Notes under the pieces: generated by a model | Seen by the model: only the letters and a program-made list of their open reading frames with translations | The model's database searches: none | What the model was told of the DNA's origin: nothing | Virus record (IMG/VR): IMGVR_UViG_3300045926_000127 | From: an uncultured virus (IMG/VR IMGVR_UViG_3300045926_000127) | Taxonomy: Duplodnaviria; Heunggongvirae; Uroviricota; Caudoviricetes | Direction: 5' to 3' (one strand) | DNA: 64,000 nucleotides | Program-made: the position numbers and the translations under genes | Shown: positions 1 to 64,000 of the stretch, in pieces | Layout: each line of letters opens with the position of its first letter | Position numbering within the stretch: position 1 is the first letter of the stretch

Positions 1-227
1 TTCAGCAGTTCACCGCCGCGCCGGATCGCGCGATCACGTATCCGCTGCGCCTTGTCTTCAAGATCATGATCGTTCGCTTGCTTGGCATAGCTCTTGAGTG
101 CCAGCGCCTTGTCCGCCCAATTCTTGCACTCGTCGATGTTGGCGCACCGCGCGATAGCCTTGCGTGCTTCAAGGTAATTACTAGGCAAAAGCGACTTTAC
201 TTTTTTGACTGGGACATTTCCGTGCAT
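1..227 (-). CDS. Hypothetical phage protein, runs off the left edge (MHGNVPVKKVKSLLPSNYLEARKAIARCANIDECKNWADKALALKSYAKQANDHDLEDKAQRIRDRAIRRGGELL...)
   Basis: Hand translation; GAGGAGGG RBS upstream of ATG at 227; helical N-terminus of a type I associate with phage methylase-module genes. Confidence 0.65.
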   Translation of the reverse strand, partial: MHGNVPVKKVKSLLPSNYLEARKAIARCANIDECKNWADKALALKSYAKQANDHDLEDKAQRIRDRAIRRGGELL

Positions 228-950
228 CTCGGCCCTCCTCTCCTTCGCTTCATGATCGCCGCCCCGCTCGCTGTATCCAAGAACTCGATTCAGAGTCTCT
301 TGAGAGATTCAGAAAGAGAGAGTGTCTTGACCTCTCTTTCTTTGCTTCACTTCGCCGGATTCCTCTTCGCCCCAGCCACACCCCCCTAACCCCCCTCTCC
401 GCCGACACTCGGCGAATCGGGAAGGTCGAGGAGCATGGCCCGCGCTGACCGCGGTCCTGCCGGGCTCACACGAAGCGCGTCGTCCCAGCGGGGAGACCCC
501 TACACCTGACGCTGCCCGCATCCCTTCGCGGCGGCCTTGCGGCCGAAGGAGCGCGCGCCGAAAAGGCGCGAGCGCCTTCACGGGGCTTTATCTCGCCAGC
601 AAGCCTCGCGGCTCCCTGATGGGCGAGTCGTAGACGCATGCCGAGACGAATCGTGCGCTGTCGCCGACGCGACATTGCTCGCTCTTGCAAACGTCATAAT
701 TGGAAATTAGAACAAGCATGCTTCGCCGAGCCTAACCGACGCGAGGCCATACCAGAGGGGATTTTAACCGTCCCGCTCGTGGGGTTTCCAAGCCCGGCAG
801 GAGCGCATCCTTGCCGGGCTTGTTGATTCGAGGCTATCCCCAAATCCAAGACGGATTCAAGCGCCTCGCGATTCGCGCGGATTCTTCGGCACAATTTGCA
901 AGGCTTGCCGCCGCTCGCGGACGGCGTGCGCGCGCTTCATCGAGTCGATC

Positions 951-1394
951 TCAGTCAGCAACGCCGCCAGCGGCGCCGTCGCCTCCGGCCTTGGCACGAG
1001 ATAATCGCGTCGGGGCGGCACGCCGGGCCTTGCCGGGCGCCGGTAGAATCGCGTCGGCATTCTTGCGGGCTCCTCTCTTCGCTTGGCGAATCAGCGCGAG
1101 CAAGTCGTCGGCCCGCATGATCCCCACCCACCCGCCGTTATTGCGGCGGTGAAGCACGAGCGGCATGTCGCGTGCGCCGCCCTCGGCAATTGCTTGCCCG
1201 AGCCACTCATGGAGCGACCCGCGCTCGCAACGCTTGACCTCGATATGAAAGCCGTCGAGCCCGACGACATCCGGCGACTCAATGCCGCCCGCGAATTGCT
1301 GGCCGCGCCGCGCCGCGACGAAGCCATGCGCACGAAGGAGGCGGGCGGCCTCGCGCTCGCCCACCTTACCCTTCGTTCTCGACTTGCCTCCCAT
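951..1394 (-). CDS. Hjc-like Holliday junction resolvase (PD-(D/E)xK)
   Basis: KGKVGEREA...SPDV...HIEVKR motifs. Confidence 0.75.
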   Translation of the reverse strand: MGGKSRTKGKVGEREAARLLRAHGFVAARRGQQFAGGIESPDVVGLDGFHIEVKRCERGSLHEWLGQAIAEGGARDMPLVLHRRNNGGWVGIMRADDLLALIRQAKRGARKNADAILPAPGKARRAAPTRLSRAKAGGDGAAGGVAD

Positions 1395-1942
1395 CAGGAG
1401 TGGAGGACCGGCGGCGCGCCCTCGATCTCGGGCACAGGCGCGGGCGGCTCCGCCTCGGGCGGCGTCGGCGGCTCGGCCGCATGCACGCCGTTGGCCTTTT
1501 GCTTCTTCGCTCGCTTCATGGTGTTCGGCACGAGCGGCTCGGCGCCGTTCATTTCGGCTTCGGCGAACGCTTCGATCTGGCGGTTGGCTCGCTCGTCAAG
1601 TCCGCTGATCTTGCGCATGTGGTCGAAAGCCTTGAGCACGAGCGCGAGCTCACCGTCACTCAACTTAAGCCATGACTTGATGACGCCGAACGCGCGCTTG
1701 TTCAAAAAGTTTCGCTTCACCGCAATGCCGACGGCGTTGCCCATGGAGGCGCGAGCGATGTCCATTTCGCCCTGCCGGTTGCGCACGGTGCGAATGAGTG
1801 TGTCGAAAGTGCTCGATGCAATTTGCTGGTCGGTGATCTTCGACCGCGGTGCTTCTCCGCTCCGCTCGGGCGCGGTCTTGCGGGCCTTCTTCGGCTTGCG
1901 ACTTGGCTTTGCTGCTGGCTTGGACTTGCCCTTCTTCGCCAT
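1394..1942 (-). CDS. Hypothetical basic protein, possibly a GapR/DUF2312-like DNA-binding protein
   Basis: GGAGGGAG RBS, Lys-rich N-terminus, helical core only loosely resembling GapR. Confidence 0.5.
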   Translation of the reverse strand: MAKKGKSKPAAKPSRKPKKARKTAPERSGEAPRSKITDQQIASSTFDTLIRTVRNRQGEMDIARASMGNAVGIAVKRNFLNKRAFGVIKSWLKLSDGELALVLKAFDHMRKISGLDERANRQIEAFAEAEMNGAEPLVPNTMKRAKKQKANGVHAAEPPTPPEAEPPAPVPEIEGAPPVLHS

Positions 1943-2079
1943 GGCTGACTCCCTCCTTTGCGACATCGGAACGAATCATTAACGCAAAGCCAAAGACCTA
2001 GCAATTACAGCGAATCGGCGCGGCGTCGGCATTTCCTCGGTATGGCTACCCGGCGCCGCTTGCGCTATCATGGGGCAAG

Positions 2080-2112
2080 CCGGGAGGGGTCCCGGTGCAA
2101 AGCCAGAAGGAG
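2080..2112 (+). promoter_or_regulatory. Conserved leader hairpin (CCGGGA-GGGG-TCCCGG) followed by CCAGAAGGAG RBS; copy 1 of 5
   Basis: Same motif at 52275, 52656, 52888 and 53576, each upstream of a start codon. Confidence 0.7.
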
Positions 2113-2117
2113 CCAGC

Positions 2118-2258
2118 ATGCCCACCAAGGGACAAGTCTATTTGCCGCCGCGCCGCGAGCGCCGCGCCCTACCGACGCCGCACGATCTCGCGGACTTCGC
2201 GTATGTCGCGGCCTTCATTTGCTCGGTGCTTTTCCTCGTCGCGATAGCCGTGCCATGA
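2118..2258 (+). CDS. Small membrane protein
   Basis: AGAAGGAG RBS, C-terminal hydrophobic helix, ATGA coupling to next ORF. Confidence 0.55.
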   Translation: MPTKGQVYLPPRRERRALPTPHDLADFAYVAAFICSVLFLVAIAVP

Positions 2259-2452
2259 CCTACGTGCGCCTCGTCGTGAACGGGCGCACGGTCGTGCACC
2301 GCGACCTCTCGCCCGCGCAATTGGACGCCGTGACGGCGGCGGTCCATGAGCACCGCGAATACTTCGCCAGCCAAAACGTGTTGCTGATTTTGCGCGAGCA
2401 AGGCAGCAACGTTATCCGCATCGCTCGCAATGCGACCGAGGCGCCAGCATGA
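2255..2452 (+). CDS. Hypothetical protein
   Basis: ATGA overlaps on both sides. Confidence 0.55.
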   Translation: MTYVRLVVNGRTVVHRDLSPAQLDAVTAAVHEHREYFASQNVLLILREQGSNVIRIARNATEAPA

Positions 2453-2919
2453 ACGCGCTGGAAAAATACCTCACGCAGCTTTGCGAGATATGCCAGCCGC
2501 CGATGGTTCCCGTCGACCGGCTGGTTCTTGACTGCGGCGAGAACCACAAGGGCATCGCCCGCCCTTCGCACTTGAGCAAGGCCAAGGATCGGCTTTGCTA
2601 CATGAACGCGACCCACCTCAGTCTCAATAGCGGCATGCCCTATGTCGAAGGCGTGGCGATGTCCTCCGACATTGGCTTTCCGCTTCACCATGCGTGGTGC
2701 CTCGGCCCGAATGGCGAGGCCATTGACGTGACTTGGGACAAACCCGAGCGCTCCCTTTATCGCGGCGTGGTCATTCCTCGCCGCGCTCTCATGCGCTCGA
2801 TCCACAAGCGCGGCGTCTACGGATGCCTCGACTTTGGCTTTGGCGTGAACCTCAGGCTGATCGCCCAACTTCGGCAAGCGCACAGCGCACGCCGAGCAAC
2901 CAACGGAGAAGTGAAATGA
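2449..2919 (+). CDS. Hypothetical protein with transglutaminase/papain-like Cys-His-Asp pattern
   Basis: CYMNA...HHAW...IDVTW motifs. Confidence 0.55.
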   Translation: MNALEKYLTQLCEICQPPMVPVDRLVLDCGENHKGIARPSHLSKAKDRLCYMNATHLSLNSGMPYVEGVAMSSDIGFPLHHAWCLGPNGEAIDVTWDKPERSLYRGVVIPRRALMRSIHKRGVYGCLDFGFGVNLRLIAQLRQAHSARRATNGEVK

Positions 2920-4499
2920 CGACGAAGTCCGAAGCCATGGCGGCTGACGTTGCCGCCCTCATGCGTGCCCGCAACCCTTTGCTGTGGGTCACCACATCGG
3001 AGGAGGCCCGCGTCGAGCGCTATCTCGTCGAGGCCGCCGCTGCCGCTAGCTTTGTCCCGCTGACATGGGACGTGGCTCAAGGGGTTTGCGATCTCGCGGG
3101 CAAGCCCGTGAGCGCGCTCGGCAACATGCAAGACCCCGGCACGCTGATCTCCGCTATCGACTCGCGGGCTCGCGCTCCTTCGCCGCCGCCGCGCGGCGGC
3201 TTCATCATGCGCGATTTGCCGCCATGGCTGACCGGCCCACAGAACGCGATCACAGTGCGCGCGCTCCGCAACCTTGCCCGGCTCTTGCCGGGCGTGCCTA
3301 CGCCTAATGCTCAATGCGTCATTGTGCTTTCGCCGAGCGGCGAGATTCCGCCGGAGCTAGCCGGGCATGTGACGGTGCTCGACTGGCCGCGCCCGGATCG
3401 CACCGAGATCGGCGAAATCCTCGACGCCGCGCTTGAGCCCTACGACGACAAGCAAGTCGAGAAGCCGAGCAATGGGCAGCGCGAGGCTTGCATCGGCGCC
3501 GCTGTCGGCTTGAGCGGCGAGGAGGCGCAAGCGACCTTTGCCCGCTCCATCGTGCAATTGCGCAAGGTCGATCCGCTCCTTGTGAGCGGGGAGAAAAAGC
3601 GGGTCATCGCGCGGGAGAAAATTCTCGAATGGTTCGACCCGCTCGCTGGCGGGCTCGATAGCGTCGGCGGCCTCGATAACCTCAAGGCTTGGCTGCGCGC
3701 CCGCTCCGACGCCTACTCGCCGCAAGCGAAGGCGTATGGCCTCCCGGCTCCGCGCGGCTCGCTCCTCGTCGGCGTGCCCGGCTGCGGCAAAAGCTTGACC
3801 GCCAAGGCGGTGAGCACCGCGTGGGGCATCCCGCTCCTCCGGCTCGACCTCGGCGCGCTCAAGAGCCGCTTTGTCGGCGGCTCGGAGGCGAACCTCCGCC
3901 GGGCCTTCGCCGTCATCGAGGCTATCGGCCGCTGTGTCGTCTGGCTCGACGAGATCGAGAAGTCGCTACAAGGCGCCACCAGCGGGAGTTCGGACGGCGG
4001 CGTTTCGGCCGACGCGCTCGGGCAAATCCTCTCGTGGATGCAAGAGCGCTCGGGCGAGGCTTTCGTTATCGCGACGGCGAACGAGGTCGAAAGCTTGCCG
4101 CCCGAATTGCTGCGCAAGGGTCGCTTCGACGAAATATTCTTCGTCGATCTCCCGAATGTGCGCGAGCGCACCGAGGTTCTCCACGCGGCGCTCCGCGCTC
4201 ATAAGCGCAAGCACTTCGACTGCGCCGAGGTCGCCTACGCCACCGAAGGCTTTACCGGCGCGGAGCTAGCCGCGCTGGTGCCCGACGCTCTCTTCGTCGG
4301 CTTCGCCGATAAGCGCCGGGAGATCAAGGCGGCTGACTTGCTCAATGCCGCCAAGGCGGTCGTGCCCTTGAGCAAGACCGCGCCCGAGAAGATCAAGCGC
4401 ATCCGGGAATGGGGAGCCGCGCGCGCTCGGCCCGCCACTGGCGCGCTGATCGAGGAGGCCGCGCCGCTCCGCGCTCGCGGCCGCAAGGTCGAACTCTGA
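2916..4499 (+). CDS. AAA+ ATPase, Ycf46-like
   Basis: Walker A GVPGCGKS, Walker B VVWLDEIEK, SRH LPPELLRKGRFD, degenerate N-terminal AAA domain; start taken at ATG 2916. Confidence 0.9.
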   Translation: MTTKSEAMAADVAALMRARNPLLWVTTSEEARVERYLVEAAAAASFVPLTWDVAQGVCDLAGKPVSALGNMQDPGTLISAIDSRARAPSPPPRGGFIMRDLPPWLTGPQNAITVRALRNLARLLPGVPTPNAQCVIVLSPSGEIPPELAGHVTVLDWPRPDRTEIGEILDAALEPYDDKQVEKPSNGQREACIGAAVGLSGEEAQATFARSIVQLRKVDPLLVSGEKKRVIAREKILEWFDPLAGGLDSVGGLDNLKAWLRARSDAYSPQAKAYGLPAPRGSLLVGVPGCGKSLTAKAVSTAWGIPLLRLDLGALKSRFVGGSEANLRRAFAVIEAIGRCVVWLDEIEKSLQGATSGSSDGGVSADALGQILSWMQERSGEAFVIATANEVESLPPELLRKGRFDEIFFVDLPNVRERTEVLHAALRAHKRKHFDCAEVAYATEGFTGAELAALVPDALFVGFADKRREIKAADLLNAAKAVVPLSKTAPEKIKRIREWGAARARPATGALIEEAAPLRARGRKVEL

Positions 4500-4564
4500 A
4501 ATAGTTTTACCCAAACCAACGCGGCCGCAAGGTCGAACTCTGAAATAGTTTTACCCAAACCAAC
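4477..4564 (+). repeat. Perfect 44-bp tandem duplication spanning the AAA stop codon
   Basis: GCGGCCGCAAGGTCGAACTCTGAAATAGTTTTACCCAAACCAAC at 4477-4520 and 4521-4564. Confidence 0.95.
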
Positions 4565-4587
4565 CCAAAACCGAAGGAGCCACGACA

Positions 4588-4902
4588 ATGACGAAGGATC
4601 GAACCAACTCGGAACTCTTGAGCATGACGGAGGAGCAAGCCCGCAAGCTGACCGGGCTCGACCGCCAGCGCCGCTACATCTTGCAGCAATTCTCGCTGCC
4701 GAAGCCTTGCCCGAATTGCCACACGCCGGTTGATCGGTTCGTGGCGGCGGGCATCGATATCGACGAAGCCGACATGAGGACCGAGAGCCGCCCGCGCGAT
4801 GACGGCAACACTTGCCCGCATTGCAAGCGCGGGCTGGTGCATGTCCTGCCCATGCTCGGCGGCTGGCACTGGTCGCTGGTCCCCGCTCTCCCCGCGAAAT
4901 AA
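4588..4902 (+). CDS. Small Zn-ribbon protein
   Basis: CPNC and CPHC pairs; AAGGAG RBS. Confidence 0.7.
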   Translation: MTKDRTNSELLSMTEEQARKLTGLDRQRRYILQQFSLPKPCPNCHTPVDRFVAAGIDIDEADMRTESRPRDDGNTCPHCKRGLVHVLPMLGGWHWSLVPALPAK

Positions 4903-4941
4903 TCCGCACCGCAACGCAACTCTCACAGAAGGACTACGAAC

Positions 4942-5823
4942 ATGGCAAAGAAAGCAAAGGCGAAGGCGAAGCCCGCGAAGCATGCGAAGGCCGCCGCCGC
5001 CCCGGCACCAGCGGTGAGCACTAGGTCGCCGCTGCTCTCGACCTCGACGCTCCGGCCCGGCTTGCTGGTCAGTCTCAACACCAGCATCACGGGCAATGTG
5101 AGCTATGTGAAAGAAGTGCTTGAGCCCGAGCGCTTGAACGAGGCGGGCGAGAAGCACAGCAAGTGGACCACCGAGCGCAATATCGCCGACGCCAAGGAGC
5201 ACGAGGAGGCTATCGAGGCGCGCTCGCTGGCGGGCACCGCCATCCGATCGGTCTGCTCGCAGACCGCTTTCGGCTTGCTCTGTCCCGAGATCGACGTCGA
5301 GAAACTCGACGCGGGCATTGCCAAGGCGCACGCCATTATCGACGCCTTCAATGCCAAGGCTCGGATCACTCGCGTCAAGATTTATTGCATCAAAGGCCGC
5401 ATCGCGCCGGATGACGTCGAGGCGGTCCAGTCGATCAATAAAGAAGTCCGCGATCTCATGGAGGCGATGCAAGCGGGCATCGCCAATTGCGACGTGAACG
5501 CCGTGCGCGAGGCCGCCAGCAAGGCGCGCGAAGTCGGCTCGATGTTGAGCATCGACGCCGAGTCGAAGATCAAGGTCGCCATTGAGACGGCGCGCGCCGC
5601 CGCCACCGCGATCAACAAGGCGGGCGAGCAAGCCAGCTTTGAGATCGACAAGGCGGCGATCCGCAAGATCACTGAATGCCGCACGGCCTTCCTTGACTTG
5701 CGAGAGGAGCAAGCGGTCGCGAAGCCGAAGGCGAGCGCCCGCGCGGCTGATCTCGCGCCCGTCGCCGGGCCGCCTATTCCGGCGAAGCCGAAGGCGGCGC
5801 GGCGCGCGGCGGCGGAGCTATAG
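4942..5823 (+). CDS. Hypothetical helical protein in the AAA ATPase cluster
   Basis: 293-aa ORF, AGAAGGA RBS, typical codon usage. Confidence 0.8.
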   Translation: MAKKAKAKAKPAKHAKAAAAPAPAVSTRSPLLSTSTLRPGLLVSLNTSITGNVSYVKEVLEPERLNEAGEKHSKWTTERNIADAKEHEEAIEARSLAGTAIRSVCSQTAFGLLCPEIDVEKLDAGIAKAHAIIDAFNAKARITRVKIYCIKGRIAPDDVEAVQSINKEVRDLMEAMQAGIANCDVNAVREAASKAREVGSMLSIDAESKIKVAIETARAAATAINKAGEQASFEIDKAAIRKITECRTAFLDLREEQAVAKPKASARAADLAPVAGPPIPAKPKAARRAAAEL

Positions 5824-5828
5824 GTGCC

Positions 5829-6185
5829 ATGGTTTGCGACACCAAGCTTCGCACGCTAGCGGGCGGCATGCGGCAAACGATCCAGCAGCGTGCCGCCGAA
5901 GTGCGCCAAGTCGTCGAGCGCGTCCAGCAAGGCTTGCTTGCCGGGCGCGTTCGCATCGTCGTCGGCCAGCAAGGCGGCGTCGCCTTCACTGGTCTTTCCG
6001 AGGAGGAGCGCGCGGGGATCACGGACGGCTGCATATATCGCCGCATGATGATCACGGGCTCGGCTCTGACGCGGGCGGCTATCGCTCGCGCCGAGCAACT
6101 CGCCGGGCGCTCGATCAACCCACAGACTGTAGCGCAAGGCTTGCACAGCCATGACGGCGGCAAGTCTTGGCACGGACACGATTAG
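5829..6185 (+). CDS. Hypothetical protein (C-terminal HSHDGGKSWH)
   Basis: Directly follows previous gene; GGAG upstream. Confidence 0.75.
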   Translation: MVCDTKLRTLAGGMRQTIQQRAAEVRQVVERVQQGLLAGRVRIVVGQQGGVAFTGLSEEERAGITDGCIYRRMMITGSALTRAAIARAEQLAGRSINPQTVAQGLHSHDGGKSWHGHD

Positions 6186-6330
6186 GAATACCCATGACCG
6201 CCATTCTCCGAATCGGCGAGTGTGAGCGTCGATGCCGAAAGGCGGCCTGCGGTGGAGGTCATGGGGCTTCGCTGTCTATTCCCGTTCAAGGCCGTCGCCC
6301 TCACACCCAAATTTTGAAGGAGCCCCGCCA

Positions 6331-6762
6331 ATGCCGCTCGCCGTTCCAGCCTCGCCCGAATTGCAGACCGCCATTCAACGCAAGCCAGCGCACGGCAAGG
6401 CTTGCAACAATTGCGGCGCCTGTTGCCTCGCCACGCTTTGCCCGCTCGGCAAGGCGCTATTCCTCCGCGAGCGCGGCCCATGCCCGGCGCTCCTCCGCGC
6501 TGGCGCCTCCTATCAATGCGGGCTCGCCGCGCATCCGGCGCGCTTTGTGCCCGGCGCCGTCCAGCGCTTCGGCTCGACCATGCTCTCCGAGGCCGCGCGC
6601 TATCTCATCGGCGCGGGCGACGGTTGCGACGCGCGCTTCAATGGCGAGCCGAAGGACGAAGCCTTTGCGCGCGACCTCGACGCGCGCAAGCAAGGCGAGG
6701 AGCGACTGTCGCTGATCGCGCAGATCCTATGGGGCGTGCGGGGACTTGAATGGAAACGCTAG
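6331..6762 (+). CDS. Cys-rich hypothetical protein (possible Zn or Fe-S binding)
   Basis: CNNCGACC...CP...CP...C motif; AAGGAG RBS. Confidence 0.65.
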   Translation: MPLAVPASPELQTAIQRKPAHGKACNNCGACCLATLCPLGKALFLRERGPCPALLRAGASYQCGLAAHPARFVPGAVQRFGSTMLSEAARYLIGAGDGCDARFNGEPKDEAFARDLDARKQGEERLSLIAQILWGVRGLEWKR

Positions 6763-6966
6763 CGCTATGCGGAGCCGACGAGAAGCGCTGCGCGCCGACG
6801 CGGGTGCACCGCGCGATGCGAACGCCCGACGGCGGCATTCTCACCTTGGAGCCCATTGCAGCCTTTTGTGAACGCTGCGGCCGATACCGCCGCAAGAAAT
6901 TGGCGAAGCGCCGCGCGCCAGCGCTCGCCATGTTCAAACCAAACCGGCGCAAGAAGGACAGCTACC

Positions 6967-7851
6967 ATGGCAAGAAAGCTAAAGCCCGAGGCGGGCGATA
7001 CTCACACGGAAGTGCATGAGATCGCCACGAGCATGCTCGGGGTCTACCTCCTCGGCATCACACCGCTGGTGCCGCATGCAATGTCGTTCAAGAGCAAGGG
7101 ACAGTTGCTCTATCCGGCGCCCGCGAAGAATCGAGCGGAGCGGGAGACCTCGCTCAAGCACGATCCGTTCGAGGAATTCCGCGAGGCGGCGTATCGCTTT
7201 CGCGATAAGGACAAGCAGCCGACGCGGCTCTATATGCCCGCCGGTTCTTTCCACGCCGCCATGGCGTCGGCCGCACTCGATATGGTCGGCGTCAAGAAGT
7301 CTCAGATCGGTCGGCTCACCAGCGTGAGCGGCGAGAGGATCGCGGACAAAATCCCGATATTCGGCACGCCGCAAATTTGGTGCGTCTCGGTGCGCTCAAG
7401 CGACATGGCCCGCACGCCGGACATTCGGACGCTTCCGATCCTCCCGCGCTGGTGCTGCTTCATCAACGTGACGCACATCGGCTCGCTGATCTCCGAGCGC
7501 TCGATCATGAACCTCCTCGGCGCCGCCGGAGAGATCGTCGGCGTCGGCGACGGGCGACCGGAGAAAGGCAAGCTTAACAACGGCAAGTTCCGCGTGGTCG
7601 ATGCCAAGCACCCAATGGTGCAGTCGCTCATGAGAAGCGAAGCCACCAAGGCGCAGGACGCCGGGCTCGCCTCGCCGGTCTACTACGACGCCGAGACGGA
7701 AGCCTTGCTTGAGTGGTTCTCGTCCGAGCGGACCAGCCGCCACGCCAAGCAACCGCACGCGCTCAAGGCCAGCAAGTCTCGGGGCACGCCGCGAGGCAAG
7801 CCGCGCGGCAAGGGCAACGGCGCCGAGGCAGGCGAAGGCGCGCACACCTAA
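6967..7851 (+). CDS. Stand-alone RAMP/Cas7-like RNA-binding protein
   Basis: N-terminal VYLLGITPLV strand, LYMPAGSFHAAM (RAMP-like P.sSxKG.helix), C-terminal Gly-rich loop GVGDGRPEKG...GKFRVV; no cas1/cas2 or CRISPR nearby; fold call is by motif only. Confidence 0.7.
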   Translation: MARKLKPEAGDTHTEVHEIATSMLGVYLLGITPLVPHAMSFKSKGQLLYPAPAKNRAERETSLKHDPFEEFREAAYRFRDKDKQPTRLYMPAGSFHAAMASAALDMVGVKKSQIGRLTSVSGERIADKIPIFGTPQIWCVSVRSSDMARTPDIRTLPILPRWCCFINVTHIGSLISERSIMNLLGAAGEIVGVGDGRPEKGKLNNGKFRVVDAKHPMVQSLMRSEATKAQDAGLASPVYYDAETEALLEWFSSERTSRHAKQPHALKASKSRGTPRGKPRGKGNGAEAGEGAHT

Positions 7852-7934
7852 GCCCTCACACAAAATGCTGGCGGCGAGCACCGTGGGGAGCCCGCCGCCA
7901 AGCATTCACTACTCAAACTCCGAAGGAGGTAACG

Positions 7935-8414
7935 ATGTCCACTATGAAGACGAAGGTGAAGGTTTTAAGGCAAATGTTCCGCAACGGCCGGGCGACCGCC
8001 GAGCAATTGGTGCGAGAGGCTTCAAAGAAAAGCCACGAGATGCACGACGACTTCGAGTGGGACGACCGCAAGGCCGGGCACGCTTATCGAGTCGACCAAG
8101 CGCGCAAAATTATCTCGTCGGTCGAGATCATTCTCACCCAGTCGACCAAGGTCATTCGCACCGTTGCCTATGTGCGCGACCCTTCATGCGCTCCGAAGCA
8201 GCAAGGCTATATCTCGGTCGACAAATTAAAGTCGGAGCGAGCGCTCGCTGGTGAGGCGCTCGAAAATGAACTCGACCGAGTCATCGCTTGCTATGAGCGC
8301 GCCAGCGCCTTTGCTGACGCGCTCGATCTCCGCTCGCAATTCGACGCCGTGCTGCTCTCGGCGGTCGATCTCCGCTCGCTGATAAAGCGCAAGCGAAAGG
8401 TCACGCCGGAATAA
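7935..8414 (+). CDS. Conserved phage hypothetical protein between the RAMP-like gene and the array
   Basis: AAGGAGGT RBS; TAEQLV...H.DFEWDD.KA...YRVDQAR.II motif. Confidence 0.8.
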   Translation: MSTMKTKVKVLRQMFRNGRATAEQLVREASKKSHEMHDDFEWDDRKAGHAYRVDQARKIISSVEIILTQSTKVIRTVAYVRDPSCAPKQQGYISVDKLKSERALAGEALENELDRVIACYERASAFADALDLRSQFDAVLLSAVDLRSLIKRKRKVTPE

Positions 8415-8450
8415 GAAGCGAGCGGGCGCGCCTCATGTCTTCGTCGGCAA

Positions 8451-9810
8451 CCAACGCGACTGGTCAGGACAAGCCAAGCCCGGCTTGGCCGCGTCAAGTC
8501 AAGCCAAGCCCAACAAGTCGGGCCGAGCCACGCACGCCCCGTCAAGTCGCGCCACGCCTAACATGCCCGGTCGCGCCGCGCCGAGCCTTGCCCCGTCTCG
8601 TCCCGTCGAGCCAAGTCGTGTCTTGCCGAGCCTCGACTAACGCGTCCGGACTTGCCCAGCCATGTAGCGTCGCGCCCAGCCGGGCCTTGCCTTGCCACGC
8701 CCATCGAGCCGCGCTCCGTCCGGCCGTGCCCTGTCGCGCCAAGCCGAGCCATGTCGCGCCCAACGCGTCGAGTAGAGCCGTGCCGGGCCGTCGCCGGGAA
8801 AAGCTTCGCGATGCCGTGCCGCGCCCAGCCATGCCGAGCCTCGACCGACGAAGCCTTGCCCAGCCTTGTCATGCTTTGCCGTGTCAGGTTGCGCCATGCC
8901 ATGCCTCGACCAACGGGTCCGGCCGCGCCATGCTAGGCCGCGCCAAGCCGAGTCCGGACCAACGCGCTTTGCCAAGTCAGGACGAGTCCGGTCTAGCCTT
9001 GCCGGGCCTTGTCAAACGAGCCGACCCGTGTGGAGCCGGGTCAGGGCACGACGAGTGGAGCCATGCCGTGTCCAACGAGTCCGGTCCCGTCTGGCCGCGC
9101 TCTTGCTTGTGCCGAGCCATGCCAAGCCCTGTCGCGTCCAACGAGTCGGGCCGGGCCTTGCATGTTCGCGCCAAGCCAAGCCCCGCCATGTCATGCCCAA
9201 CGAGTCTTGCCGTGCCAAGCCGCGCCGCGTCCGGCCCTGCCCCGGGCCGCCCGTACCAACGCGCCGTGCCTCGCCCAGCCGCGAGGAGTGAAGCCGAGGC
9301 CAGCCGCGTCCAACAAGCCGCGCCCTGTCGAGCCGTGCCACGCGGTCCCGAGTCTAGTCCTGACCAACGCGCCAAGCCAAGCCAAGCCTCGCCTCGCGCT
9401 GTCTTGACCAACAAGCCACGCCGGGCCAAGCCGCGCCGAGCGACGCCCGGCCGGGCCGCGCCTAGACCAACGAGCCGAGCGACGCCCCGTCAGGTCGTGC
9501 CCTGTGAAGTCCCGCCAAGCCGGGCCGAGCCTCGCCAAGACCAACATGCGGTGCCGTGCGGTGCCCAGCCGCGCCACGTCTTGCCCGGCCGAGCCGGGAC
9601 CACCGTGCCGCGTCCCGCTGTGCCGCGCCCCGCCGTGTCCAACAAGACCCGCGAAGCCAAGACAAGCTGTGCGGAGCCGAGCCTTGTCATGCCATGTCCA
9701 ACGAGCCTCGCGATGCGATGCCACGCGAAGCCTTGCCGAGTCCCGCCTTGCCCAACATGCAATGTCGAGACAAGCCGTGCGGAGCCGAGCCTAGTCCTGT
9801 CCTGTCCAAC
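8451..9810 (+). repeat. Pentamer-coded array, block 1: about 23 units of CCAAC-(NN-GYC)n; candidate guide-RNA array
   Basis: CCAAC or 1-mismatch variants at 8451,8510,8558,8637,8701,8760,8845,8910,8959,9013,9072,9138,9197,9256,9310,9364,9408,9467,9541,9600,9639,9698,9752,9806; spacing mostly 5n+4. Confidence 0.9.
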
Positions 9811-9837
9811 GCGCCTATCAACCAGTGGAGAATTAAA

Positions 9838-10080
9838 ATGTCAGACGATATCGAGAAGAAGTGGACGAAGGTCGCCAGCGACTTGCTACTCAACCGCAAG
9901 ATCGTCGGCGTCAAATACATCAGTAAAAGTGAAGCGAAGTCCCTCGGCTGGTACGGGCGCTCGCTCTCGATCACACTCGACAGCGGCTTGGTCGTGTATG
10001 CGTCGCAAGACGACGAGGGCAATGGTCCCGGCGCTCTATTCACCACCGCAGAGAAGGCTAGCGTTCTGCCGGTGCTGTGA
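9838..10080 (+). CDS. 80-aa hypothetical protein embedded in the array (SQDDEGNGPGALFT motif)
   Basis: GGAG RBS, non-repetitive sequence, stop codon abuts the next CCAAC. Confidence 0.8.
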   Translation: MSDDIEKKWTKVASDLLLNRKIVGVKYISKSEAKSLGWYGRSLSITLDSGLVVYASQDDEGNGPGALFTTAEKASVLPVL

Positions 10081-10562
10081 CCAACAAGACCCGCGAAGCC
10101 ACGCCAAGCCGGGCCGAGCCAAGACCAACGCGCCATGCCAAGCCGCGCGATGTCCGGTCGTGCAATGCCGGGCCAAGCCCTGCCTCTTCCAACGGGCCGA
10201 GCCGCGCCGAGCCGAGTTGGTTGCGCCATGCCGCGTCAAGCCCAACGTGCCTGCCTTGCCGGGCCTCGACCGGTCAAGTCACGCCCAGCCGGGACCAACA
10301 GGTTGCGCCGTGCCCCGTCTCGTCCCGTCGAGCCAAGTCCAACATGCCCCGCCGTGCCCGGTTAAGCCCCGTCGGGCAACGCCCAGCCGAGCCTTGCCGT
10401 GCCCGGCCCAACGTGCCGCGTCCGGCCATGCCAAGTCAGGTCGCAGCCGAGCCCGGCCCAACTTGCCGTGCCACGCCTTGCCCGGCCGAGCCCTGTCAAG
10501 ACCAACGGCGCCGGGCCGTGCCCTGTCATGCCCTGCCCTGCCGAGACGCGTCAGGACCGCCA
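10081..10562 (+). repeat. Pentamer-coded array, block 2: about 9 units
   Basis: CCAAC at 10081,10125,10189,10242,10295,10339,10408,10458,10502; terminal CCAATG overlaps the next start codon. Confidence 0.9.
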
Positions 10563-10946
10563 ATGTCGAGAAAGCGAAAGTATGTCCGCATGCCCGAGCG
10601 GCTCGCCGCCGCTCTCGCATGCTTGCTCACGCAAGAGGAGCGCGACGCGCTTCGAGCGAGGAGAGCGCCAGCACGCGAAGTGCTCGCGCTTTTCACCTTC
10701 GATCACATCGCGCTCCATGCGTGGGGCGGATCGGATCGCTGGCACAACCTCGATCCAAAGCGCCGCGGTCTCGCGCTCAAGAAAAAAGACGCGGCCGATA
10801 CCAGCCGCGCATTCAAAGCAAAGCGCATCGAAGAAAAGTGGAGTGCGTTCACCCGCGCAATGGCGCGCGGGAAAAAACCCAAACGAAAGGACAGCCAATG
10901 GCACCGCAACAAGCGCCGCCCGAATACGCCGACGAAATACATCTAG
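10563..10946 (+). CDS. HNH-like protein (degenerate)
   Basis: FDHIALHAWGGSDRWHNLDP resembles HNH DH...GG...NL; last metal-binding His not evident. Confidence 0.6.
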   Translation: MSRKRKYVRMPERLAAALACLLTQEERDALRARRAPAREVLALFTFDHIALHAWGGSDRWHNLDPKRRGLALKKKDAADTSRAFKAKRIEEKWSAFTRAMARGKKPKRKDSQWHRNKRRPNTPTKYI

Positions 10947-11104
10947 GCGATGGACTCTACTGCGCTCTCAATATGTTCGGACAAATCCGGCTCCGCGCGC
11001 CTCGCGGCGAGGGTGACCACATTTGCTATTTGGAGCCGGAGGTTCTCGCAAGCTTCCTCGACTGGTGCATTCACAAGAACCTCATCAAAGGATTTGACCA
11101 GTGA
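10898..11104 (+). CDS. Small hypothetical protein (HLGDGLY), paralog A
   Basis: AAAGGA RBS; similar to the next ORF. Confidence 0.7.
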   Translation: MAPQQAPPEYADEIHLGDGLYCALNMFGQIRLRAPRGEGDHICYLEPEVLASFLDWCIHKNLIKGFDQ

Positions 11105-11289
11105 GCCCCAACAAACCCGACGCGGAAGTCCATCTAGGCGAAGGCGTCTATGCGTCATGGTCAGGCAATGAGTTGCGCCTGATGTGGCGGCATCGCGTCA
11201 ACAGCGCGAACCGCATCACGGTCTATATCCCGGCGAGCGGCGCGGCGATCCTCGCGGCTTGGCTTGAACTCACGCGAGGCAAGCAATGA
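11101..11289 (+). CDS. Small hypothetical protein (HLGEGVY), paralog B
   Basis: GTGA coupling; similar to previous ORF. Confidence 0.65.
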   Translation: MSPNKPDAEVHLGEGVYASWSGNELRLMWRHRVNSANRITVYIPASGAAILAAWLELTRGKQ

Positions 11290-12230
11290 TCGAAACCCTC
11301 GTATGGCATCAGGACATCGGCGCGATCTCCGCGCCGATGATCCTCAAGGACGTGCCCATTGATATCTACCATGGGCAATGTTGCGCCGGGCCGAGCGTTA
11401 GCTCCACCAACTTGCGCCGCATCTTTGAAGCGAACGGCGGCTCGCCCGCGCATTGCTTCTCCGAATGGAGCGGCAACCCGCGCAAGGCGGAGAGCGAGGA
11501 CGAGGAGCGCGAGCACTTCGTGACCGGCCGCGCTGTTCACCATTTGCTCCTCGGGCAGCAAGCCTTCTCGGCGCACTTCGCTATCCGGCCCGAGAAGCGC
11601 TGGACAAGCTGGCGCACCGACGACTCGAAGAAATGGCGCGCGGCGCAAGAGGCGGCCGGGCGCTCATGCCTCACCGAGACGGTGGTAAAGGACATTATCG
11701 GCATGGCGAAAAGCTTGGCCGCCGACCCGACCGTTCGGCGTGGCTTGCTCGGCGGCAAGATCGAGCGCTCGATATTTTGGTTCGATAAGGAGTCGGGCCT
11801 TTGGTGCAAGGTCCGCCCCGACGCCATCCCAACCGATAGCGGGGACTTCGCCGATCTCAAGACGACGACCAGCGTTCAATACGGCAACCTCGCGCGCGCT
11901 GTGCGCGAGCATGCCTACCACCAGCAAGCCGCGCTGGTGTTCGAGGCGGCGACGCTGGTGCTCGGCATTCCAGCGGCGGCCTTCTCCTTCACCTTTTGCT
12001 TCGTCGAGAAGAAGCCGCCCTACTCGGTGCGACAAGTCGCGCTCAAGGCCGAAGACCTGGCCCTCGGCGTGAAGCTAAACCGCGCCGCCCGGCTCCGCTT
12101 CGCTTCATGCTTGAAGCAAGGGCGCTGGCCCGGTCCCGGCGACGGGCACATTGTCAACATCGACCTCGGCGACCGCTATCGCGGTGAGGCCGTGAGCGCG
12201 GCCGATCAAATTTTCAGAGGAGGAGAATGA
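11286..12230 (+). CDS. recE: Exonuclease VIII/RecE-like PD-(D/E)xK nuclease (DUF3799 type)
   Basis: SSTNL, GRAVHHLLL, CKVRPD...DLKTT...YHQQAA motifs. Confidence 0.85.
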   Translation: MIETLVWHQDIGAISAPMILKDVPIDIYHGQCCAGPSVSSTNLRRIFEANGGSPAHCFSEWSGNPRKAESEDEEREHFVTGRAVHHLLLGQQAFSAHFAIRPEKRWTSWRTDDSKKWRAAQEAAGRSCLTETVVKDIIGMAKSLAADPTVRRGLLGGKIERSIFWFDKESGLWCKVRPDAIPTDSGDFADLKTTTSVQYGNLARAVREHAYHQQAALVFEAATLVLGIPAAAFSFTFCFVEKKPPYSVRQVALKAEDLALGVKLNRAARLRFASCLKQGRWPGPGDGHIVNIDLGDRYRGEAVSAADQIFRGGE

Positions 12231-12529
12231 TGCCGGTATCTGTCGGGCCAGCTTACATCGCCGCCCTCAACGATAAGACCGATCGTGTGGTGGCGCTAGC
12301 AAACGAAGCCATGAAGCTGCTCGCGGGCATCGACGACGACGAGGCGCACACCGCGCTCACGCTCGTGGTGACGGCGATGATCCTAGCGACCGCTCCACCC
12401 GGCAAGGAGCACGCCGCCGCCGACGCCATGAAGCGCACGGTCCTCGAAATGCTGGACCGGCCCGACATCGTCGAATGGATCAAGCAAGGAATTAAGCACT
12501 TGCCGCCAACCAGCAGGAGGAAACAGTGA
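12227..12529 (+). CDS. Hypothetical protein
   Basis: GAGGAG RBS, coupled ORF. Confidence 0.65.
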   Translation: MMPVSVGPAYIAALNDKTDRVVALANEAMKLLAGIDDDEAHTALTLVVTAMILATAPPGKEHAAADAMKRTVLEMLDRPDIVEWIKQGIKHLPPTSRRKQ

Positions 12530-12825
12530 TGCTCAAGCCCGTTTGCTTTCCTTGCCGCCGCTTCTTCCGCATGCGCAAGAGCGGCTACTACTTCACCGAA
12601 GGCATGCCGCGCGACGGCTCCAAGCGCCCGCCCGCTGGCAAGGACGCCGACGCGCACTGGAAGCCCTACAAAATTTGGTGCGCCGATCTGTGGGAATGCG
12701 AAGGCTGCGGCACCGCGATCCTCGCGGGCTCCGGCTTGTCGGCGATAGCCGTCCAGCACGAGGCCGACTTCGCCGAGGTCCGCAAGCAACTCGGCGCGAC
12801 TCAGTATCAGGTTAACGACTGCTGA
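12526..12825 (+). CDS. Hypothetical Zn-binding protein
   Basis: CFPC and CEGC pairs; AGGAGG RBS. Confidence 0.65.
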   Translation: MMLKPVCFPCRRFFRMRKSGYYFTEGMPRDGSKRPPAGKDADAHWKPYKIWCADLWECEGCGTAILAGSGLSAIAVQHEADFAEVRKQLGATQYQVNDC

Positions 12826-12842
12826 AAAGGAGGAGAGAAGCC

Positions 12843-13349
12843 ATGTCAGTTTTCCGTTGCCCGCAATGCGGGCACGAATGGCGCCAGCCGAAGGAAGGAT
12901 ACAACGGCGCGCTCAAGCCATTCCTTGAGCGGGTCGTCGCCATGGGAAAGGACGGCCGCACGCTTGACGAGATCACCGACTATCTCATGAAGCGCGACGC
13001 CGACCTTTTCCTCTCGCAAGATTACGAGACGATCAGCAGCAATAGGCAGCGGATCAAGGCCGCCGCTCGGCAAGCGCTTCGTTCTCATGGCATCGCCATT
13101 CCGCAAGGGGTCGCCAACGATGTGCGGCGGGAGAAGGCGCGTGCGCGCCGAGCGCTCATTGTGCAACAGCATGACGAGCAAGGGATGCTGTTCAAGGAGA
13201 TCGCGCAAGTGCTCGGCATTTGCACGCAGCGGGCGCACCAGCTTTACCGACTCGAAAAGCGCATCAGGGACGAGCGTCATGGACCAGCACCGCAAGCGGC
13301 TAAAGGATTCGCCACCACCAGCAAGGAAGAGGAAGACGACAATGACTGA
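12843..13349 (+). CDS. Putative DNA-binding protein with C-terminal sigma-4-like HTH
   Basis: GMLFKEIAQVLGICTQRAHQL; strong RBS. Confidence 0.6.
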   Translation: MSVFRCPQCGHEWRQPKEGYNGALKPFLERVVAMGKDGRTLDEITDYLMKRDADLFLSQDYETISSNRQRIKAAARQALRSHGIAIPQGVANDVRREKARARRALIVQQHDEQGMLFKEIAQVLGICTQRAHQLYRLEKRIRDERHGPAPQAAKGFATTSKEEEDDND

Positions 13350-14472
13350 CGAACACACTACCGACCATACGCCTGTCACCCGCCGCGACTTGCACGAGCA
13401 AAATATCGACAAGGTATTTCCCGAGCGCTCGCGCGGCGATCTCGTGCGCGTCGAGCATGGCAAGCTTGAGTTTGCCAACATGACGGAAATGATGAACGCC
13501 GCGAAAATGTTGAGCATGGCGACCGTCACCTTGCCGCAATGGCTGCGCGGAAACCCCGGCGACTGCTTCGTCATTCTCGGCAAGGCTTTGCACTGGGGTT
13601 TCGAGATCAGCGCGGTCGCCAGCCAAATTTACAAGACCGTCAGCAAGTCGGGCGTCGAGCGCATCGAGCACCAAGCGCAACTGGTGAATGCGCTGATCCT
13701 CTCGCGCGCCAAGCTGGCGCGGCGCCCGCGCTATATGTTCAGCGGCGAAGGCGAGAGCCGCCGCTGCACATGCACCGTCTACATTCGCGGCGAGGAGAAG
13801 CCGTTCGTCTATGAGTCGCCGCCGATCTCGCAGATCTCGCCAAAGAACTCGCCGCTATGGGCGACCGATCCGGACCAGCAACTCGCCTACTATTCCATCC
13901 GAGCGTGGGCAAAGCGCCATTCACCCGAGACGCTCATGGGCGTCAACAGCGCCGACGATATCGTGGAGAACGAGCCGCTCTCCGCGCCCGCGCCGCTCGC
14001 GCTCGCCGAGCCCACGGCGGCGCTCCATCAGCGGCTAGAGCAAGCCGCCGCCGCCAGCAATGGGGAGCCCGGCGAAGGCTTCTCCGAGTCCGCCATTGAG
14101 GAGGCCGTGCGCGAGGCCAGTGGCGTAAATGCCACAGCGCCCGGCGGGCCAGCGGAGCCCGCTGGTGAGCCGGAGCCGGGAGGGGATAGCCGAGGCCAGC
14201 CCGAGCCGGAAAAGCGCACGGGCGCCCGCCCGGCCGCGAAGGCGAAGGCGGCCAAGGCGGAGAAACCCCCCAAGGAAAGGCCGCTGCCGACCAGCCCCAC
14301 GGAATACCGCAAATGGGTCGCGGGCTGGCTCCGCGAATATGACGACGAGGCCAAGATCGCGGAGCGCTGGCGCACGGAGCGGCGGCTCCGCAATGCTTGC
14401 GGGCTGATCGAAGAGGACCGCGAGAAGGTGCGCGCCTTGGTCGACAACCGCATCGCCGACATTCGCCGCTAG
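13342..14472 (+). CDS. recT: RecT-family single-strand annealing protein
   Basis: LRGNPGDC...W...AVA...QLVNA...SPLW..DPDQQLAY...RAWA.RH.PE..MG motifs; close to RecE. Confidence 0.85.
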   Translation: MTDEHTTDHTPVTRRDLHEQNIDKVFPERSRGDLVRVEHGKLEFANMTEMMNAAKMLSMATVTLPQWLRGNPGDCFVILGKALHWGFEISAVASQIYKTVSKSGVERIEHQAQLVNALILSRAKLARRPRYMFSGEGESRRCTCTVYIRGEEKPFVYESPPISQISPKNSPLWATDPDQQLAYYSIRAWAKRHSPETLMGVNSADDIVENEPLSAPAPLALAEPTAALHQRLEQAAAASNGEPGEGFSESAIEEAVREASGVNATAPGGPAEPAGEPEPGGDSRGQPEPEKRTGARPAAKAKAAKAEKPPKERPLPTSPTEYRKWVAGWLREYDDEAKIAERWRTERRLRNACGLIEEDREKVRALVDNRIADIRR

Positions 14473-14646
14473 GGCACGAAGCGTGGCGAAGTCCGGTGCT
14501 CAAAAGGGGACGCCGGAAGCAAGGCGGGCGGCGGGCTTCGTGAACCCTACAAGGCCCATGCCGCCGCCCGCCACCCTTCGACACCACCAATGAGGAACCG
14601 AACGATGATGATGACTTTTCGCTCAAGCAAAGACAAGGACCCACCC

Positions 14647-15090
14647 ATGAACCCGAACCCGCTCGATCAAATCCGGCCGCCGCAGCCGGTGCCGATTCCC
14701 GCCGCGCTGGCGCGCCAGCGCTCGGAGATCGCGGCGCAAGCGGCGCAGCAAGCGCACGAAATGGAGCAAGCGCTCGAAGACAGTCACGCCCAGCTTATGC
14801 AAGCGAGCACCCGCGTGCATTTGCTCGAAGCCAAGCTCGAAGAAATTAAGGCGCAACTTCTTGCGCTGGCCGACGAGCGCGACTGGCACAAGGCCCGGCA
14901 CATCAGGATCGAAAACTCGCTACGCAATTCGGCCTCGATCTTGCTCGATGTGCTGCGCGAGCCGATGCCCGAGAGCGTCGTGGTCGAGCATCAGACCGAC
15001 CCCGAGCGGATCAAGCAAGCTGTCGAAGGCATCGAGCGCGAGCTAGCGCAAGCGACGGCTGGCAAGGAGGAGAGCAAGTCGAGCGGCTGA
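14647..15090 (+). CDS. Coiled-coil hypothetical protein
   Basis: AAGGA RBS, heptad-rich sequence. Confidence 0.65.
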   Translation: MNPNPLDQIRPPQPVPIPAALARQRSEIAAQAAQQAHEMEQALEDSHAQLMQASTRVHLLEAKLEEIKAQLLALADERDWHKARHIRIENSLRNSASILLDVLREPMPESVVVEHQTDPERIKQAVEGIERELAQATAGKEESKSSG

Positions 15091-15153
15091 AAATTCGAAC
15101 CCCTCGCGGCTTTCGTGTCCGCCTGCCAGTTGGCCTCGCTGGCCGCGAGGGTA

Positions 15154-15191
15154 GAGCCGGAGTGTGGTGCCCCCCGCTCCGGCTCGCTTTT
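15154..15191 (+). terminator. Possible intrinsic terminator
   Basis: GAGCCGGAG...CTCCGGCTC stem followed by GCTTTT. Confidence 0.4.
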
Positions 15192-15221
15192 CTTGCACCG
15201 CAATTTTCAATTGGAGAACTC

Positions 15222-15539
15222 ATGACTCAGCAACAGCGCCTATGGCTTGCATGGGCCGTGCTCGGCACGGCTTTGGTCCTTTCCATCACCGCCGCCTTTC
15301 AAGCGCGCGCCGAGGTTTGTCACACCAAGCGGCAAATAAGCGACGCAACCTTGGAGCGGCGGCCGGGTTACCGCTGGCAATGGCGCAACGTCGATGCTCG
15401 CCCTTGCTGGTATTATTCCAACCGCGTGCTGCCCGCCGAGGAGTTGGTTTGGTCGTTCACGGAGCGCGAATTCAACTCCGATGTTGACCGCGTCATCCAG
15501 CGCAAATTCTACACGCCGGAGGAGCTAGCCGATGACTGA
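15222..15539 (+). CDS. Hypothetical secreted or membrane-anchored protein
   Basis: GGAG RBS; signal-peptide-like N-terminus ending ARA-E. Confidence 0.6.
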   Translation: MTQQQRLWLAWAVLGTALVLSITAAFQARAEVCHTKRQISDATLERRPGYRWQWRNVDARPCWYYSNRVLPAEELVWSFTEREFNSDVDRVIQRKFYTPEELADD

Positions 15540-15732
15540 CAGGAACACGCTCGACATTAATTGCATGACGGTCGAATTAGCAGAAGGCATTTGGCGGATC
15601 ATGCTGGTCTTTGACGACAACTTGACCTTCTTCTCCGCCCGCTCATGGCGAACGCACGAGGAGTGCGACGCCTTTCTCGCCACGACCAAGATCGGCCTCG
15701 GCCTCGACCGCTCGGAGCGCTTGCTGCAATAG
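15532..15732 (+). CDS. Hypothetical protein
   Basis: GGAGGAG RBS, overlap coupling. Confidence 0.6.
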   Translation: MTDRNTLDINCMTVELAEGIWRIMLVFDDNLTFFSARSWRTHEECDAFLATTKIGLGLDRSERLLQ

Positions 15733-15739
15733 CACCACC

Positions 15740-15780
15740 AAAAAGGACCGCCCGAAAGGATGAGGAGTATTTCGGGCGGC
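15740..15780 (-). terminator. Terminator at the convergence of early and late operons
   Basis: CCGCCCGAAA...TTTCGGGCGG stem with AAAAA on its left (U-tract on - strand). Confidence 0.55.
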
Positions 15781-15830
15781 CAAGTTATCGGCGAGTCGGG
15801 AGGACAGCATCGTCGGACTGACTCGCCGAA

Positions 15831-16145
15831 TCAGTTTGGCCCTCGATGACGCACTTCCATCAAACGAATGCACTCAAGCCCGACAATGACGATCACCGCG
15901 ACCAGCGCATAGCCGACCGTCGATGCGCCGACGAGCCCGAGGTCGGCCGCGTGCCCGGTCCAGATCATCGCCGCCCTAAGTGCCGACACTCCGGTCAGCA
16001 CTCCGAAGAGCACCAGCCGGATTCTTGATAGGGTCGTCGCTCTGCTCGGATCGAACCTCAGTATCGCCGCTAGCTGAATCGCGAACGCGAGCGCTCCCGT
16101 CCCGAGCACCAGCGCGAGCAGCGTTTGATACGTTTCCGTTGCCAT
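15831..16145 (-). CDS. Membrane protein in lysis cassette (3 TM)
   Basis: Three hydrophobic segments; GGAGGG RBS. Confidence 0.65.
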   Translation of the reverse strand: MATETYQTLLALVLGTGALAFAIQLAAILRFDPSRATTLSRIRLVLFGVLTGVSALRAAMIWTGHAADLGLVGASTVGYALVAVIVIVGLECIRLMEVRHRGPN

Positions 16146-16419
16146 TGCTGAACCCTCCAATTTTTTTAACCACGAACCGGATCAGCACATCGGTGAGCAC
16201 GAGCGCGCTCATGCCGCACAGAAAGCCCGCGACCGGCTCGGGGAGATCGAGCCAATGCGCCACCAGCGGCGCGCCATAGTTCGCCATGAACACGCCAGCG
16301 ATCACACTCGCAATGGCTTGCGGGAACCCCTGCCAAAACACCAGCGCATTGACCACGCCGCCAGCGAGCCCGGCGAACATCAGCTTTAGGTTCAAGCCAA
16401 GGTCGGTTTCTATGTTCAT
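15976..16419 (-). CDS. Putative holin
   Basis: FAGLAGGVVNALV...AGFLCGMSA TM pattern directly after the endolysin. Confidence 0.65.
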   Translation of the reverse strand: MNIETDLGLNLKLMFAGLAGGVVNALVFWQGFPQAIASVIAGVFMANYGAPLVAHWLDLPEPVAGFLCGMSALVLTDVLIRFVVKKIGGFSNGNGNVSNAARAGARDGSARVRDSASGDTEVRSEQSDDPIKNPAGALRSADRSVGT

Positions 16420-18725
16420 GTGACGCTCGAATCGGTTGGCGTCGGCGCGGCGTTGGGCGCAAGGAGCGTCACAAGATCGCGCGTCAGCTTGTCGATAGCC
16501 GCGTCGGTTGCCGCCTTGCATTGATCGACCGCGGCGACGATAGAGTCGACCGGCAGCGGCGGCTCGGGCTCGGGCTCCGGCGCCGCCTTGATATAGGTGG
16601 CAACTTGCGCGAGGAGCGCCTCGGCCTCGGCGCGTATCTCGACCTCTTGCCGAACGATCGGTCCCCAATGGTTGTAGAGCACGCGCACGCCGACCGCGCA
16701 CATATCAGTGGCGAAGGCCGGGCATGACTTGGCGAGGTCTTGGAATTGCCGCCCATCGCCGGTGCCATAGCTTTGCGTGTCCTTGATCGTAATGCCGCGC
16801 TTGAAAATTTCCGCGAAGGAAGGTTCGCTGCCCGCCTCGTAGCGGTCGAGCAGCTTCGGCATTTCCGGCGAGGCCGCCGCGCTATTCCATGACTGCTGAA
16901 ACAGCCCGGCCTCGGCGGTGTTCGCCGTGACATTGCTCGCGGTCATGTCGCGGCCTTCGGTATAGTTGCCGCTGCTCTCCCGCATGCCGAGCCCATAGAG
17001 CATGACGAAAGCCTTGCGCAGCACATTCTCGTCGCCGCTCGCAACAATGCCGTAGTAGGCCAGCGCGTCCTTGCTGTTGGCTCCTATCGGCGCCGCCATG
17101 GCAACCGCGCTTGAGTCGCGGGCGATCAGCTTGCGGAGGCTTTGCGCGAACATCACCGCCATGCCTTGCGTATAGCCGATAGGCGCCCGGCCGCGATCTT
17201 GCCAAGCGTAGGTCGCTATCGCCGAGCGCTCCGCCATGGCGCAAACGTCCGCGATCTCTTGCGCCGTGAGCGGGTGATAGTCGGTCGGCGGGAGCGGGCT
17301 CATGCCCTCAAATAGCGCCGTCCATGTTTGCTGACCGACGATGCCGTCAACCTCAAGCCCGCGCGCGCTCTGATAAGTCTTAACCGCTTGCTCGGTGAGC
17401 GCGCCAAAGTCGCCGTCCTCCTCAAGCTGCGGAGAGGCGCCTTGTGCGTTCAACATTTTCTGCAAGACCACCACCGCATCGCCCGTGCTCTGAATCATGA
17501 GCATGGGCATGTCGGTCGGTTGCACGACATAATTCTCGACCGGCGGCGCCCGGCGCACGAAGTGCGGCGCCTTGCTGAAAGCGGTCTCGGTGACGGTGTT
17601 GCTTTGGTTGCCGCCGATATATCTGCGCGGGCTCACGCTCGATATGAAAGCGATGTGGTGGAGATCGGAATACTCGAACAGCGCAATGTCGCCGACCTTC
17701 TCCGCGCCGCTGGCAACCGGCGTGCCGAACGGCTCCCACGCATCGACATACATCCAGCCGCCGACGCCGAAGTCCGCAAGCGGCGGCTCGATGCCGAAGC
17801 GCGCCATTTTGTCCGCGATATAGATGCCGCACCATGCGGTGCTCGGCCCGGCTTGCGCGGCATACTTTGCATGTGAAGGGAAGGCGCGGCCGACGCGCGC
17901 CGCCAGCATCGGCACATCGGAGCCGTCTTTATATCTCGGCGGCGGCCCGAGGTCCTCGCGCATCTCCTTCACCCATGGCGTCCCGCTGATCACGATAGGA
18001 GGCACGGGCGGCGAGTCGGGCGGCGAGCTCGCGAGCGCTGGCCGCATGATGTTGAAGTGGGTCTCGTATTCGCCGCTTGGCGAATTGGTGACGCCGAAGT
18101 CCAGCAAGCCGAGCGCCGTGGCCTCCGCCGCGATCTTGTCCGCCCATGCGCGTCCCTCCTCCTCATAGCTCACCACGCGGATCGAGAGGTCGGGCTTGCC
18201 AGCCGCGCGCCGCATGTCGTCGAGCTTCTTCGCGGTGGTGTCGCTCTCCTCGATAATGAGGCCAGCGCACCCGGCATGGCGAAGCAACGAGACAGGATCG
18301 CCGCCGCCGACCATGTGCGGGTTCTTCACCAGCACGCGCAAGCCTTCTTGAACGGCGGCGTCTAGCATCTGATCGGCTTGCGGCACGGTATAGGTATCGA
18401 GGTTGTCGATCTCGCCGAGCGTGAAGCCGAGCGCCTTCCACTTGCGCCATTGCGTCGCGAGGTTCTGCCAGAAATAAGCGGTGCCAAACACCGGCGCGGG
18501 CTCGCCGTACTCCTCCTCGATATCATCCGGCGGATCAATGTAGTCGATGCCGGGCTTGCGGCCCTTCTCCTCTTGCCGCGCGTTGGCATAGAAGGAAGCG
18601 ATGCCGAGGCCGGGCTTAGTGGTGGCGTCGTAGCCAACCTCGGTGGCGGCTCCGCTCTCTCCGGTATCGTTGCTCTTGCCGATCAAGTAGCGGAGCGGCA
18701 AGCCCGCCAGCGGGAACGCGGCCAT
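16416..18725 (-). CDS. Multi-domain endolysin (TIM-barrel GH-like + CHAP-like + PG-binding + lysozyme-like)
   Basis: EIDNLD...KN; AWCG...HIAF...GGNQSN; LQKMLN...DGDFG..TE.AV..YQ...GL.VDGIVG..TW; GMRESSG...AGLFQ. Confidence 0.8.
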   Translation of the reverse strand: MAAFPLAGLPLRYLIGKSNDTGESGAATEVGYDATTKPGLGIASFYANARQEEKGRKPGIDYIDPPDDIEEEYGEPAPVFGTAYFWQNLATQWRKWKALGFTLGEIDNLDTYTVPQADQMLDAAVQEGLRVLVKNPHMVGGGDPVSLLRHAGCAGLIIEESDTTAKKLDDMRRAAGKPDLSIRVVSYEEEGRAWADKIAAEATALGLLDFGVTNSPSGEYETHFNIMRPALASSPPDSPPVPPIVISGTPWVKEMREDLGPPPRYKDGSDVPMLAARVGRAFPSHAKYAAQAGPSTAWCGIYIADKMARFGIEPPLADFGVGGWMYVDAWEPFGTPVASGAEKVGDIALFEYSDLHHIAFISSVSPRRYIGGNQSNTVTETAFSKAPHFVRRAPPVENYVVQPTDMPMLMIQSTGDAVVVLQKMLNAQGASPQLEEDGDFGALTEQAVKTYQSARGLEVDGIVGQQTWTALFEGMSPLPPTDYHPLTAQEIADVCAMAERSAIATYAWQDRGRAPIGYTQGMAVMFAQSLRKLIARDSSAVAMAAPIGANSKDALAYYGIVASGDENVLRKAFVMLYGLGMRESSGNYTEGRDMTASNVTANTAEAGLFQQSWNSAAASPEMPKLLDRYEAGSEPSFAEIFKRGITIKDTQSYGTGDGRQFQDLAKSCPAFATDMCAVGVRVLYNHWGPIVRQEVEIRAEAEALLAQVATYIKAAPEPEPEPPLPVDSIVAAVDQCKAATDAAIDKLTRDLVTLLAPNAAPTPTDSSVT

Positions 18726-18741
18726 GATGTCCTCCGGCCTT

Positions 18742-21609
18742 CTAGTTTATTTGCGGCCCTAGCTCCGCCCCCGAGCCGCTCAAAGTGACAAAGCTTATGC
18801 CGTCAATGGAGGCGCCCGCCGCGCCGGGCGAGAAGCCGGAGGAGCCATTCACGCCAGCCGCGCCCGGCCCGCCGCCCGCGCCCGCGCCGCCGCCTCCTCC
18901 GGCGCCAGCCGCGCCGCCAGCATCCGCGGTGCCGCTGGCACCCGGAAATGTGCCCGCGCCGCCCACGCCCGGATTCGTGCCCGCACCACCGCCGCCGCCC
19001 TCGACTGATCCCGCGCCTTCGCCGCCGCCGCCGCCGCCATATATCTGACCATTGTTGATGAGCGCGACTGTCTTGCGCGTGTAGAAGGCCGGGCCGCCAG
19101 CAAATCCGTTTTGGCCCAACTGGTTGCCGCCGTCGCCGCCGCGCCCTTGGATGCGCGCGCCGACATCGAGGGTGACTTGCACCGTCACGCCAGCGGGCCA
19201 TGTCCCGACATCGAGCGCGGGCAACGCGGTGCTGGTCGAGCCAATGACGACGCCCGCGTTGATGATGAGAAAAATATTGTTGCCGCTGACCGGCGCGACA
19301 TAGAGCGAGTCGTGCAAGGTCCGCAAATTGACGTTCATGTTATTGGCGTCGAGAACGATCGTGCGATTCGTCGGGTTGGTGACTATCGCCTGAAAACGCA
19401 TCTCCTCCGCTTCGATATCGAACTCGTCGGCCTTCGGGTTCATGCGCGTGATCTGGATCGGGATCGTCGCTGGCTCGCCGGTATCCAATTGCAAAGGCCA
19501 CGCGGTGATCTGATAGCCGCCGCCGAGCGAGGGGTCTTGGTCTGGACTGTAGCGGCGGAACACCGCGAAGTTGAAACGCCGGGGCGGATTCCGATAGCGC
19601 GCCAACTGAATTGCATTCGAGGCCAGCGCAATTGTCTGGCCGCCCGTGCTGATCCAGCGCGTTTGCCGCTTGCGGATCACCGACTGCTGATAGTCGAGCT
19701 CGGCGGCGGCATCGACCGACTGCGCGACCGAGCGGAAGTTATCAAGCTGGTCCAGCTTCAAGAGCGGGTTGATCTGCGCGAAGTAGGTCCAGACTTGCGA
19801 CAGTCGCTTCTCGGACAGATCCTTGATCTTGAGCGTATCCTCCCGCCGATCATCCTTGGTGAAGGTTGCCGCCGTTGTCGGGATAGCGCGGAGCACTTGG
19901 AGGCGAACCAATTGCGCGCGGTCATCCCACCACACCGATAGCGCCGCTATGTCGATAATCTCGTCGATGAGATCGCGCACCGACATCGGCTCGGTGATCA
20001 CCGCGCTATAGACCTGCCCGAGGAAGGCCGCGGTCTCCGCCAGCCATGAGGCGAGCGGAATGTATGTGCTCGGGACGCCCGCGTAGGTTTGCAACAGATC
20101 GGAGATAATGTTCGCCGGATCGACGCCGTTATAGCGCACGCAAAGTTGCGCCCGCTCATCGGCCTCGTGCGCTACCGCCACGGTATTGAATTGCGCGCGC
20201 GTAATGGTCGCGCCGTCGCCGAGCGCCGAGTAGGCGGCAACCGGCGGCGTGAAATTGGCGGTGAAGTCGGCGCGCCCTTTGGTGATGCGCATCTCGTCGA
20301 TCCAGCCATTGTAGTCCAGCAAGCCATCCGTGCGCGCTCCCCATATCGGCCGCCCCGACGTGCCGCCGATGATCAGATTATCCGCGCCGATGTAGGTTGA
20401 TCCTACCTGCGTGCCGCCGACGAAGAGACGGGTACTCGTTCCCTGCCGACACAGCGCAACGTGCTGCCATGTGTTGGTGACGATCACGCCCGCCGCGCTT
20501 TGAATGCGGTTCACGTTGGTGTCATAGAAGATCACCCCGGTGCTATCGATGCGGATGCCGGGCGCGAGATCACCAACATTGAACCGGAAGTCGATCAGTT
20601 GCGAATTTTGAATGCCCGGGATGCGCATCCAAAAGTCAATTGAGAAGTCGCCCGCGCCGAAAGCAAAATCAGGATCGGCAAGCGCCGTGGTGCAGATCAA
20701 AGTATCGTCGCCGCCGTCAAACAAAACCGACGCCGCGCCGAACTTGAACTGCGCGGTATCAACCTGCGTGTTGCCACCGCGCGATACCGGCTTTGCGCCA
20801 GCCGAATCCGTGAACGTCGTCTGTCCGTCCGTTCCCTCGCCATGGCAAAGCCACGTCGCATTTTCCGTGCGCGTGAATGCGACAACTTCCGAGCCGCCCA
20901 AATTGATAAAGCCCGTGGCCGGATACTGCGCGCCGACGCCCGGCGGCGTGAGGCGCATGAAGGTCGCGCCAACAGTGATCGCAGTATCCAGCTTGCCCGC
21001 GCTCAGGAGCGGCGCTTGCGCGCGGTCGCCGTCCGCCAGCTTCAAGATGTCTTTTGCAATGACGGTGAATTGTCCGTCCCAGCTTGGCCCTTCGGTGCTC
21101 TCGATCACATAGTGCCGGGTGTCCATATCGACGAGCGCTTCGCCGAGGAGCCCACGGATCACCCGAATGTTGCGGCCTTGCAAGAAGGGATGCCGCGTCT
21201 TGAATTTTCCGAAGTGCGACCCTTGCCGATACGGGTCGTAAGTCCGCTCGGATACATACTTGTCATAGCCGGTGCCGGTGTCGCTGTGCGGGCTGTCCCG
21301 GAACACCACCTTGAGTGAGGCGCGCCCGCCGAGGCTCTCGCCGGGCTCAAGCGTGCCGGGCGTTAGCTCCACTGAAATGATGTTCGGCATCGCTTCGATA
21401 TTCTTCGGCAAGTAGGCCGCTGGCATGGCGAAGCGGAGCGTGGCGCCGAGGTCGGTGAAGTTCGCAATATCCTGACAGGTGACGCGGGAGTTGAAGCACT
21501 TCTTTGTCCCGGTCGGCGGCGAGGAGGAGAGCGACGCCTGACATGGCGGCACGCCATAGGTCAGCGAGCAATAGTCGATGTCGATCTCTACATAGGTTAG
21601 CGCTTTCAT
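18742..21609 (-). CDS. Tail tip/host-specificity protein with LamG insertion and Gly-rich C-terminus
   Basis: Position after tape measure and distal tail; FGAGDFSIDFW...WQHVA...GWIDEMRITKG LamG motif. Confidence 0.8.
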   Translation of the reverse strand: MKALTYVEIDIDYCSLTYGVPPCQASLSSSPPTGTKKCFNSRVTCQDIANFTDLGATLRFAMPAAYLPKNIEAMPNIISVELTPGTLEPGESLGGRASLKVVFRDSPHSDTGTGYDKYVSERTYDPYRQGSHFGKFKTRHPFLQGRNIRVIRGLLGEALVDMDTRHYVIESTEGPSWDGQFTVIAKDILKLADGDRAQAPLLSAGKLDTAITVGATFMRLTPPGVGAQYPATGFINLGGSEVVAFTRTENATWLCHGEGTDGQTTFTDSAGAKPVSRGGNTQVDTAQFKFGAASVLFDGGDDTLICTTALADPDFAFGAGDFSIDFWMRIPGIQNSQLIDFRFNVGDLAPGIRIDSTGVIFYDTNVNRIQSAAGVIVTNTWQHVALCRQGTSTRLFVGGTQVGSTYIGADNLIIGGTSGRPIWGARTDGLLDYNGWIDEMRITKGRADFTANFTPPVAAYSALGDGATITRAQFNTVAVAHEADERAQLCVRYNGVDPANIISDLLQTYAGVPSTYIPLASWLAETAAFLGQVYSAVITEPMSVRDLIDEIIDIAALSVWWDDRAQLVRLQVLRAIPTTAATFTKDDRREDTLKIKDLSEKRLSQVWTYFAQINPLLKLDQLDNFRSVAQSVDAAAELDYQQSVIRKRQTRWISTGGQTIALASNAIQLARYRNPPRRFNFAVFRRYSPDQDPSLGGGYQITAWPLQLDTGEPATIPIQITRMNPKADEFDIEAEEMRFQAIVTNPTNRTIVLDANNMNVNLRTLHDSLYVAPVSGNNIFLIINAGVVIGSTSTALPALDVGTWPAGVTVQVTLDVGARIQGRGGDGGNQLGQNGFAGGPAFYTRKTVALINNGQIYGGGGGGEGAGSVEGGGGGAGTNPGVGGAGTFPGASGTADAGGAAGAGGGGGAGAGGGPGAAGVNGSSGFSPGAAGASIDGISFVTLSGSGAELGPQIN

Positions 21610-23705
21610 GCCTCGCCCGACATCTTGAGCGCTACCGCGACGCGTTGCGTCACTGGGTCAGTCGTTGGGTCCGGGTCATCGAGCAAACTCACGAAGCCGA
21701 CTTCGGCCGGATAATCGACCGGGTTCCATGCAAAGAAAAATGGGTTTTCCATTGCCGCTGCAAGGAACGGGTCGAAGTTCGCGCGATACCATGCGGGCGT
21801 GAACCATTTGAAGTCGGCAACGCTCTCGCGCCATTCGCCGAGCACAATGCGACCGATATGCTTGCCGCTCTCCGCCTTGCCGATGGCAACGCGCGACTGC
21901 CTGCCATGGTCAATGACAACGTGCCCGACGTTGACGTCGAGGCTTCGCTCTAGCTCAAGCGCGAGGCCCGCGTACATGACGCCGATCTCCGGCGCGGCCG
22001 AGCCGGGGAGGAGCTGCAAGGTAACGCGCGAATAAACGGCGGGCGCAAATTGCATGATGATCGGACCATTGGTGCTCGGCACCCGCGACATGGCCGTGCG
22101 CGAAGGTGGCGTGAAGTTGCCGGTCCAGCGAACCGTGTCACGAATGAAACGGAAGTTGTCGATCCAGCCTTTCCATTCTCCGCTCGCGAACTCACCGGCG
22201 CGGCCGACCGAAATATTATTGACGCTCGCATTGACCGAGCCCGAGACAGGCGCGGTCGCAACAAGCACCCCGTCGATGAAAAGCAAGAGCGTGTTGCCCG
22301 AGCGCGAGAACGCAAGGTGATGCCAGCCGGGAGTTTGCTGCCCGTTGTATGGCGTCGGGCTTGAGACGGCGAACTCGGTTGAGCCGACATAGACCACGCC
22401 GCGCATGAAGCCCGCCGCGTTGCGCTCGATCAGGAACGAAACGCTGGTCGGCGTCACCGACGCATCGCATTGCCCGGCTAGCTCCCGATAGACTCCACCC
22501 ACGTCCGTTGGGTCGAGATAGAACCAAGTGTCGAATGTGAACGGCGCGGTGCCGAGCGCGAGGAATGCCGCCGCCGTGATGTAATCCCCAACGCCATCGA
22601 AGTATCCCGCCGGAACGCCGCCGACATTGTTTTGAATCACCGCATTGCCTTGCGTCGACCAAAGGCGTTCATAGCGCCCCTCGTCCTTGAAGTTGGTCGG
22701 CCCCCATGTGTTGTCCATCCAGAGGAGAATCTCCTCGGCCTCATTGCGAACCGGGAAAACATCCGCGACGGACATTTCAAACGGCGCGGTCGGCCTCGCA
22801 AAGTTTGCGGTGTAGAGCGCTTGCCCCACTGTTAGACGAAACTCATCCATCACTCCTTGCATAAAGAAGTTGTTGATCTCGCCCGGCCGCCCTATCGCCC
22901 ATTGGTTAGCACTATCGTTCACCGAGCCAGTGATCGCGGCGCTGCCATCTTGCACGCCGTCGATGAAAAGCTTGACCGTCGAGCCTTGCCGAACGAATGC
23001 AAGGTGGTGCCACCCAACGTTTGAGGAGGCATGATAGGTCGCCGCCGTGACCGCGGTTGAGCCCGTGCTGCCGACCATCGCCGTCGCGGCAATTTGGTTT
23101 GCTGCGTTGCGCTCCACATAGAGCGAAGCCGTCGAGGATGTCCCGGTGCTGTTGATCTGCCCGCAGAAATATCGCGACGCGCCGCCGAGGTCGGTCAGAT
23201 AAAACCAGAACTCCAATGTCCAGTCGCCCGCGCCGAGCGTGAAGTTGCCGCTGTCGGGCGTGCTGATCCAGTCGCCCGCGCCGTCGAATAGGCCAGCCGA
23301 GACGCCGAAGCGTTGAAGTGAATTGTTAAGTTGCGCGTTGCCGTTCGCGGTCCAGACATTGCCGACCTCGTCGGTGAAAACGGTGGTGCCGGTAATGCCA
23401 TTAAAATGCAGCATCATGCGCGTGCTCGGCGGCGGCGCCTGATAGGCGGTCGCTTGAATGCCGCTTTGTACGGTCGCGAGATTATGTGCCGCGAACGCGA
23501 GGTAGCTCACTTGCGTTTGCGGCGGCACCACAATGACTCGTTGTTGCGTCGCGACGGCCGAGCGCCACAGCAAATTGACCGCCGGGTTCGCCATGTTGCT
23601 TGCCGGATATCCGGCGGCCGAACTATCGGCGGAAATATTGGTCGGCGTCACCACGTTGTGCCAGCCGATCAACGGGTTGCGTTGCGAGGAGGAGGTTATC
23701 AGCAT
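21606..23705 (-). CDS. Distal tail-like protein with two LamG domains
   Basis: Two GDWTLEFW/PFTFDTW...WHHLAF...D.FR repeats. Confidence 0.75.
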   Translation of the reverse strand: MLITSSSQRNPLIGWHNVVTPTNISADSSAAGYPASNMANPAVNLLWRSAVATQQRVIVVPPQTQVSYLAFAAHNLATVQSGIQATAYQAPPPSTRMMLHFNGITGTTVFTDEVGNVWTANGNAQLNNSLQRFGVSAGLFDGAGDWISTPDSGNFTLGAGDWTLEFWFYLTDLGGASRYFCGQINSTGTSSTASLYVERNAANQIAATAMVGSTGSTAVTAATYHASSNVGWHHLAFVRQGSTVKLFIDGVQDGSAAITGSVNDSANQWAIGRPGEINNFFMQGVMDEFRLTVGQALYTANFARPTAPFEMSVADVFPVRNEAEEILLWMDNTWGPTNFKDEGRYERLWSTQGNAVIQNNVGGVPAGYFDGVGDYITAAAFLALGTAPFTFDTWFYLDPTDVGGVYRELAGQCDASVTPTSVSFLIERNAAGFMRGVVYVGSTEFAVSSPTPYNGQQTPGWHHLAFSRSGNTLLLFIDGVLVATAPVSGSVNASVNNISVGRAGEFASGEWKGWIDNFRFIRDTVRWTGNFTPPSRTAMSRVPSTNGPIIMQFAPAVYSRVTLQLLPGSAAPEIGVMYAGLALELERSLDVNVGHVVIDHGRQSRVAIGKAESGKHIGRIVLGEWRESVADFKWFTPAWYRANFDPFLAAAMENPFFFAWNPVDYPAEVGFVSLLDDPDPTTDPVTQRVAVALKMSGEA

Positions 23706-23711
23706 GGCCGA

Positions 23712-25733
23712 TCACACCGCGAATTTGAGTCGATAGCCATCCCGATTCGCCGCATTGAGCGCCTCGGTCAAATTGCGCAAGTCGTCGAGCGTGAATAGCT
23801 CCGAGATACTCCGCCCCCTGATCACAATTTCGTTCGGCGTGCTGCGGCTCGCCTCGCCGCCGCCCGTGCGCGCCCCCATCACCTCGGCCGCTGGCGTGAT
23901 CTCGACCCGCTCGCCGCTCGCGAGATTAAGCGGCACCAGCCGGTTGTCGGTCCCGCTCGACCCGCCGGGCACCTCGAAGGCGCCGCCGAGCGCAAAGCTA
24001 GGCAGCACGCCCTTGATGCTCGCCACGAACGCTAGGCCCTTCGCCAGCGCGGCGGCGGCGGCGACATAGCTCGCCGGAGGCGGCAATGTCGAGAAGGCCA
24101 GCGAGGCCGCCCGGTAGGCATTGATGAGCGCCTCGGCAATGGCGAAGCCTTGCGAGATTTTGAATAGCGTCCCGCCTTCCTTGGCGAAGGCGCCGGTGAT
24201 CGTCTTGAGCGTGCCCGCGACGCTCGCCGCCATTTGCTCGGTGGTCATTTCAAACTTCTGCTCCACCTTGGAGAGCGCCAGCGCCGTCGCCTCGGAGCTA
24301 GCGCCCGCCGCCTTCATGGCCTCGCTGGTTCGCAATAGCTCATCTTGATAGCGCACCATCGGGTCACGGTTCTCTTGCAAGAGCCGCAAGCCTTCAAGCT
24401 TGAGCGCGAGCCCGCCAGCGGTGGTGCCCAACTCCTCGAGCTTGGCGCGATAGGTCTCGGTTATCGGAATGCTGGCCGCGTGCGCCGCCTGCAAGCCTTG
24501 CTCTACGACCTTGGCCTTCTCCTTCACTGCGGTGTTGTCGAAGAAGGTCCGCGTCTCGGCTTGCATCGCGACGATATTTTTCTCGACGCTCTTGATGTAG
24601 CTCTCTAGCGCCTTGGTATCTACCGGCTTGCTCAACTCGGCCATGCCGACCGCAGCGCGCACCGTTTGCAACGTCAGCTTTTCAAGATGGATCGCCGCCC
24701 CGGCCGCGCCCGCCGAGAGCCCAGTGAACAACGCGACGGTTTGCCCAGTCTCGCGCGCCAGCGCGACCATATCGTCCTTGAACTTGAGCACCGCCGCCCC
24801 GGCGCCGCTGAAGTCTCCCGACTTCAATTTGCCAGCGACCTCGACCAGCGCGAACAATTCGAGCGTGAGGAATTTGAATTGCGACGCCGTCAGCGTCACA
24901 ATTGTGCCGACGCCGCGCAGCACAAAGCCGATAGCGGTGCCCACCGTCTCGAACGACTTGCCGCTCTTACTCGACTTGACGAATTCCTCGGAGAGAAGAT
25001 TCAGCGCGGGCAACATCCCCACGGTCATTTGCAAGACGATCCCTTCGGTCGCCTTGCTCATCCGCTTCATGTTGTCGTTGAATTCTTGCGCCGCGTCCGA
25101 TGTGCCCTTGGAAAGCGTAAGCCCTAGCTTCTGCGCCTCCTCTTCGAGCTTCTCGATTCCGCCGCGCCCCATATTGAGAAATGGGATCATCGCGGCGGCA
25201 TTCTTGCCGAAGAGTTCGTAGGCAATTGCGGTCTTGGCCGCGCCGTCCTCGGCCGCAAGGAAGCGGTCGGAGATTCGGAGCAATGCCTCCCGGCCGGTAA
25301 TGAGTTTGCCCTCGGCGTCGCGCACATTGATGCCGAGGTTCTTGAATGCCTCCGCCGCTTCGCCTGTCGGCTTGGAGCCCGCATCGACCAGCGAGCGGGA
25401 CAGCTTGACGATGCCTTTCTCTAGTTGCGCGATCTCCACGTCCGCCAGCTTGGCGGCGTAGGCCATGCCGGAGAATTCCTCGACCGGCATGCCGATAGCT
25501 TGCGCCGCCTTGCCGAGATCGTCGGCCGACTTCAATGCTTCTTTGAAAGCATGGATCGTCGCCTCGACCGACTTCTCGACCGCGCGCTCAAGCGCAATGC
25601 CGGTGAATATTTTCTTGACGCCAGCGGCGAAGCCTTCGGTTTGCTTGCTCGCCTTCTTGAGTCCGTCCTCATAGGAGGCGGTGTCCGCTCCGAAGATGAC
25701 GCGCAGTGCGCCGACAATGGAGGAGCCAGCCAT
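23712..25733 (-). CDS. Tail tape measure protein
   Basis: Ala-rich helical 673 aa; AYELFGKNAAAMIPFLN.G motif; position after chaperones. Confidence 0.9.
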   Translation of the reverse strand: MAGSSIVGALRVIFGADTASYEDGLKKASKQTEGFAAGVKKIFTGIALERAVEKSVEATIHAFKEALKSADDLGKAAQAIGMPVEEFSGMAYAAKLADVEIAQLEKGIVKLSRSLVDAGSKPTGEAAEAFKNLGINVRDAEGKLITGREALLRISDRFLAAEDGAAKTAIAYELFGKNAAAMIPFLNMGRGGIEKLEEEAQKLGLTLSKGTSDAAQEFNDNMKRMSKATEGIVLQMTVGMLPALNLLSEEFVKSSKSGKSFETVGTAIGFVLRGVGTIVTLTASQFKFLTLELFALVEVAGKLKSGDFSGAGAAVLKFKDDMVALARETGQTVALFTGLSAGAAGAAIHLEKLTLQTVRAAVGMAELSKPVDTKALESYIKSVEKNIVAMQAETRTFFDNTAVKEKAKVVEQGLQAAHAASIPITETYRAKLEELGTTAGGLALKLEGLRLLQENRDPMVRYQDELLRTSEAMKAAGASSEATALALSKVEQKFEMTTEQMAASVAGTLKTITGAFAKEGGTLFKISQGFAIAEALINAYRAASLAFSTLPPPASYVAAAAALAKGLAFVASIKGVLPSFALGGAFEVPGGSSGTDNRLVPLNLASGERVEITPAAEVMGARTGGGEASRSTPNEIVIRGRSISELFTLDDLRNLTEALNAANRDGYRLKFAV

Positions 25734-25736
25734 GTG

Positions 25737-26069
25737 CTATTTCCGTTGCTGCCTTTGCGACATCGCTTCCATGATCGCGAACTGCTCCTCCCAGCTTTGG
25801 CGCGGCTTCGGCTTCGGCTTGCGCACGACCTTGCGCTTGACTTGCATTTTGTCGAGCCGCGTCATTCGCTTCTCGCGCATAAGGCTGGCGGTGTGCCAAG
25901 CGAGCCACGCCAGTTCATTGTGCCGCCGAATCAGTACGTTCTGCCGGGCGGCAAGTATCAAGTCGATCTCGCGCGGGGTCTTGTCCCAGAAGGCGTCCGG
26001 ATCAAGTTCGTATTCGATCCAGATCGCCCAATACTCTAGGTCGTCGGACCCCGCGTCGGAGGGTTTCCC
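25737..26069 (-). CDS. Tail assembly chaperone GT extension (reached by -1 frameshift)
   Basis: Open -1 frame GKPSDAGSDDLEYWAIW...FWDKTPREI after slippery site. Confidence 0.75.
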   Translation of the reverse strand, partial: GKPSDAGSDDLEYWAIWIEYELDPDAFWDKTPREIDLILAARQNVLIRRHNELAWLAWHTASLMREKRMTRLDKMQVKRKVVRKPKPKPRQSWEEQFAIMEAMSQRQQRK

Positions 26070-26371
26070 GCCTCCCCTCCACCTTGCTGCAGCAACGCGG
26101 CGTTCATGATCCGCATTGCTTCGTCTTCGCTCAATTCCTCGATCATGTTCGCAATGTCGTCGTCCGACATTTCGGGATGGCACGAGAGGAGCAAGAGACG
26201 AAACATCAGGATCATGTCCTCGGCGCTTTGCGTAGCCGTATCGGAGAGCGCGCCGACAAGGCTCGGCATGGTGCGACCGAACTGCTTCTCGAACGCGCGC
26301 CGAGCGCCGAAGCTATAACGCAGCGTGTAGGTTTTGCCTCCGGTTTCGAACCGATAGTCAAACGACTTCAT
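26036..26371 (-). CDS. Tail assembly chaperone G
   Basis: Between tail tube and tape measure; ends ...EAGNPPTRGPTT. Confidence 0.8.
   Translation of the reverse strand: MKSFDYRFETGGKTYTLRYSFGARRAFEKQFGRTMPSLVGALSDTATQSAEDMILMFRLLLLSCHPEMSDDDIANMIEELSEDEAMRIMNAALLQQGGGEAGNPPTRGPTT
26063..26069 (-). other. -1 programmed frameshift slippery site G-GGA-AAC
   Basis: XXXYYYZ heptamer in frame at the end of the chaperone gene. Confidence 0.8.
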
Positions 26372-26401
26372 TTGCTGTCCTCATTTTTTTTCTGACCCGC
26401 A

Positions 26402-26848
26402 TTAGGTGGAGAAGCCTCGGGTGATCGGGCCGGTCACCTTGAACGTAACGGTCGAGCTCATCTTGTCGTCGGTCGGCACCGCCGACTCATAGCTTTGGAG
26501 TTCGACCTCGAAGGTATGCGTGACGCCGTTCGGATATCGAATGCGCGCCGTGCGCCTCCGCGTTTGCCCAACCGGCGTGTCGAGGATTTCGTGCAACTCG
26601 GTATCGCCGATGGAGCCGGGGATGTAGTTCATTTCGAACGAGGTCTCACCGCCGTCGACCAACCCGGCGATGAACTCCCGCCGCCGGTTCGGCGACTGCA
26701 TGTGCGTGACGTCGATCTGATCGACCACCGCGCTCGGCGGCGTGATGTTGTAGATTTCGCCAAGTGAGATCAGGTCGCTCGGGGAGTTGCCGCTCGTCGC
26801 GATCTCGAACGAAGAGCCGTAGCCAAGCATTGCGCCGCTTGCAGGCAT
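26402..26848 (-). CDS. Major tail (tube) protein
   Basis: IDVTHMQSP..RREFIAGLVDGGE.SF..NY.PG motif. Confidence 0.9.
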   Translation of the reverse strand: MPASGAMLGYGSSFEIATSGNSPSDLISLGEIYNITPPSAVVDQIDVTHMQSPNRRREFIAGLVDGGETSFEMNYIPGSIGDTELHEILDTPVGQTRRRTARIRYPNGVTHTFEVELQSYESAVPTDDKMSSTVTFKVTGPITRGFST

Positions 26849-26866
26849 GATAGGTCTCCTTTGTGG

Positions 26867-27364
26867 TTAGCCTCGCGCGAGCCTCGCCGTCTTCCGGGCC
26901 ACTCGCTCCGCCGCTCTCTTGACCTCATCCCACAAGTCATCGCGAATATTTTTTAACGCTTGTTCTTTTCCGCCTTCCCAAGCTGGCCGCATGTAAGGCT
27001 GCGGCGAAACATGGATGGAGCCGAACTCTTGCACGATCGATTTCGCCGACCCGCTTGGACCCATGAACATCCACACTGTCGTTTGCGGCTCCATGCGGAA
27101 GCCCTCGGAAGTGCGGATAGCCTTCGAGCCGTACTCGGCCCGGTGCAAAGAACCCTGCCGCTTCGATAGCTTCGCGCTGATCTCGATAGACTCGCGCAAG
27201 TGTCGCGTCTCGCCCACGGGCGCGTTCGTCTCGGCGCGTTGCTCCATGGGATAGAGCGCCTTTGTCAGCGTGCGCCGCACGACATTGCGCCCCGTCGCCT
27301 TCGACAATTCCTCGATGGCGTCGTTTAGCTCCCGGAGCCCTTCGATCTTCGTCGTGACTTTCAT
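26867..27364 (-). CDS. HK97 gp10-like tail completion protein
   Basis: IEGLREL...EFGS...PQPYMRPAW. Confidence 0.85.
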   Translation of the reverse strand: MKVTTKIEGLRELNDAIEELSKATGRNVVRRTLTKALYPMEQRAETNAPVGETRHLRESIEISAKLSKRQGSLHRAEYGSKAIRTSEGFRMEPQTTVWMFMGPSGSAKSIVQEFGSIHVSPQPYMRPAWEGGKEQALKNIRDDLWDEVKRAAERVARKTARLARG

Positions 27365-27792
27365 CGCGGCTCATACCAAATGCGATAGTCGCGGCGCCGA
27401 ACATACATGATCGCGACGGCGTCGTAATCGTCGCGACCGTTGTCATGGAAAATTCCGCCGATGAGCATTTGCAGCGAATTGCCGGTGCCGTAGAGCGTGA
27501 GCCCTTTGTAGCCACTCAGCCGCTCGAATACCAAGCCCGCCAAATTGACCGCTGCGTCATGGCTCTGTGCCCAGCAGTCCAGTTGCGTGAGCGCGCCGAC
27601 AAAATTCGAGTCGCCCGCCATGTGATATGGCGCGTCCTCAAAGATAAGGTTCTGCACAATGCTCGGGCGCTTCTCGCCTTGCGGCACTATCACAGGATAA
27701 ACGCGGTAGATGCCATTGCCCGAATCGACCGCGGCATTGATCGCCGGGTCGGCGAGGAGGATGGAGCGGAGGCATGCGCGCAGATCCTTCAT
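27361..27792 (-). CDS. Tail terminator (DUF3168-like)
   Basis: RVYP...PQG...P..V...QLDCWA motif; synteny. Confidence 0.8.
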   Translation of the reverse strand: MKDLRACLRSILLADPAINAAVDSGNGIYRVYPVIVPQGEKRPSIVQNLIFEDAPYHMAGDSNFVGALTQLDCWAQSHDAAVNLAGLVFERLSGYKGLTLYGTGNSLQMLIGGIFHDNGRDDYDAVAIMYVRRRDYRIWYEPR

Positions 27793-28139
27793 GGCGCGAG
27801 CCGCTCCTCGCCCGGCGCGGTCGCGTCAACCTCAATGCCGACGCGGCGCTCGATCTCGCGCACGTCCGTCACATCGAATTGCCGCCCGTCGAAAAGGATT
27901 TTGTGCTCGTCGGTGATCGGCTTGGTCGCTTGCGACCAGCGAAAGCGAAAAGTCGCGATATGATCCCCGACCAATTGCCGGTCGGCGAAGCGCTCGCGCC
28001 CGTCATTCTCGACCTTCTCCGCCCACACGGTTGCCAGCGGCGTCCAGACCACGACCTCTTCGCCGCTCGGGCTTTGCGTGATCTGTTGACTCTGGATGGT
28101 GATCCGCCGGTCCAAGCGCCCGGCATGCAACCGCGCCAT
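27789..28139 (-). CDS. Head-tail adaptor/head closure (SPP1 gp16-like)
   Basis: AGRLDRRITIQ...ATVWA...GRE. Confidence 0.9.
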   Translation of the reverse strand: MARLHAGRLDRRITIQSQQITQSPSGEEVVVWTPLATVWAEKVENDGRERFADRQLVGDHIATFRFRWSQATKPITDEHKILFDGRQFDVTDVREIERRVGIEVDATAPGEERLAP

Positions 28140-28149
28140 TGTCCGCCCC

Positions 28150-28956
28150 TCACCATAGCAACCGGAAAAGCGTTCCGTCGACTAGCTCGGTTTCGTTATA
28201 CTGCGAATAGGCCAGCGAGCGAAGCCAAGCGTCGCGGTCAGGATATACCGGAGACTCGATCTTTGTGAAATCGGTTAGGCCCATAGGCGCGGCGGCGCTT
28301 TGCTTGTCCACGAAAACCGGGACACCGAACACGACCGCCTCGACCGCCGCAATGCTCCCGTGCGTCACCAGCGCGAACGCGCCAGCAAGGTCGCGGTCCA
28401 GAGGTATTGTGCTCTCCTTCGGCCGGATGCGAATCGGCCGGTCGGTATATCGCCTTAGCTCCTCGGCCACGCGCGCCGACCATTCGCGATCCGCGAAGAG
28501 GTCCCAGTAATCCGGCCCGGTGTCCGCGATGACGATCTCGCGCCCGCCCTTGCGCCAGCGCACCACATGGCCTTCGAGCCGGAGCGCTTTCCAGCGGTCG
28601 TCCGAATACTCGCGGACCTCCTTCATTTGCGGAGCATTGATCGTCCAGCGGTAATAGCCGCCGTTGTATCCTTGCGGGAGCCATGTCGCGAACACGCGCC
28701 GGAGATAGCCTCGGTCCCAAAAAATGAACGGCCGCCCCTCGCTCGGCCATTCGTGCACCAGCTTGCGAAAGCGCGGCGAGCAACCAATGATCGGCACCGC
28801 ATGGCGCGGCAAGCGATAGACCGCATCGAAGTCATGCTTGAGCACGTCGCCGCCCTGCGCAACGATCCGCTCCGCGATGCGATCAAACAAATACTTTTTA
28901 AACTTCGCCAAGCCGGGCGGATAGAACATCACCGTATTCTTCGGCTCTATCGCCAA
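28150..28956 (-). CDS. Putative GT-B/capsule-biosynthesis-like protein
   Basis: DRGY...RIRPK...VTHGSIAAVEAV.FGVPVF; start approximate (TTG). Confidence 0.6.
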   Translation of the reverse strand: MAIEPKNTVMFYPPGLAKFKKYLFDRIAERIVAQGGDVLKHDFDAVYRLPRHAVPIIGCSPRFRKLVHEWPSEGRPFIFWDRGYLRRVFATWLPQGYNGGYYRWTINAPQMKEVREYSDDRWKALRLEGHVVRWRKGGREIVIADTGPDYWDLFADREWSARVAEELRRYTDRPIRIRPKESTIPLDRDLAGAFALVTHGSIAAVEAVVFGVPVFVDKQSAAAPMGLTDFTKIESPVYPDRDAWLRSLAYSQYNETELVDGTLFRLLW

Positions 28957-29639
28957 TGGTTTTGCACCCACGGTAGATGCTTGAAGGCGCGCGGCTTGCG
29001 CCAGCCGATGAAGGTTACCAAGCGCGCGTCGGCCGGGAGATCGAAGCCCTTCGGCCACCCCGGTTTCTGGAACGCATACACACCTTCGGTGCCCGCTTGC
29101 CAGCCCGGTGCGGCTTTCAGCTTATGCCACATCCAGCCTTGGTCGTCGGCGAACTCATGGCGCGGGATATGCTCGACCGCCGCAAGCGAGAAGTCGTGCC
29201 ATAGCTCCGGGTGCGCGCCCGGCTTGAGCATGAATAGCGCGCCGACAAACGGGCAAGGGTTCGCAGCGTTGGCGCCTTGCAGGATTTTGAAGGACACCCC
29301 GCGCGGAAAGAGCCCGTCGCAATTGTTAGTAAGGATGGTATCGAGATCGACATTCACCAGCCGGGTCGCCTCGCTCTCGATCTCCTTGGCGGTGCGCCAG
29401 ATCACGCGCCGCTGAAAGTCCGGCTCGAATAGCCGGAGCCGGGCAAAGCAACCGACGCGGCGCGTGAGCCCCATATCCTCAATGTAGGCTGTCTCGATCT
29501 CGTCCGCGACGAACGTCCGATCCGTGAAGCACAGGAAGCGATGCGGCTCCTTCACATGCCGGTTGAGCGCCGAGCGCAAGCGGCGCACATCGCCAATGTC
29601 GTACTTCTCGCCCCACAGCCATGTCGAGAACGTCAGCAT
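28947..29639 (-). CDS. GT-A glycosyltransferase-like protein
   Basis: WGEKY...FLCFTD...VDLDT (DxD)...DDQGW. Confidence 0.7.
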   Translation of the reverse strand: MLTFSTWLWGEKYDIGDVRRLRSALNRHVKEPHRFLCFTDRTFVADEIETAYIEDMGLTRRVGCFARLRLFEPDFQRRVIWRTAKEIESEATRLVNVDLDTILTNNCDGLFPRGVSFKILQGANAANPCPFVGALFMLKPGAHPELWHDFSLAAVEHIPRHEFADDQGWMWHKLKAAPGWQAGTEGVYAFQKPGWPKGFDLPADARLVTFIGWRKPRAFKHLPWVQNHWR

Positions 29640-29640
29640 T

Positions 29641-30285
29641 TCATTGTCCCTTCACCATCATAATTGCGGTGTAGTCGATCTTGTGCGCGGGCGGCCGGGC
29701 GCGATCCAAAAAGTAGTCGTCCACCGCTTTGCGCGCGCCTTCCCAGTGCCCGTAGTCATCGACAATGAGAATGCCGCCCAGCACCAGCCGAGGGTAGAGC
29801 GCTTCGAGCTCCGCCTTGGTCGAGGCATGCCAGTCGGTGTCAAGCCGAAGGAGCGCTATGCGCTCGGGGAGGTTGGTCGCGACCTTGAGCGTCTCGCAAA
29901 CGTCGCCGACCACGAAGCGGCAGAACTTCTCATCGAGCGTGCCGGTGCCACGCATGAATTTTTGCACTTCATGCAAGGAGGCCGCCGCCCATGGCTTACC
30001 CTTCGCGAGTTTCTCTTGATAGTGATCTATCGCCCGCACGCCCTTCTTCTTGACATCGAGTTCGGTCGGCTCGGTCATGCCGGTGAAAGTATCGTAGAGC
30101 CAGCACAGCCGCATGGGCGCGAGCATGCGCGCGAGCATGATATTCCCGCCGCGCCAGACGCCGCACTCGACAATGTCGCCCATGATGCCGTCGCGCTCGA
30201 TGCGCTTGACCGACTCGGCCATGGCGAGGAGGCGCTCGCGTGAGGATTTGCTGTAGCGCGCGGCGGTCGCGATCAATTCCTCCAC
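29641..30285 (-). CDS. TylF/MycF-family sugar O-methyltransferase
   Basis: GDIVECGVWRGG...DTF.GM...LRLDTDW..ST...DDYGHW.G.RKAVD. Confidence 0.9.
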   Translation of the reverse strand: MEELIATAARYSKSSRERLLAMAESVKRIERDGIMGDIVECGVWRGGNIMLARMLAPMRLCWLYDTFTGMTEPTELDVKKKGVRAIDHYQEKLAKGKPWAAASLHEVQKFMRGTGTLDEKFCRFVVGDVCETLKVATNLPERIALLRLDTDWHASTKAELEALYPRLVLGGILIVDDYGHWEGARKAVDDYFLDRARPPAHKIDYTAIMMVKGQ

Positions 30286-30818
30286 AGCACACCTATCCCA
30301 TTGTCGCGCGCTTCAAGCCTGATCTCCTCGTGCCGGTAGTCGATCTTGATGGCTTCCCAAAATTGCGGGACATCTATCGAAGCCTTGCCCGGCCTCGGCC
30401 CTTTCCATGAGATGTCGTGGAAGGCCACGATCTTTCCCATCGGCCCATAGTTCGCCCAGTCCTTCATAACGAACGGCAGCAAATGGTTGCCGTCAATGAA
30501 CACGCAGTCGTAGGGACCATGCGCGCGCACGCGCTCGACCACTTCCGCGTCGGTGCTATCACCGAGCACTAGGCGCGCCTCGTGCCCTCCCGCTTGCAGG
30601 AATTGCACGCAGCTTTTGAGGCTCGCAATAGAGTCGCCGACCGGGAGGTCGACCGCCACCAGCTTGCTGCCCGGCGGCAAGGCAAGCGAGACGCGATAGA
30701 GCGAGCCGCCGAACTTGCTCCCGATCTCTAGGTAGCTCCTGACCTCCTCCTTGCGGAGCAAGGCGCAAAAGCGCTCGTGCTCGATAGTGTTCTGTAGAGC
30801 CTTCGGCTGCTCGCTCAT
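30273..30818 (-). CDS. Class I SAM methyltransferase (Methyltransf_24-like)
   Basis: YLEIGSKFGGS...GDS...FIDGNH...FHDI. Confidence 0.85.
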   Translation of the reverse strand: MSEQPKALQNTIEHERFCALLRKEEVRSYLEIGSKFGGSLYRVSLALPPGSKLVAVDLPVGDSIASLKSCVQFLQAGGHEARLVLGDSTDAEVVERVRAHGPYDCVFIDGNHLLPFVMKDWANYGPMGKIVAFHDISWKGPRPGKASIDVPQFWEAIKIDYRHEEIRLEARDNGIGVLWRN

Positions 30819-31129
30819 AACACCGCCCCGACCGACAACAGTCGTTCGCAGCGCTTTAGCGCCGCACCGAAAGTCCAGTCCTCCTCGGGCATGTCGTTGC
30901 CCGCCGCCACCAAGTCGAAGCCGGGCGGCAAACGGAATTCGCGCCCATCGGCGAGGACATAGCTATTGCCGACAAAAGATACCTTGAGCCCGAGCGCCTT
31001 GTAGAATTGCGCGTTCGCGCAATTGCAAGGGTCGGCGTAATTGTAGCGCTCGTCCCTCGGCTTGGTCTTGAGCCAGTCGCGCAGCTTCCTTAGCTCGTGC
31101 TGATTTTCCCAATTCGGGTTGTAGAGCAT
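30815..31129 (-). CDS. Hypothetical protein
   Basis: GGAGG RBS; MLYNPNW start. Confidence 0.6.
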   Translation of the reverse strand: MLYNPNWENQHELRKLRDWLKTKPRDERYNYADPCNCANAQFYKALGLKVSFVGNSYVLADGREFRLPPGFDLVAAGNDMPEEDWTFGAALKRCERLLSVGAVL

Positions 31130-31935
31130 CACGTCACCTCCGCTGTTGGCTCGGCTTGCAAGAGCGCGAGCGCATGTTGCGTGACCTCGCTGACATGGAT
31201 CGCGTTCAATTGTTGCGCGCAATGCGGGCACGCATAGAGGCTCCCGCATGCCGTGGTCGGCCCGCCCGTCAAATTGCGGTGCATGTCATAGCCGGTGAGC
31301 GAAGGCGGAATGAAGCCGCCGAAGATCACCACGCCCGGCACGCCGAGCGCCGCTGCCGCGTGATGCATCCCGCCCTCGTGTCCAATGAACAGCGTCGCCC
31401 GCGCGAGGATGGAGGCCGCGTGCCGAAAGCTGGTCGACTCCTGATACTCGACACCGCGCAAGACATGCCGCTGCTTATCAAAGCGCAATTGCACAACGCG
31501 ATAGCCGAGGCGCCGCAACTCATCCGCGGTCGCTTGCCAGCGCTCGACCGGCCACTGCTTATTGACCGCGACCGACTTCCAGTGCGGCACATTCGGCTCG
31601 ATCAGCACGAAGCCGTGCGGCACTTGCTCGGCGCGCCTGATCTCGCCTTGGGAAAAAAAGAACTCGCCCGGCTTCGCCTTCCACGCCGGATTGAATAGCC
31701 AGTGCGTGGGCGTTTGCCCGATATGATAGCCGCGCCCGCCTTTGTAGTGCGGCACCCACTCGATATCAGGCGCACCCTCGGAGCCCGGCCGCGCCACATT
31801 CGGGTTGCCCCTGAATATCTCTTCGCACCATGGCCCCCAAATAATCCGGCGACCATCACCGAAGGCGGCGCGCTTGCCTCTTGCGTGCATGCCCTTTGCG
31901 AGCCCGGTCGCCATGATCTCGTCGCCGTATCCCAT
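31129..31935 (-). CDS. GT9 (heptosyltransferase-like) glycosyltransferase
   Basis: MGYGDEIM...KQWP...FIGHEGGMHHAAAALG.P.VVIFG. Confidence 0.85.
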   Translation of the reverse strand: MGYGDEIMATGLAKGMHARGKRAAFGDGRRIIWGPWCEEIFRGNPNVARPGSEGAPDIEWVPHYKGGRGYHIGQTPTHWLFNPAWKAKPGEFFFSQGEIRRAEQVPHGFVLIEPNVPHWKSVAVNKQWPVERWQATADELRRLGYRVVQLRFDKQRHVLRGVEYQESTSFRHAASILARATLFIGHEGGMHHAAAALGVPGVVIFGGFIPPSLTGYDMHRNLTGGPTTACGSLYACPHCAQQLNAIHVSEVTQHALALLQAEPTAEVT

Positions 31936-32122
31936 GGACCTTCACCTTGAGCCGGTCGATGTCAGCACAGATCGCCTCATACTCGGCGGCCATGGCGGCG
32001 CGCTCCTCCGGCGAGAGCGCATCCCACATGGGCATCACAAGCTTTGCCGGGCGGCCGAGGAGCAAGCGCAAATGGCGCACGCGCTCAAGGCCGAGGTAGG
32101 CGGCTTCTTCCGGCGAGAGCAT
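31856..32122 (-). CDS. Small hypothetical protein
   Basis: Fills gap between GT genes; 3' end overlaps the next gene. Confidence 0.4.
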   Translation of the reverse strand: MLSPEEAAYLGLERVRHLRLLLGRPAKLVMPMWDALSPEERAAMAAEYEAICADIDRLKVKVHGIRRRDHGDRARKGHARKRQARRLR

Positions 32123-32124
32123 GG

Positions 32125-32922
32125 CTAGCGCCCATAGATGCCGAACATCGGATCGACGCGGAACGTCTCCGGCCCGCGCCCGACTGCGATGGCGTTCGCC
32201 AGCATGGTGTCGAATAGCTCGGTGATATCCTTGCGCGGATGCGGCCGGTCTGGCCCCGGCCACCAATGCTCGCGGCCCTCGCGCTTCAAGCGCTCGCGGG
32301 CATACTTGTGGTTCGGTTGGGTCGGGATATCGGTGTAGTGCACATTCTTGACGTGCGCCTCAAAGATGCTTTGACAGCCTTCGCCGTCGCGGCAATTCCA
32401 GTCGTTCTCGAAGTTCGCCATGACCGGCAGCACGTTGCGCCTGATCTGGCGGAAGGCTTGCGAGTCAGTGCGTAGATGGTTGATCGGCGGGAGCGCCAGT
32501 TGCATGCGCGCATTGTCGAAGAGCATGCAGCATGACACCACATCGCGCGGCGCGCCCTTGCCGAGAAAGGCCCGGCCGTCCGGGATGTCCTGATCGGCGA
32601 GCTCGGCGATATCGGCAAGCGGGATCTGATCGCAGTCCATATAGATCGCGCGGCCTTTGAAGTTGCAAAACTCCGGGATGCCCCAGCGCAAGGCGGAGAA
32701 TGGCGTCGCCCACGTCTTCATATTCCACCCGGCATTCTTGTAGGGATAGCCGGAGTACCAAAACGAAGCCGGGTCGCGGCTCACCATCATGTAGGTGATA
32801 TCGAGCGGGCGCGTCGCATGCTGGCGAAGCGCGAAGTCGATCACGGCTTGACACTCCAAATCCTCATTGTTCGCAGGTGTGCCGACAAAGATGCGAATAG
32901 TGTTGTCGTCGTTGGTTGTCAT
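32125..32922 (-). CDS. GT8-like glycosyltransferase
   Basis: IRIFVG...TPFSALRW.IP...GRAIYMDCDQ...WN..D...HYT. Confidence 0.75.
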   Translation of the reverse strand: MTTNDDNTIRIFVGTPANNEDLECQAVIDFALRQHATRPLDITYMMVSRDPASFWYSGYPYKNAGWNMKTWATPFSALRWGIPEFCNFKGRAIYMDCDQIPLADIAELADQDIPDGRAFLGKGAPRDVVSCCMLFDNARMQLALPPINHLRTDSQAFRQIRRNVLPVMANFENDWNCRDGEGCQSIFEAHVKNVHYTDIPTQPNHKYARERLKREGREHWWPGPDRPHPRKDITELFDTMLANAIAVGRGPETFRVDPMFGIYGR

Positions 32923-33572
32923 GCCAACCCCCATCGTTCGAGCGCCTCGGGCACGCTGATTTTCGGATATGCGGTGACGGTGCTTATCGGGGAGCAATTG
33001 ACCACATCGACACCCATGCGCGCAAGCTTCGGCGCGACGCCATTGAGCGCGCCGCGCCAGCGCATGAAATTTGATTCGTCCGGGTTGGTGCAAGGCGGGA
33101 GGTGCCGCCCGTGCCAATGCTGGCCGCCGAAGTCGAAGCCGATGAGGAGCACGCCGCTACAGCCCATTTGCACCGCAAGGTTCACCATCTGAAAGCCGCC
33201 GTTGCCGCCAGAGCCGACCTTGCCGAACTTCTCGGTGAGGATGTCGTCGCTTTTCGGCACGACCTCGATGCCGACGATCTCGGGCCAATAGGTCGTTGCC
33301 AGCACGTCTTGCGATATCCTCACGCCGCCGAAATCCGTCGCACCGCGATAGAGCAGCCACCAATTGTAGTCGCACGCATAGAGCATGTCGGCCCATGGGC
33401 AAAGGTGGACCGCATTGTTGATGGCGATCACATGGATGCGATCTCGCAACAGGGAGAGGTCAACTCCCTTCGCCGAGGCGCCGCTCCCCACCACCGCCAC
33501 GCACTCTCCCGGCCAGCGCGGGAGATCATCTCTGCTTCGCCCGGTTTGTAACTCTAGTGCTTTGTCGAGCAT
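32919..33572 (-). CDS. MptE/DUF115-like (sialyltransferase-like Rossmann) protein
   Basis: VAVVGSGAS...IAINNA...YACD..WW...GGNGGFQ.VNLA...G...LIGFD. Confidence 0.6.
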   Translation of the reverse strand: MLDKALELQTGRSRDDLPRWPGECVAVVGSGASAKGVDLSLLRDRIHVIAINNAVHLCPWADMLYACDYNWWLLYRGATDFGGVRISQDVLATTYWPEIVGIEVVPKSDDILTEKFGKVGSGGNGGFQMVNLAVQMGCSGVLLIGFDFGGQHWHGRHLPPCTNPDESNFMRWRGALNGVAPKLARMGVDVVNCSPISTVTAYPKISVPEALERWGLA

Positions 33573-36500
33573 CGTTGCGACTTGGCCTCGTTCGATTCGT
33601 GTCAGCAAAAACATTACCGCGCGGCGCAATTGGGCGCGCGGCGGCGAGCCCGCCCACAGTGGCGTCGGCCGCCATGGCTCCGGTGCCGCCGAAGCGCACC
33701 AGCACCACGCCCCGCATATTGACGTAGCTGGACAGCACGCCCTCGCCCGCGAGGAGCACGCTCGCCGCATGGCGCTGGCGCACCAGCACCGACATGCCGC
33801 CGACGCCCGCCATGCGAATGTCGGCAACCTTGGTGGCGCGCGCCGATAGGTTTCCCACGCCGGAGAAGGAGACCGCGGCGGTCTTGTACTTCGCGGTATC
33901 GACCGACATGCCGCCCACGGCGTCGAGCAACTCGGCGGCGGCGCGCTGGTTGACAGTCGCCAACGCGGAGAGCCCGCCGACCGCATCGAGCAACTCGGCG
34001 GCGGCCCGCATGACCTGCGCGGTGGCGACCGACATGGCGCCCGCGCCAGCAAATGTCGCTTGGCTCCCGAATAGCGAGAGCGCGGAGAAGGAGCCCACGC
34101 CATTGAAGCGAGCGGAGGCGACGGCATTGACCCGAGCGGCGGCCGAGAGCGCGCCTGCTCCCGCAAAGGTCGCCGCGATCGTTTGCACTTGGCCCTGCTG
34201 GACGACCGCAAGAGCGGAGAGCGAACCGACACCGTCGAAGTCCGCCACCGCCGCGAGGTTGGCGCGCGCCGAGGCCGAGAGCGAGCCGACGCCCGCAAAT
34301 GTCGCTTGGCTCCCGGCCGCTTGGAGCAAGGCCGAGAGCGAGCCGACGCCGCCGAAGCGAACCTGTGCCGCATGCGCTTGCTGCGTTGCAGCGGACAGCC
34401 CGCCCACGGCGTCGAGGAGTTCGGCCGCCGCCGGGCGCGCCAGCGCGGCCAGCGCCGAGAGCGAGCCCGAGCCCGCGAAGCGCGCCGAGGCCGGGGAGAA
34501 TACGAGCGCCTCGACGGCCATGCCGCCGAGCGCATCGAGTAGCTCCGCCCGGCCTTGCTGGTTGAGCCGGGCGCTCGCGGCCAGCCCGCCTCGCGCGTCG
34601 AGCAATTCGGCCGCCGCTTGCTGCGCCGAGGTGGTCGTCGCGAACAAGGAGCCCACGCCGGTGAAGCGCGCGGCGCCGATAGCGATGCCCGCTTGCACCG
34701 CCTCGACTGAGAGATCGCCGACGCCATTGAAGCGGGCCGAGGCTTGCTGGACGCTGGTGGTGGTGGCGAAGAGTGAGCCCGCGCCCGAGAAGCGGGCCGA
34801 GGCGACCGTCCGGTTGACCACCGCCGCCGCGAGCGAGCCCGCGCCATCGAAGTCGGCAATGCCTGCCGCTCGGAGCACCACCGCCGCCGAGAAGGAGCCG
34901 ACGCCATTGAAGCGTGCCGTCGCCGGGAGCGCTTGCCGGGCGCTGGCGGCGAGCGAACCCACGCCGTTGAAGCGAACCGCCCCCGTTGTGCGGATCTGCG
35001 CCAGCGCGGCGAGCGAGCCGACTCCATCGAAGTCGGCGACCGCCGGGAGCACCGCCGTCGCCAGCGCCGCCAAGGAGCCCGCGCCGTCGAAGTCGGCGAC
35101 CGCTTGCTGGTTCGCCGTCATGAGCGCGGCGAGCGAGCCCTCGCCATTGAAGGTCGCCGCGCCGCTCGCGGTGCTGGCTTGGATCGCCTCGGCGCTCAAG
35201 GAGCCGACGCCATTGAACGTCGCCCGCGCGCTCTGATTCAGCGAGGCCGCGGTCGATAGACTGCCGACGCCGTCGAAGTCGGCGACCGCACCGCGCCGCG
35301 CAACAGCGAGCGCCGAGAAGGAGCCGACGCCGCCGAAGGTCGCCCGCGCGCCATGGCCGACCTTGGCCGACACCGACATGCCGCCGACCGCATCGAGCAG
35401 CTCGGCCGCCGCCGTTTGCGCTTGCCGCGCCTGAATGGAAAGCGAGCCGACGCCATCGAAGCGGGCGAACGCCTGCATGGCGGAGGAGGCCAGCGCGGAG
35501 AGCGAGCCCACGCCCTCGAGCTTGGCCTCGCCGGGCCATGCGGTGACGCCACCAACAACAATGGCAAGCGCCGAGAGCGAGCCGACGCCATCGAAGTCGG
35601 CCGCCGCGCTTTGCGCGAGCGACGCCGACGCCGATAGGCTTCCGACCGCGTCGAGCAATTCAGCGCGCGCGGACTGCGCCGCCGTTGCCAGCGCCGAGAG
35701 CGAGCCGACGCCATCAAAGTCAGCGACCGCGACTTGCCGGAGATTCGCTAGCGCGGAAAGCGAGCCGGTGCCATTGAAGGTGGCGGTGGCTGTCTTCGAC
35801 TTTTGTGTTTGAACCGAGAGCGCGCCGACGCCATCGAAGTCGGCAACAGCGACCATGCGTAGCGCCGCGCTCGCGCGCAAGGAGCCGACGCCAGCGAATG
35901 TCGCTTGCCCGGTTTGCACGCCGCCGGTCACCACGACCGCTTGAATGGAGAGCGAGCCAGCGCCGGTGAGGATTACGATCTGTGCAACTGGTGGCTTTTC
36001 CGTTCCCGCTATCGGGAGCGAGCCGATGGGATAGCCGCCGATGCCGCCCCAGTCGTCGGTGGTGATCTCAGGCGCGGCACCAATGGCCGCATTGCATCGC
36101 AGCGAGCCAACGCCGTCGAAGTCTGCGACTGCCAATTGCCTTTGCGTTGCGAGCGCGCGCAGCGAACCGACGCCATCGAGGTCGGCAATGCCAAGCTTGA
36201 ACTTGATCGTGACGTTTGCGCTCAGGCTACCGACGCCAGTGAACGTCGCCGCTCCTTGCTTCTGCGGCGCAAGCCACATGCCGGAGAGCGAGCCAGCGCC
36301 ATTGAACCGAGCGGCAATGACTTGCCGCTGTGCCGCGCTTGCGGAGAGAGCGCCAACGCCGTTGAGGCGCGAACTTCCCGTTTGGTTTTGCCGCGAGAGG
36401 GCGGAGAGCGATCCGACACCTTCCAGCGTGGCTTGTCCGGTCGGCCCGCTGACCGTGTAGAAAATAACGATCAGTCCGCCAGCGCCTTGCCCCGGTGTCA

Positions 36501-37443
36501 GTACCGCGCCGTTTGCGCGTTGTCCCGAAACACTGCCGCCACCGCCGCCGTAGTTTCCGCCCGCGCCGCCGGTGCCAGTTTGCGGCGTTGTCGTGCCTGA
36601 CGTTCCACCCGATGCACCACCGCCGCCACCCGCTCCCGCTTGCGCGCTATCGGATGTCTGCACCCAACTCGAGACATTGCCGAGGTCGCCGCCCGCGCCA
36701 CCGGCCAGCACAAGCACGCCCGTCGTTGCACTCGAACCCGAGCCTTGGCCGCCGCCGCCCACTGATCCGGGGTTGCCAGTTGCGCCGCCTCCGGTGCCGC
36801 CGCCGGTGCCGCCTGTGCCGTGGCCGCCATCGCCACCGCCCGCGTTGCCGACAACATCGCCGCCCGCCGTTGATGATCCGCCGTTGCTTCCGCCGCCGCC
36901 GCAACCACCAGCTACGCCGGTGGCCCCCGAGCCGTTGCCGCCGCGTTGCCCCGCGCCTGTCGGGCCGCCCGCTCCGCCTCCGCCTCCGCCTCCTCCGTTG
37001 GCTGCGCCGCTGTTGCCGCCGTTGCCGCCCGCGTTTGTTGTGCGCGTGTAAGTAACAGGCGAGGGCGAACCATTCGTCGCGCCAGTGCCGCCGGTGCCGA
37101 CAGCGCCCGGGTTAACCGTGCCCTTGAGTCCGGCCGTTGCCTGATAGGAATTTGTGTTTGTGGTGTTGAGCCAGTAGGTCGAGAACGCCACCGCACTCGA
37201 TGTGCTCGTGCAATTTGCGAAAACCTCGAACGGCGTTGTCGATCCAAGCGAGCCGGAAGGATTCGTGAGTGCGGAATAACCACCAGCGCCGCCGCCGCTG
37301 CCCGCCTTGTTGCTTGCACCAGTTGCGCCCGGCCCACCTTCACCGCCCGCACCGACCAACTCGACCTGATGCCCAGCATCGGCCCAGTCGCCGGGACGAC
37401 TCCACGGCGAGGTGCTTGAAGCGATAAGAAAGACGGTTGTCAT
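33526..37443 (-). CDS. 1305-aa Gly/Ala-rich repetitive virion fibre-like protein
   Basis: Gly-rich N-terminal domain then about 44 copies of a ~21-aa A.F.GVGSLSA repeat (hand count). Confidence 0.8.
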   Translation of the reverse strand: MTTVFLIASSTSPWSRPGDWADAGHQVELVGAGGEGGPGATGASNKAGSGGGAGGYSALTNPSGSLGSTTPFEVFANCTSTSSAVAFSTYWLNTTNTNSYQATAGLKGTVNPGAVGTGGTGATNGSPSPVTYTRTTNAGGNGGNSGAANGGGGGGGGAGGPTGAGQRGGNGSGATGVAGGCGGGGSNGGSSTAGGDVVGNAGGGDGGHGTGGTGGGTGGGATGNPGSVGGGGQGSGSSATTGVLVLAGGAGGDLGNVSSWVQTSDSAQAGAGGGGGASGGTSGTTTPQTGTGGAGGNYGGGGGSVSGQRANGAVLTPGQGAGGLIVIFYTVSGPTGQATLEGVGSLSALSRQNQTGSSRLNGVGALSASAAQRQVIAARFNGAGSLSGMWLAPQKQGAATFTGVGSLSANVTIKFKLGIADLDGVGSLRALATQRQLAVADFDGVGSLRCNAAIGAAPEITTDDWGGIGGYPIGSLPIAGTEKPPVAQIVILTGAGSLSIQAVVVTGGVQTGQATFAGVGSLRASAALRMVAVADFDGVGALSVQTQKSKTATATFNGTGSLSALANLRQVAVADFDGVGSLSALATAAQSARAELLDAVGSLSASASLAQSAAADFDGVGSLSALAIVVGGVTAWPGEAKLEGVGSLSALASSAMQAFARFDGVGSLSIQARQAQTAAAELLDAVGGMSVSAKVGHGARATFGGVGSFSALAVARRGAVADFDGVGSLSTAASLNQSARATFNGVGSLSAEAIQASTASGAATFNGEGSLAALMTANQQAVADFDGAGSLAALATAVLPAVADFDGVGSLAALAQIRTTGAVRFNGVGSLAASARQALPATARFNGVGSFSAAVVLRAAGIADFDGAGSLAAAVVNRTVASARFSGAGSLFATTTSVQQASARFNGVGDLSVEAVQAGIAIGAARFTGVGSLFATTTSAQQAAAELLDARGGLAASARLNQQGRAELLDALGGMAVEALVFSPASARFAGSGSLSALAALARPAAAELLDAVGGLSAATQQAHAAQVRFGGVGSLSALLQAAGSQATFAGVGSLSASARANLAAVADFDGVGSLSALAVVQQGQVQTIAATFAGAGALSAAARVNAVASARFNGVGSFSALSLFGSQATFAGAGAMSVATAQVMRAAAELLDAVGGLSALATVNQRAAAELLDAVGGMSVDTAKYKTAAVSFSGVGNLSARATKVADIRMAGVGGMSVLVRQRHAASVLLAGEGVLSSYVNMRGVVLVRFGGTGAMAADATVGGLAAARPIAPRGNVFADTNRTRPSRNDARQSTRVTNRAKQR

Positions 37444-37856
37444 GTGTAGCAGATCGCTTCGAGGTCGAGTGCTCTAGGTCTATTCCAAGTCTGGCGTGAT
37501 CGCCACGCGCGAATGGCCTCCCGCTTTTCAGGATCGTTGCTGCTCTCGTTGGCCTTGACGAATTCCTCGACCGCGATCTCGCCGAGGCGGATCACGAACG
37601 GGATATCATTCCACGCGATAGGCTCATGCACGCGCTTGTCGATGCCGGGCACAAGGCAGAGAAACTCACCCGCGCGCACATGATGCTTGAAGCGGCTTCG
37701 ATGCGTCACCACCACTCGCACGCCGCCATAGCTGTCGAGGATTCCGCCGATCCGGCTCGGCTTCGGATCGCGCTGAATGCAACGCTGGTTTCCGCCGCCC
37801 TTGCACTCGACCTTTCCCTCGCATGCGGGACAGTCGGGGCGAAAGCGCATGTTCAT
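37440..37856 (-). CDS. Hypothetical protein
   Basis: Coupled ORF with N-terminal Cys cluster. Confidence 0.6.
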   Translation of the reverse strand: MNMRFRPDCPACEGKVECKGGGNQRCIQRDPKPSRIGGILDSYGGVRVVVTHRSRFKHHVRAGEFLCLVPGIDKRVHEPIAWNDIPFVIRLGEIAVEEFVKANESSNDPEKREAIRAWRSRQTWNRPRALDLEAICYT

Positions 37857-38554
37857 TAGAACACCGCGAACATTCGATGTGTCGCTGACGGTGGGCCGCC
37901 ACCGGTATCCTTCTTGAAGGAGGCCAAGCCCAGAACCGTCGATGCCCCGCCAGTGGATGTCGTCCAGCTTGGCTGTACCGAGGCGGTTGACGCCACGAGG
38001 TCCGATGCCAGTCCGACGCCAATTGTATTAGTCGCTGTGCCGCTCGCTGGATTGCTGTCGAGCGTAAACGGCGAACCCACGCCGATGGTCGTGCTGCCGT
38101 TCGTCAGCGCAAACCAAGCAAGCACCAACTCGTCGGCTTGTGCGAGTGTGCCGCTGGCAGGCCCAACAAACGGCGTGGCAATATCGTTAAGCACGGTCGT
38201 TGGATTTACGTCCAGCGGCGAGGCCGCGAACACACCTTCATAGACCGCCGCGAACATTGCAACGTCCGCGCCGCTCGCAGTTACCGCAGCGGAAACCTGC
38301 GTCAGCGTTCCAGCAGATGTCGCGACGACCCAGAAAGTTGCGGCAGTCGCATTGCCAGCGTCGTCGGCATCCAGTGCGTTGTAGGTATGTCCGAGGTTAT
38401 CGGTGACGCCTGTTGCCGTCATTGTGTTGCGTTCGGCAACACAGACAAAGATCAGATCGCCAACAGCCACCGACACCGAGCCCGTTGCATTGAACGGGTT
38501 TGTGATCGACCCGGCAGCCCCGGTCAGAACTCCCTTGAGAGCACCGAAGGCCAT
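37856..38554 (-). CDS. Putative virion structural protein (beta-rich, Thr/Ser/Ala-rich)
   Basis: Composition and position. Confidence 0.65.
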   Translation of the reverse strand: MAFGALKGVLTGAAGSITNPFNATGSVSVAVGDLIFVCVAERNTMTATGVTDNLGHTYNALDADDAGNATAATFWVVATSAGTLTQVSAAVTASGADVAMFAAVYEGVFAASPLDVNPTTVLNDIATPFVGPASGTLAQADELVLAWFALTNGSTTIGVGSPFTLDSNPASGTATNTIGVGLASDLVASTASVQPSWTTSTGGASTVLGLASFKKDTGGGPPSATHRMFAVF

Positions 38555-38557
38555 TCA

Positions 38558-39220
38558 TCAGTACCCCTTGGAGTAGGCCACCACGTCCCACTTGTTGTCG
38601 GTCGCGTTGTAGATGCAACCGATGTAATCGGTCTTGCCGCTCACCGTCTGCGTCAAGGCGGTGATGTCGCTCCCGAAACGAAAGCCTCCCGTGCCGGTGT
38701 TGAGCGACAGCGTGCGTGCGCCGCCGCTCGCGAAATGCCTGATGATAATTTTCTGGCCGTTCACTGGATTTGTCGGTTGGGCGATGGTGCGATCCCCCGC
38801 CGCGCTCAGGATGAATTGCCCGCCCGCGCTCGCATCGAGTGCCGGTGTCGCCCCATCGGTCAGCGTCACCACATTGTCGAACGTCGCATCGTCATAACTG
38901 ATGTACCAAGTTGTGGTCGCCAGCCGGTAGATCGCCTGAAATGTCTTGCCCGCCACCATGGTCGCGGGAGCATTCGCGCCAACGCTCTGTCCGGTGTTCG
39001 GCGAAATGGTCAGCGCAATGATCGCGCGCTGAAATTTGATATCGACAATTTGCCCGTCGAAAGGATCGGCGCACATTTGCACGGTGAGCGCCGCGAGCGT
39101 CGTTGCCGGATTGATGACGACATTCCAGTCACTGTTCGCCAGCACCACCGTGCCGCCGGTCGTTGGCGTCTGATAGCTATAGTTTTCGTTGATAATTGCG
39201 CCGGTGAGACCCTGCGTCAT
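38558..39220 (-). CDS. Putative fibre-associated structural protein
   Basis: TLTDGAT.A.DAS...G.RT...PTN...GQ...G.RTL...DYIG.IYN...WDVVA. Confidence 0.65.
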   Translation of the reverse strand: MTQGLTGAIINENYSYQTPTTGGTVVLANSDWNVVINPATTLAALTVQMCADPFDGQIVDIKFQRAIIALTISPNTGQSVGANAPATMVAGKTFQAIYRLATTTWYISYDDATFDNVVTLTDGATPALDASAGGQFILSAAGDRTIAQPTNPVNGQKIIIRHFASGGARTLSLNTGTGGFRFGSDITALTQTVSGKTDYIGCIYNATDNKWDVVAYSKGY

Positions 39221-40392
39221 AGGAATTGCCCCCCGGTTTCAAGCGTGCCGGGTGTACTGCCGGGCAAATTGCTCGGCGCGGTAAACGCACCGATGACGCC
39301 ATTTGTGTATGCGCGGAAGCGCTTCCCGGTCACCGCAAAGCCCGTGAACGAGTCGAAATACCAAACGGTGCAACCATCACCTGCCACCGCGCCAGCGCTG
39401 GTGAAATTGAGCGCCGCGCTCAGAGCCCATGTCCCTTCGCCATAAAGGAAGGATGCGCCCGGCCAATTGTCGTCTGGACCGATGGCAAGATACATCGCGC
39501 GCATACCCGTCGCGCCGACTGCGATGGTGTTGCTTCCGGCCACCCGCATCAAGCCGCCGTTCTGGCAGACAAAGCCGTGCGGGTTTGTCGGGTTTGACGA
39601 GAAGTCGAGGTGAACGGATTGCGCCAAACCGATGCCGCCATACGCCGCGACAAAAACCTCTGCTTGCGTTGAGACCTTCACGCAGTCGAGGCCGACTGCC
39701 GACGCAGTGTTTTTGAAAGTGCATTGATCGAAGATAATTCCAGTGCTGGTCGCCAGCGTCACCCACATGAGTGCCGGGAAATTCACTTCAGTAATAACAA
39801 AGTCGGTCTTGGTCGTGGTGTTGCCGCGAATGACGAACAAGCCGCCACCGAAATAGCCGCCGAGATTGAGCACACCTGCATAGGTGCCCGCATCCTTCAT
39901 GATGAGGTCTACGCGGAAGCCGCCGAAATTCAGGAAGTCGCGGATGTAGTTGTTCGCCCGCGTCAGCGTTTGCCACGGCGTCGCGCTCGATCCGTCACCC
40001 GTCACATCATTGCCGCTCCCCGAGACGTAGAACTGCTCGTCGGCGGTGAGCGTGCGCCGAAGCTGCGATGTCTGATCCGCCCACGCGATCCTGTCCGCTG
40101 GCTGTGTGAGGAAGACATCCTTGGTGCCAGCAGAGAAGCTGACCAGCGCGTCCGCATTCGAGGATGAAAGCACCTGCGTGCGGGTGAGAGTGTTTGCGCC
40201 GTCGCTTGTGGCGACGCCTATTTCCCACTCATTCGCCGTGCGGTGCTGGATGCAGTACCAGACCGTGCTACCGCTCACACAGACCGCCGAAAACGTCCGA
40301 TAGCCCTGTGGCGCAACACCGCTCAGGGTGATCGGACCAGTTCCAGTCGAGGTCGTGCTATCGCGAACGCGATCCTTGATGACCAGTGTCAC
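39217..40392 (-). CDS. Fibre/spike-like protein with beta-helix-like C-terminus
   Basis: DRVRD.TTSTGTG.ITLSG N-terminal anchor; YVSGSGND..GDGS...PW.T motif. Confidence 0.7.
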   Translation of the reverse strand: MTLVIKDRVRDSTTSTGTGPITLSGVAPQGYRTFSAVCVSGSTVWYCIQHRTANEWEIGVATSDGANTLTRTQVLSSSNADALVSFSAGTKDVFLTQPADRIAWADQTSQLRRTLTADEQFYVSGSGNDVTGDGSSATPWQTLTRANNYIRDFLNFGGFRVDLIMKDAGTYAGVLNLGGYFGGGLFVIRGNTTTKTDFVITEVNFPALMWVTLATSTGIIFDQCTFKNTASAVGLDCVKVSTQAEVFVAAYGGIGLAQSVHLDFSSNPTNPHGFVCQNGGLMRVAGSNTIAVGATGMRAMYLAIGPDDNWPGASFLYGEGTWALSAALNFTSAGAVAGDGCTVWYFDSFTGFAVTGKRFRAYTNGVIGAFTAPSNLPGSTPGTLETGGQFL

Positions 40393-40437
40393 GGCACCCT
40401 CCCGCGCTCTTCACGCAACGAGCCCGCGCCGCAAACT

Positions 40438-40836
40438 TTAGAACAGCGTTATGAGCAACGAGCCCGCGCCGATCACCAGCGTATCGCCCGTAAGCACAGT
40501 GCGCGCCGTGAGGAGCGTGCCGTACCAAAGCAGTGTGCCGGAATTGATCGAGGCCGTGTCGTAAAGCATGAGCCCTTGGATCGCGGCCGAAGAGGAGAAA
40601 GGCCCGAACGTCATCGCCGCCGTATTGGAGGCGGAGCCCGCCGGGGAGGCCGCCGCTCCGAAGAGTGCGGTTTGCCGGAGATAGCCGGAGTTGGCTTGCA
40701 CTTCCGGCGACCCGGTAATGCTGGTCGGCGTCCCGAGGCACAAGGCCGCGAAGCGACCGGGCGGTTGCGTCGCCGCCGCACCACCGAGGTTCCAGTCCAA
40801 CATCAACTTCATATTTGGCGCGCCGATATTTGCCAT
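40438..40836 (-). CDS. Small structural (fibre-base) protein
   Basis: EV....GY.RQ...F....SN...TF...LYD....G.LL.YG.L. Confidence 0.7.
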   Translation of the reverse strand: MANIGAPNMKLMLDWNLGGAAATQPPGRFAALCLGTPTSITGSPEVQANSGYLRQTALFGAAASPAGSASNTAAMTFGPFSSSAAIQGLMLYDTASINSGTLLWYGTLLTARTVLTGDTLVIGAGSLLITLF

Positions 40837-40858
40837 GACCTTGCCCTTTCCCTCTTTC

Positions 40859-41569
40859 CTACTTTGCCCAACCCACTAGCCATGTCGTCGGCTGCGGGCG
40901 GTTCTCGGTGATCGCTAACAGTAGCACACCCATAGGCAACGCGAACAAGAACGGAAAATCCTTCGGGTCTGGCGGTGCTGGCTGGATCAGACTCAAGTGA
41001 TGCGTCTCCTTGAATCGCGACGCGACTATATTGTGAATTGCTGGATTAAAAAAGTCGTGACATTCGACGATCAGATCGCTTTTCGCCAGCGCGGGACAGC
41101 GCGCCGGGTCGAGCAACTCCACTTCGCCGCCTTCGACATCGACAATGTAGAGCCGCCGAGGCTCGCCGCGGTCGAGCTCCTCCGGCTTGCGGCAACCAAC
41201 CAGCACGGCCACGCGCTCGGCGACGCCGTTGATGTGCGCATTCTCAAGGCAAAGCCGGAGCGAGCGTGGGTCGATATCGGCCGCGACAATGCGCGCTTCC
41301 GGCATCATGCGGGCCATCCCGACCGCATAGAAGCCGTCCGAGCAACCGACGTTGATGATGGTTCGCGGGCGCCGAGCGGCGGCCATTTCGAGATACGGGT
41401 GCAATTCCCGCTCGTAGCTCCCGGTCAGCTTGGTCGCATAATTGCCGTCCTTCCACACGGCATTGTCCCGCATTTTCATACCGGCGAACGGCCCGGCCGC
41501 GACGGTATCCTTGAGCATGGCTCCGATCTTGCCGTTCACCCGCTCGGCAACGCTCGGCGCTTCACTCAT
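40859..41569 (-). CDS. SAM-dependent methyltransferase (FkbM-like)
   Basis: GSYERE...INVGCSDGFYAVG...DVEGGE. Confidence 0.8.
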   Translation of the reverse strand: MSEAPSVAERVNGKIGAMLKDTVAAGPFAGMKMRDNAVWKDGNYATKLTGSYERELHPYLEMAAARRPRTIINVGCSDGFYAVGMARMMPEARIVAADIDPRSLRLCLENAHINGVAERVAVLVGCRKPEELDRGEPRRLYIVDVEGGEVELLDPARCPALAKSDLIVECHDFFNPAIHNIVASRFKETHHLSLIQPAPPDPKDFPFLFALPMGVLLLAITENRPQPTTWLVGWAK

Positions 41570-42299
41570 ACTTGCCCGCCTCGGGATAGGCTTTGACCAA
41601 TTGGTCCCACATATTCTTTGTGCCCCGGATATAGCGCGACTCGGAAGCCAGCCGCACGCGCCGCCCGATATCGTCGCCGTTGATCACCTTCGGCCAGTTG
41701 AATATTCCGTGAAATCCGAACTGTCGCTCCTCCGGCTTCGGCGGCACACACTCGAAACTAAAAGCGCTGGCGACATCGCCCGGCGCCCACACGAAGCCGT
41801 AGCGCTCTTGCAAGGTCGGCCGATACTTCCGGCATAGCTGGTCGTCGTCCCAAGCATTGACGCACGGGAATATCGCGCGCCGATCTCGCACGAAGCGCAT
41901 AAGCGCCGTCGAGCGCAAGGAGAAGCCGCCGTTACCGACATTCAAGCCGTCGGTGTACCACCATGGCGCGCCGATATAGTCGTAGCGCTCGAAGTCCGCG
42001 CGCCACATGCCGGGATCGACCACCCACGAATCCCACTGGATCACCAGCATGTGCGAGGTCCGGACATGGAGCGGCACCTCGTTCCAGAGGAAGCGCGACC
42101 AGCCCTCCTTGGTCGGCCAGTCCTCGACCTTAACCACGCGGCTGATGTCATGGAACATGCCCGGCCGGTCGGTGAAGGTGATCACGTCGCCGAAGAAAAC
42201 CTTTGACACGCACGCATCGAGCGCGAGCCGCGCAAGCTTATGCTCTCGCGTCTCGATCATAATCAGCGTGACGTTCGGTAGCTCAAGAAGCCCGCTCAT
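41562..42299 (-). CDS. DUF5672-like putative glycosyltransferase
   Basis: LVIQWD...YDYIGAPW...VGNGGFSLRS...FGFHG. Confidence 0.8.
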   Translation of the reverse strand: MSGLLELPNVTLIMIETREHKLARLALDACVSKVFFGDVITFTDRPGMFHDISRVVKVEDWPTKEGWSRFLWNEVPLHVRTSHMLVIQWDSWVVDPGMWRADFERYDYIGAPWWYTDGLNVGNGGFSLRSTALMRFVRDRRAIFPCVNAWDDDQLCRKYRPTLQERYGFVWAPGDVASAFSFECVPPKPEERQFGFHGIFNWPKVINGDDIGRRVRLASESRYIRGTKNMWDQLVKAYPEAGKYE

Positions 42300-42613
42300 G
42301 CGTTGAACCTCATCCCAAACCTTAGCTTGCCGGGCGCGAGCGAGAATGTCTCGCGCGCTTTGAGATCGACCGGCGCCTCTAGCTCGCAGCATAGGAAGGG
42401 CTCGTGCGCGCCGTCGCGATAACATGCAATGGCTCTGATCTTGCCCCATGCCGCGCGCGCTGGCCGCCAATAGACCGACATCACATTGACGAAGGTGATC
42501 GGAAAGTCGCCGAGTTCGGCGACTCGGAACGGAATATTACTCCCGTCGATTCGCTCGTAGCCCTCACCCGATATTTCCCGGCCGATCTCCCCGATCAGAC
42601 CAATTTTCATCAC
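42296..42613 (-). CDS. Small structural protein, distant paralog of 40438-40836
   Basis: EISGEGYERI...AWG.I pattern. Confidence 0.55.
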   Translation of the reverse strand: MMKIGLIGEIGREISGEGYERIDGSNIPFRVAELGDFPITFVNVMSVYWRPARAAWGKIRAIACYRDGAHEPFLCCELEAPVDLKARETFSLAPGKLRFGMRFNA

Positions 42614-42645
42614 CTCGGCTCCGATACTCTAGCCACTCGTCGTAG

Positions 42646-43692
42646 TTACGCGGCGGCGGCGGCGGCGGGCCTTTGCCATTTCTCCGACACCGCTTGCACC
42701 ATGCGCTCCACGCTGATGTCGCTGATACAAGCCGCGCCGGTATTTTCTTTATTCGGCACGCATGTGCTTTGATCGTTGTGCAAGCGATGGCAAGGCCAGC
42801 AAGGCACGCGTTGCGGATCTGCGTGAAGCGTCGTCGTATTGATCCAATGCTTTGTAATATTCTCGGCGCTGGCATGGGACACCATGATAATTTTGGGCAT
42901 CGGCACGAAGGCGCACGCCCATGCGGGTCCGGTATCCGGCGAGACTAGCATGTCCGCATTGACCGCGAAGGTGAGCGCCGAGCGGAGCGGCCAGCACTTC
43001 TCGCCGCTCTTTTCCGGCACAGCGCACAGCAAACCATCGAGCGAGCCGTTGGTCAGCCTGACCGTCTCGCGAATGGTCATCACCATTTCCATTTCGCGGT
43101 CGCTCGGGCCGCCCATGACCACAACCGGAATACCTAGCTCCTTGACCACCCGCGCAATGGCGAAGGTCGCGTAGGGATAGATTTTGTCGATGCGCGTGCC
43201 GCTCACGATCCAGACAATGCAGCGCCCGACCTTGCTCTTGATACGCGCGGCGAACTCCATCTCTTCGTCGGTCGGAAAGAATAGCGGGCCAAACTCATGC
43301 GGCACGCCGATGATATCGTGCACCGTTTCGAGGTAGCTCCCGCCGCACATTCTGCGGCGATAATCCTCCGGCCACCAAAAGCCGGTCATGTGCGTGAACA
43401 GCGCATGCCGCCCCTCGCATGAATGCGAGGCGTGGAGGAATAGATCGTACTCCTTCGCGCGGCTATCGAACCAGCGCTGCCACGCATTGGCGTCGCCCTG
43501 CGGCAAGTCCTTGACGTCATCCTTAATGGACAGCTTGTCCAGAAACGGGTTGTTGAAAAAGACCGAGGCATTGGTCGCCGAAGTGATGACCTCGGTCATA
43601 TAGCCGAGCCGCTTCAAGGGACGCAGCACGCTCGCGCTGATGAGGTTGTCGCCCACGCCGCCGAAGCGCGCGAGGCCCGCCCAGCGCTTCAC
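42646..43692 (-). CDS. GT9-like glycosyltransferase
   Basis: RFGGVGDNL...K.YP...VSPDTGP...CWPCHRLH. Confidence 0.8.
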   Translation of the reverse strand: MKRWAGLARFGGVGDNLISASVLRPLKRLGYMTEVITSATNASVFFNNPFLDKLSIKDDVKDLPQGDANAWQRWFDSRAKEYDLFLHASHSCEGRHALFTHMTGFWWPEDYRRRMCGGSYLETVHDIIGVPHEFGPLFFPTDEEMEFAARIKSKVGRCIVWIVSGTRIDKIYPYATFAIARVVKELGIPVVVMGGPSDREMEMVMTIRETVRLTNGSLDGLLCAVPEKSGEKCWPLRSALTFAVNADMLVSPDTGPAWACAFVPMPKIIMVSHASAENITKHWINTTTLHADPQRVPCWPCHRLHNDQSTCVPNKENTGAACISDISVERMVQAVSEKWQRPAAAAAA

Positions 43693-43955
43693 GGCCTTGG
43701 CTCCTCCGGCGGAGCAAAGTCGCCGAAGCGCGCTTCGAGCTCACATTCGGCGAAGTGCACCTTCGGCTCGTGCTGGCCCAGCATGTGCGCAAGCGCCCGG
43801 TCCTGCTCGCCGAGCGTATCGCGCAAGCGCGAGAGCGCCTCGCGGCGGAGCGCTATCGCTTCGGCCTCCGGCTTTCCCATGGCTTGCACCACCATGTCGC
43901 GGATCGCCGTCTCGATCTCATGAACGTGCGCGTCTAGCAATTGCTGATTACTCAT
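43689..43955 (-). CDS. Hypothetical protein
   Basis: GAGGA RBS, coupled. Confidence 0.55.
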   Translation of the reverse strand: MSNQQLLDAHVHEIETAIRDMVVQAMGKPEAEAIALRREALSRLRDTLGEQDRALAHMLGQHEPKVHFAECELEARFGDFAPPEEPRP

Positions 43956-43980
43956 GATCTGTCCTCGCTCGTTTTTTTGG

Positions 43981-44574
43981 TTACGCCATCGACAATTCAA
44001 CCCGCTTCGGCCGCAGCAATTGCTCGGCGTTCCACGGTAGCTGCCCCGCGATCGTTCCGACCACCACGCTCTCGCGATGCGAATACAGCGACCCGGTCAT
44101 CAGGAGGATCGCCGCTTTGATATCCTCCGGGACCGACGCGACTGGCGGCGAGTCGCCACTGATGTAGCCCGCGACATAGCGGATGCGAACCGCGTTGACC
44201 ACATCGCGCGTAGGCGGCCACTCTCCGCCAACCGCCACCACCCAGCCCGGCTCGTTCGCGGTATCGACCACATAGTCGGTGTTCTCCGTGAGCAATTGCT
44301 CGGCCCCGCTCGGCTCGTCGGCATAGAGCACGCTCATGACATATTGCAGCGGCGGGCGCGGGATGAAAATTTGCGGCTTGAACTCATCGAGCACAAGCTC
44401 GAGCGTTTGCGTGATGAAGGCCCGGCCGGTGAACTCCTCCGCATGCTTGGTCGCCGCCGCGAGGTAAGTCGAGATCAGCGCGTCCTCGTCGTCATGGTCG
44501 ACTCGCAAATGCGCCTTGGCCTCCGCCAGCGTGAGCGGGAGAGTCGCGGGAGGAGTGATCACACGCACCGCCAT
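43981..44574 (-). CDS. Head-tail connector (HK97 gp6-like)
   Basis: PLTLAEAKAHLRVDHDDED.LI...AILL....Y.HRE. Confidence 0.9.
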   Translation of the reverse strand: MAVRVITPPATLPLTLAEAKAHLRVDHDDEDALISTYLAAATKHAEEFTGRAFITQTLELVLDEFKPQIFIPRPPLQYVMSVLYADEPSGAEQLLTENTDYVVDTANEPGWVVAVGGEWPPTRDVVNAVRIRYVAGYISGDSPPVASVPEDIKAAILLMTGSLYSHRESVVVGTIAGQLPWNAEQLLRPKRVELSMA

Positions 44575-45590
44575 TAGCGCGCATCCTTGCCCGGCGCTCC
44601 GCGCTCGCCAGCCCGGCCGTCCTTGCCATCCTTGCCGTCGCGCCCGCGCTTCACCGCCAGCCGCCAGTCCTTGTTGGTTTCGGGATAAGCCTTGGTGTCG
44701 CGCTGCGCGATCCAGAAGGAGCCGCCGAACGAGACAATGTCGCCGCGCTGATAAAGCCGCCCGCCCTCATAGACGCCGCGCTCGATAGGCACTGGGAAAT
44801 TGAACGCGAACTCCTTGCGCCGCTCGCCGCGAATGAAAATAAACTTGAACGCGCGCTCACCATCATACTCGGCCTCGAATTCGTCGAAGCCGAACCCATC
44901 CTCGCCGCGAGCACCGGGCGCGCCGTCCTTGCCGTCGCGACCGGGCAGGCCCGGCAAGCCGTCGCGGCCATCTTTGCCATGCGCGCCGTCAAGACCCGGC
45001 AAGCCGCAAGCGCCGGGCAAGCCCTGTGGTCCCATTTCGCCGGGCGGGCCTTGCTCGCCGGGAGCGCCGGGAGCGCCGGGAGCGCCGGGCGCTCCTTGCG
45101 GGCCGGGAGCACCATCGGCGCCGGGCGCGCCAACCGCGCCTTGCACGCCCAGCGCACCGCGCTCTCCTTGCGGGCCTTGCTCCCCGCGCTCTCCTTGCGG
45201 GCCGCTCGCTCCTTGCTCGCCCTTCTCGCCCCTGATGCCATCCCAGCCGGGTTCACCCTTCTCGCCGCGCTCGCCCTTCTCGCCGCGCTCGCCGGGCGGG
45301 CCGGGCAAGCCTTGCAAGCCTTGCGCGCCAGCCGAGCCGAAAGGCCCCGGCGGGCCTTGCACGCCATCCATGCCGGGCTCCCCGCGCTCGCCGGGCTGGC
45401 CTTGCGGGCCAGCCTCGCCTTGCGGGCCGGGCGGGCCTTGCTCGCCGCGCTCCGGCGCCGGGCGCTTCTCAAGCGCTTCGAGGCGCACGAGGATCGGCGC
45501 GGCAATGCGCTCGACCGCGGCCTCGACGAATTTGTGAATGACCGGCGCGATGCCAGCCATCAACGCCGAGACCTCGCGGTGCTTCATCAT
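44574..45590 (-). CDS. Collagen-like protein
   Basis: About 60 uninterrupted Gly-X-Y triplets; C-terminal GD.V.FGGS.WIA...WRLAVKRGRDGKD. Confidence 0.85.
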   Translation of the reverse strand: MMKHREVSALMAGIAPVIHKFVEAAVERIAAPILVRLEALEKRPAPERGEQGPPGPQGEAGPQGQPGERGEPGMDGVQGPPGPFGSAGAQGLQGLPGPPGERGEKGERGEKGEPGWDGIRGEKGEQGASGPQGERGEQGPQGERGALGVQGAVGAPGADGAPGPQGAPGAPGAPGAPGEQGPPGEMGPQGLPGACGLPGLDGAHGKDGRDGLPGLPGRDGKDGAPGARGEDGFGFDEFEAEYDGERAFKFIFIRGERRKEFAFNFPVPIERGVYEGGRLYQRGDIVSFGGSFWIAQRDTKAYPETNKDWRLAVKRGRDGKDGKDGRAGERGAPGKDAR

Positions 45591-47044
45591 TGCATGATGC
45601 CCGGTTGAAAGAGCCGCAAGCGTAGCTCCGCCGCCGCGATAGCAACGAGATCGGCGAGCACGCTTTTCTCGTCCTCACCCTCCTCCTTGTCCTTCTCCTC
45701 GTCCTCGTCGGGCTCCTCTTCTTCGTCGGGCTCCGGCTCCGGCTCGCTCTCCGGCTCGGGCGCCGCCGTGCCGAAAGGATCGTCGCGCGCGTCGCGCTTC
45801 GCCAGCGCTTCGAGCGAATAGTTCTGTTGCTGCGCGAGCGGCGTCTCGCCGCCAGCGACCGGCGCAAGGTTAAAAGCGAACCGCGCCTCGTTCGGCGAAG
45901 CGATGGCGCCTTTGACGAGATCGCTCCACGACTTCACTTTGGTCGCGGTATCCATGCGCAACAGGTCTTCGAGATCGAACTCTGTGCCGTAGGTCTTGCC
46001 TTGCACGGCGGTGAGCCCGAGCCCTTCGTCGAGCGAGAGCTCGATGCTCTCGATGAAGGTCTGCAAGCATTGCGAATAGTATTGTTGGTTGAGCGCTTCC
46101 ACATTGTTGTAGCTCGGCATTGGCCCGACGCCGACCATGAAGGGCGGCACATGAAAGACCGAACACACGCTCTCGCTCGTCCACTTCAATTGCTCGATCA
46201 GTTGCGCCTCTTCGGCCTTGATCGCAATTTGTGAATAGGTCAAGCCGTCGCCGAGCACCGCGACCTTGCCGACATTCTCGCCGGTGTAGTTGCGTTCCCA
46301 ATAGTCTTTGATCCGTTGCGCTTGGTCGTCCTTGATCGGGCCGGGCGCCGAGATAATGCCGCCGGGCACCGCGCCATTGCGAAACAGCTTGGCGGAGGAG
46401 CGCTGGATCGCCAGCCCTTGCGTCGCCGCGATAGCGCACGCCGTCATGGGCGATACGCCGACCAGCGGGTGATAGAGACAGATCATGGTGTCGTGAATGA
46501 TCTCGCTCGCCGGAACCGCGACCTTGTCAACCTCAATGCCCGCGAGGTTGTCGGTATAGAGGTCGTAATAGACCGCGCCGTCCGGAGCGACCAGCACCTT
46601 CACCCGCGTCGGGTCGAGCACATAGAGCGCGACCACGACGCCGCGATCATCGCGCTCCTTGAGCACATAGGTATTGCCATGGATCAGCTTCGAGCTAACC
46701 CAGCTTTCGATGAACTTGATTCGCGTCTGATAACGATTCGGCTTGCGAAGGACCGGCGAGAAGGCGGGCACATTCTTCGGCACCCATATCCCATTGCTGT
46801 CCTCCTCGACCAGCCGCAAGCCGATCTTGCCGACATCGCTCGCAATGAGCGTCACGCAAGCGAACACCGTGCTGTAGACGAGAATTGTCTCAAGCCGCAA
46901 TTCGTCGTTGCGTTGCCATGCGCCGGTATAGGGCTCGCGCACTATCGGCCACCACCATGAGCCACGGTCGCCGGGAATTGTTACCGGAACGCTTGAGGCG
47001 TCTGTGGGGACCGCCTTGGTGATCTCGAAGCCGAAGAGTCGCAC
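45587..47044 (-). CDS. Portal protein (HK97 family)
   Basis: VFACVTLIASD...HGNTYV...G.SP...F.VPP..VG motifs. Confidence 0.95.
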   Translation of the reverse strand: MRLFGFEITKAVPTDASSVPVTIPGDRGSWWWPIVREPYTGAWQRNDELRLETILVYSTVFACVTLIASDVGKIGLRLVEEDSNGIWVPKNVPAFSPVLRKPNRYQTRIKFIESWVSSKLIHGNTYVLKERDDRGVVVALYVLDPTRVKVLVAPDGAVYYDLYTDNLAGIEVDKVAVPASEIIHDTMICLYHPLVGVSPMTACAIAATQGLAIQRSSAKLFRNGAVPGGIISAPGPIKDDQAQRIKDYWERNYTGENVGKVAVLGDGLTYSQIAIKAEEAQLIEQLKWTSESVCSVFHVPPFMVGVGPMPSYNNVEALNQQYYSQCLQTFIESIELSLDEGLGLTAVQGKTYGTEFDLEDLLRMDTATKVKSWSDLVKGAIASPNEARFAFNLAPVAGGETPLAQQQNYSLEALAKRDARDDPFGTAAPEPESEPEPEPDEEEEPDEDEEKDKEEGEDEKSVLADLVAIAAAELRLRLFQPGIMQ

Positions 47045-47054
47045 CTTACCAGCC

Positions 47055-47375
47055 TCATTTGCGCGGCAGATCGCGGCGAGGGTATCGCTTCTTCTCCTCG
47101 GGAGCGTCGCGGCCCAGCAACGGCGCCGCTGACTCGGTGGTCAGGATAGGGATCGGCGGCTCGGCCGGAGGAGCGGCGGGCTCCGACGCTGGCGCCAGCA
47201 CAGCGGCGGCCAGCTTCGCTTGCGCGGGCGGCGCTTGCTCCTCGGCGAATTTCGCGACGCCGAGCGCCTCAAGCACAATGCCATGGTCGTCGCGCTCAAG
47301 TTCGAATTCGTCGCCCTCATACAGCGTCTTGAGGTAGTGGAATTCCTTCGCTGTAAGCTTCATGCGACGCGCCAT
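47055..47375 (-). CDS. Hypothetical head-associated protein
   Basis: AGGAGG RBS; between capsid and portal. Confidence 0.65.
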   Translation of the reverse strand: MARRMKLTAKEFHYLKTLYEGDEFELERDDHGIVLEALGVAKFAEEQAPPAQAKLAAAVLAPASEPAAPPAEPPIPILTTESAAPLLGRDAPEEKKRYPRRDLPRK

Positions 47376-47447
47376 GCCCAACCTCCTTGAAGAGTCGCGA
47401 TGCGAGGATCGGGCACCGCTGACCGATCCTCGCGCGCTCTACTTCGC

Positions 47448-49400
47448 TTATGGTGAATACTTCGCGAAGGAGATGTAGGCGACGGCTCCCGCGCGCCGCT
47501 TTTGCCAGTTGATATAACGCTCGGCTTTGACGGCGATGAGGTTATGCTGCCAGAGCGAGACGAGCACCGTCCCCGCAACCGGCGGCGAGTCGGGAGTCGA
47601 CTCCATTTGCAGCGAAGCCTCGCGGCTGACGTCGATATTGATGCCGCCCTCGTCGGCCAACATGATCTCGCTCGGGATGAGGAAAATGATGTTGTCGCCG
47701 TTCGCGGGCGAGCCGCCAGTCGCTTGCACCGCTTCCGAGGTCACCACTGGGAAGCCGAGGAGCGTGCCGCCCGTCATGGTGATATTGCCGAACTCGCTTT
47801 GACCCAGCGCATTGTTCATGAGCGAAAGCGCCATTGCGCGCGACTGCTTCATGATCCAAACGCCGCTGGACACCGGCAAGCCCGCCGTGATGAACGACGC
47901 CATCATATTCTTGACGTCAGTCCGGAACGCCGCCGCCGTGGTGCCCGAGGCTGGCGTTGGCGTCACGCCATTGGTCACGGAAGCCGGAGAGACGCCCGCC
48001 GCGACCGCCTTGGTCGGGTCGAGGAATTCCGAATCCATGAACTGAACAATGGCGGCGGCAAGGTCGTCGCGCACCAGCAGCTCGGCGGACGGCGAGGAGA
48101 ACCTCACCAATTCCTCCGAGAGCGGAACGATGCCCGCGATCTTGTACCAGTCGAGAGTGAGCGTATCGAACGCCAAGCTGGACAGCGGCTTGACCTTCGT
48201 CTCGCCGACCCAGTTGACCGCGGCGCCCGCCGTCTGGCGCGGCACCTTGATATTGAAGGGCACGCGGCGGAAGCCTTGGATGCGCCCGATCACGGTCAGC
48301 GGCCGGAGATACTCGATGAACTCCGAGGCCATGATCTGATAGTTGACGAGCGGCTGCGCCCACGTCGGGTTGGTGGTCGTGCCCGGCGAGACCGCCACGC
48401 GCTCGATAACGTCCATCGGCGTGCGGAGGATCGCCTCGACTTCCGGCGAGGAGTCGGACCATCGCTTCGCGATCTCCGCCGCCTCGTGCCGGTTGCCGCG
48501 CGTCATTGCCAGCGCGCCGACCATGCGCACGAAGGGAATGCCGGGCGGCAGCTTCTTCGGGAGCACTTGCACAATGGTGCCAGCGCGCGCGGCGCTCGCC
48601 GCCTCGATAGCCGGAACGGCCGGAGGAGCGACGACCGGAGCGGCCTTGGTCTTGTTCAACTCTTCTTGCTTGCGCAAGCGAACAAGATGCGCGTCGATAG
48701 CGCCGACCTCCCGCTCGATATCGTCATACTCGGTGGCTTGCTCCGCATTGAGCGTCGCGCCCTCCTCCGATGACATGATCGAAGCCATGCGAGCCACCTT
48801 GGCGGCGCGCGAAGCCTCGAAGCCTTGGATCTGCTCTTGAATCGTCTTCATGGGTTGTGCTTTCGATTTTCCCGCGACGCCGGGTGGTTGGGGACGAGCG
48901 CCCGCCGACATGCCAGACGCGGCCAGCAGCGGGGCGTCGATTGCTTTGATCGTTTCGATCCGCGCGTCAGCATTCATCGGGATCGTAACGAGCGACAATT
49001 CCAGCACTTCACTTTCGATGAAGTGGATACCGCCGTCCTCCATGAACGACAATTCTTTCGGCAGAAAGCCGATTGAGACCGCGCGCACAAGGCCATGCTT
49101 GAGCGACTGCCAAGCTTCGTCCACGCGATCCTTTAGCTTGCCCGGCTCCGTGACTTTCGGAATCCGCGCCTCGAATTCGATGCCCTGCTTCGTCGGCTTC
49201 TTGAAGCGCGTCTGCCCTATCGGCTCCGCGTGCCGGTGCTGCCAAAGAAGCGGCAAAGGATTTTTGAAGGTGACGCCGAGCGGCTCGATGATGTCGCCCG
49301 CTCGATCAGGCGTCGGCGTCGTGGCAATGCCGGTGATGATTCGCTGGTCCTCATCGACCGCCTTGCATTCGAGGAACGCATAGGCCCGCTGCATGTCCAT
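47448..49400 (-). CDS. Prohead protease - major capsid protein fusion (HK97 fold)
   Basis: LLWQH...SIGF...ELSLVTIPMN protease domain then capsid (WVGE...K.AGIV..SEEL...SLWQ.N..A..AER.INW). Confidence 0.95.
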   Translation of the reverse strand: MDMQRAYAFLECKAVDEDQRIITGIATTPTPDRAGDIIEPLGVTFKNPLPLLWQHRHAEPIGQTRFKKPTKQGIEFEARIPKVTEPGKLKDRVDEAWQSLKHGLVRAVSIGFLPKELSFMEDGGIHFIESEVLELSLVTIPMNADARIETIKAIDAPLLAASGMSAGARPQPPGVAGKSKAQPMKTIQEQIQGFEASRAAKVARMASIMSSEEGATLNAEQATEYDDIEREVGAIDAHLVRLRKQEELNKTKAAPVVAPPAVPAIEAASAARAGTIVQVLPKKLPPGIPFVRMVGALAMTRGNRHEAAEIAKRWSDSSPEVEAILRTPMDVIERVAVSPGTTTNPTWAQPLVNYQIMASEFIEYLRPLTVIGRIQGFRRVPFNIKVPRQTAGAAVNWVGETKVKPLSSLAFDTLTLDWYKIAGIVPLSEELVRFSSPSAELLVRDDLAAAIVQFMDSEFLDPTKAVAAGVSPASVTNGVTPTPASGTTAAAFRTDVKNMMASFITAGLPVSSGVWIMKQSRAMALSLMNNALGQSEFGNITMTGGTLLGFPVVTSEAVQATGGSPANGDNIIFLIPSEIMLADEGGINIDVSREASLQMESTPDSPPVAGTVLVSLWQHNLIAVKAERYINWQKRRAGAVAYISFAKYSP

Positions 49401-49414
49401 GGACGACCCCTCTG

Positions 49415-51073
49415 TCAGACAACGATCACTTGGTACAGTTTTTCTTGTTGCTGTCCGTCCGCTAGCGCGAGCGCCATGACGAGGCAAGATATGCCGTCGA
49501 TCTTCTCCGACGACCTAGCCTTATCAGGTTTTATATTTCCGTTCGAGTCCTCAAGCTTGGCGACGTTCGACACCATCCAGTCCATGACCGGGTGCCCGCC
49601 CGCGTCAATGCGGGCCGAGGCGCAGAGCCGCTCCAATTGCTTCGACGCCCCGCTCAAGGTTTGCACCCCCTGCCGCATCAGCATCAAGGGCACGCCGTCC
49701 TTCATGAGCGTGTTCACGGTCGCGGTTGCATTGTAGGGGTCGTAACCGATTTGCTTGACCGAGAATGCCTCGACGCCCTGATGGACCGCCTCGATCACAG
49801 CGTCATAGTCCACAACATTTCCGTGCGTCGGCTCGACCGCCTTGCGCTCCCGCCAAATATCGTAGGGCACGCGGTCGCGCCGCGAGCGCGTCTCGATATT
49901 CTCGGCGGGCACCCAAAAGCGCGGGAGCACGAGCCACTTCTCCTCCTCCGAGCGCGGCGGAAAGAGCCAGAGCACGCACGTCAAATCCGAGACGCTCGAC
50001 AAGTCAATTGCGCCATAGCATTCGCGCCCGCGAAGCGCCTCGGCGAAGGAGCGCCAGCGCGCGTCCGCCCCGAGCGAAGGGCGGCCGGAGCCGACGCGCC
50101 ATTGCTCGACCGATAGCCAGCGCTGGTCTTGCCCGACCCATAGGTTCAAATGATAGCGCTTGAAATTGTTCTCCACGCGCGGGCTGTTGATCGCCTTCGC
50201 ATACTCCTCGCGCAAATCCGCAAGCTTGATCGAATGCCCGAGGTTCGGATTTGCCTTCGCCCATGTCGTCGGCTCGCGCCAGTCGTCCTCGGCGTCGGGC
50301 GCATAGATCACCACCAGCGTATTCGGAATATCGAAAGTGCCGTCCGCGATCTTAAGCGATTCCTCCCACAGCACCCACCCATGGCTCTTACGCGCTTGCC
50401 CGGCCGTGCTGATGAGAATGTCGAGCGGCTCCTCCCGCGATAGCTCGGACTGGTGCACGAACTCATAGAGATCGCCGTTCCGCCACTCGTGCATTTCGTC
50501 GCCGACGAGAATGGAGCACGAGAGCCCGTGCTTGCCCTCGCTCGCGCCAGTGAGCGGGCGGATCACCGCGCCGAGCGCCGTGCAATAAAGCGAGGTCTTG
50601 AGCGCGTCGACATATTTCGGGAGCGACGGCGAGAATTGCACCATACGCACGGCGCGCTGAAAGACGATCTGCGCTTGCTTCTCGGTCGAGGCAATGATGT
50701 AAGCCTCGCCGCCGAGCTCGCCGTCGAATAGCCAAGCGAGGAGCATCAGCCCGGCGGCAAACTCGCTCTTGCCATTCTTGCGGCCCATCCAGATCAGCAC
50801 GCGCCGATAAAGCCGCGTGCCGTCCTTGCGCTTGAGGCCGAAGAGCATCGAGACAATGGCCGCCTGCCAGTCGCGAAGCACAAACTTTTTCTTCGTCCAG
50901 CGCCCGGTCGTCATGCGCAAATAATTCGGAAAGAATTGCACGGCGATCTTGGCGGCGCGCTCGTCATACCAAACGCCGGGCTGGCTCACGGCGCGGAGCC
51001 ATTCGCCTTCGACCCATTTGTGCACGGGGTTGCGCGAGAGCGCATCGAGCCATTTCGGACGCGCGGGCGACAT
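49415..51073 (-). CDS. terL: Terminase large subunit
   Basis: GRKNGKS Walker A, DEMH, ISTAG, DLSSVSDL, KIDG. Confidence 0.95.
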   Translation of the reverse strand: MSPARPKWLDALSRNPVHKWVEGEWLRAVSQPGVWYDERAAKIAVQFFPNYLRMTTGRWTKKKFVLRDWQAAIVSMLFGLKRKDGTRLYRRVLIWMGRKNGKSEFAAGLMLLAWLFDGELGGEAYIIASTEKQAQIVFQRAVRMVQFSPSLPKYVDALKTSLYCTALGAVIRPLTGASEGKHGLSCSILVGDEMHEWRNGDLYEFVHQSELSREEPLDILISTAGQARKSHGWVLWEESLKIADGTFDIPNTLVVIYAPDAEDDWREPTTWAKANPNLGHSIKLADLREEYAKAINSPRVENNFKRYHLNLWVGQDQRWLSVEQWRVGSGRPSLGADARWRSFAEALRGRECYGAIDLSSVSDLTCVLWLFPPRSEEEKWLVLPRFWVPAENIETRSRRDRVPYDIWRERKAVEPTHGNVVDYDAVIEAVHQGVEAFSVKQIGYDPYNATATVNTLMKDGVPLMLMRQGVQTLSGASKQLERLCASARIDAGGHPVMDWMVSNVAKLEDSNGNIKPDKARSSEKIDGISCLVMALALADGQQQEKLYQVIVV

Positions 51074-51074
51074 A

Positions 51075-51662
51075 TCAATGATACTTGCCTATCCCGATGG
51101 GTGAGGGCAACTCTCCCGGCGCGCTCTTGCCCTCCTCCTCGATCTCTCCCGCTACGTTCTCGCCGAAGAAGCCGCCGAGAGCCGCTGGCGTTTGCGCCAA
51201 GCCGCGCACAATGGCATGGCGAGCAACGGGGTTCAGCCCGAGCCGATCCTCCGAAGCGAGGAGCACGCGCTCGATATCGAGCATGTCCTTGAACACCGGG
51301 TTGCGGATATAGCGCTCGCCATGGTTCGTGACGATCTTGAGGAATGTCAGCTTGCCCGAGAGCAACTCCTTGCACTCTAGCCAGCGGTGCACGTAATGCG
51401 CCCAGCGGCCATAAGCCGTGACATCGACCTCGTGCGCAATGCGCCGCTGTAGATAGCCGTCAATGACGCGGTGAAAAATTTCGCGCTCGCGCGGCTCCTT
51501 CAAGAAGTCCGGAGCAATGAGCGGCGTCGGCGACGGCGCCAACGCCTGTTGGAGCACCTTGTTCTCGCGCTCGTCGCCGCGTGATAGTATCGGCCGCCGT
51601 CCCGGATTCCCTTGCAAGCGCTCAAGCGTTGCGGACTTCGGTTTCGGTCCTCGCCTTCCCAT
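51075..51662 (-). CDS. terS: Terminase small subunit (P27 family)
   Basis: MGRRGPKPK...GNPGRR...NP...LGLNP.AR. Confidence 0.9.
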   Translation of the reverse strand: MGRRGPKPKSATLERLQGNPGRRPILSRGDERENKVLQQALAPSPTPLIAPDFLKEPREREIFHRVIDGYLQRRIAHEVDVTAYGRWAHYVHRWLECKELLSGKLTFLKIVTNHGERYIRNPVFKDMLDIERVLLASEDRLGLNPVARHAIVRGLAQTPAALGGFFGENVAGEIEEEGKSAPGELPSPIGIGKYH

Positions 51663-51679
51663 GTCAGTCCTCACTCATT

Positions 51680-51830
51680 TGTAGGAGAAACTTCGCGGCG
51701 AAAAAAAAGCGCGGCCCAAAACCTGCGCCTTTTGTTTTGCGAGCGGCCACCGCTCTCCGCCGTGGCGGCTACGAGGCTTCGCATGCCCCCCCCCTGCGAA
51801 TTTTTGTGGACAATTTTCTCATTTTTCGTT
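51680..51830. other. Probable cos/packaging region
   Basis: Between HNH and terS as in HK97-like cos phages; C-tract at ~51786-51794 and A/T tracts; exact site not determined. Confidence 0.35.
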
Positions 51831-52154
51831 TTAGCCTTCACTTCGCGCGCCCCGCTCTCGGGCTTGCATGATCGAGTTATGACAATGAGCGCATAGACTC
51901 TCAAGCTGGTCGGCATCGAAGAAGATGTCGCGGCTGCCCTTATGCGGGGTCTTATGATGGACCGTATTGGCGGCTGTGATGATCGGCGGCGAGGAGCGCT
52001 GGCACTCGGCGCATAGCGGCTCCTTCATGAGTTGGATATGTCGCGCGGCCTTCCACCATGCGGACGAATACCAGCTTTGCCATGGAGCGGGCGCCAGCCG
52101 AGAACCGGGTTCCGGCATTCCGCGCGGGCGGAAGGAGGGCGGGCGCATGGGCAT
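51831..52154 (-). CDS. HNH endonuclease (HK97 gp74-like packaging cofactor)
   Basis: PLCAEC...VHH..PH.G....F....L.SLCAHCHN. Confidence 0.9.
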   Translation of the reverse strand: MPMRPPSFRPRGMPEPGSRLAPAPWQSWYSSAWWKAARHIQLMKEPLCAECQRSSPPIITAANTVHHKTPHKGSRDIFFDADQLESLCAHCHNSIMQARERGARSEG

Positions 52155-52180
52155 CGCGCAAGGGCTAATAGCACGCTTGC

Positions 52181-52316
52181 GCAGCGCTATAAATGCCGCT
52201 GCTAGACTTCAAGTCTTATATCGCCCTTCGCTTTGCGCTTGCGACCCAGCGCGTGCCATGGCTACCTGCCTCCATGCCGGGAGGGGTTCCGGCAAGAGCC
52301 AGAAGGAGCCAAGGCC
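52181..52316 (+). promoter_or_regulatory. Repeated control unit 1: degenerate palindrome, CTTGCG-N18-CTACCT promoter-like element, AGGGGT-loop hairpin, RBS
   Basis: Aligns with 52564-52693 and 53475-53618. Confidence 0.65.
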
Positions 52317-52535
52317 ATGAGGAAAGCCAAGCAAGCCAAGCCCGCCTTTGAGAGCGCCGAGGCCGCGCTCCGCCACGCCGAGTTTTGCGAGCGCCTCGCG
52401 ACCGAGCAAGCCCGGCGCAACTATCATACGGTGGCCGCTCAATACGCATGGGCCGCTCGCCGGGCTCGGGCCTTCGCGGCGAACGAGCGCTTCTCCGAGC
52501 CTCGCCCGCTCGCCCGGCACGAGACTTGCCGTTAA
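52317..52535 (+). CDS. Small hypothetical protein
   Basis: AGAAGGAG RBS after leader hairpin. Confidence 0.6.
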   Translation: MRKAKQAKPAFESAEAALRHAEFCERLATEQARRNYHTVAAQYAWAARRARAFAANERFSEPRPLARHETCR

Positions 52536-52563
52536 GGCGCGGCCAAAGCGGAGCAAGGAGGCG

Positions 52564-52693
52564 GCAGCGGCATTTATGCCGCTGCTTGCCGTTTCAGGAC
52601 TTGGGAAAAGTCTTACCGCTTGCTCGCTCGGCCAGTCCATGCAGACCTGCATGCACCGGGGAGGGGTTCCTCGGGCCAGAAGGAGCCAAGACC
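52564..52693 (+). promoter_or_regulatory. Repeated control unit 2: GCAGCGGCAT-TT-ATGCCGCTGC palindrome, CTTGCT-N18-AGACCT, hairpin, RBS
   Basis: Perfect 10-bp inverted repeat, identical at 53475-53496. Confidence 0.7.
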
Positions 52694-52876
52694 ATGAACT
52701 TCAAAATCGGCCAGACGGTTCGCTTCAAGAGCGACATCGAACAGCGGGGCACGATCGTTGAGATCGAGAACCGCGACGGCAACCTCCTCCTCACGCTTGA
52801 GGCGAAGGACCGCTTCGCTGGCGACTATATCGGCGGCATGAAGCGCACGCAGATTTTCGCCGACGAGGCTTTCTAA
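52694..52876 (+). CDS. Small SH3/KOW-like hypothetical protein
   Basis: FKIGQTVRFKSDIEQRGTIVEI; RBS. Confidence 0.7.
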   Translation: MNFKIGQTVRFKSDIEQRGTIVEIENRDGNLLLTLEAKDRFAGDYIGGMKRTQIFADEAF

Positions 52877-52926
52877 GCTTGCAACCCGCCGGGAGGGGTC
52901 CCGGCTTTCCAGAAAGGAGCCTTACG

Positions 52927-53208
52927 ATGAAGAAGCACATTCAACCGGAGCCCTATAACGCCGCGCTCCATGAGCAATTGCTCGCGCTCGGCTTCGAGCG
53001 CGTCTGGCATGACGCCGAGTGGGAGGATACCGGCGACGCCGAGAGTGGGCCAGCGCTCGATGGGCATCCGGCATGGGACGAATACACCAGCGCCTCCGAG
53101 ATCATTTGCATCGATGAGGCCGGGCGCGTGGTGCACCGCGAGGAGCGCGACCTCGAATTGGAGCGCTGGTGCGAGGAGCAAGCGCGGGCAAGCGGAGGGT
53201 CGCTCTAA
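52927..53208 (+). CDS. Acidic hypothetical protein
   Basis: Leader hairpin 52888-52905 plus AAAGGAG RBS. Confidence 0.65.
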   Translation: MKKHIQPEPYNAALHEQLLALGFERVWHDAEWEDTGDAESGPALDGHPAWDEYTSASEIICIDEAGRVVHREERDLELERWCEEQARASGGSL

Positions 53209-53450
53209 TGGCGCGCAATATTCACCCAGCCGACGCGGCGGTCGCTCTCGCGATTCGGAGCGCGGCCGAGTTCACTTGCTCCATCCATATCGCGCGGAGC
53301 TATTCGACCGAGCGCTTCGCCTCGCTTGAGGAGGCGCGAGCCTACAAGGAAAAGCTTGAGCGCCGGGCGGGCAATGGCAAGCGCGCCATGGTCTACGCGG
53401 TGCAAGCGAACGGCTCGGCGGTTTTTGTGCCCGATAGCTTCAAGGCTTGA
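53208..53450 (+). CDS. Hypothetical protein
   Basis: TAATG coupling, GGAGGG RBS. Confidence 0.6.
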   Translation: MARNIHPADAAVALAIRSAAEFTCSIHIARSYSTERFASLEEARAYKEKLERRAGNGKRAMVYAVQANGSAVFVPDSFKA

Positions 53451-53474
53451 GGGCTCCTCGGAGGCGAGGGCTTG

Positions 53475-53618
53475 GCAGCGGCATTTATGCCGCTGCTTTG
53501 CGTTTAAGACCTCGCTCGCTCGGGCGCGGCGCTTTGCGCTTGCTACCGGCTGTGTCGCATGCAGACCTGCGCGCATGCCGGAGGGGTTCCGGCAATTCAA
53601 ACCAGAAGGATCAAAGCT
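53475..53618 (+). promoter_or_regulatory. Repeated control unit 3 (palindrome, promoter-like element, hairpin, RBS)
   Basis: Same elements and same -35/-10 spacing as unit 2. Confidence 0.7.
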
Positions 53619-54785
53619 ATGACCAAGACCATCACGAAGACCGCGCCGAAGGCCAAGGGCAAGGGCACACCCGCCGACCAAGGCATTGCGGCGGCCAAGG
53701 CCGACGACGCCGCCCGCGACGCCGCCAAGGCGAAGAAGGCCGAGAAGAACGGCCACCTCATGGCCGCCAAGGCGGCGGCGGCCAAGGCGAAGGGGAGCGC
53801 GGTGCCTATGCTCTCGGCGCTCTTTCCCTTCGCGGGCGGTTGCCCGGCCCTGACCTCCGACCCGAAAAAGGAGGGCATCCCGGAATTCCTCCAAACGCAA
53901 AACCGCCCGGCGGTCGACGCCGCCTCGGCGAAGGTCAAGGCGGCCATGCCGCCGAAGCCGGAGGCGAAGCCGGAGCCGAGCGCCGACGACAAGGCGCGCG
54001 AGGAGATCAGGGCGGAGCGCTCGGCCTTGGCGAAGGCGAAGAAGGCCGGAGCCAAGGAGCGCAAGGCGGCGGAGGCGAGCGGCGCCACCAAGGCCATGCC
54101 GCTCACCGGCAAGGCCGCGCTGGCGGCGATCAAGCGGGCCGACCGCAAGCTCCGCAAGGAGGAGGCCGAGGCGGCGGCCGAGGTTGCCGAGATCGAGTAT
54201 AGGGACGCGCGGCGGGCGGCGGCGATCAAGCGGGCCGACAAGGCCATCGCCAAGGCGGAGAAGGCGGAGAAGGCGGAGAAGGCGGCGAAGGCGGGGCCGA
54301 AGCTCCTCACGGACGCTCTGAATGGCCGCCGGAGCATTGGCGAGCCGGCCAAGCGGGAGGGCACCGCGCCGCTCCCCAAGCAAACCGACAAGGAGACTGT
54401 TGCTATGGTTGCGAAGGCATTGAAGGCGAAGAAGGCGGCCGAGGCCAAGGCGGAGAAGGCCAAGGGCAAGGCGGCTAAGGCGGCCAAGGCGGAGAAGCCC
54501 GCCAAGGCCAAAAAGCCCACCAGCGCCCACGCTGGCGAGCGGGCGCGCTATCCTTGGCGCGAGGCGGAGGAGGCGGCGGCAAAGGGCAAGATCATGGCCG
54601 CCCCGGACTTCTCGGCCGAGACCCACACGCGCTTCCGGCCGCACATGGCGCTCATTGTGGAGGCGGCCAAGGCGAAGGACTTGAAGGCCCTTCGCGGGCT
54701 CAAGTGGGACGGCTTCCTCTCCTCGACGCCAAAGGCCATGGAGCGCTACCGGGCCATTTGCATCGCGGCGCTCTCGGCGAAATAA
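53619..54785 (+). CDS. Lys/Ala-rich histone-H1-like protein
   Basis: KAEKAEKA/KAAK repeats with globular C-terminal tail. Confidence 0.75.
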   Translation: MTKTITKTAPKAKGKGTPADQGIAAAKADDAARDAAKAKKAEKNGHLMAAKAAAAKAKGSAVPMLSALFPFAGGCPALTSDPKKEGIPEFLQTQNRPAVDAASAKVKAAMPPKPEAKPEPSADDKAREEIRAERSALAKAKKAGAKERKAAEASGATKAMPLTGKAALAAIKRADRKLRKEEAEAAAEVAEIEYRDARRAAAIKRADKAIAKAEKAEKAEKAAKAGPKLLTDALNGRRSIGEPAKREGTAPLPKQTDKETVAMVAKALKAKKAAEAKAEKAKGKAAKAAKAEKPAKAKKPTSAHAGERARYPWREAEEAAAKGKIMAAPDFSAETHTRFRPHMALIVEAAKAKDLKALRGLKWDGFLSSTPKAMERYRAICIAALSAK

Positions 54786-54806
54786 GCCCGAGCGCGAATC
54801 AGCAAG

Positions 54807-54833
54807 AAGGGCGCCCGCTCGGCGCCCTTTTTT
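54807..54833 (+). terminator. Intrinsic terminator
   Basis: AAGGGCGCC-CGCTC-GGCGCCCTT followed by T-tract. Confidence 0.85.
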
Positions 54834-55199
54834 GTCGTTTGTCGAGCGAGAAATAATTCGCCGATTTATTTCTCGGCGCCAATTGGAGCGGCGCCTATGC
54901 CGCGCGCGGCGAGCGGCGGCTCGGGGAGCGGCTCGGGCTTCGGCCTCGGCGGCCTCGGCGGCTTCGGCGGCTTGCCCATGCTATCCGGCCCTTTTGGCGC
55001 CTAAGCCACTGACCTAGCGACCTTGTTGGCGTCTGGTTACTCGTGAAACATGCGGCGCGAGATAATCCCGGCCTTCGAACATGGCGCGGTCCCGAATCTT
55101 GCGCACGCGCCACGCCTTCTTTGACGCCTCAATATTCACCGCCAGATTCCGCCGCCGCATGTTCGGCGCTCGCTTTCCCATAGCTGGTCCTCCTTCTTG

Positions 55200-55919
55200 C
55201 TAACCAAGCACGTTCCAGAACAGCGCCCGATTCTTGGCGAGCGCCGACGCTAGCTCCCACGCCTTACGATCATAATTCGCGCAGGACGGAAATGGCGCGT
55301 GCGACCGCGTGGCTTGCTCGAAGCGATAGGCGCAGCGGTGCATCACCACATTGCCACCGAAGGCTTGCGCCTCATGGCGCGAGGCCAGCCCGACCGCGAC
55401 GGCATGCACCGCGGAATCCGGGAACGCCCGGCTCAAGCAGCGCGCCAGCATACCCGAGCCCGCCGCGCACCACACCTCCGGCGGCGAGCCACCGATGGCT
55501 TTGCGGACCTCACGCATGGCCTCGGTGAACGGCTCCTCCGCCTCCGGCACATCGAAGCCGAGCGGCAAGAACAGCGCGCCAGCGCTCGCCGCATAGGCGC
55601 GCGCCTTCGCCTGCACATTGGTCATGTAGCCGGGTGTGACCTCGACGATCTTGGCGCCGTTGCGCTTGGCCGCGATCTGGCGCGCATGCCAGCACGAGCG
55701 CTTGGCATAGAACAGCGTGATGCGCTGGCCGCTCTCCCGGCCGATCACCGAGAGCGCATAAGGCGCGCCGCCACAGAACGGCCCGCCGAATACGACCTCG
55801 CTCGCGCCGCGAACGAGAAACGGCAGGAAGCGCATTTTGCTGCCACCTTCGAGGAGATCGTCCCGCACCACGCGGAGCCGCCCGTGCTCCTCGATCAGCG
55901 GAGCGGCGGGCGCCTTCAT
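55200..55919 (-). CDS. PLP-dependent enzyme (fold type II)
   Basis: VVRDDLLEGGSK.R (PLP Lys), WCAAGSGML phosphate loop, NYDRKAW, LFWNV. Confidence 0.75.
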   Translation of the reverse strand: MKAPAAPLIEEHGRLRVVRDDLLEGGSKMRFLPFLVRGASEVVFGGPFCGGAPYALSVIGRESGQRITLFYAKRSCWHARQIAAKRNGAKIVEVTPGYMTNVQAKARAYAASAGALFLPLGFDVPEAEEPFTEAMREVRKAIGGSPPEVWCAAGSGMLARCLSRAFPDSAVHAVAVGLASRHEAQAFGGNVVMHRCAYRFEQATRSHAPFPSCANYDRKAWELASALAKNRALFWNVLG

Positions 55920-57091
55920 GCCGCCGCCCGAATAAGATCACGCACCCTTTCGTTGGCGAAACAGTCGATCACCAGGTGCACGCGGTCCACAGTCGGATCG
56001 GTGTTGCGCACTGCATGCGGCTTGCGCTGGTCGAGATAGCACAGCGCGCCTTGCGGGAGATTCCGCTCGAGCTTATTGCCGCGCGCTCCCCAGCCATAGA
56101 ACGTCACCGCCGGGCTGGTGCGTATCGGCACATGCAAGCGCGAGACGAAGCCGTTCGCGGTGCCCGCCTCGCGGTCGGTAATATCCGCGTGCCGCGATAG
56201 CTCGCCGTCCTTTGCACGCAGCCGCATGAAACGCACACGATCAAATTCGAGTTCGCCGAGTTGCCCGAGCGCTGACAGCGTGCTCGGGAATTGCGCCGAG
56301 GCGCGCGTCCAGCGTGGGCGCTCCTTGAGCGCGGCCGGGTGCGCCTCTTTCCATGCCTTCGACATTTCGGCTGGCTTGACGATATCGCCGGGCTCGTCGC
56401 TATAGCCGCGCAAAGCGAAGGAGGTCCACGACTTGCGCTTGTTGTAGTCGCTGTAGTGCTGCGCGAACGCCTCCTCGCCATAAGCGTCGAGTTCGCCGTT
56501 GATCTCCGCCAGCGCTTGCGCGCTTAGGAAAACGCGGTCGAGCACCGCGAGCGTCACGGTATCCTCCGGCGCTTGCTCGGCGAGCAGCGGCGCCTTGAAG
56601 CCATGGGTGTAGAGCCCCTTGATCTCCGAACCCGCCGATATCTTTGTGCCCGCATAGCGCAAGCCCGAGGCCAGCACCGCCGCCTTGGCGATATCGTCCT
56701 CCTCGAATATCTCGAACAGCACCGGGTGGCCTTTCGCCTTGCTGACCAGCGCCGACGCCACCTTGTGGGCGCTCTCCGCATCGCGCGCCGCGAAGGCTTT
56801 CACCACAACCGTCATGGACGGCACATGGAAAGGCCGCTGCGCGAAGTCCTGTTGCTCGCTCGCTTGCTTCGTCACCATGAAGATCGCCACCGCTCGCGGC
56901 GGCTCGCCGGTCCAGAGCACGCGCGCTTGCGCGAGCGCCTCCGCGATGTCGCGCTCCTTGGTCAAGCCGAAGGCGCCGAACACCAGCGACTTGTGCCGCT
57001 CCTTGAACGGCGCCGCCAGCGCCTTGAGCCATTCGAGCGTGAAGCCTCGCTGCCATTCGGCAAGCTGGTCGCCGAGCACCGCCTCCGTCAT
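55916..57091 (-). CDS. Two-domain protein: possible GNAT-like N-terminus + Asp/Asn beta-hydroxylase-like 2OG-Fe(II) oxygenase
   Basis: RVRFMRL...HAD...RLHVPI...PHAVRN...RVHLVID (HxD...H...R). Confidence 0.75.
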   Translation of the reverse strand: MTEAVLGDQLAEWQRGFTLEWLKALAAPFKERHKSLVFGAFGLTKERDIAEALAQARVLWTGEPPRAVAIFMVTKQASEQQDFAQRPFHVPSMTVVVKAFAARDAESAHKVASALVSKAKGHPVLFEIFEEDDIAKAAVLASGLRYAGTKISAGSEIKGLYTHGFKAPLLAEQAPEDTVTLAVLDRVFLSAQALAEINGELDAYGEEAFAQHYSDYNKRKSWTSFALRGYSDEPGDIVKPAEMSKAWKEAHPAALKERPRWTRASAQFPSTLSALGQLGELEFDRVRFMRLRAKDGELSRHADITDREAGTANGFVSRLHVPIRTSPAVTFYGWGARGNKLERNLPQGALCYLDQRKPHAVRNTDPTVDRVHLVIDCFANERVRDLIRAAA

Positions 57092-58110
57092 ACCGCGCCT
57101 CCTTGCATCATGAGGATCGCCGGATGCTCCGGCTCGCCCGTGCCCATTTCGACCGGGCCGATATTATCCGCCGCCTTGCGCGGGTCGCCCTTCGCGAAGA
57201 TCAAGACATTCTGATGCGTCTTACCCAGCTTGCGCGAAGTCTCGAATTGCTTGCGCACGCGGAACGGCAACGACCCGGCGGCTGTGACGAGGATCGCCTC
57301 GTTGTAAAGCTTGAGCCCGGCCGCCTTGAAAGCGACGCATGTATGCTCCGGTATCCCGTAATAGAAGCCGTCGGCGTCGCGCGCATCGCCGACCACGAAG
57401 CATGCGAAACGATCGTCGCGCAATTGCGCGCAAGCGTTGGCAATGATTTGCCCGAGCACTTCGCGAAACCGCGGATACTCCATGGTGCTGATATCGCGCG
57501 GGTCGTCGCTGTAGACTTCAAGATCCGCATAGGGCGGGCATGAGAACACGAAGTCGGCGCGGGCATTCTTCGTAAGGGCCTTTAGATGAAGGCTGTCGCC
57601 GCTTATCCACTCGGGCTGATGCTTCTCCTCGCCGCAGATTACCCGCGCTTGGCGCCGGTTAGCTTCACATTGCTCCTCGCGGAGATCGACACCGAGATAG
57701 CGGCGACCAAGCTTGCTCGCGACAATGCCGCGCACGGAGCCGCCAGCGAAGGGATCGAGGACCAGCCCGCCGGGCGGACTAAACCAGCGGCACATAAGTT
57801 CACACAGCACTGGATCAAAGATCGACGTGCCCGAGGCGCTCGCTGTGGTTTGCGGGTCGCTTCCGTCATACGGGTGGATTGTCGTGCCGAGCGCGAGCCC
57901 ACCGTTAAGTGATGCGCTTTGCTGTAGCCGCGCTCGATTGCGCGCCATCTCTTCGTTCTTCTGCTGCCAGATTCCGCCGCCGCCGCCCGCTGGCTTGGCG
58001 TTCGCTTGGCGGCTCCGCTTCTTGCCCTTCTTCGGCTCGACGTTGAAAAACGTCGCGCCCTTCTTACGCGGGCCGAGCGTTTTGTGTTTTGTCTTTAGTC
58101 CTTTTGGCAT
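57088..58110 (-). CDS. DNA amino-methyltransferase, catalytic part
   Basis: TSIFDPVLCE...DPFAGGSVRG (motif I)...SCPPY (motif IV). Confidence 0.85.
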   Translation of the reverse strand: MPKGLKTKHKTLGPRKKGATFFNVEPKKGKKRSRQANAKPAGGGGGIWQQKNEEMARNRARLQQSASLNGGLALGTTIHPYDGSDPQTTASASGTSIFDPVLCELMCRWFSPPGGLVLDPFAGGSVRGIVASKLGRRYLGVDLREEQCEANRRQARVICGEEKHQPEWISGDSLHLKALTKNARADFVFSCPPYADLEVYSDDPRDISTMEYPRFREVLGQIIANACAQLRDDRFACFVVGDARDADGFYYGIPEHTCVAFKAAGLKLYNEAILVTAAGSLPFRVRKQFETSRKLGKTHQNVLIFAKGDPRKAADNIGPVEMGTGEPEHPAILMMQGGAV

Positions 58111-58780
58111 GGCGCTTGAACCGCTCGTTGTAGGCTTCGCCGTCGAGCCTCACGCTATCGGAAAACTTCAAGAGGTTTTCGCCGCGCCCTAGCTCGCTCT
58201 GAATGCCGAGCGCGAGCCATGCGCGCTTGCGATCTTGCCACCAGCCGTCGCGCGCATTGAACACCGAGAAGGGCACGCCGCCGAAACTCTCCGCCAGCTT
58301 CTTGCGCGCTTGCTCGGGCGTCACCGGCTCGGCCGGGTCTTGGCTGTGCCCAGCAACGAAGGCGGCGAGCGCTTGCTCGGTGAAGCCGAGCGCCATCATG
58401 TCGAACTCGGCCAGCGCCAGCTTGCCGAGCTCGGCGCTCAACATCGGAATGTCCCAGTCGCTCATCAACGCATACTGGTTGTCGATAATGCGGTAGCTGG
58501 ACTTCTCCTCCTCCGACCAACCCTCGGCAATACACACCGGAACCGACTTGAGCCCGAGGCGCTGCGCGGCGAGGAATCGGCCGTGCCCATAGATCAGCAC
58601 GCCTAGCTCGTCGGCGAGGAGCGGCGAGGCAAAGCCGTAGCGCGCAATGCTCTCGGCGATCTTGCCGACTTGCTCCTCGCTGTGCGCGCGCGGGTTCTTG
58701 TCGTAGGGCGTGAGGCTTTCGAGCGGGCGCCGCTCGACCTTGTCGGCGGGCCAAGGCCGCAATTCAGTGGCCGTGCTCAT
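58064..58780 (-). CDS. ParB/Srx-domain protein carrying what appears to be the N-terminal segment of the methylase
   Basis: PYDKNPRAHS...SI..YGF..P...GHGR...DN; C-terminal PFSV.NAR.GWWQ.RKR.W..LGI.SE.GR. Confidence 0.8.
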   Translation of the reverse strand: MSTATELRPWPADKVERRPLESLTPYDKNPRAHSEEQVGKIAESIARYGFASPLLADELGVLIYGHGRFLAAQRLGLKSVPVCIAEGWSEEEKSSYRIIDNQYALMSDWDIPMLSAELGKLALAEFDMMALGFTEQALAAFVAGHSQDPAEPVTPEQARKKLAESFGGVPFSVFNARDGWWQDRKRAWLALGIQSELGRGENLLKFSDSVRLDGEAYNERFKRHAKRTKDKTQNARPA

Positions 58781-58972
58781 GAGCGGTGCTCCGAGGAGAA
58801 GGCGGGAGAGCAGAAGCGCTGGTGGCAGGCCAACATGCCGGGTGACGTGCTGGCGGGGTTTGCTAGCGGCACTTCGGCAGCGCTCCAAGGCTCCAGAAGG
58901 AGGGGACCCCGTAAGATCGACCTCTTAACATTCCTCAAAGCGCTGTGCTCTCCCACGGCGAAGCTTGCCATG

Positions 58973-59440
58973 TCAGCCGCCCTTACGCAAATGCGCCGCC
59001 GCCGCGTCGCCCCGCAACTCGACGCTGTGGCAACCGCTCCCGAAACAGTCGGTGCATATGCCGGTAATTTTCGAGCGGCGATCATGGATCGGCCCGTCAT
59101 AGCTATAGCCGAGCCCGTCGCACATTTCGCATATCAGCAAGCCGTAGCGCTTCTCCGCTTGCATGCGCCGGGCGGCCGAACGGAGGAGCCACGCTTGCAA
59201 GCGCAAGACGCAGCGCCAGCACGCGCAATGCGCGCCGTGCGCCTTGCCGCCGTCGAGCAATGCGTCGGCCTCGGGCCGCGAGAGCCCGGCTCCGATCAGC
59301 GCTTCCTTGATATGCCGCACCGCTTGCGGATCGCGGCGCCGGAGCCAGCGCACAAGGCTGGCGTGCTCATAGAGAACGCCCGGTCCCCACGCTTCTAGTG
59401 CCAACAGGATTCGCTCACGCGCGAGGAGCGCCCGGCTCAT
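58973..59440 (-). CDS. Hypothetical protein with DnaJ-type Zn finger
   Basis: CEMCDGLG and CTDCFGSG. Confidence 0.55.
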   Translation of the reverse strand: MSRALLARERILLALEAWGPGVLYEHASLVRWLRRRDPQAVRHIKEALIGAGLSRPEADALLDGGKAHGAHCACWRCVLRLQAWLLRSAARRMQAEKRYGLLICEMCDGLGYSYDGPIHDRRSKITGICTDCFGSGCHSVELRGDAAAAHLRKGG

Positions 59441-59513
59441 CACCAGCCGAAATAGATCGCGAGCGCGCCGAGCGAGAGCGCGAAGATCAGCGACAATTGA
59501 AACTCGCGCACCG

Positions 59514-59711
59514 TCATAACGGTAGGCACTCCTTCGCTTGAACCTCGTAGTCGTGGACAATGGCCTCCATGAGCCTTAGCTCGCGGTCGGCTTGCTCTTG
59601 TCGCATGGTGCCCATGCTGACCCACTTTGGGTAATGCTTGCGCCGCAGCTTTAGCTCGCGCCGGGCACATTCCAGCTTTTTGTGCGCGGTGATCTCCTCG
59701 CCTGCTGACAT
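59514..59711 (-). CDS. Small phage hypothetical protein
   Basis: C..REL.LR...YP.WV..G.M....A motif; AAGGAG RBS. Confidence 0.7.
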   Translation of the reverse strand: MSAGEEITAHKKLECARRELKLRRKHYPKWVSMGTMRQEQADRELRLMEAIVHDYEVQAKECLPL

Positions 59712-59763
59712 GCTGTTCTCCTTCGCTTGCTCAAATTAAACCTCCCCAACCTTTGCACCGTCA

Positions 59764-59955
59764 TCATCCCCATGGCGGCCGACCTTTGCTTTCGCTCGCG
59801 GCCTCGATCTTGTCGATCAGTTCCTCGGCCGTATCGCGTACCGTCAAAATGGTGCCTGCAGAAGTGAAGATCGTAACCGGCACGCCGCCGAACGAAATGA
59901 TATGGTCGACATTGACCCAGCGCGCATGGCCGTCCTTCATGGTGACTTTTATCAT
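59764..59955 (-). CDS. FlbD-like small protein, paralog 1
   Basis: IKVT...G...WVN.DHI...I....G..L.VRDT.EE. Confidence 0.5.
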   Translation of the reverse strand: MIKVTMKDGHARWVNVDHIISFGGVPVTIFTSAGTILTVRDTAEELIDKIEAASESKGRPPWG

Positions 59956-59963
59956 CCGCCCGT

Positions 59964-60308
59964 CTAAGTCTGCTTGCGCAAATAGCCGCCGAAGTCGATC
60001 TGCGATACATGCGTGCCGGAAAGCGCGAGCCACAACGATGCGGTGCCATCGAACTTGACGGCGTCGCCGAGGCTAAGGTCGAGCGACCCACCCCCGCACT
60101 TGAACAGCAAGCCGTCGCGCGCCGCGCTGACGCCGCGCATCGTGCCGTCAATGAAGCACGTCAAGCGCCCGGCCGACCATTCCATGCTGACATGATGCTG
60201 GCCCGGCGAGACGCGATAAGTGCGAAGCCAGTCGAGGCTCCGCACCGGCATCAATGAGCACGCCGCGACCACCGCTGGCGCCGCCAACAAACCCCTGCGC
60301 GTGATCAT
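59964..60308 (-). CDS. Hypothetical protein with twin-arginine-like N-terminus
   Basis: MITRRGLL...APAVV; GAGGAG RBS. Confidence 0.6.
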   Translation of the reverse strand: MITRRGLLAAPAVVAACSLMPVRSLDWLRTYRVSPGQHHVSMEWSAGRLTCFIDGTMRGVSAARDGLLFKCGGGSLDLSLGDAVKFDGTASLWLALSGTHVSQIDFGGYLRKQT

Positions 60309-60493
60309 GCGGCCCGCTCCTCCTCCTCCGCGCTCGCGGCGAGCGCCTTGCGCGCCTCCTCGATGACGCGCTCATGAAAGGCGAAAAAATATTTGCGGTG
60401 ATCGGGCGCGCGCACGTCCTCCTCGACGAGCCCCCGATCCGACGCCTTGCTCATGGCCGCAATGCCTTCGACGAACTTGCGGAGCGCGCTCAT
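60305..60493 (-). CDS. Hypothetical protein
   Basis: Coupled short ORF. Confidence 0.5.
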   Translation of the reverse strand: MSALRKFVEGIAAMSKASDRGLVEEDVRAPDHRKYFFAFHERVIEEARKALAASAEEEERAA

Positions 60494-60577
60494 CGGTATC
60501 GCCCCGCGCGCAAGCCGGAGAGCATGCCGAATACCAAGCCGAGCACCGGCACGGCGAAGATCAAAAAAATGAGCCAC

Positions 60578-60781
60578 TCATCCATTGGTCGCTGTCTCCT
60601 CTACTAGCTCCAAGTCCAAGTCGATTTGCTCCATGCTCTCGCGCACGGTGATGACCGAGCCATCAACGAGCGCGATGCGCGTGGCGGACGTTTGCCCACT
60701 TCGTTCGAGAAAAATTATCGCCGAAGTTGTGACGATCACCGGGCCGCCGCTGGCGAGCGTCAGGTGGATTCGCTTTCTCAT
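60578..60781 (-). CDS. FlbD-like small protein, paralog 2
   Basis: IHLT...G..V.V....I..LE...T.I....G..I.VRES.EQI. Confidence 0.55.
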   Translation of the reverse strand: MRKRIHLTLASGGPVIVTTSAIIFLERSGQTSATRIALVDGSVITVRESMEQIDLDLELVEETATNG

Positions 60782-62406
60782 TTGAAGTCCTCCAAATCCT
60801 CCTCGGAGCAAAGCGTGCCGGGCACCAGTCCATTTCGTTCGGCGTTATTGCGTGGGGCGACTGGTGCCCGTATGGCGCGCATCACCTCGCTTTCGGCCGC
60901 TTGGTTAGCTCTCGATCTGCTCTCGGCGATCCAGCGCGACCGCAGCCATTGTCCAGTCGCCGGGCTCATGTTCATAATTGGCGCCACATCCTTGTTCACG
61001 GGCCAGTGCTCTAGCCGCTCCTTGAATTTGTGCGCCGCCCAGCCCTCCTTGTATCCCTTCATGATCGCGTAGCCCTTTAGCTCCGCGTAGAAAATCGCCT
61101 TCTCGGCTGGCGTAAACTCCTTTTGCCGCCTGCCCTTCTCGTCATATTTGCCGCGCTTCGCTTTGCCTTGGAACGCGGCTAGCTCCGCGCCGGTAAATTC
61201 CTTCGGCGGCGGCGGCGGCTTGGTCCTAAAGCCGCAGTTGGGGCACTCGACGACGCTATAGCCTTTGACAAATTTGCACTTCGGACAAACGCGCGGCAAT
61301 TGCACCGTCGCTGGCGCGCTCACGGCGAAGCGCCCGCCATGCAAGCCGTCATGGACAATTTGCCAAGCGAAGCCGAGCCGGGTGTGCGTATCGCTATGGT
61401 CAAGCACGAGGAGCCGCTCCTTGCCCTTCGATATGCGGAGCCCGCGCCCGATATTTTGCACGAACCTGATCTCGCTTTTCGTCGGCCGCGCATAGCTGAT
61501 GACCTCGATCTCGGGCCAGTCAATGCCGACGCCGATCACATCGACATTGCACACGACCTCGACGGCGCGGCTCTTGAATTGCTCGTAGAGTTCCGCCCGC
61601 TCATTGAGCGGCGTGCGGCAGTCCATATAGCCAGTGCGCACGCCCGCCTCGATAAAGCGCGCTTGCAATGCCTTCGCATGGTTGCGATCCACCGCGAAGC
61701 ATATGGTCGGCTTACGCTCCGCCTTCGCCAGCCACGTTTGCACGATATCCGCGACCAGCTTGCTTTGGTTCATGGCCTCGGCGAGATCGGTTTGCACGAA
61801 CTCTCCGCCGACGCTCCGCACGTCCTTGAGGTCGGGCGAGGTCGGCGCGAACACCACGCCCGGCGAGAGCACGCCGCGCTTCATCAAATCCTCGGCGCAC
61901 ACCGTTTGCACCAGCGTTTGATAGACCCGCGCGAGCCCGCGCGACCATGGCGTCGCGCTCAAGCCGATTTGTGGAACGCTCCGCCATTCGGGGTCGGTCA
62001 TCCAGCGAATGTCGAATTTGAAAAGCTTGTGCGCCTCGTCGCGGATTACAACATCGGCTCGCGGAATGAAGTCGCGCGACTCGAGCGTTTGCACCGAGCA
62101 AATCTGGATCGGCTTGAGTGCATCGGCGCCGTCGCCGCGCTTGCCTTGCACGATGCCGATCTCGTTGGCGCTCAAGCCTTCGCGCAAGAAGGCGTCCCGC
62201 GTTTGGTCAATAAGACTGATGCTACTCACCTCAAAAATCAGTCGCTTGGATTTTGCCCGCGCGCCGAGCGCAATGTGCGCCGCGATCAGCGTCTTACCGG
62301 CGCCGGTCGGGCTCGTGAGCATGATCCTCCGATATCCCTCCGCCAGCTTCTCCCTCGTCTGTTGCAGCATTGCGGATTGGTAGTCGCGCATCGAAGAGGC
62401 TACCAT
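60778..62406 (-). CDS. SF2 DEAH helicase (RadD/YejH-like) with Zn finger
   Basis: SPTGAGKT, DEAH, LSATP, QNIGRGLR, CPKC...CPNC. Confidence 0.9.
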   Translation of the reverse strand: MVASSMRDYQSAMLQQTREKLAEGYRRIMLTSPTGAGKTLIAAHIALGARAKSKRLIFEVSSISLIDQTRDAFLREGLSANEIGIVQGKRGDGADALKPIQICSVQTLESRDFIPRADVVIRDEAHKLFKFDIRWMTDPEWRSVPQIGLSATPWSRGLARVYQTLVQTVCAEDLMKRGVLSPGVVFAPTSPDLKDVRSVGGEFVQTDLAEAMNQSKLVADIVQTWLAKAERKPTICFAVDRNHAKALQARFIEAGVRTGYMDCRTPLNERAELYEQFKSRAVEVVCNVDVIGVGIDWPEIEVISYARPTKSEIRFVQNIGRGLRISKGKERLLVLDHSDTHTRLGFAWQIVHDGLHGGRFAVSAPATVQLPRVCPKCKFVKGYSVVECPNCGFRTKPPPPPKEFTGAELAAFQGKAKRGKYDEKGRRQKEFTPAEKAIFYAELKGYAIMKGYKEGWAAHKFKERLEHWPVNKDVAPIMNMSPATGQWLRSRWIAESRSRANQAAESEVMRAIRAPVAPRNNAERNGLVPGTLCSEEDLEDFK

Positions 62407-63190
62407 AATCGTCTCCCTGCTCCTTTTTCCGTTGGCTTGCTAAAGTCTGATTCCTTTGACCGACATCGACATGAGGCGTGGTGGGCTCCGGCTCGCCACG
62501 CCTTCGATGCTCCTCCACTTGCTTTCGCGGTAGATGGGCGAAACAGAAATGCCGGTCGCCGAAGCCGAAGGCGGCCACCTTTCCGCACGAATACGCTTCG
62601 CAAATATATTCCGCGAGCCGCCGAGGCGCGGAGGTAATGCGCTCGGCAAGCACCGCGTCATTCTCGCCCGGCCATATCAGCGAATCGAAATGCACGTCGC
62701 CGTCGCGCATGGCTTGCAAAGGCACAACGCGGCAACGCGAGCGGTTGCGCTGCTCGGTGAACGTCGCCGGGAATTCCTCGACATGGCGAACGAACCAGCT
62801 TCGCAGCCGCTGGAAATTGAACAGGTATCCGCGCGCCGCCTCGCCGAGCGCGCAATGGACATACAGCAGCAAGTCATAGTCGCCGGTCCACATCCAGCCG
62901 TTCCGCTCATATCCTTCGACCACGCATGATTCGGTTTCGAGCGTGAGCGCAGTGTAAGGATCGTGCGGGTTGCGATGGCGCGGACGGACGATTTTCTCTT
63001 CGATGCCGATCACGTCTCCGCTATGCCGCCAGACCAGCGTATCGCCGCGCGTTTGCTCCGGCCCGACCTCCTTCTTCGACTTGCGATATGCCTTGATGAG
63101 CCCGGCGCGGAATATCCGCTCGTAGATCGGCGCGAGGAGCCGCGCCCGCTGTTCCTCTTGCCATTCATCGTCGCGCTGGAATTGGCTCAT
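62294..63190 (-). CDS. Hypothetical protein, possible PD-(D/E)xK fold
   Basis: Q.RGD...IEEK...LETES...GWM pattern; ATGA coupling to MT-A70 gene. Confidence 0.55.
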   Translation of the reverse strand: MSQFQRDDEWQEEQRARLLAPIYERIFRAGLIKAYRKSKKEVGPEQTRGDTLVWRHSGDVIGIEEKIVRPRHRNPHDPYTALTLETESCVVEGYERNGWMWTGDYDLLLYVHCALGEAARGYLFNFQRLRSWFVRHVEEFPATFTEQRNRSRCRVVPLQAMRDGDVHFDSLIWPGENDAVLAERITSAPRRLAEYICEAYSCGKVAAFGFGDRHFCFAHLPRKQVEEHRRRGEPEPTTPHVDVGQRNQTLASQRKKEQGDDYGSLFDARLPIRNAATDEGEAGGGISEDHAHEPDRRR

Positions 63191-64000
63191 GGCTCCTCCA
63201 CCCATAGCGGAGCGAAGCCCTCGCGCTTCTCGCGCTGATTCCCTTCGCCGTACGGAGGATAGGAGGCGGCGCGAACGATCTCATAGAACTTGTCGGGCTT
63301 CTCGCTATGCGCTCCGCGCGGCGCCTCGAACCATGTCGCAATGCTCGAAGCGGCCGGGCGCGTCGTCGTCTCGCCGAACGTCGCAAAAATGACGTGCTCG
63401 GTATCGTTGCGGAAATAGGAGCCCAGCCCGAACGGCGGCGGCTTATGCCATGTCAGAATTGTGCGATGCTGAAAGCCCCAACCCTCGATCAGCTTGCCAG
63501 CCTCGTACATGAAATTGTTGGTCACCCAGCAATAGAGATGCGTGCCGCTCTCATGGTCGCACCATTGCTTGAGGTCGAGCGCGCGCAATTGGTCGAGCGA
63601 CTGCATGGCGTAGCCGGGCTTCGCGCGGCCAGCAATTGAGAGCCAGTCGTACTCCCACGCCGGGTCGATCACGAGCGTGCGATATATGCCCGGCTTCGGC
63701 ACCAGCTTGAGCACGCGCTCCTCGTCGGCTTTGACGCGAGCGAGGCGTAGCTCCTTGCTGACATCCGAGCGGCCCATGTCCGACCTGATCGTCCCGTCGC
63801 GCAATAGCTTGCCGAAGGTTCGGTCGTCGAGCCGGGTCAGCAAATAGAGGGTGTTGTATGAGCCCGGCAAAACGTTATCACTGATAACGTTTTGAAGCCG
63901 CTCGCTCCGCGTCACGATCATGATCATGCGTGCGGTCATCGGGGAGAACTCTAGGTCGTCGCGGACCATTTGCTGAAACTCGCCATGCGGCAACTCCTCC
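63187..64000 (-). CDS. MT-A70-family adenine methyltransferase with DUF3102-like N-terminus (5'-truncated at window edge)
   Basis: IDPAW...Y.....HLY.W....GF...LTW.K...G.G.YFR..TEH...HS.KP; frame stays open past 64000 (EELPHGEF). Confidence 0.85.
   Translation of the reverse strand, partial: EELPHGEFQQMVRDDLEFSPMTARMIMIVTRSERLQNVISDNVLPGSYNTLYLLTRLDDRTFGKLLRDGTIRSDMGRSDVSKELRLARVKADEERVLKLVPKPGIYRTLVIDPAWEYDWLSIAGRAKPGYAMQSLDQLRALDLKQWCDHESGTHLYCWVTNNFMYEAGKLIEGWGFQHRTILTWHKPPPFGLGSYFRNDTEHVIFATFGETTTRPAASSIATWFEAPRGAHSEKPDKFYEIVRAASYPPYGEGNQREKREGFAPLWVEEP

What the first reader, a model, noticed from the sequence alone, without database searches (positions are those of the whole stretch)
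8451..10562. Two-level array grammar: CCAAC boundary, 5-nt NN-GYC period, unit lengths quantised at 5n+4
Hand-measured boundary spacings are 59,48,79,64,59,85,65,49,54,59,66,59,59,54,54,44,59,74,59,39,59,54,54 in block 1 and 44,64,53,53,44,69,50,44,58 in block 2; 24 of 32 are exactly 5n+4. Example unit at 9408: CCAAC aa GCC ac GCC gg GCC aa GCC gc GCC ga GCG ac GCC cg GCC gg GCC gc GCC ta GA|CCAAC. The first G of the triplet is nearly invariant while NN varies freely, and I saw no two identical units. A simple microsatellite would homogenise; phase conservation with free NN suggests selection on information content.
Basis: seen in the sequence. Interest (0 to 1): 0.9.

Follow-up and report, generated by a model that had tools for sequence, protein, structure and literature searches.

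The report
Phage VIPR guide-RNA array, variant repeat
The five-base repeat array is a bank of about thirty guide RNAs for a phage-encoded, CRISPR-like DNA-silencing system (VIPR) first described in 2026, here in a sub-branch that has changed the fixed part of each repeat.

Summary
Window 8451-9810 and 10081-10562 are runs of NN-GYC pentamers punctuated by CCAAC. Lag-5 identity is 0.51 against 0.25 in controls, and 17 of 25 exact CCAAC spacings are 5n+4 (p=2.7e-7).

It is not a new kind of element. It is the guide-RNA (vrRNA) array of a VIPR system (bioRxiv 10.64898/2026.04.26.720920). The gene just upstream (6964-7851) folds as a Cas7/Csm3-like RAMP, followed by a conserved accessory gene (7935-8414). 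Of 85 loci encoding relatives of that protein, 81 carry pentamer arrays beside it. The 5n+4 rule is the preprint's "staggered array with 1-nt overlap". Each run of C-NN-G-Y pentamers ends in CCAAC, whose last C starts the next run.

The NN pairs behave as guide code:
- They mirror codon positions 1-2 of coding strands (r=0.88).
- Guide 9408 matches 11 of 11 NN, in frame, in Sak4-like phage ATPase genes.

What differs from the published type:
- The fixed triplet is G-Y-C, not GGY.
- The Vipr protein has lost both residues (R138, W178) that hold the second G in the published structure.
- There is no folded tail.

This scan has reported VIPR loci on other DNA before.

The parts
6964..7851 (+). 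vipr gene: Cas7/Csm3-like RAMP protein, 295 aa (phrog_4652)
   Evidence: PHROG hit. Start set from the translation and homologue alignment. AF2 model pLDDT 84.5. Foldseek PDB: 61 hits at E<=0.001, led by Csm3/Cmr4/Cas7 chains. Keeps the equivalents of H17, D177 and R179 of the published Vipr but has L for R138 and G for W178.
7935..8414 (+). vap-like accessory gene, 159 aa (phrog_15946)
   Evidence: PHROG hit. tblastn finds a homologue on the vipr strand in 70 of 85 Vipr loci. AF2 pLDDT 87.5. No PDB fold match at E<=0.001; only weak winged-helix-like rows.
8451..9810 (+). vrRNA array block 1: about 23 guide units of C-NN-G-Y pentamers, each ending in CCAAC
   Evidence: A contig from an RNA library covers 8445-8626.
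9408..9471 (+). guide unit with 11 NN (AA AC GG AA GC GA AC CG GG GC TA)
   Evidence: Read with one skipped base it matches 11 of 11 NN, in frame and coding sense, in Sak4-like AAA_24 ATPase genes of three viral contigs and two bacterial genomes. The best of 20 shuffles scored 16 of 22 on the same records.
9838..10080 (+). small ORF (80 aa, GGAG ribosome-binding site upstream) separating the two array blocks; function unknown
   Evidence: Of the 29 viral loci that encode a relative, 28 are other contigs and none of those has a pentamer array; the 29th is the window's own contig. No Pfam or PHROG family.
10081..10562 (+). vrRNA array block 2: about 9 guide units
   Evidence: A contig from an RNA library covers 10179-10350.
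10125..10193 (+). guide unit with 12 NN
   Evidence: 11 of 12 and 10 of 12 NN, in frame, in an 86-aa protein of two viral contigs.
10339..10412 (+). guide unit with 13 NN
   Evidence: 12 of 13 NN, in frame, in a 250-aa protein on a metagenome contig.

Best explanation
Window 6964-10562 is a VIPR (Viral Interference Programmable Repeat) locus of a soil phage. It holds a vipr gene, a vap-like gene and two blocks of a 'staggered' vrRNA array.

Inferred by homology to the published type II system: the + strand is transcribed and cut into roughly 45-75-nt guides. One Vipr protomer binds each pentamer, burying the fixed triplet and presenting the two variable bases. The filament then pairs those NN with double-stranded DNA that reads NN-x-NN-x. 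The skipped base falls on the codon wobble position, so genes of competing phages are silenced.

Shown here:
- the array grammar;
- the RAMP fold of the neighbouring protein;
- the array-gene association across relatives;
- the codon-like composition of NN;
- in-frame matches of three guides to phage genes;
- a fixed triplet of G-Y-C, in step with loss of the two Vipr residues that hold the second G in the published structure.

Not shown: transcription strand and RNA ends, binding, and silencing.
For: 1. Protein. The model of 6964-7851 (pLDDT 84.5) matches Csm3/Cmr4/Cas7 chains (best E 2.3e-6; 61 hits at E<=0.001). The family (phrog_4652) includes the Felixounavirus VpaE1 protein (tblastn E 7e-4). 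That protein carries H17, K33, E71-M72, R138 and D177-W178-R179 exactly as numbered in the structure preprint, and sits among GGT-NN guides with tails.

2. Association. 81 of 85 loci encoding relatives have period-5 arrays within about 1.5 kb. 70 of 85 have the vap-like gene on the same strand. Independent contigs L031, L034, L038 and L042, and phages Florinda and Pipp, show the same pairing.

3. Strand. The nearest relatives, L051 (57% identity) and L052-55 (52%), have NN-GAC pentamers with the same GACCAAC punctuation on the vipr-sense strand.

4. Code. The 328 NN correlate r=0.88 with codon positions 1-2 (sense) of 23 window genes, against 0.24 antisense, -0.08 and 0.18 for the other registers, and 0.28 for genome dinucleotides. 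Pooled arrays of 71 relatives give 0.88 sense against 0.37 antisense.

5. Targets. Guide 9408 scores 11 of 11 NN in frame in Sak4-like genes. In bacterial genomes 2 of 36 seed hits extend to 22 of 22, both in that family, against 0 of 37 for the pattern read backwards. Guides 10125 and 10339 reach 11 of 12 and 12 of 13 in frame.

6. Unit size is 9-15 pentamers; the preprint gives 9-16. The 1-nt overlap matches the legend of its fig. S18.

7. Covariation. The fraction of G at triplet position 2 has median 0.83 with R138+W178 (46 loci) and 0.65 with R+G (11 loci). With L+G it is 0.00-0.05 (3 loci, the window among them).

8. Contigs from two soil RNA libraries cover only array stretches of 8300-10700.
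Against: - No direct RNA ends or strand. The RNA-library records are assembled contigs and may derive from DNA.
- No sigma-70-like promoter was found on the + strand in 6500-11500.
- The triplet is not GGY. In the published type II system GGY>GAY abolished silencing.
- No 3' tail or other Rfam family is present.
- Two of five guides tried gave nothing convincing. Guide 9467 had 0 hits in metagenome contigs, 4 genomes and 401 genomes of one order. Guide 9197 had only out-of-frame 9 of 11 hits.
- The 9-NN seed of guide 9408 is at chance level in bacterial genomes (36 hits against 37 for the control). Only its full-length matches stand out.
- No second guide hits the five viral records that guide 9408 hits.
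- The three L+G loci form one sub-branch, so the covariation may rest on a single evolutionary event.
- The VIPR type (I-VII) could not be assigned. Figures are not held and bioRxiv supplements are closed.
Confidence: 0.9

Rival explanations
1. It is a VIPR array, but the guides are made from the minus strand, where the pentamers read GRC-NN (55% GGC) and so lie closer to the published GGY. The array would then be inverted relative to vipr.
For: On the minus strand 55% of triplets are GGC. In most relatives the vipr-sense strand reads GGY. No + strand promoter was found.
Against: The nearest relatives carry the same CCAAC-punctuated NN-GAC grammar on the vipr-sense strand. The + strand NN read like sense codons, as do the vipr-sense NN of 71 relatives. 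Loss of the G2-holding residues predicts exactly a G-N-C triplet on the + strand.
Confidence: 0.04
2. The array works as DNA: iterons, a centromere-like site or a replication origin bound by the neighbouring protein, with no RNA involved.
For: It is a dense array of short directed repeats beside a conserved protein gene, close to recombination genes (RecE-like 11286-12230, RecT-like 13087-14472).
Against: The protein has an RNA-binding RAMP fold. Homologous systems yield small RNAs that co-purify with the protein (preprint Results). The variable positions carry codon-like information and match foreign genes, which iterons would not.
Confidence: 0.03
3. The region is translated. The 889-aa open frame 8435-11104 would encode a repetitive protein, as annotators assumed for the equivalent arrays of phages Florinda (gp59) and Pipp (gene 43).
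For: There are no stops in that frame over block 1, against 6 and 8 in the other two + frames. ORFs are annotated over the arrays in GenBank.
Against: The period is 5, not 3. Lag-3 identity is 0.17-0.30, at or below background. GC is 0.69 at all three codon positions. In this grammar a stop can arise only from NN=TA, so open frames come for free. The frame also runs through the separately framed ORF 9838-10080. Pfam finds nothing.
Confidence: 0.01
4. It is a non-functional expanded pentanucleotide microsatellite.
For: Tandem Repeats Finder reports local period-5, 10, 15, 20 and 25 rows.
Against: Units are not homogenised; NN carries under 0.2 bits of information. The array is conserved in place beside vipr in 81 of 85 loci. 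NN are codon-like and guides match phage genes.
Confidence: 0.01

Closest known systems
VIPR systems with 'staggered' vrRNA arrays (bioRxiv 10.64898/2026.04.26.720920; text, Methods and the legend of fig. S18 read; figures not held)
   Same: A Vipr RAMP gene plus accessory gene in a phage. Guides are tandem pentamers with a fixed triplet and a free NN, 9-16 per guide. Neighbouring guides overlap by 1 nt, which gives the 5n+4 unit length. Targets are read with one skipped base at the wobble position.
   Different: The fixed triplet is G-Y-C (GCC 55%, GTC 21%, GAC 7%), not GGY. Every guide ends in the invariant pentamer CCAAC, whereas the GGY-type staggered arrays seen here use a GGCA four-base step. 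Whether the preprint's 'YNNNG' class covers this consensus could not be checked.
Type II VIPR of Escherichia phage SUSP1 and the Pseudomonas fulva prophage, and the like locus of Felixounavirus VpaE1 read here
   Same: Homologous Vipr with the same G-loop motif G-x-G-D-x-R-P. The residues that read G1 and Y3 are kept. A vap gene lies next to vipr, and guides lie upstream and/or downstream.
   Different: Type II guides are separate RNAs of about 100 nt with a roughly 40-nt structured tail and strict GGY. The window has no tail, about 32 head-to-tail guides over 1.85 kb, L for R138 and G for W178, and a Vipr about 100 aa longer at the C-terminus.
Class 1 CRISPR-Cas backbone (Cas7/Csm3/Cmr4 filament on crRNA)
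   Same: The same RAMP fold, with one protomer per fixed stretch of guide and periodic base flipping (structure preprint).
   Different: No CRISPR repeat-spacer array, no cas1/cas2 or other cas genes. The period is 5 nt with 2 read bases, not 6 nt with 5. The target is double-stranded DNA that is silenced rather than cut.
TRAP (trp RNA-binding attenuation protein) binding sites, (G/U)AG triplets with 2-3-nt spacers (recalled, not from a call)
   Same: A 5-nt period with a fixed triplet and a free dinucleotide, about 11 repeats per unit, bound by an oligomer with one subunit per repeat.
   Different: In TRAP sites the spacers carry no information and the protein fold is unrelated. This early working analogy was dropped once the RAMP fold and the targets were found.

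Membership tests
VIPR system | A Vipr protein: a minimal RAMP (RRM core, glycine-rich loop, thumb) | tested here: met
   AF2 pLDDT 84.5. Foldseek PDB best hits are Csm3/Cmr4/Cas7, with 61 at E<=0.001. The G-loop GVGDGRP aligns with GVGDWRP of Felixounavirus Vipr.
VIPR system | Guide region of tandem pentamers, a conserved triplet alternating with a hypervariable NN (GGY/NN 'or a related consensus'), 9-16 per guide | tested here: met
   343 pentamers. Information is 1.7/0.7-0.8/1.2-1.4 bits at the triplet against 0.01-0.16 at NN. The 17 clean units have 9-15 pentamers. The consensus is G-Y-C, a related one.
VIPR system | Adjacent accessory (vap) gene | tested here: met
   7935-8414 is conserved next to vipr on the same strand in 70 of 85 loci. 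Which of vap1-6 it is could not be told; the fold search was inconclusive.
VIPR system | NN specify targets read with a 1-nt skip, mostly in coding sequence with the skip at the wobble position | tested here: met
   NN against codon positions 1-2 gives r=0.88. Of 5 guides tried, 3 gave in-frame matches: 11 of 11, 11 of 12 and 12 of 13 NN. 2 of 5 gave nothing. The reversed-pattern control gave no full match.
VIPR system | vrRNAs are expressed and bound by Vipr, and the complex silences its target | not testable with these tools
   Only a weak hint: contigs from two soil RNA libraries cover 8445-8626 and 10179-10350 and nothing else of 8300-10700.
VIPR, staggered-array architecture | Successive vrRNAs overlap by 1 nt | tested here: met
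   Read from the shared C through the next CCAAC, 17 of 23 units are exact multiples of 5. 17 of 25 CCAAC spacings are 5n+4.
VIPR type II (SUSP1-like) | Strict GGY triplet read by H17/D177 (G1), R138/W178 (G2) and R179 (Y3) | tested here: not met
   G at triplet position 2 in 1% of triplets. R138 is L and W178 is G, while H17, D177 and R179 are kept.
VIPR type II (SUSP1-like) | A roughly 40-nt invariant, structured 3' tail after each repeat tract | tested here: not met
   Units follow one another directly. The only invariant element is CCAAC. Rfam finds nothing.
CRISPR-Cas | Repeat-spacer array with adaptation and effector cas genes | tested here: not met
   No repeat-spacer structure. The neighbours are phage genes with no cas families.

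The most novel reading that the evidence does not exclude
This sub-branch (the window, L051, L052-55) has rewritten the fixed half of the VIPR code. Vipr lost both residues that cradle the second G (R138 to L, W178 to G), and the guides correspondingly read G-N-C/NN. Each guide is closed by a bare invariant pentamer, CCAAC, in place of a folded tail, which would make these the most compact VIPR guides. In this whole Vipr clade the guides read almost only as the coding strand of their targets (r=0.88 against 0.24-0.37). That bias could reflect how guides arise or which strand must be bound. If the preprints' unseen figures and data do not already show these points, they are a natural protein-RNA specificity switch and a clue to guide origin.
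Probability: 0.4. Interest if true: 0.6.

Novelty: new member of a known kind. Interest (0 to 1): 0.42.

Why it matters
VIPR is a months-old discovery: RNA-guided DNA silencing with a gapped code, proposed as a forerunner of CRISPR.

This locus adds a large natural example, about 32 guides in 1.85 kb, from an uncultured soil phage. It offers three usable points:
- A natural experiment on how the fixed triplet is read. G2 recognition was lost in protein and RNA together, which could guide engineering of orthogonal Vipr/guide pairs.
- A tail-less, CCAAC-closed guide format, relevant to how arrays are processed.
- Predicted targets (a Sak4-like recombination ATPase motif, a terminase N-terminus) that fit inter-phage conflict.

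It also shows that database genes called over such arrays (Florinda gp59, Pipp gene 43) are probably not genes.

Tried and rejected
- **Early ideas dropped.** These were a TRAP-like protein-binding RNA, Chi-like or exonuclease-blocking sites, a G-quadruplex or R-loop origin, and a centromere. All were abandoned after the RAMP fold and the preprint.
- **'Inverted array' reading.** I held this after and rejected it on the nearest relatives.
- **Rfam.** Nothing at E<=1 in 7500-11500.
- **Whole genome.** None is held for this window.
- **Close relatives of Vipr in genome contigs by single protein.** None found; the alignment query worked.
- **Self-targeting.** The best 1-nt-skip matches of 17 guides in the window plus 1.1 Mb of loci were no better than shuffles: mean 0.787 against 0.776.
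- **Target scans with no hit.** Guide 10339 with 10 NN in viral contigs. Guide 9467 with 11 NN in metagenome contigs, then in full with up to 3 mismatches in 4 genomes and 401 genomes of the order of a Rhizobium that carries a related prophage.
- **Guide 9197.** 8 viral loci, 9 of 11 NN, out of frame with stops, judged chance.
- **Nearest virus record G001.** A 29-kb fragment that lacks the vipr region, so no orthologous array could be compared.
- **vap fold.** No PDB match at E<=0.001.
- **Promoter scan.** No + strand site.
- **Parts of 8300-10700 without cover in RNA-library contigs.** No conclusion drawn.
Full report
**Observation**

The stretch 8451-10562 consists of two blocks, 8451-9810 and 10081-10562, separated by a small + strand ORF (9838-10080).

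- Identity at lag 5 is 0.51 and 0.50 in the two blocks, against 0.25-0.26 in two control stretches. Lags 10, 15 and 20 decay slowly from there.
- In 200-nt sliding windows the region scores 0.45-0.55, against a window-wide mean of 0.27 (sd 0.05). The only other stretch above 0.38 is 45151-45500. Read by eye, that stretch is a Gly-X-Y-type repeat on the minus strand and is unrelated.
- CCAAC occurs 27 times in the region and 47 times in the other 62 kb. GTTGG occurs once in the region.
- Of 25 exact CCAAC spacings, 17 are 5n+4 (p=2.7e-7).
- A phase-tracking parse gives 343 five-base steps and 33 four-base steps. Of the four-base steps, 23 are CAAC and most of the rest are TAAC, AAAC, CACC or CATC.
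- Information content is 1.70-1.75 bits at G, 0.70-0.82 at Y and 1.16-1.41 at C, against 0.01-0.16 at the two N positions.
- No two units are identical. Three stretches of 19-29 nt are shared between units.

**A simpler statement of the grammar**

Read in the register C-NN-G-Y, each unit is a run of 9-15 pentamers whose last pentamer is the invariant CCAAC. The final C of CCAAC is also the first C of the next run. Read this way, 17 of 23 units are exact multiples of five. A 1-nt overlap between neighbours is what makes the period 5n-1, that is 5(n-1)+4.

**Not coding, not a known RNA family**

- The 889-aa frame 8435-11104 is open (no stops in that frame over block 1, against 6 and 8 in the other two + frames).
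- The sequence has no three-base periodicity, and GC is 0.69 at all three codon positions.
- In this grammar only NN=TA can create a stop, so open frames arise for free.
- Rfam gives nothing at E<=1.

**Context**

The window is a phage.

- Terminase, portal, major head, tape measure and tail-fibre genes lie on the minus strand.
- A + strand block at 2.7-15 kb holds an AAA ATPase, a RecE-like exonuclease and a RecT-like protein.
- Capsid relatives at 43-45% identity lie in Rhizobium and Rhizobiaceae genomes.
- The stretch is held by 22 soil metagenome runs.

**The linked gene**

A scan of viral contigs for the array grammar found similar arrays in other phages: L032 and L038 (overlapping stretches), L034, L040, and L042 with at least 4 kb of array.

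- Next to the arrays in L031, L034, L038 and L042 lies a gene of one family, phrog_4652.
- The window's 6964-7851 belongs to the same family.
- Mycobacterium phage Florinda and Gordonia phage Pipp have the same pairing. Their arrays are annotated as hypothetical proteins gp59 and gene 43.
- The protein has 224 homologues in the large protein collection; the 120 listed carry either no name or only 'hypothetical protein'.
- Its AlphaFold model (pLDDT 84.5) matches Csm3, Cmr4 and other Cas7-type RAMP chains (best E 2.3e-6; 61 hits at E<=0.001).

**Identification**

A full-text search found bioRxiv 10.64898/2026.04.26.720920. I read its abstract, Results, Discussion, one Methods section and passages with figure legends; the figures themselves are not held. 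It describes:

- VIPR systems: a Vipr RAMP protein, an accessory vap gene, and vrRNAs of 9-16 YNNGG (GGY/NN) pentamers;
- NN pairs that specify double-stranded DNA targets read with one skipped base, usually the codon wobble position;
- seven types;
- 'staggered arrays with overlapping vrRNAs', with 1-nt overlaps according to the legend of fig. S18;
- alternative consensus repeats (NNNGG, YNNNG, NNNNG).

I also read the abstract and two Results sections of the companion structure preprint, 10.64898/2026.04.26.720927. It shows one protomer per repeat. G1 is read by H17 and D177. G2 is held between R138 and W178. Y3 sits in a pocket with R179.

Of a third preprint, 10.64898/2026.10.15.759431, I saw only the abstract and outline.

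**Tests of membership made here**

1. *Association.* Of 85 loci encoding relatives of the window's Vipr (5 from genomes, 80 from viral contigs, one of them the window's own contig), 81 have a period-5 array within about 1.5 kb. A homologue of the window's 7935-8414 lies on the vipr strand in 70 of 85.

2. *Strand.*
   - In almost all relatives the vipr-sense strand reads GGY-NN.
   - The window reads NN-GYC on that strand, which at first looked like an inverted array.
   - The nearest relatives, L051 (57% identity) and L052-55 (52%), settle it. Their vipr-sense strand reads NN-GAC with the same GACCAAC punctuation.
   - The sub-branch therefore uses G-N-C/NN, and the window's guides lie on the + strand.

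3. *Code.*
   - The 328 NN pairs of the array correlate r=0.88 with the frequencies of codon positions 1-2 (sense) in 23 window genes.
   - The correlation is 0.24 for the antisense reading, -0.08 and 0.18 for the other two registers, and 0.28 for all dinucleotides of the window.
   - Pooled GGY arrays of 71 distinct relatives (4450 NN) give 0.88 sense against 0.37 antisense, with sense higher in 58 of 71 loci.

4. *Targets.* Collection scans accept only exact patterns, so I searched 9-11 consecutive NN of five guides and scored the rest of each guide on the hits.
   - Guide 9408 in viral contigs: 10 loci, all in frame and in coding sense. Three loci match 11 of 11 NN with different wobble bases. 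They lie in a Sak4-like AAA_24 ATPase (phrog_124 E 7e-43; PF13479 E 3.5e-37), at a motif reading KTGKADTRGAY. Further loci match 10 of 11 in terminase large-subunit N-termini.
   - Guide 9408 on five whole records: it scores 22 of 22, against at most 16 for 20 shuffles. None of the other 28 guides exceeds its shuffles there.
   - Guide 9408 in bacterial genomes: the 9-NN seed alone is at chance level (36 hits; 37 for the pattern read backwards). Two forward hits extend to 22 of 22, both in the same Sak4-like family. No control hit does.
   - Guide 10125: 11 of 12 and 10 of 12 NN, in frame, in an 86-aa protein of two viral contigs. These were the only two hits.
   - Guide 10339: 12 of 13 NN, in frame, in a 250-aa protein on a metagenome contig, among 8 hits. 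An earlier scan of viral contigs with its first 10 NN found nothing.
   - Guide 9467: no hit anywhere tried.
   - Guide 9197: only out-of-frame 9 of 11 hits.
   - No self-target stands out in the window.

5. *Expression.* Contigs from two soil RNA libraries cover 8445-8626 and 10179-10350 and nothing else of 8300-10700. This is a weak hint only, because contigs show neither strand nor ends and DNA can be present in such libraries.

**What differs from the published type II**

- The triplet is GCC in 55%, GTC in 21% and GAC in 7% of pentamers. G at the middle position is 1%.
- There is no roughly 40-nt tail. CCAAC is the only invariant element.
- Felixounavirus VpaE1, read for comparison, has the classic layout of GGT-NN guides with tails. 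Its Vipr carries H17, K33, E71-M72, R138 and D177-W178-R179 at exactly the published numbers.
- Aligned to it, the window's Vipr keeps H, D and R at 17, 177 and 179 but has L at 138 and G at 178, as do L051 and L055.

Across 60 distinct loci the fraction of G at the middle triplet position follows these two residues:

| Residues at 138 / 178 | Loci | G at triplet position 2 |
|---|---|---|
| R / W | 46 | median 0.83 |
| R / G | 11 | median 0.65 |
| L / G | 3 | 0.00-0.05 |

So the RNA stopped conserving G2 where the protein lost the residues that hold it. The three L/G loci form one sub-branch, so this may rest on a single evolutionary event.

**Mechanism**

What follows is inferred from the preprints, not shown here.

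- The + strand is transcribed with or after vipr and vap.
- It is divided into 45-75-nt guides at or near CCAAC.
- Vipr protomers coat each guide at one per pentamer, hiding G-N-C and exposing NN.
- The filament pairs with DNA reading NN-x-NN-x and blocks transcription of genes of rival phages or other mobile elements.
- The window's phage carries RecE/RecT-type recombination genes, while guide 9408 matches Sak4-type genes. That fits a non-self target.

**Limits**

- The VIPR type (I-VII) and the identity of the vap could not be assigned. The vap model (pLDDT 87.5) had no PDB match at E<=0.001.
- I could not see figs S17 and S18 or the data files of the preprint. They may already show this consensus and clade.
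- Only 5 of about 32 guides were searched, and only with exact seeds.

**Earlier notes of this scan**

Earlier notes report VIPR loci on other DNA, including GY-NNN staggered arrays and an xGC-type consensus. I did not test those notes.

**Verdict**

The kind is already known, and this is a new member with a variant fixed triplet and a tail-less guide format.

Noticed in passing
window 44574-45590 (- strand), esp. 45150-45500: The only other stretch with raised lag-5 identity (0.38-0.45). Read by eye it is a collagen-like Gly-X-Y repeat (GGGCC/TTGC-type 9-nt units) inside a minus-strand structural gene next to the portal gene. It is unrelated to the array.
   Followed up: partly
window 9838-10080 (+): An 80-aa ORF with a GGAG ribosome-binding site sits between the two guide blocks. 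Relatives occur in 28 other viral contigs, none with pentamer arrays nearby. It has no Pfam or PHROG family. It may be an inserted passenger gene or a further accessory gene.
   Followed up: partly
L043 (Mycobacterium phage Florinda, record 37484-37734) and L044 (Gordonia phage Pipp, record about 33060-33380): GGC-NN guide arrays next to phrog_4652 genes are annotated in GenBank as protein-coding 'hypothetical proteins' (Florinda gp59, Pipp gene 43). These are probably mis-annotated vrRNA arrays in well-studied actinophage clusters.
   Followed up: partly
L042:1-4000: A viral contig of 114 kb carries at least 4 kb of uninterrupted NN-GCC pentamers with about 120 four-base (mostly TGCC) steps, that is on the order of a hundred guides. 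The array runs to the start of the stretch that was fetched, so it may be longer.
   Followed up: no
window 8435-11104 (+): An 889-aa open frame spans both array blocks and merges with the real gene 10565-11104. It is an artefact of the stop-poor pentamer composition and would mislead gene callers.
   Followed up: yes
window 9639-9697 and 9752-9805; 9639 and 10081: Pairs of guides share shifted or partial NN strings (for example ..AA GT GA GA T. in both 9639 and 9752; an identical first 21 nt at 9639 and 10081). They look like guides against overlapping sites or alleles of one target gene.
   Followed up: no
L033:2680-3060: The array-pattern scan also picked up a CCAGCCAACCA-type simple repeat in another viral contig. 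It has no free NN positions and no adjacent Vipr gene seen in the stretch, so it is probably an ordinary microsatellite and not VIPR.
   Followed up: no
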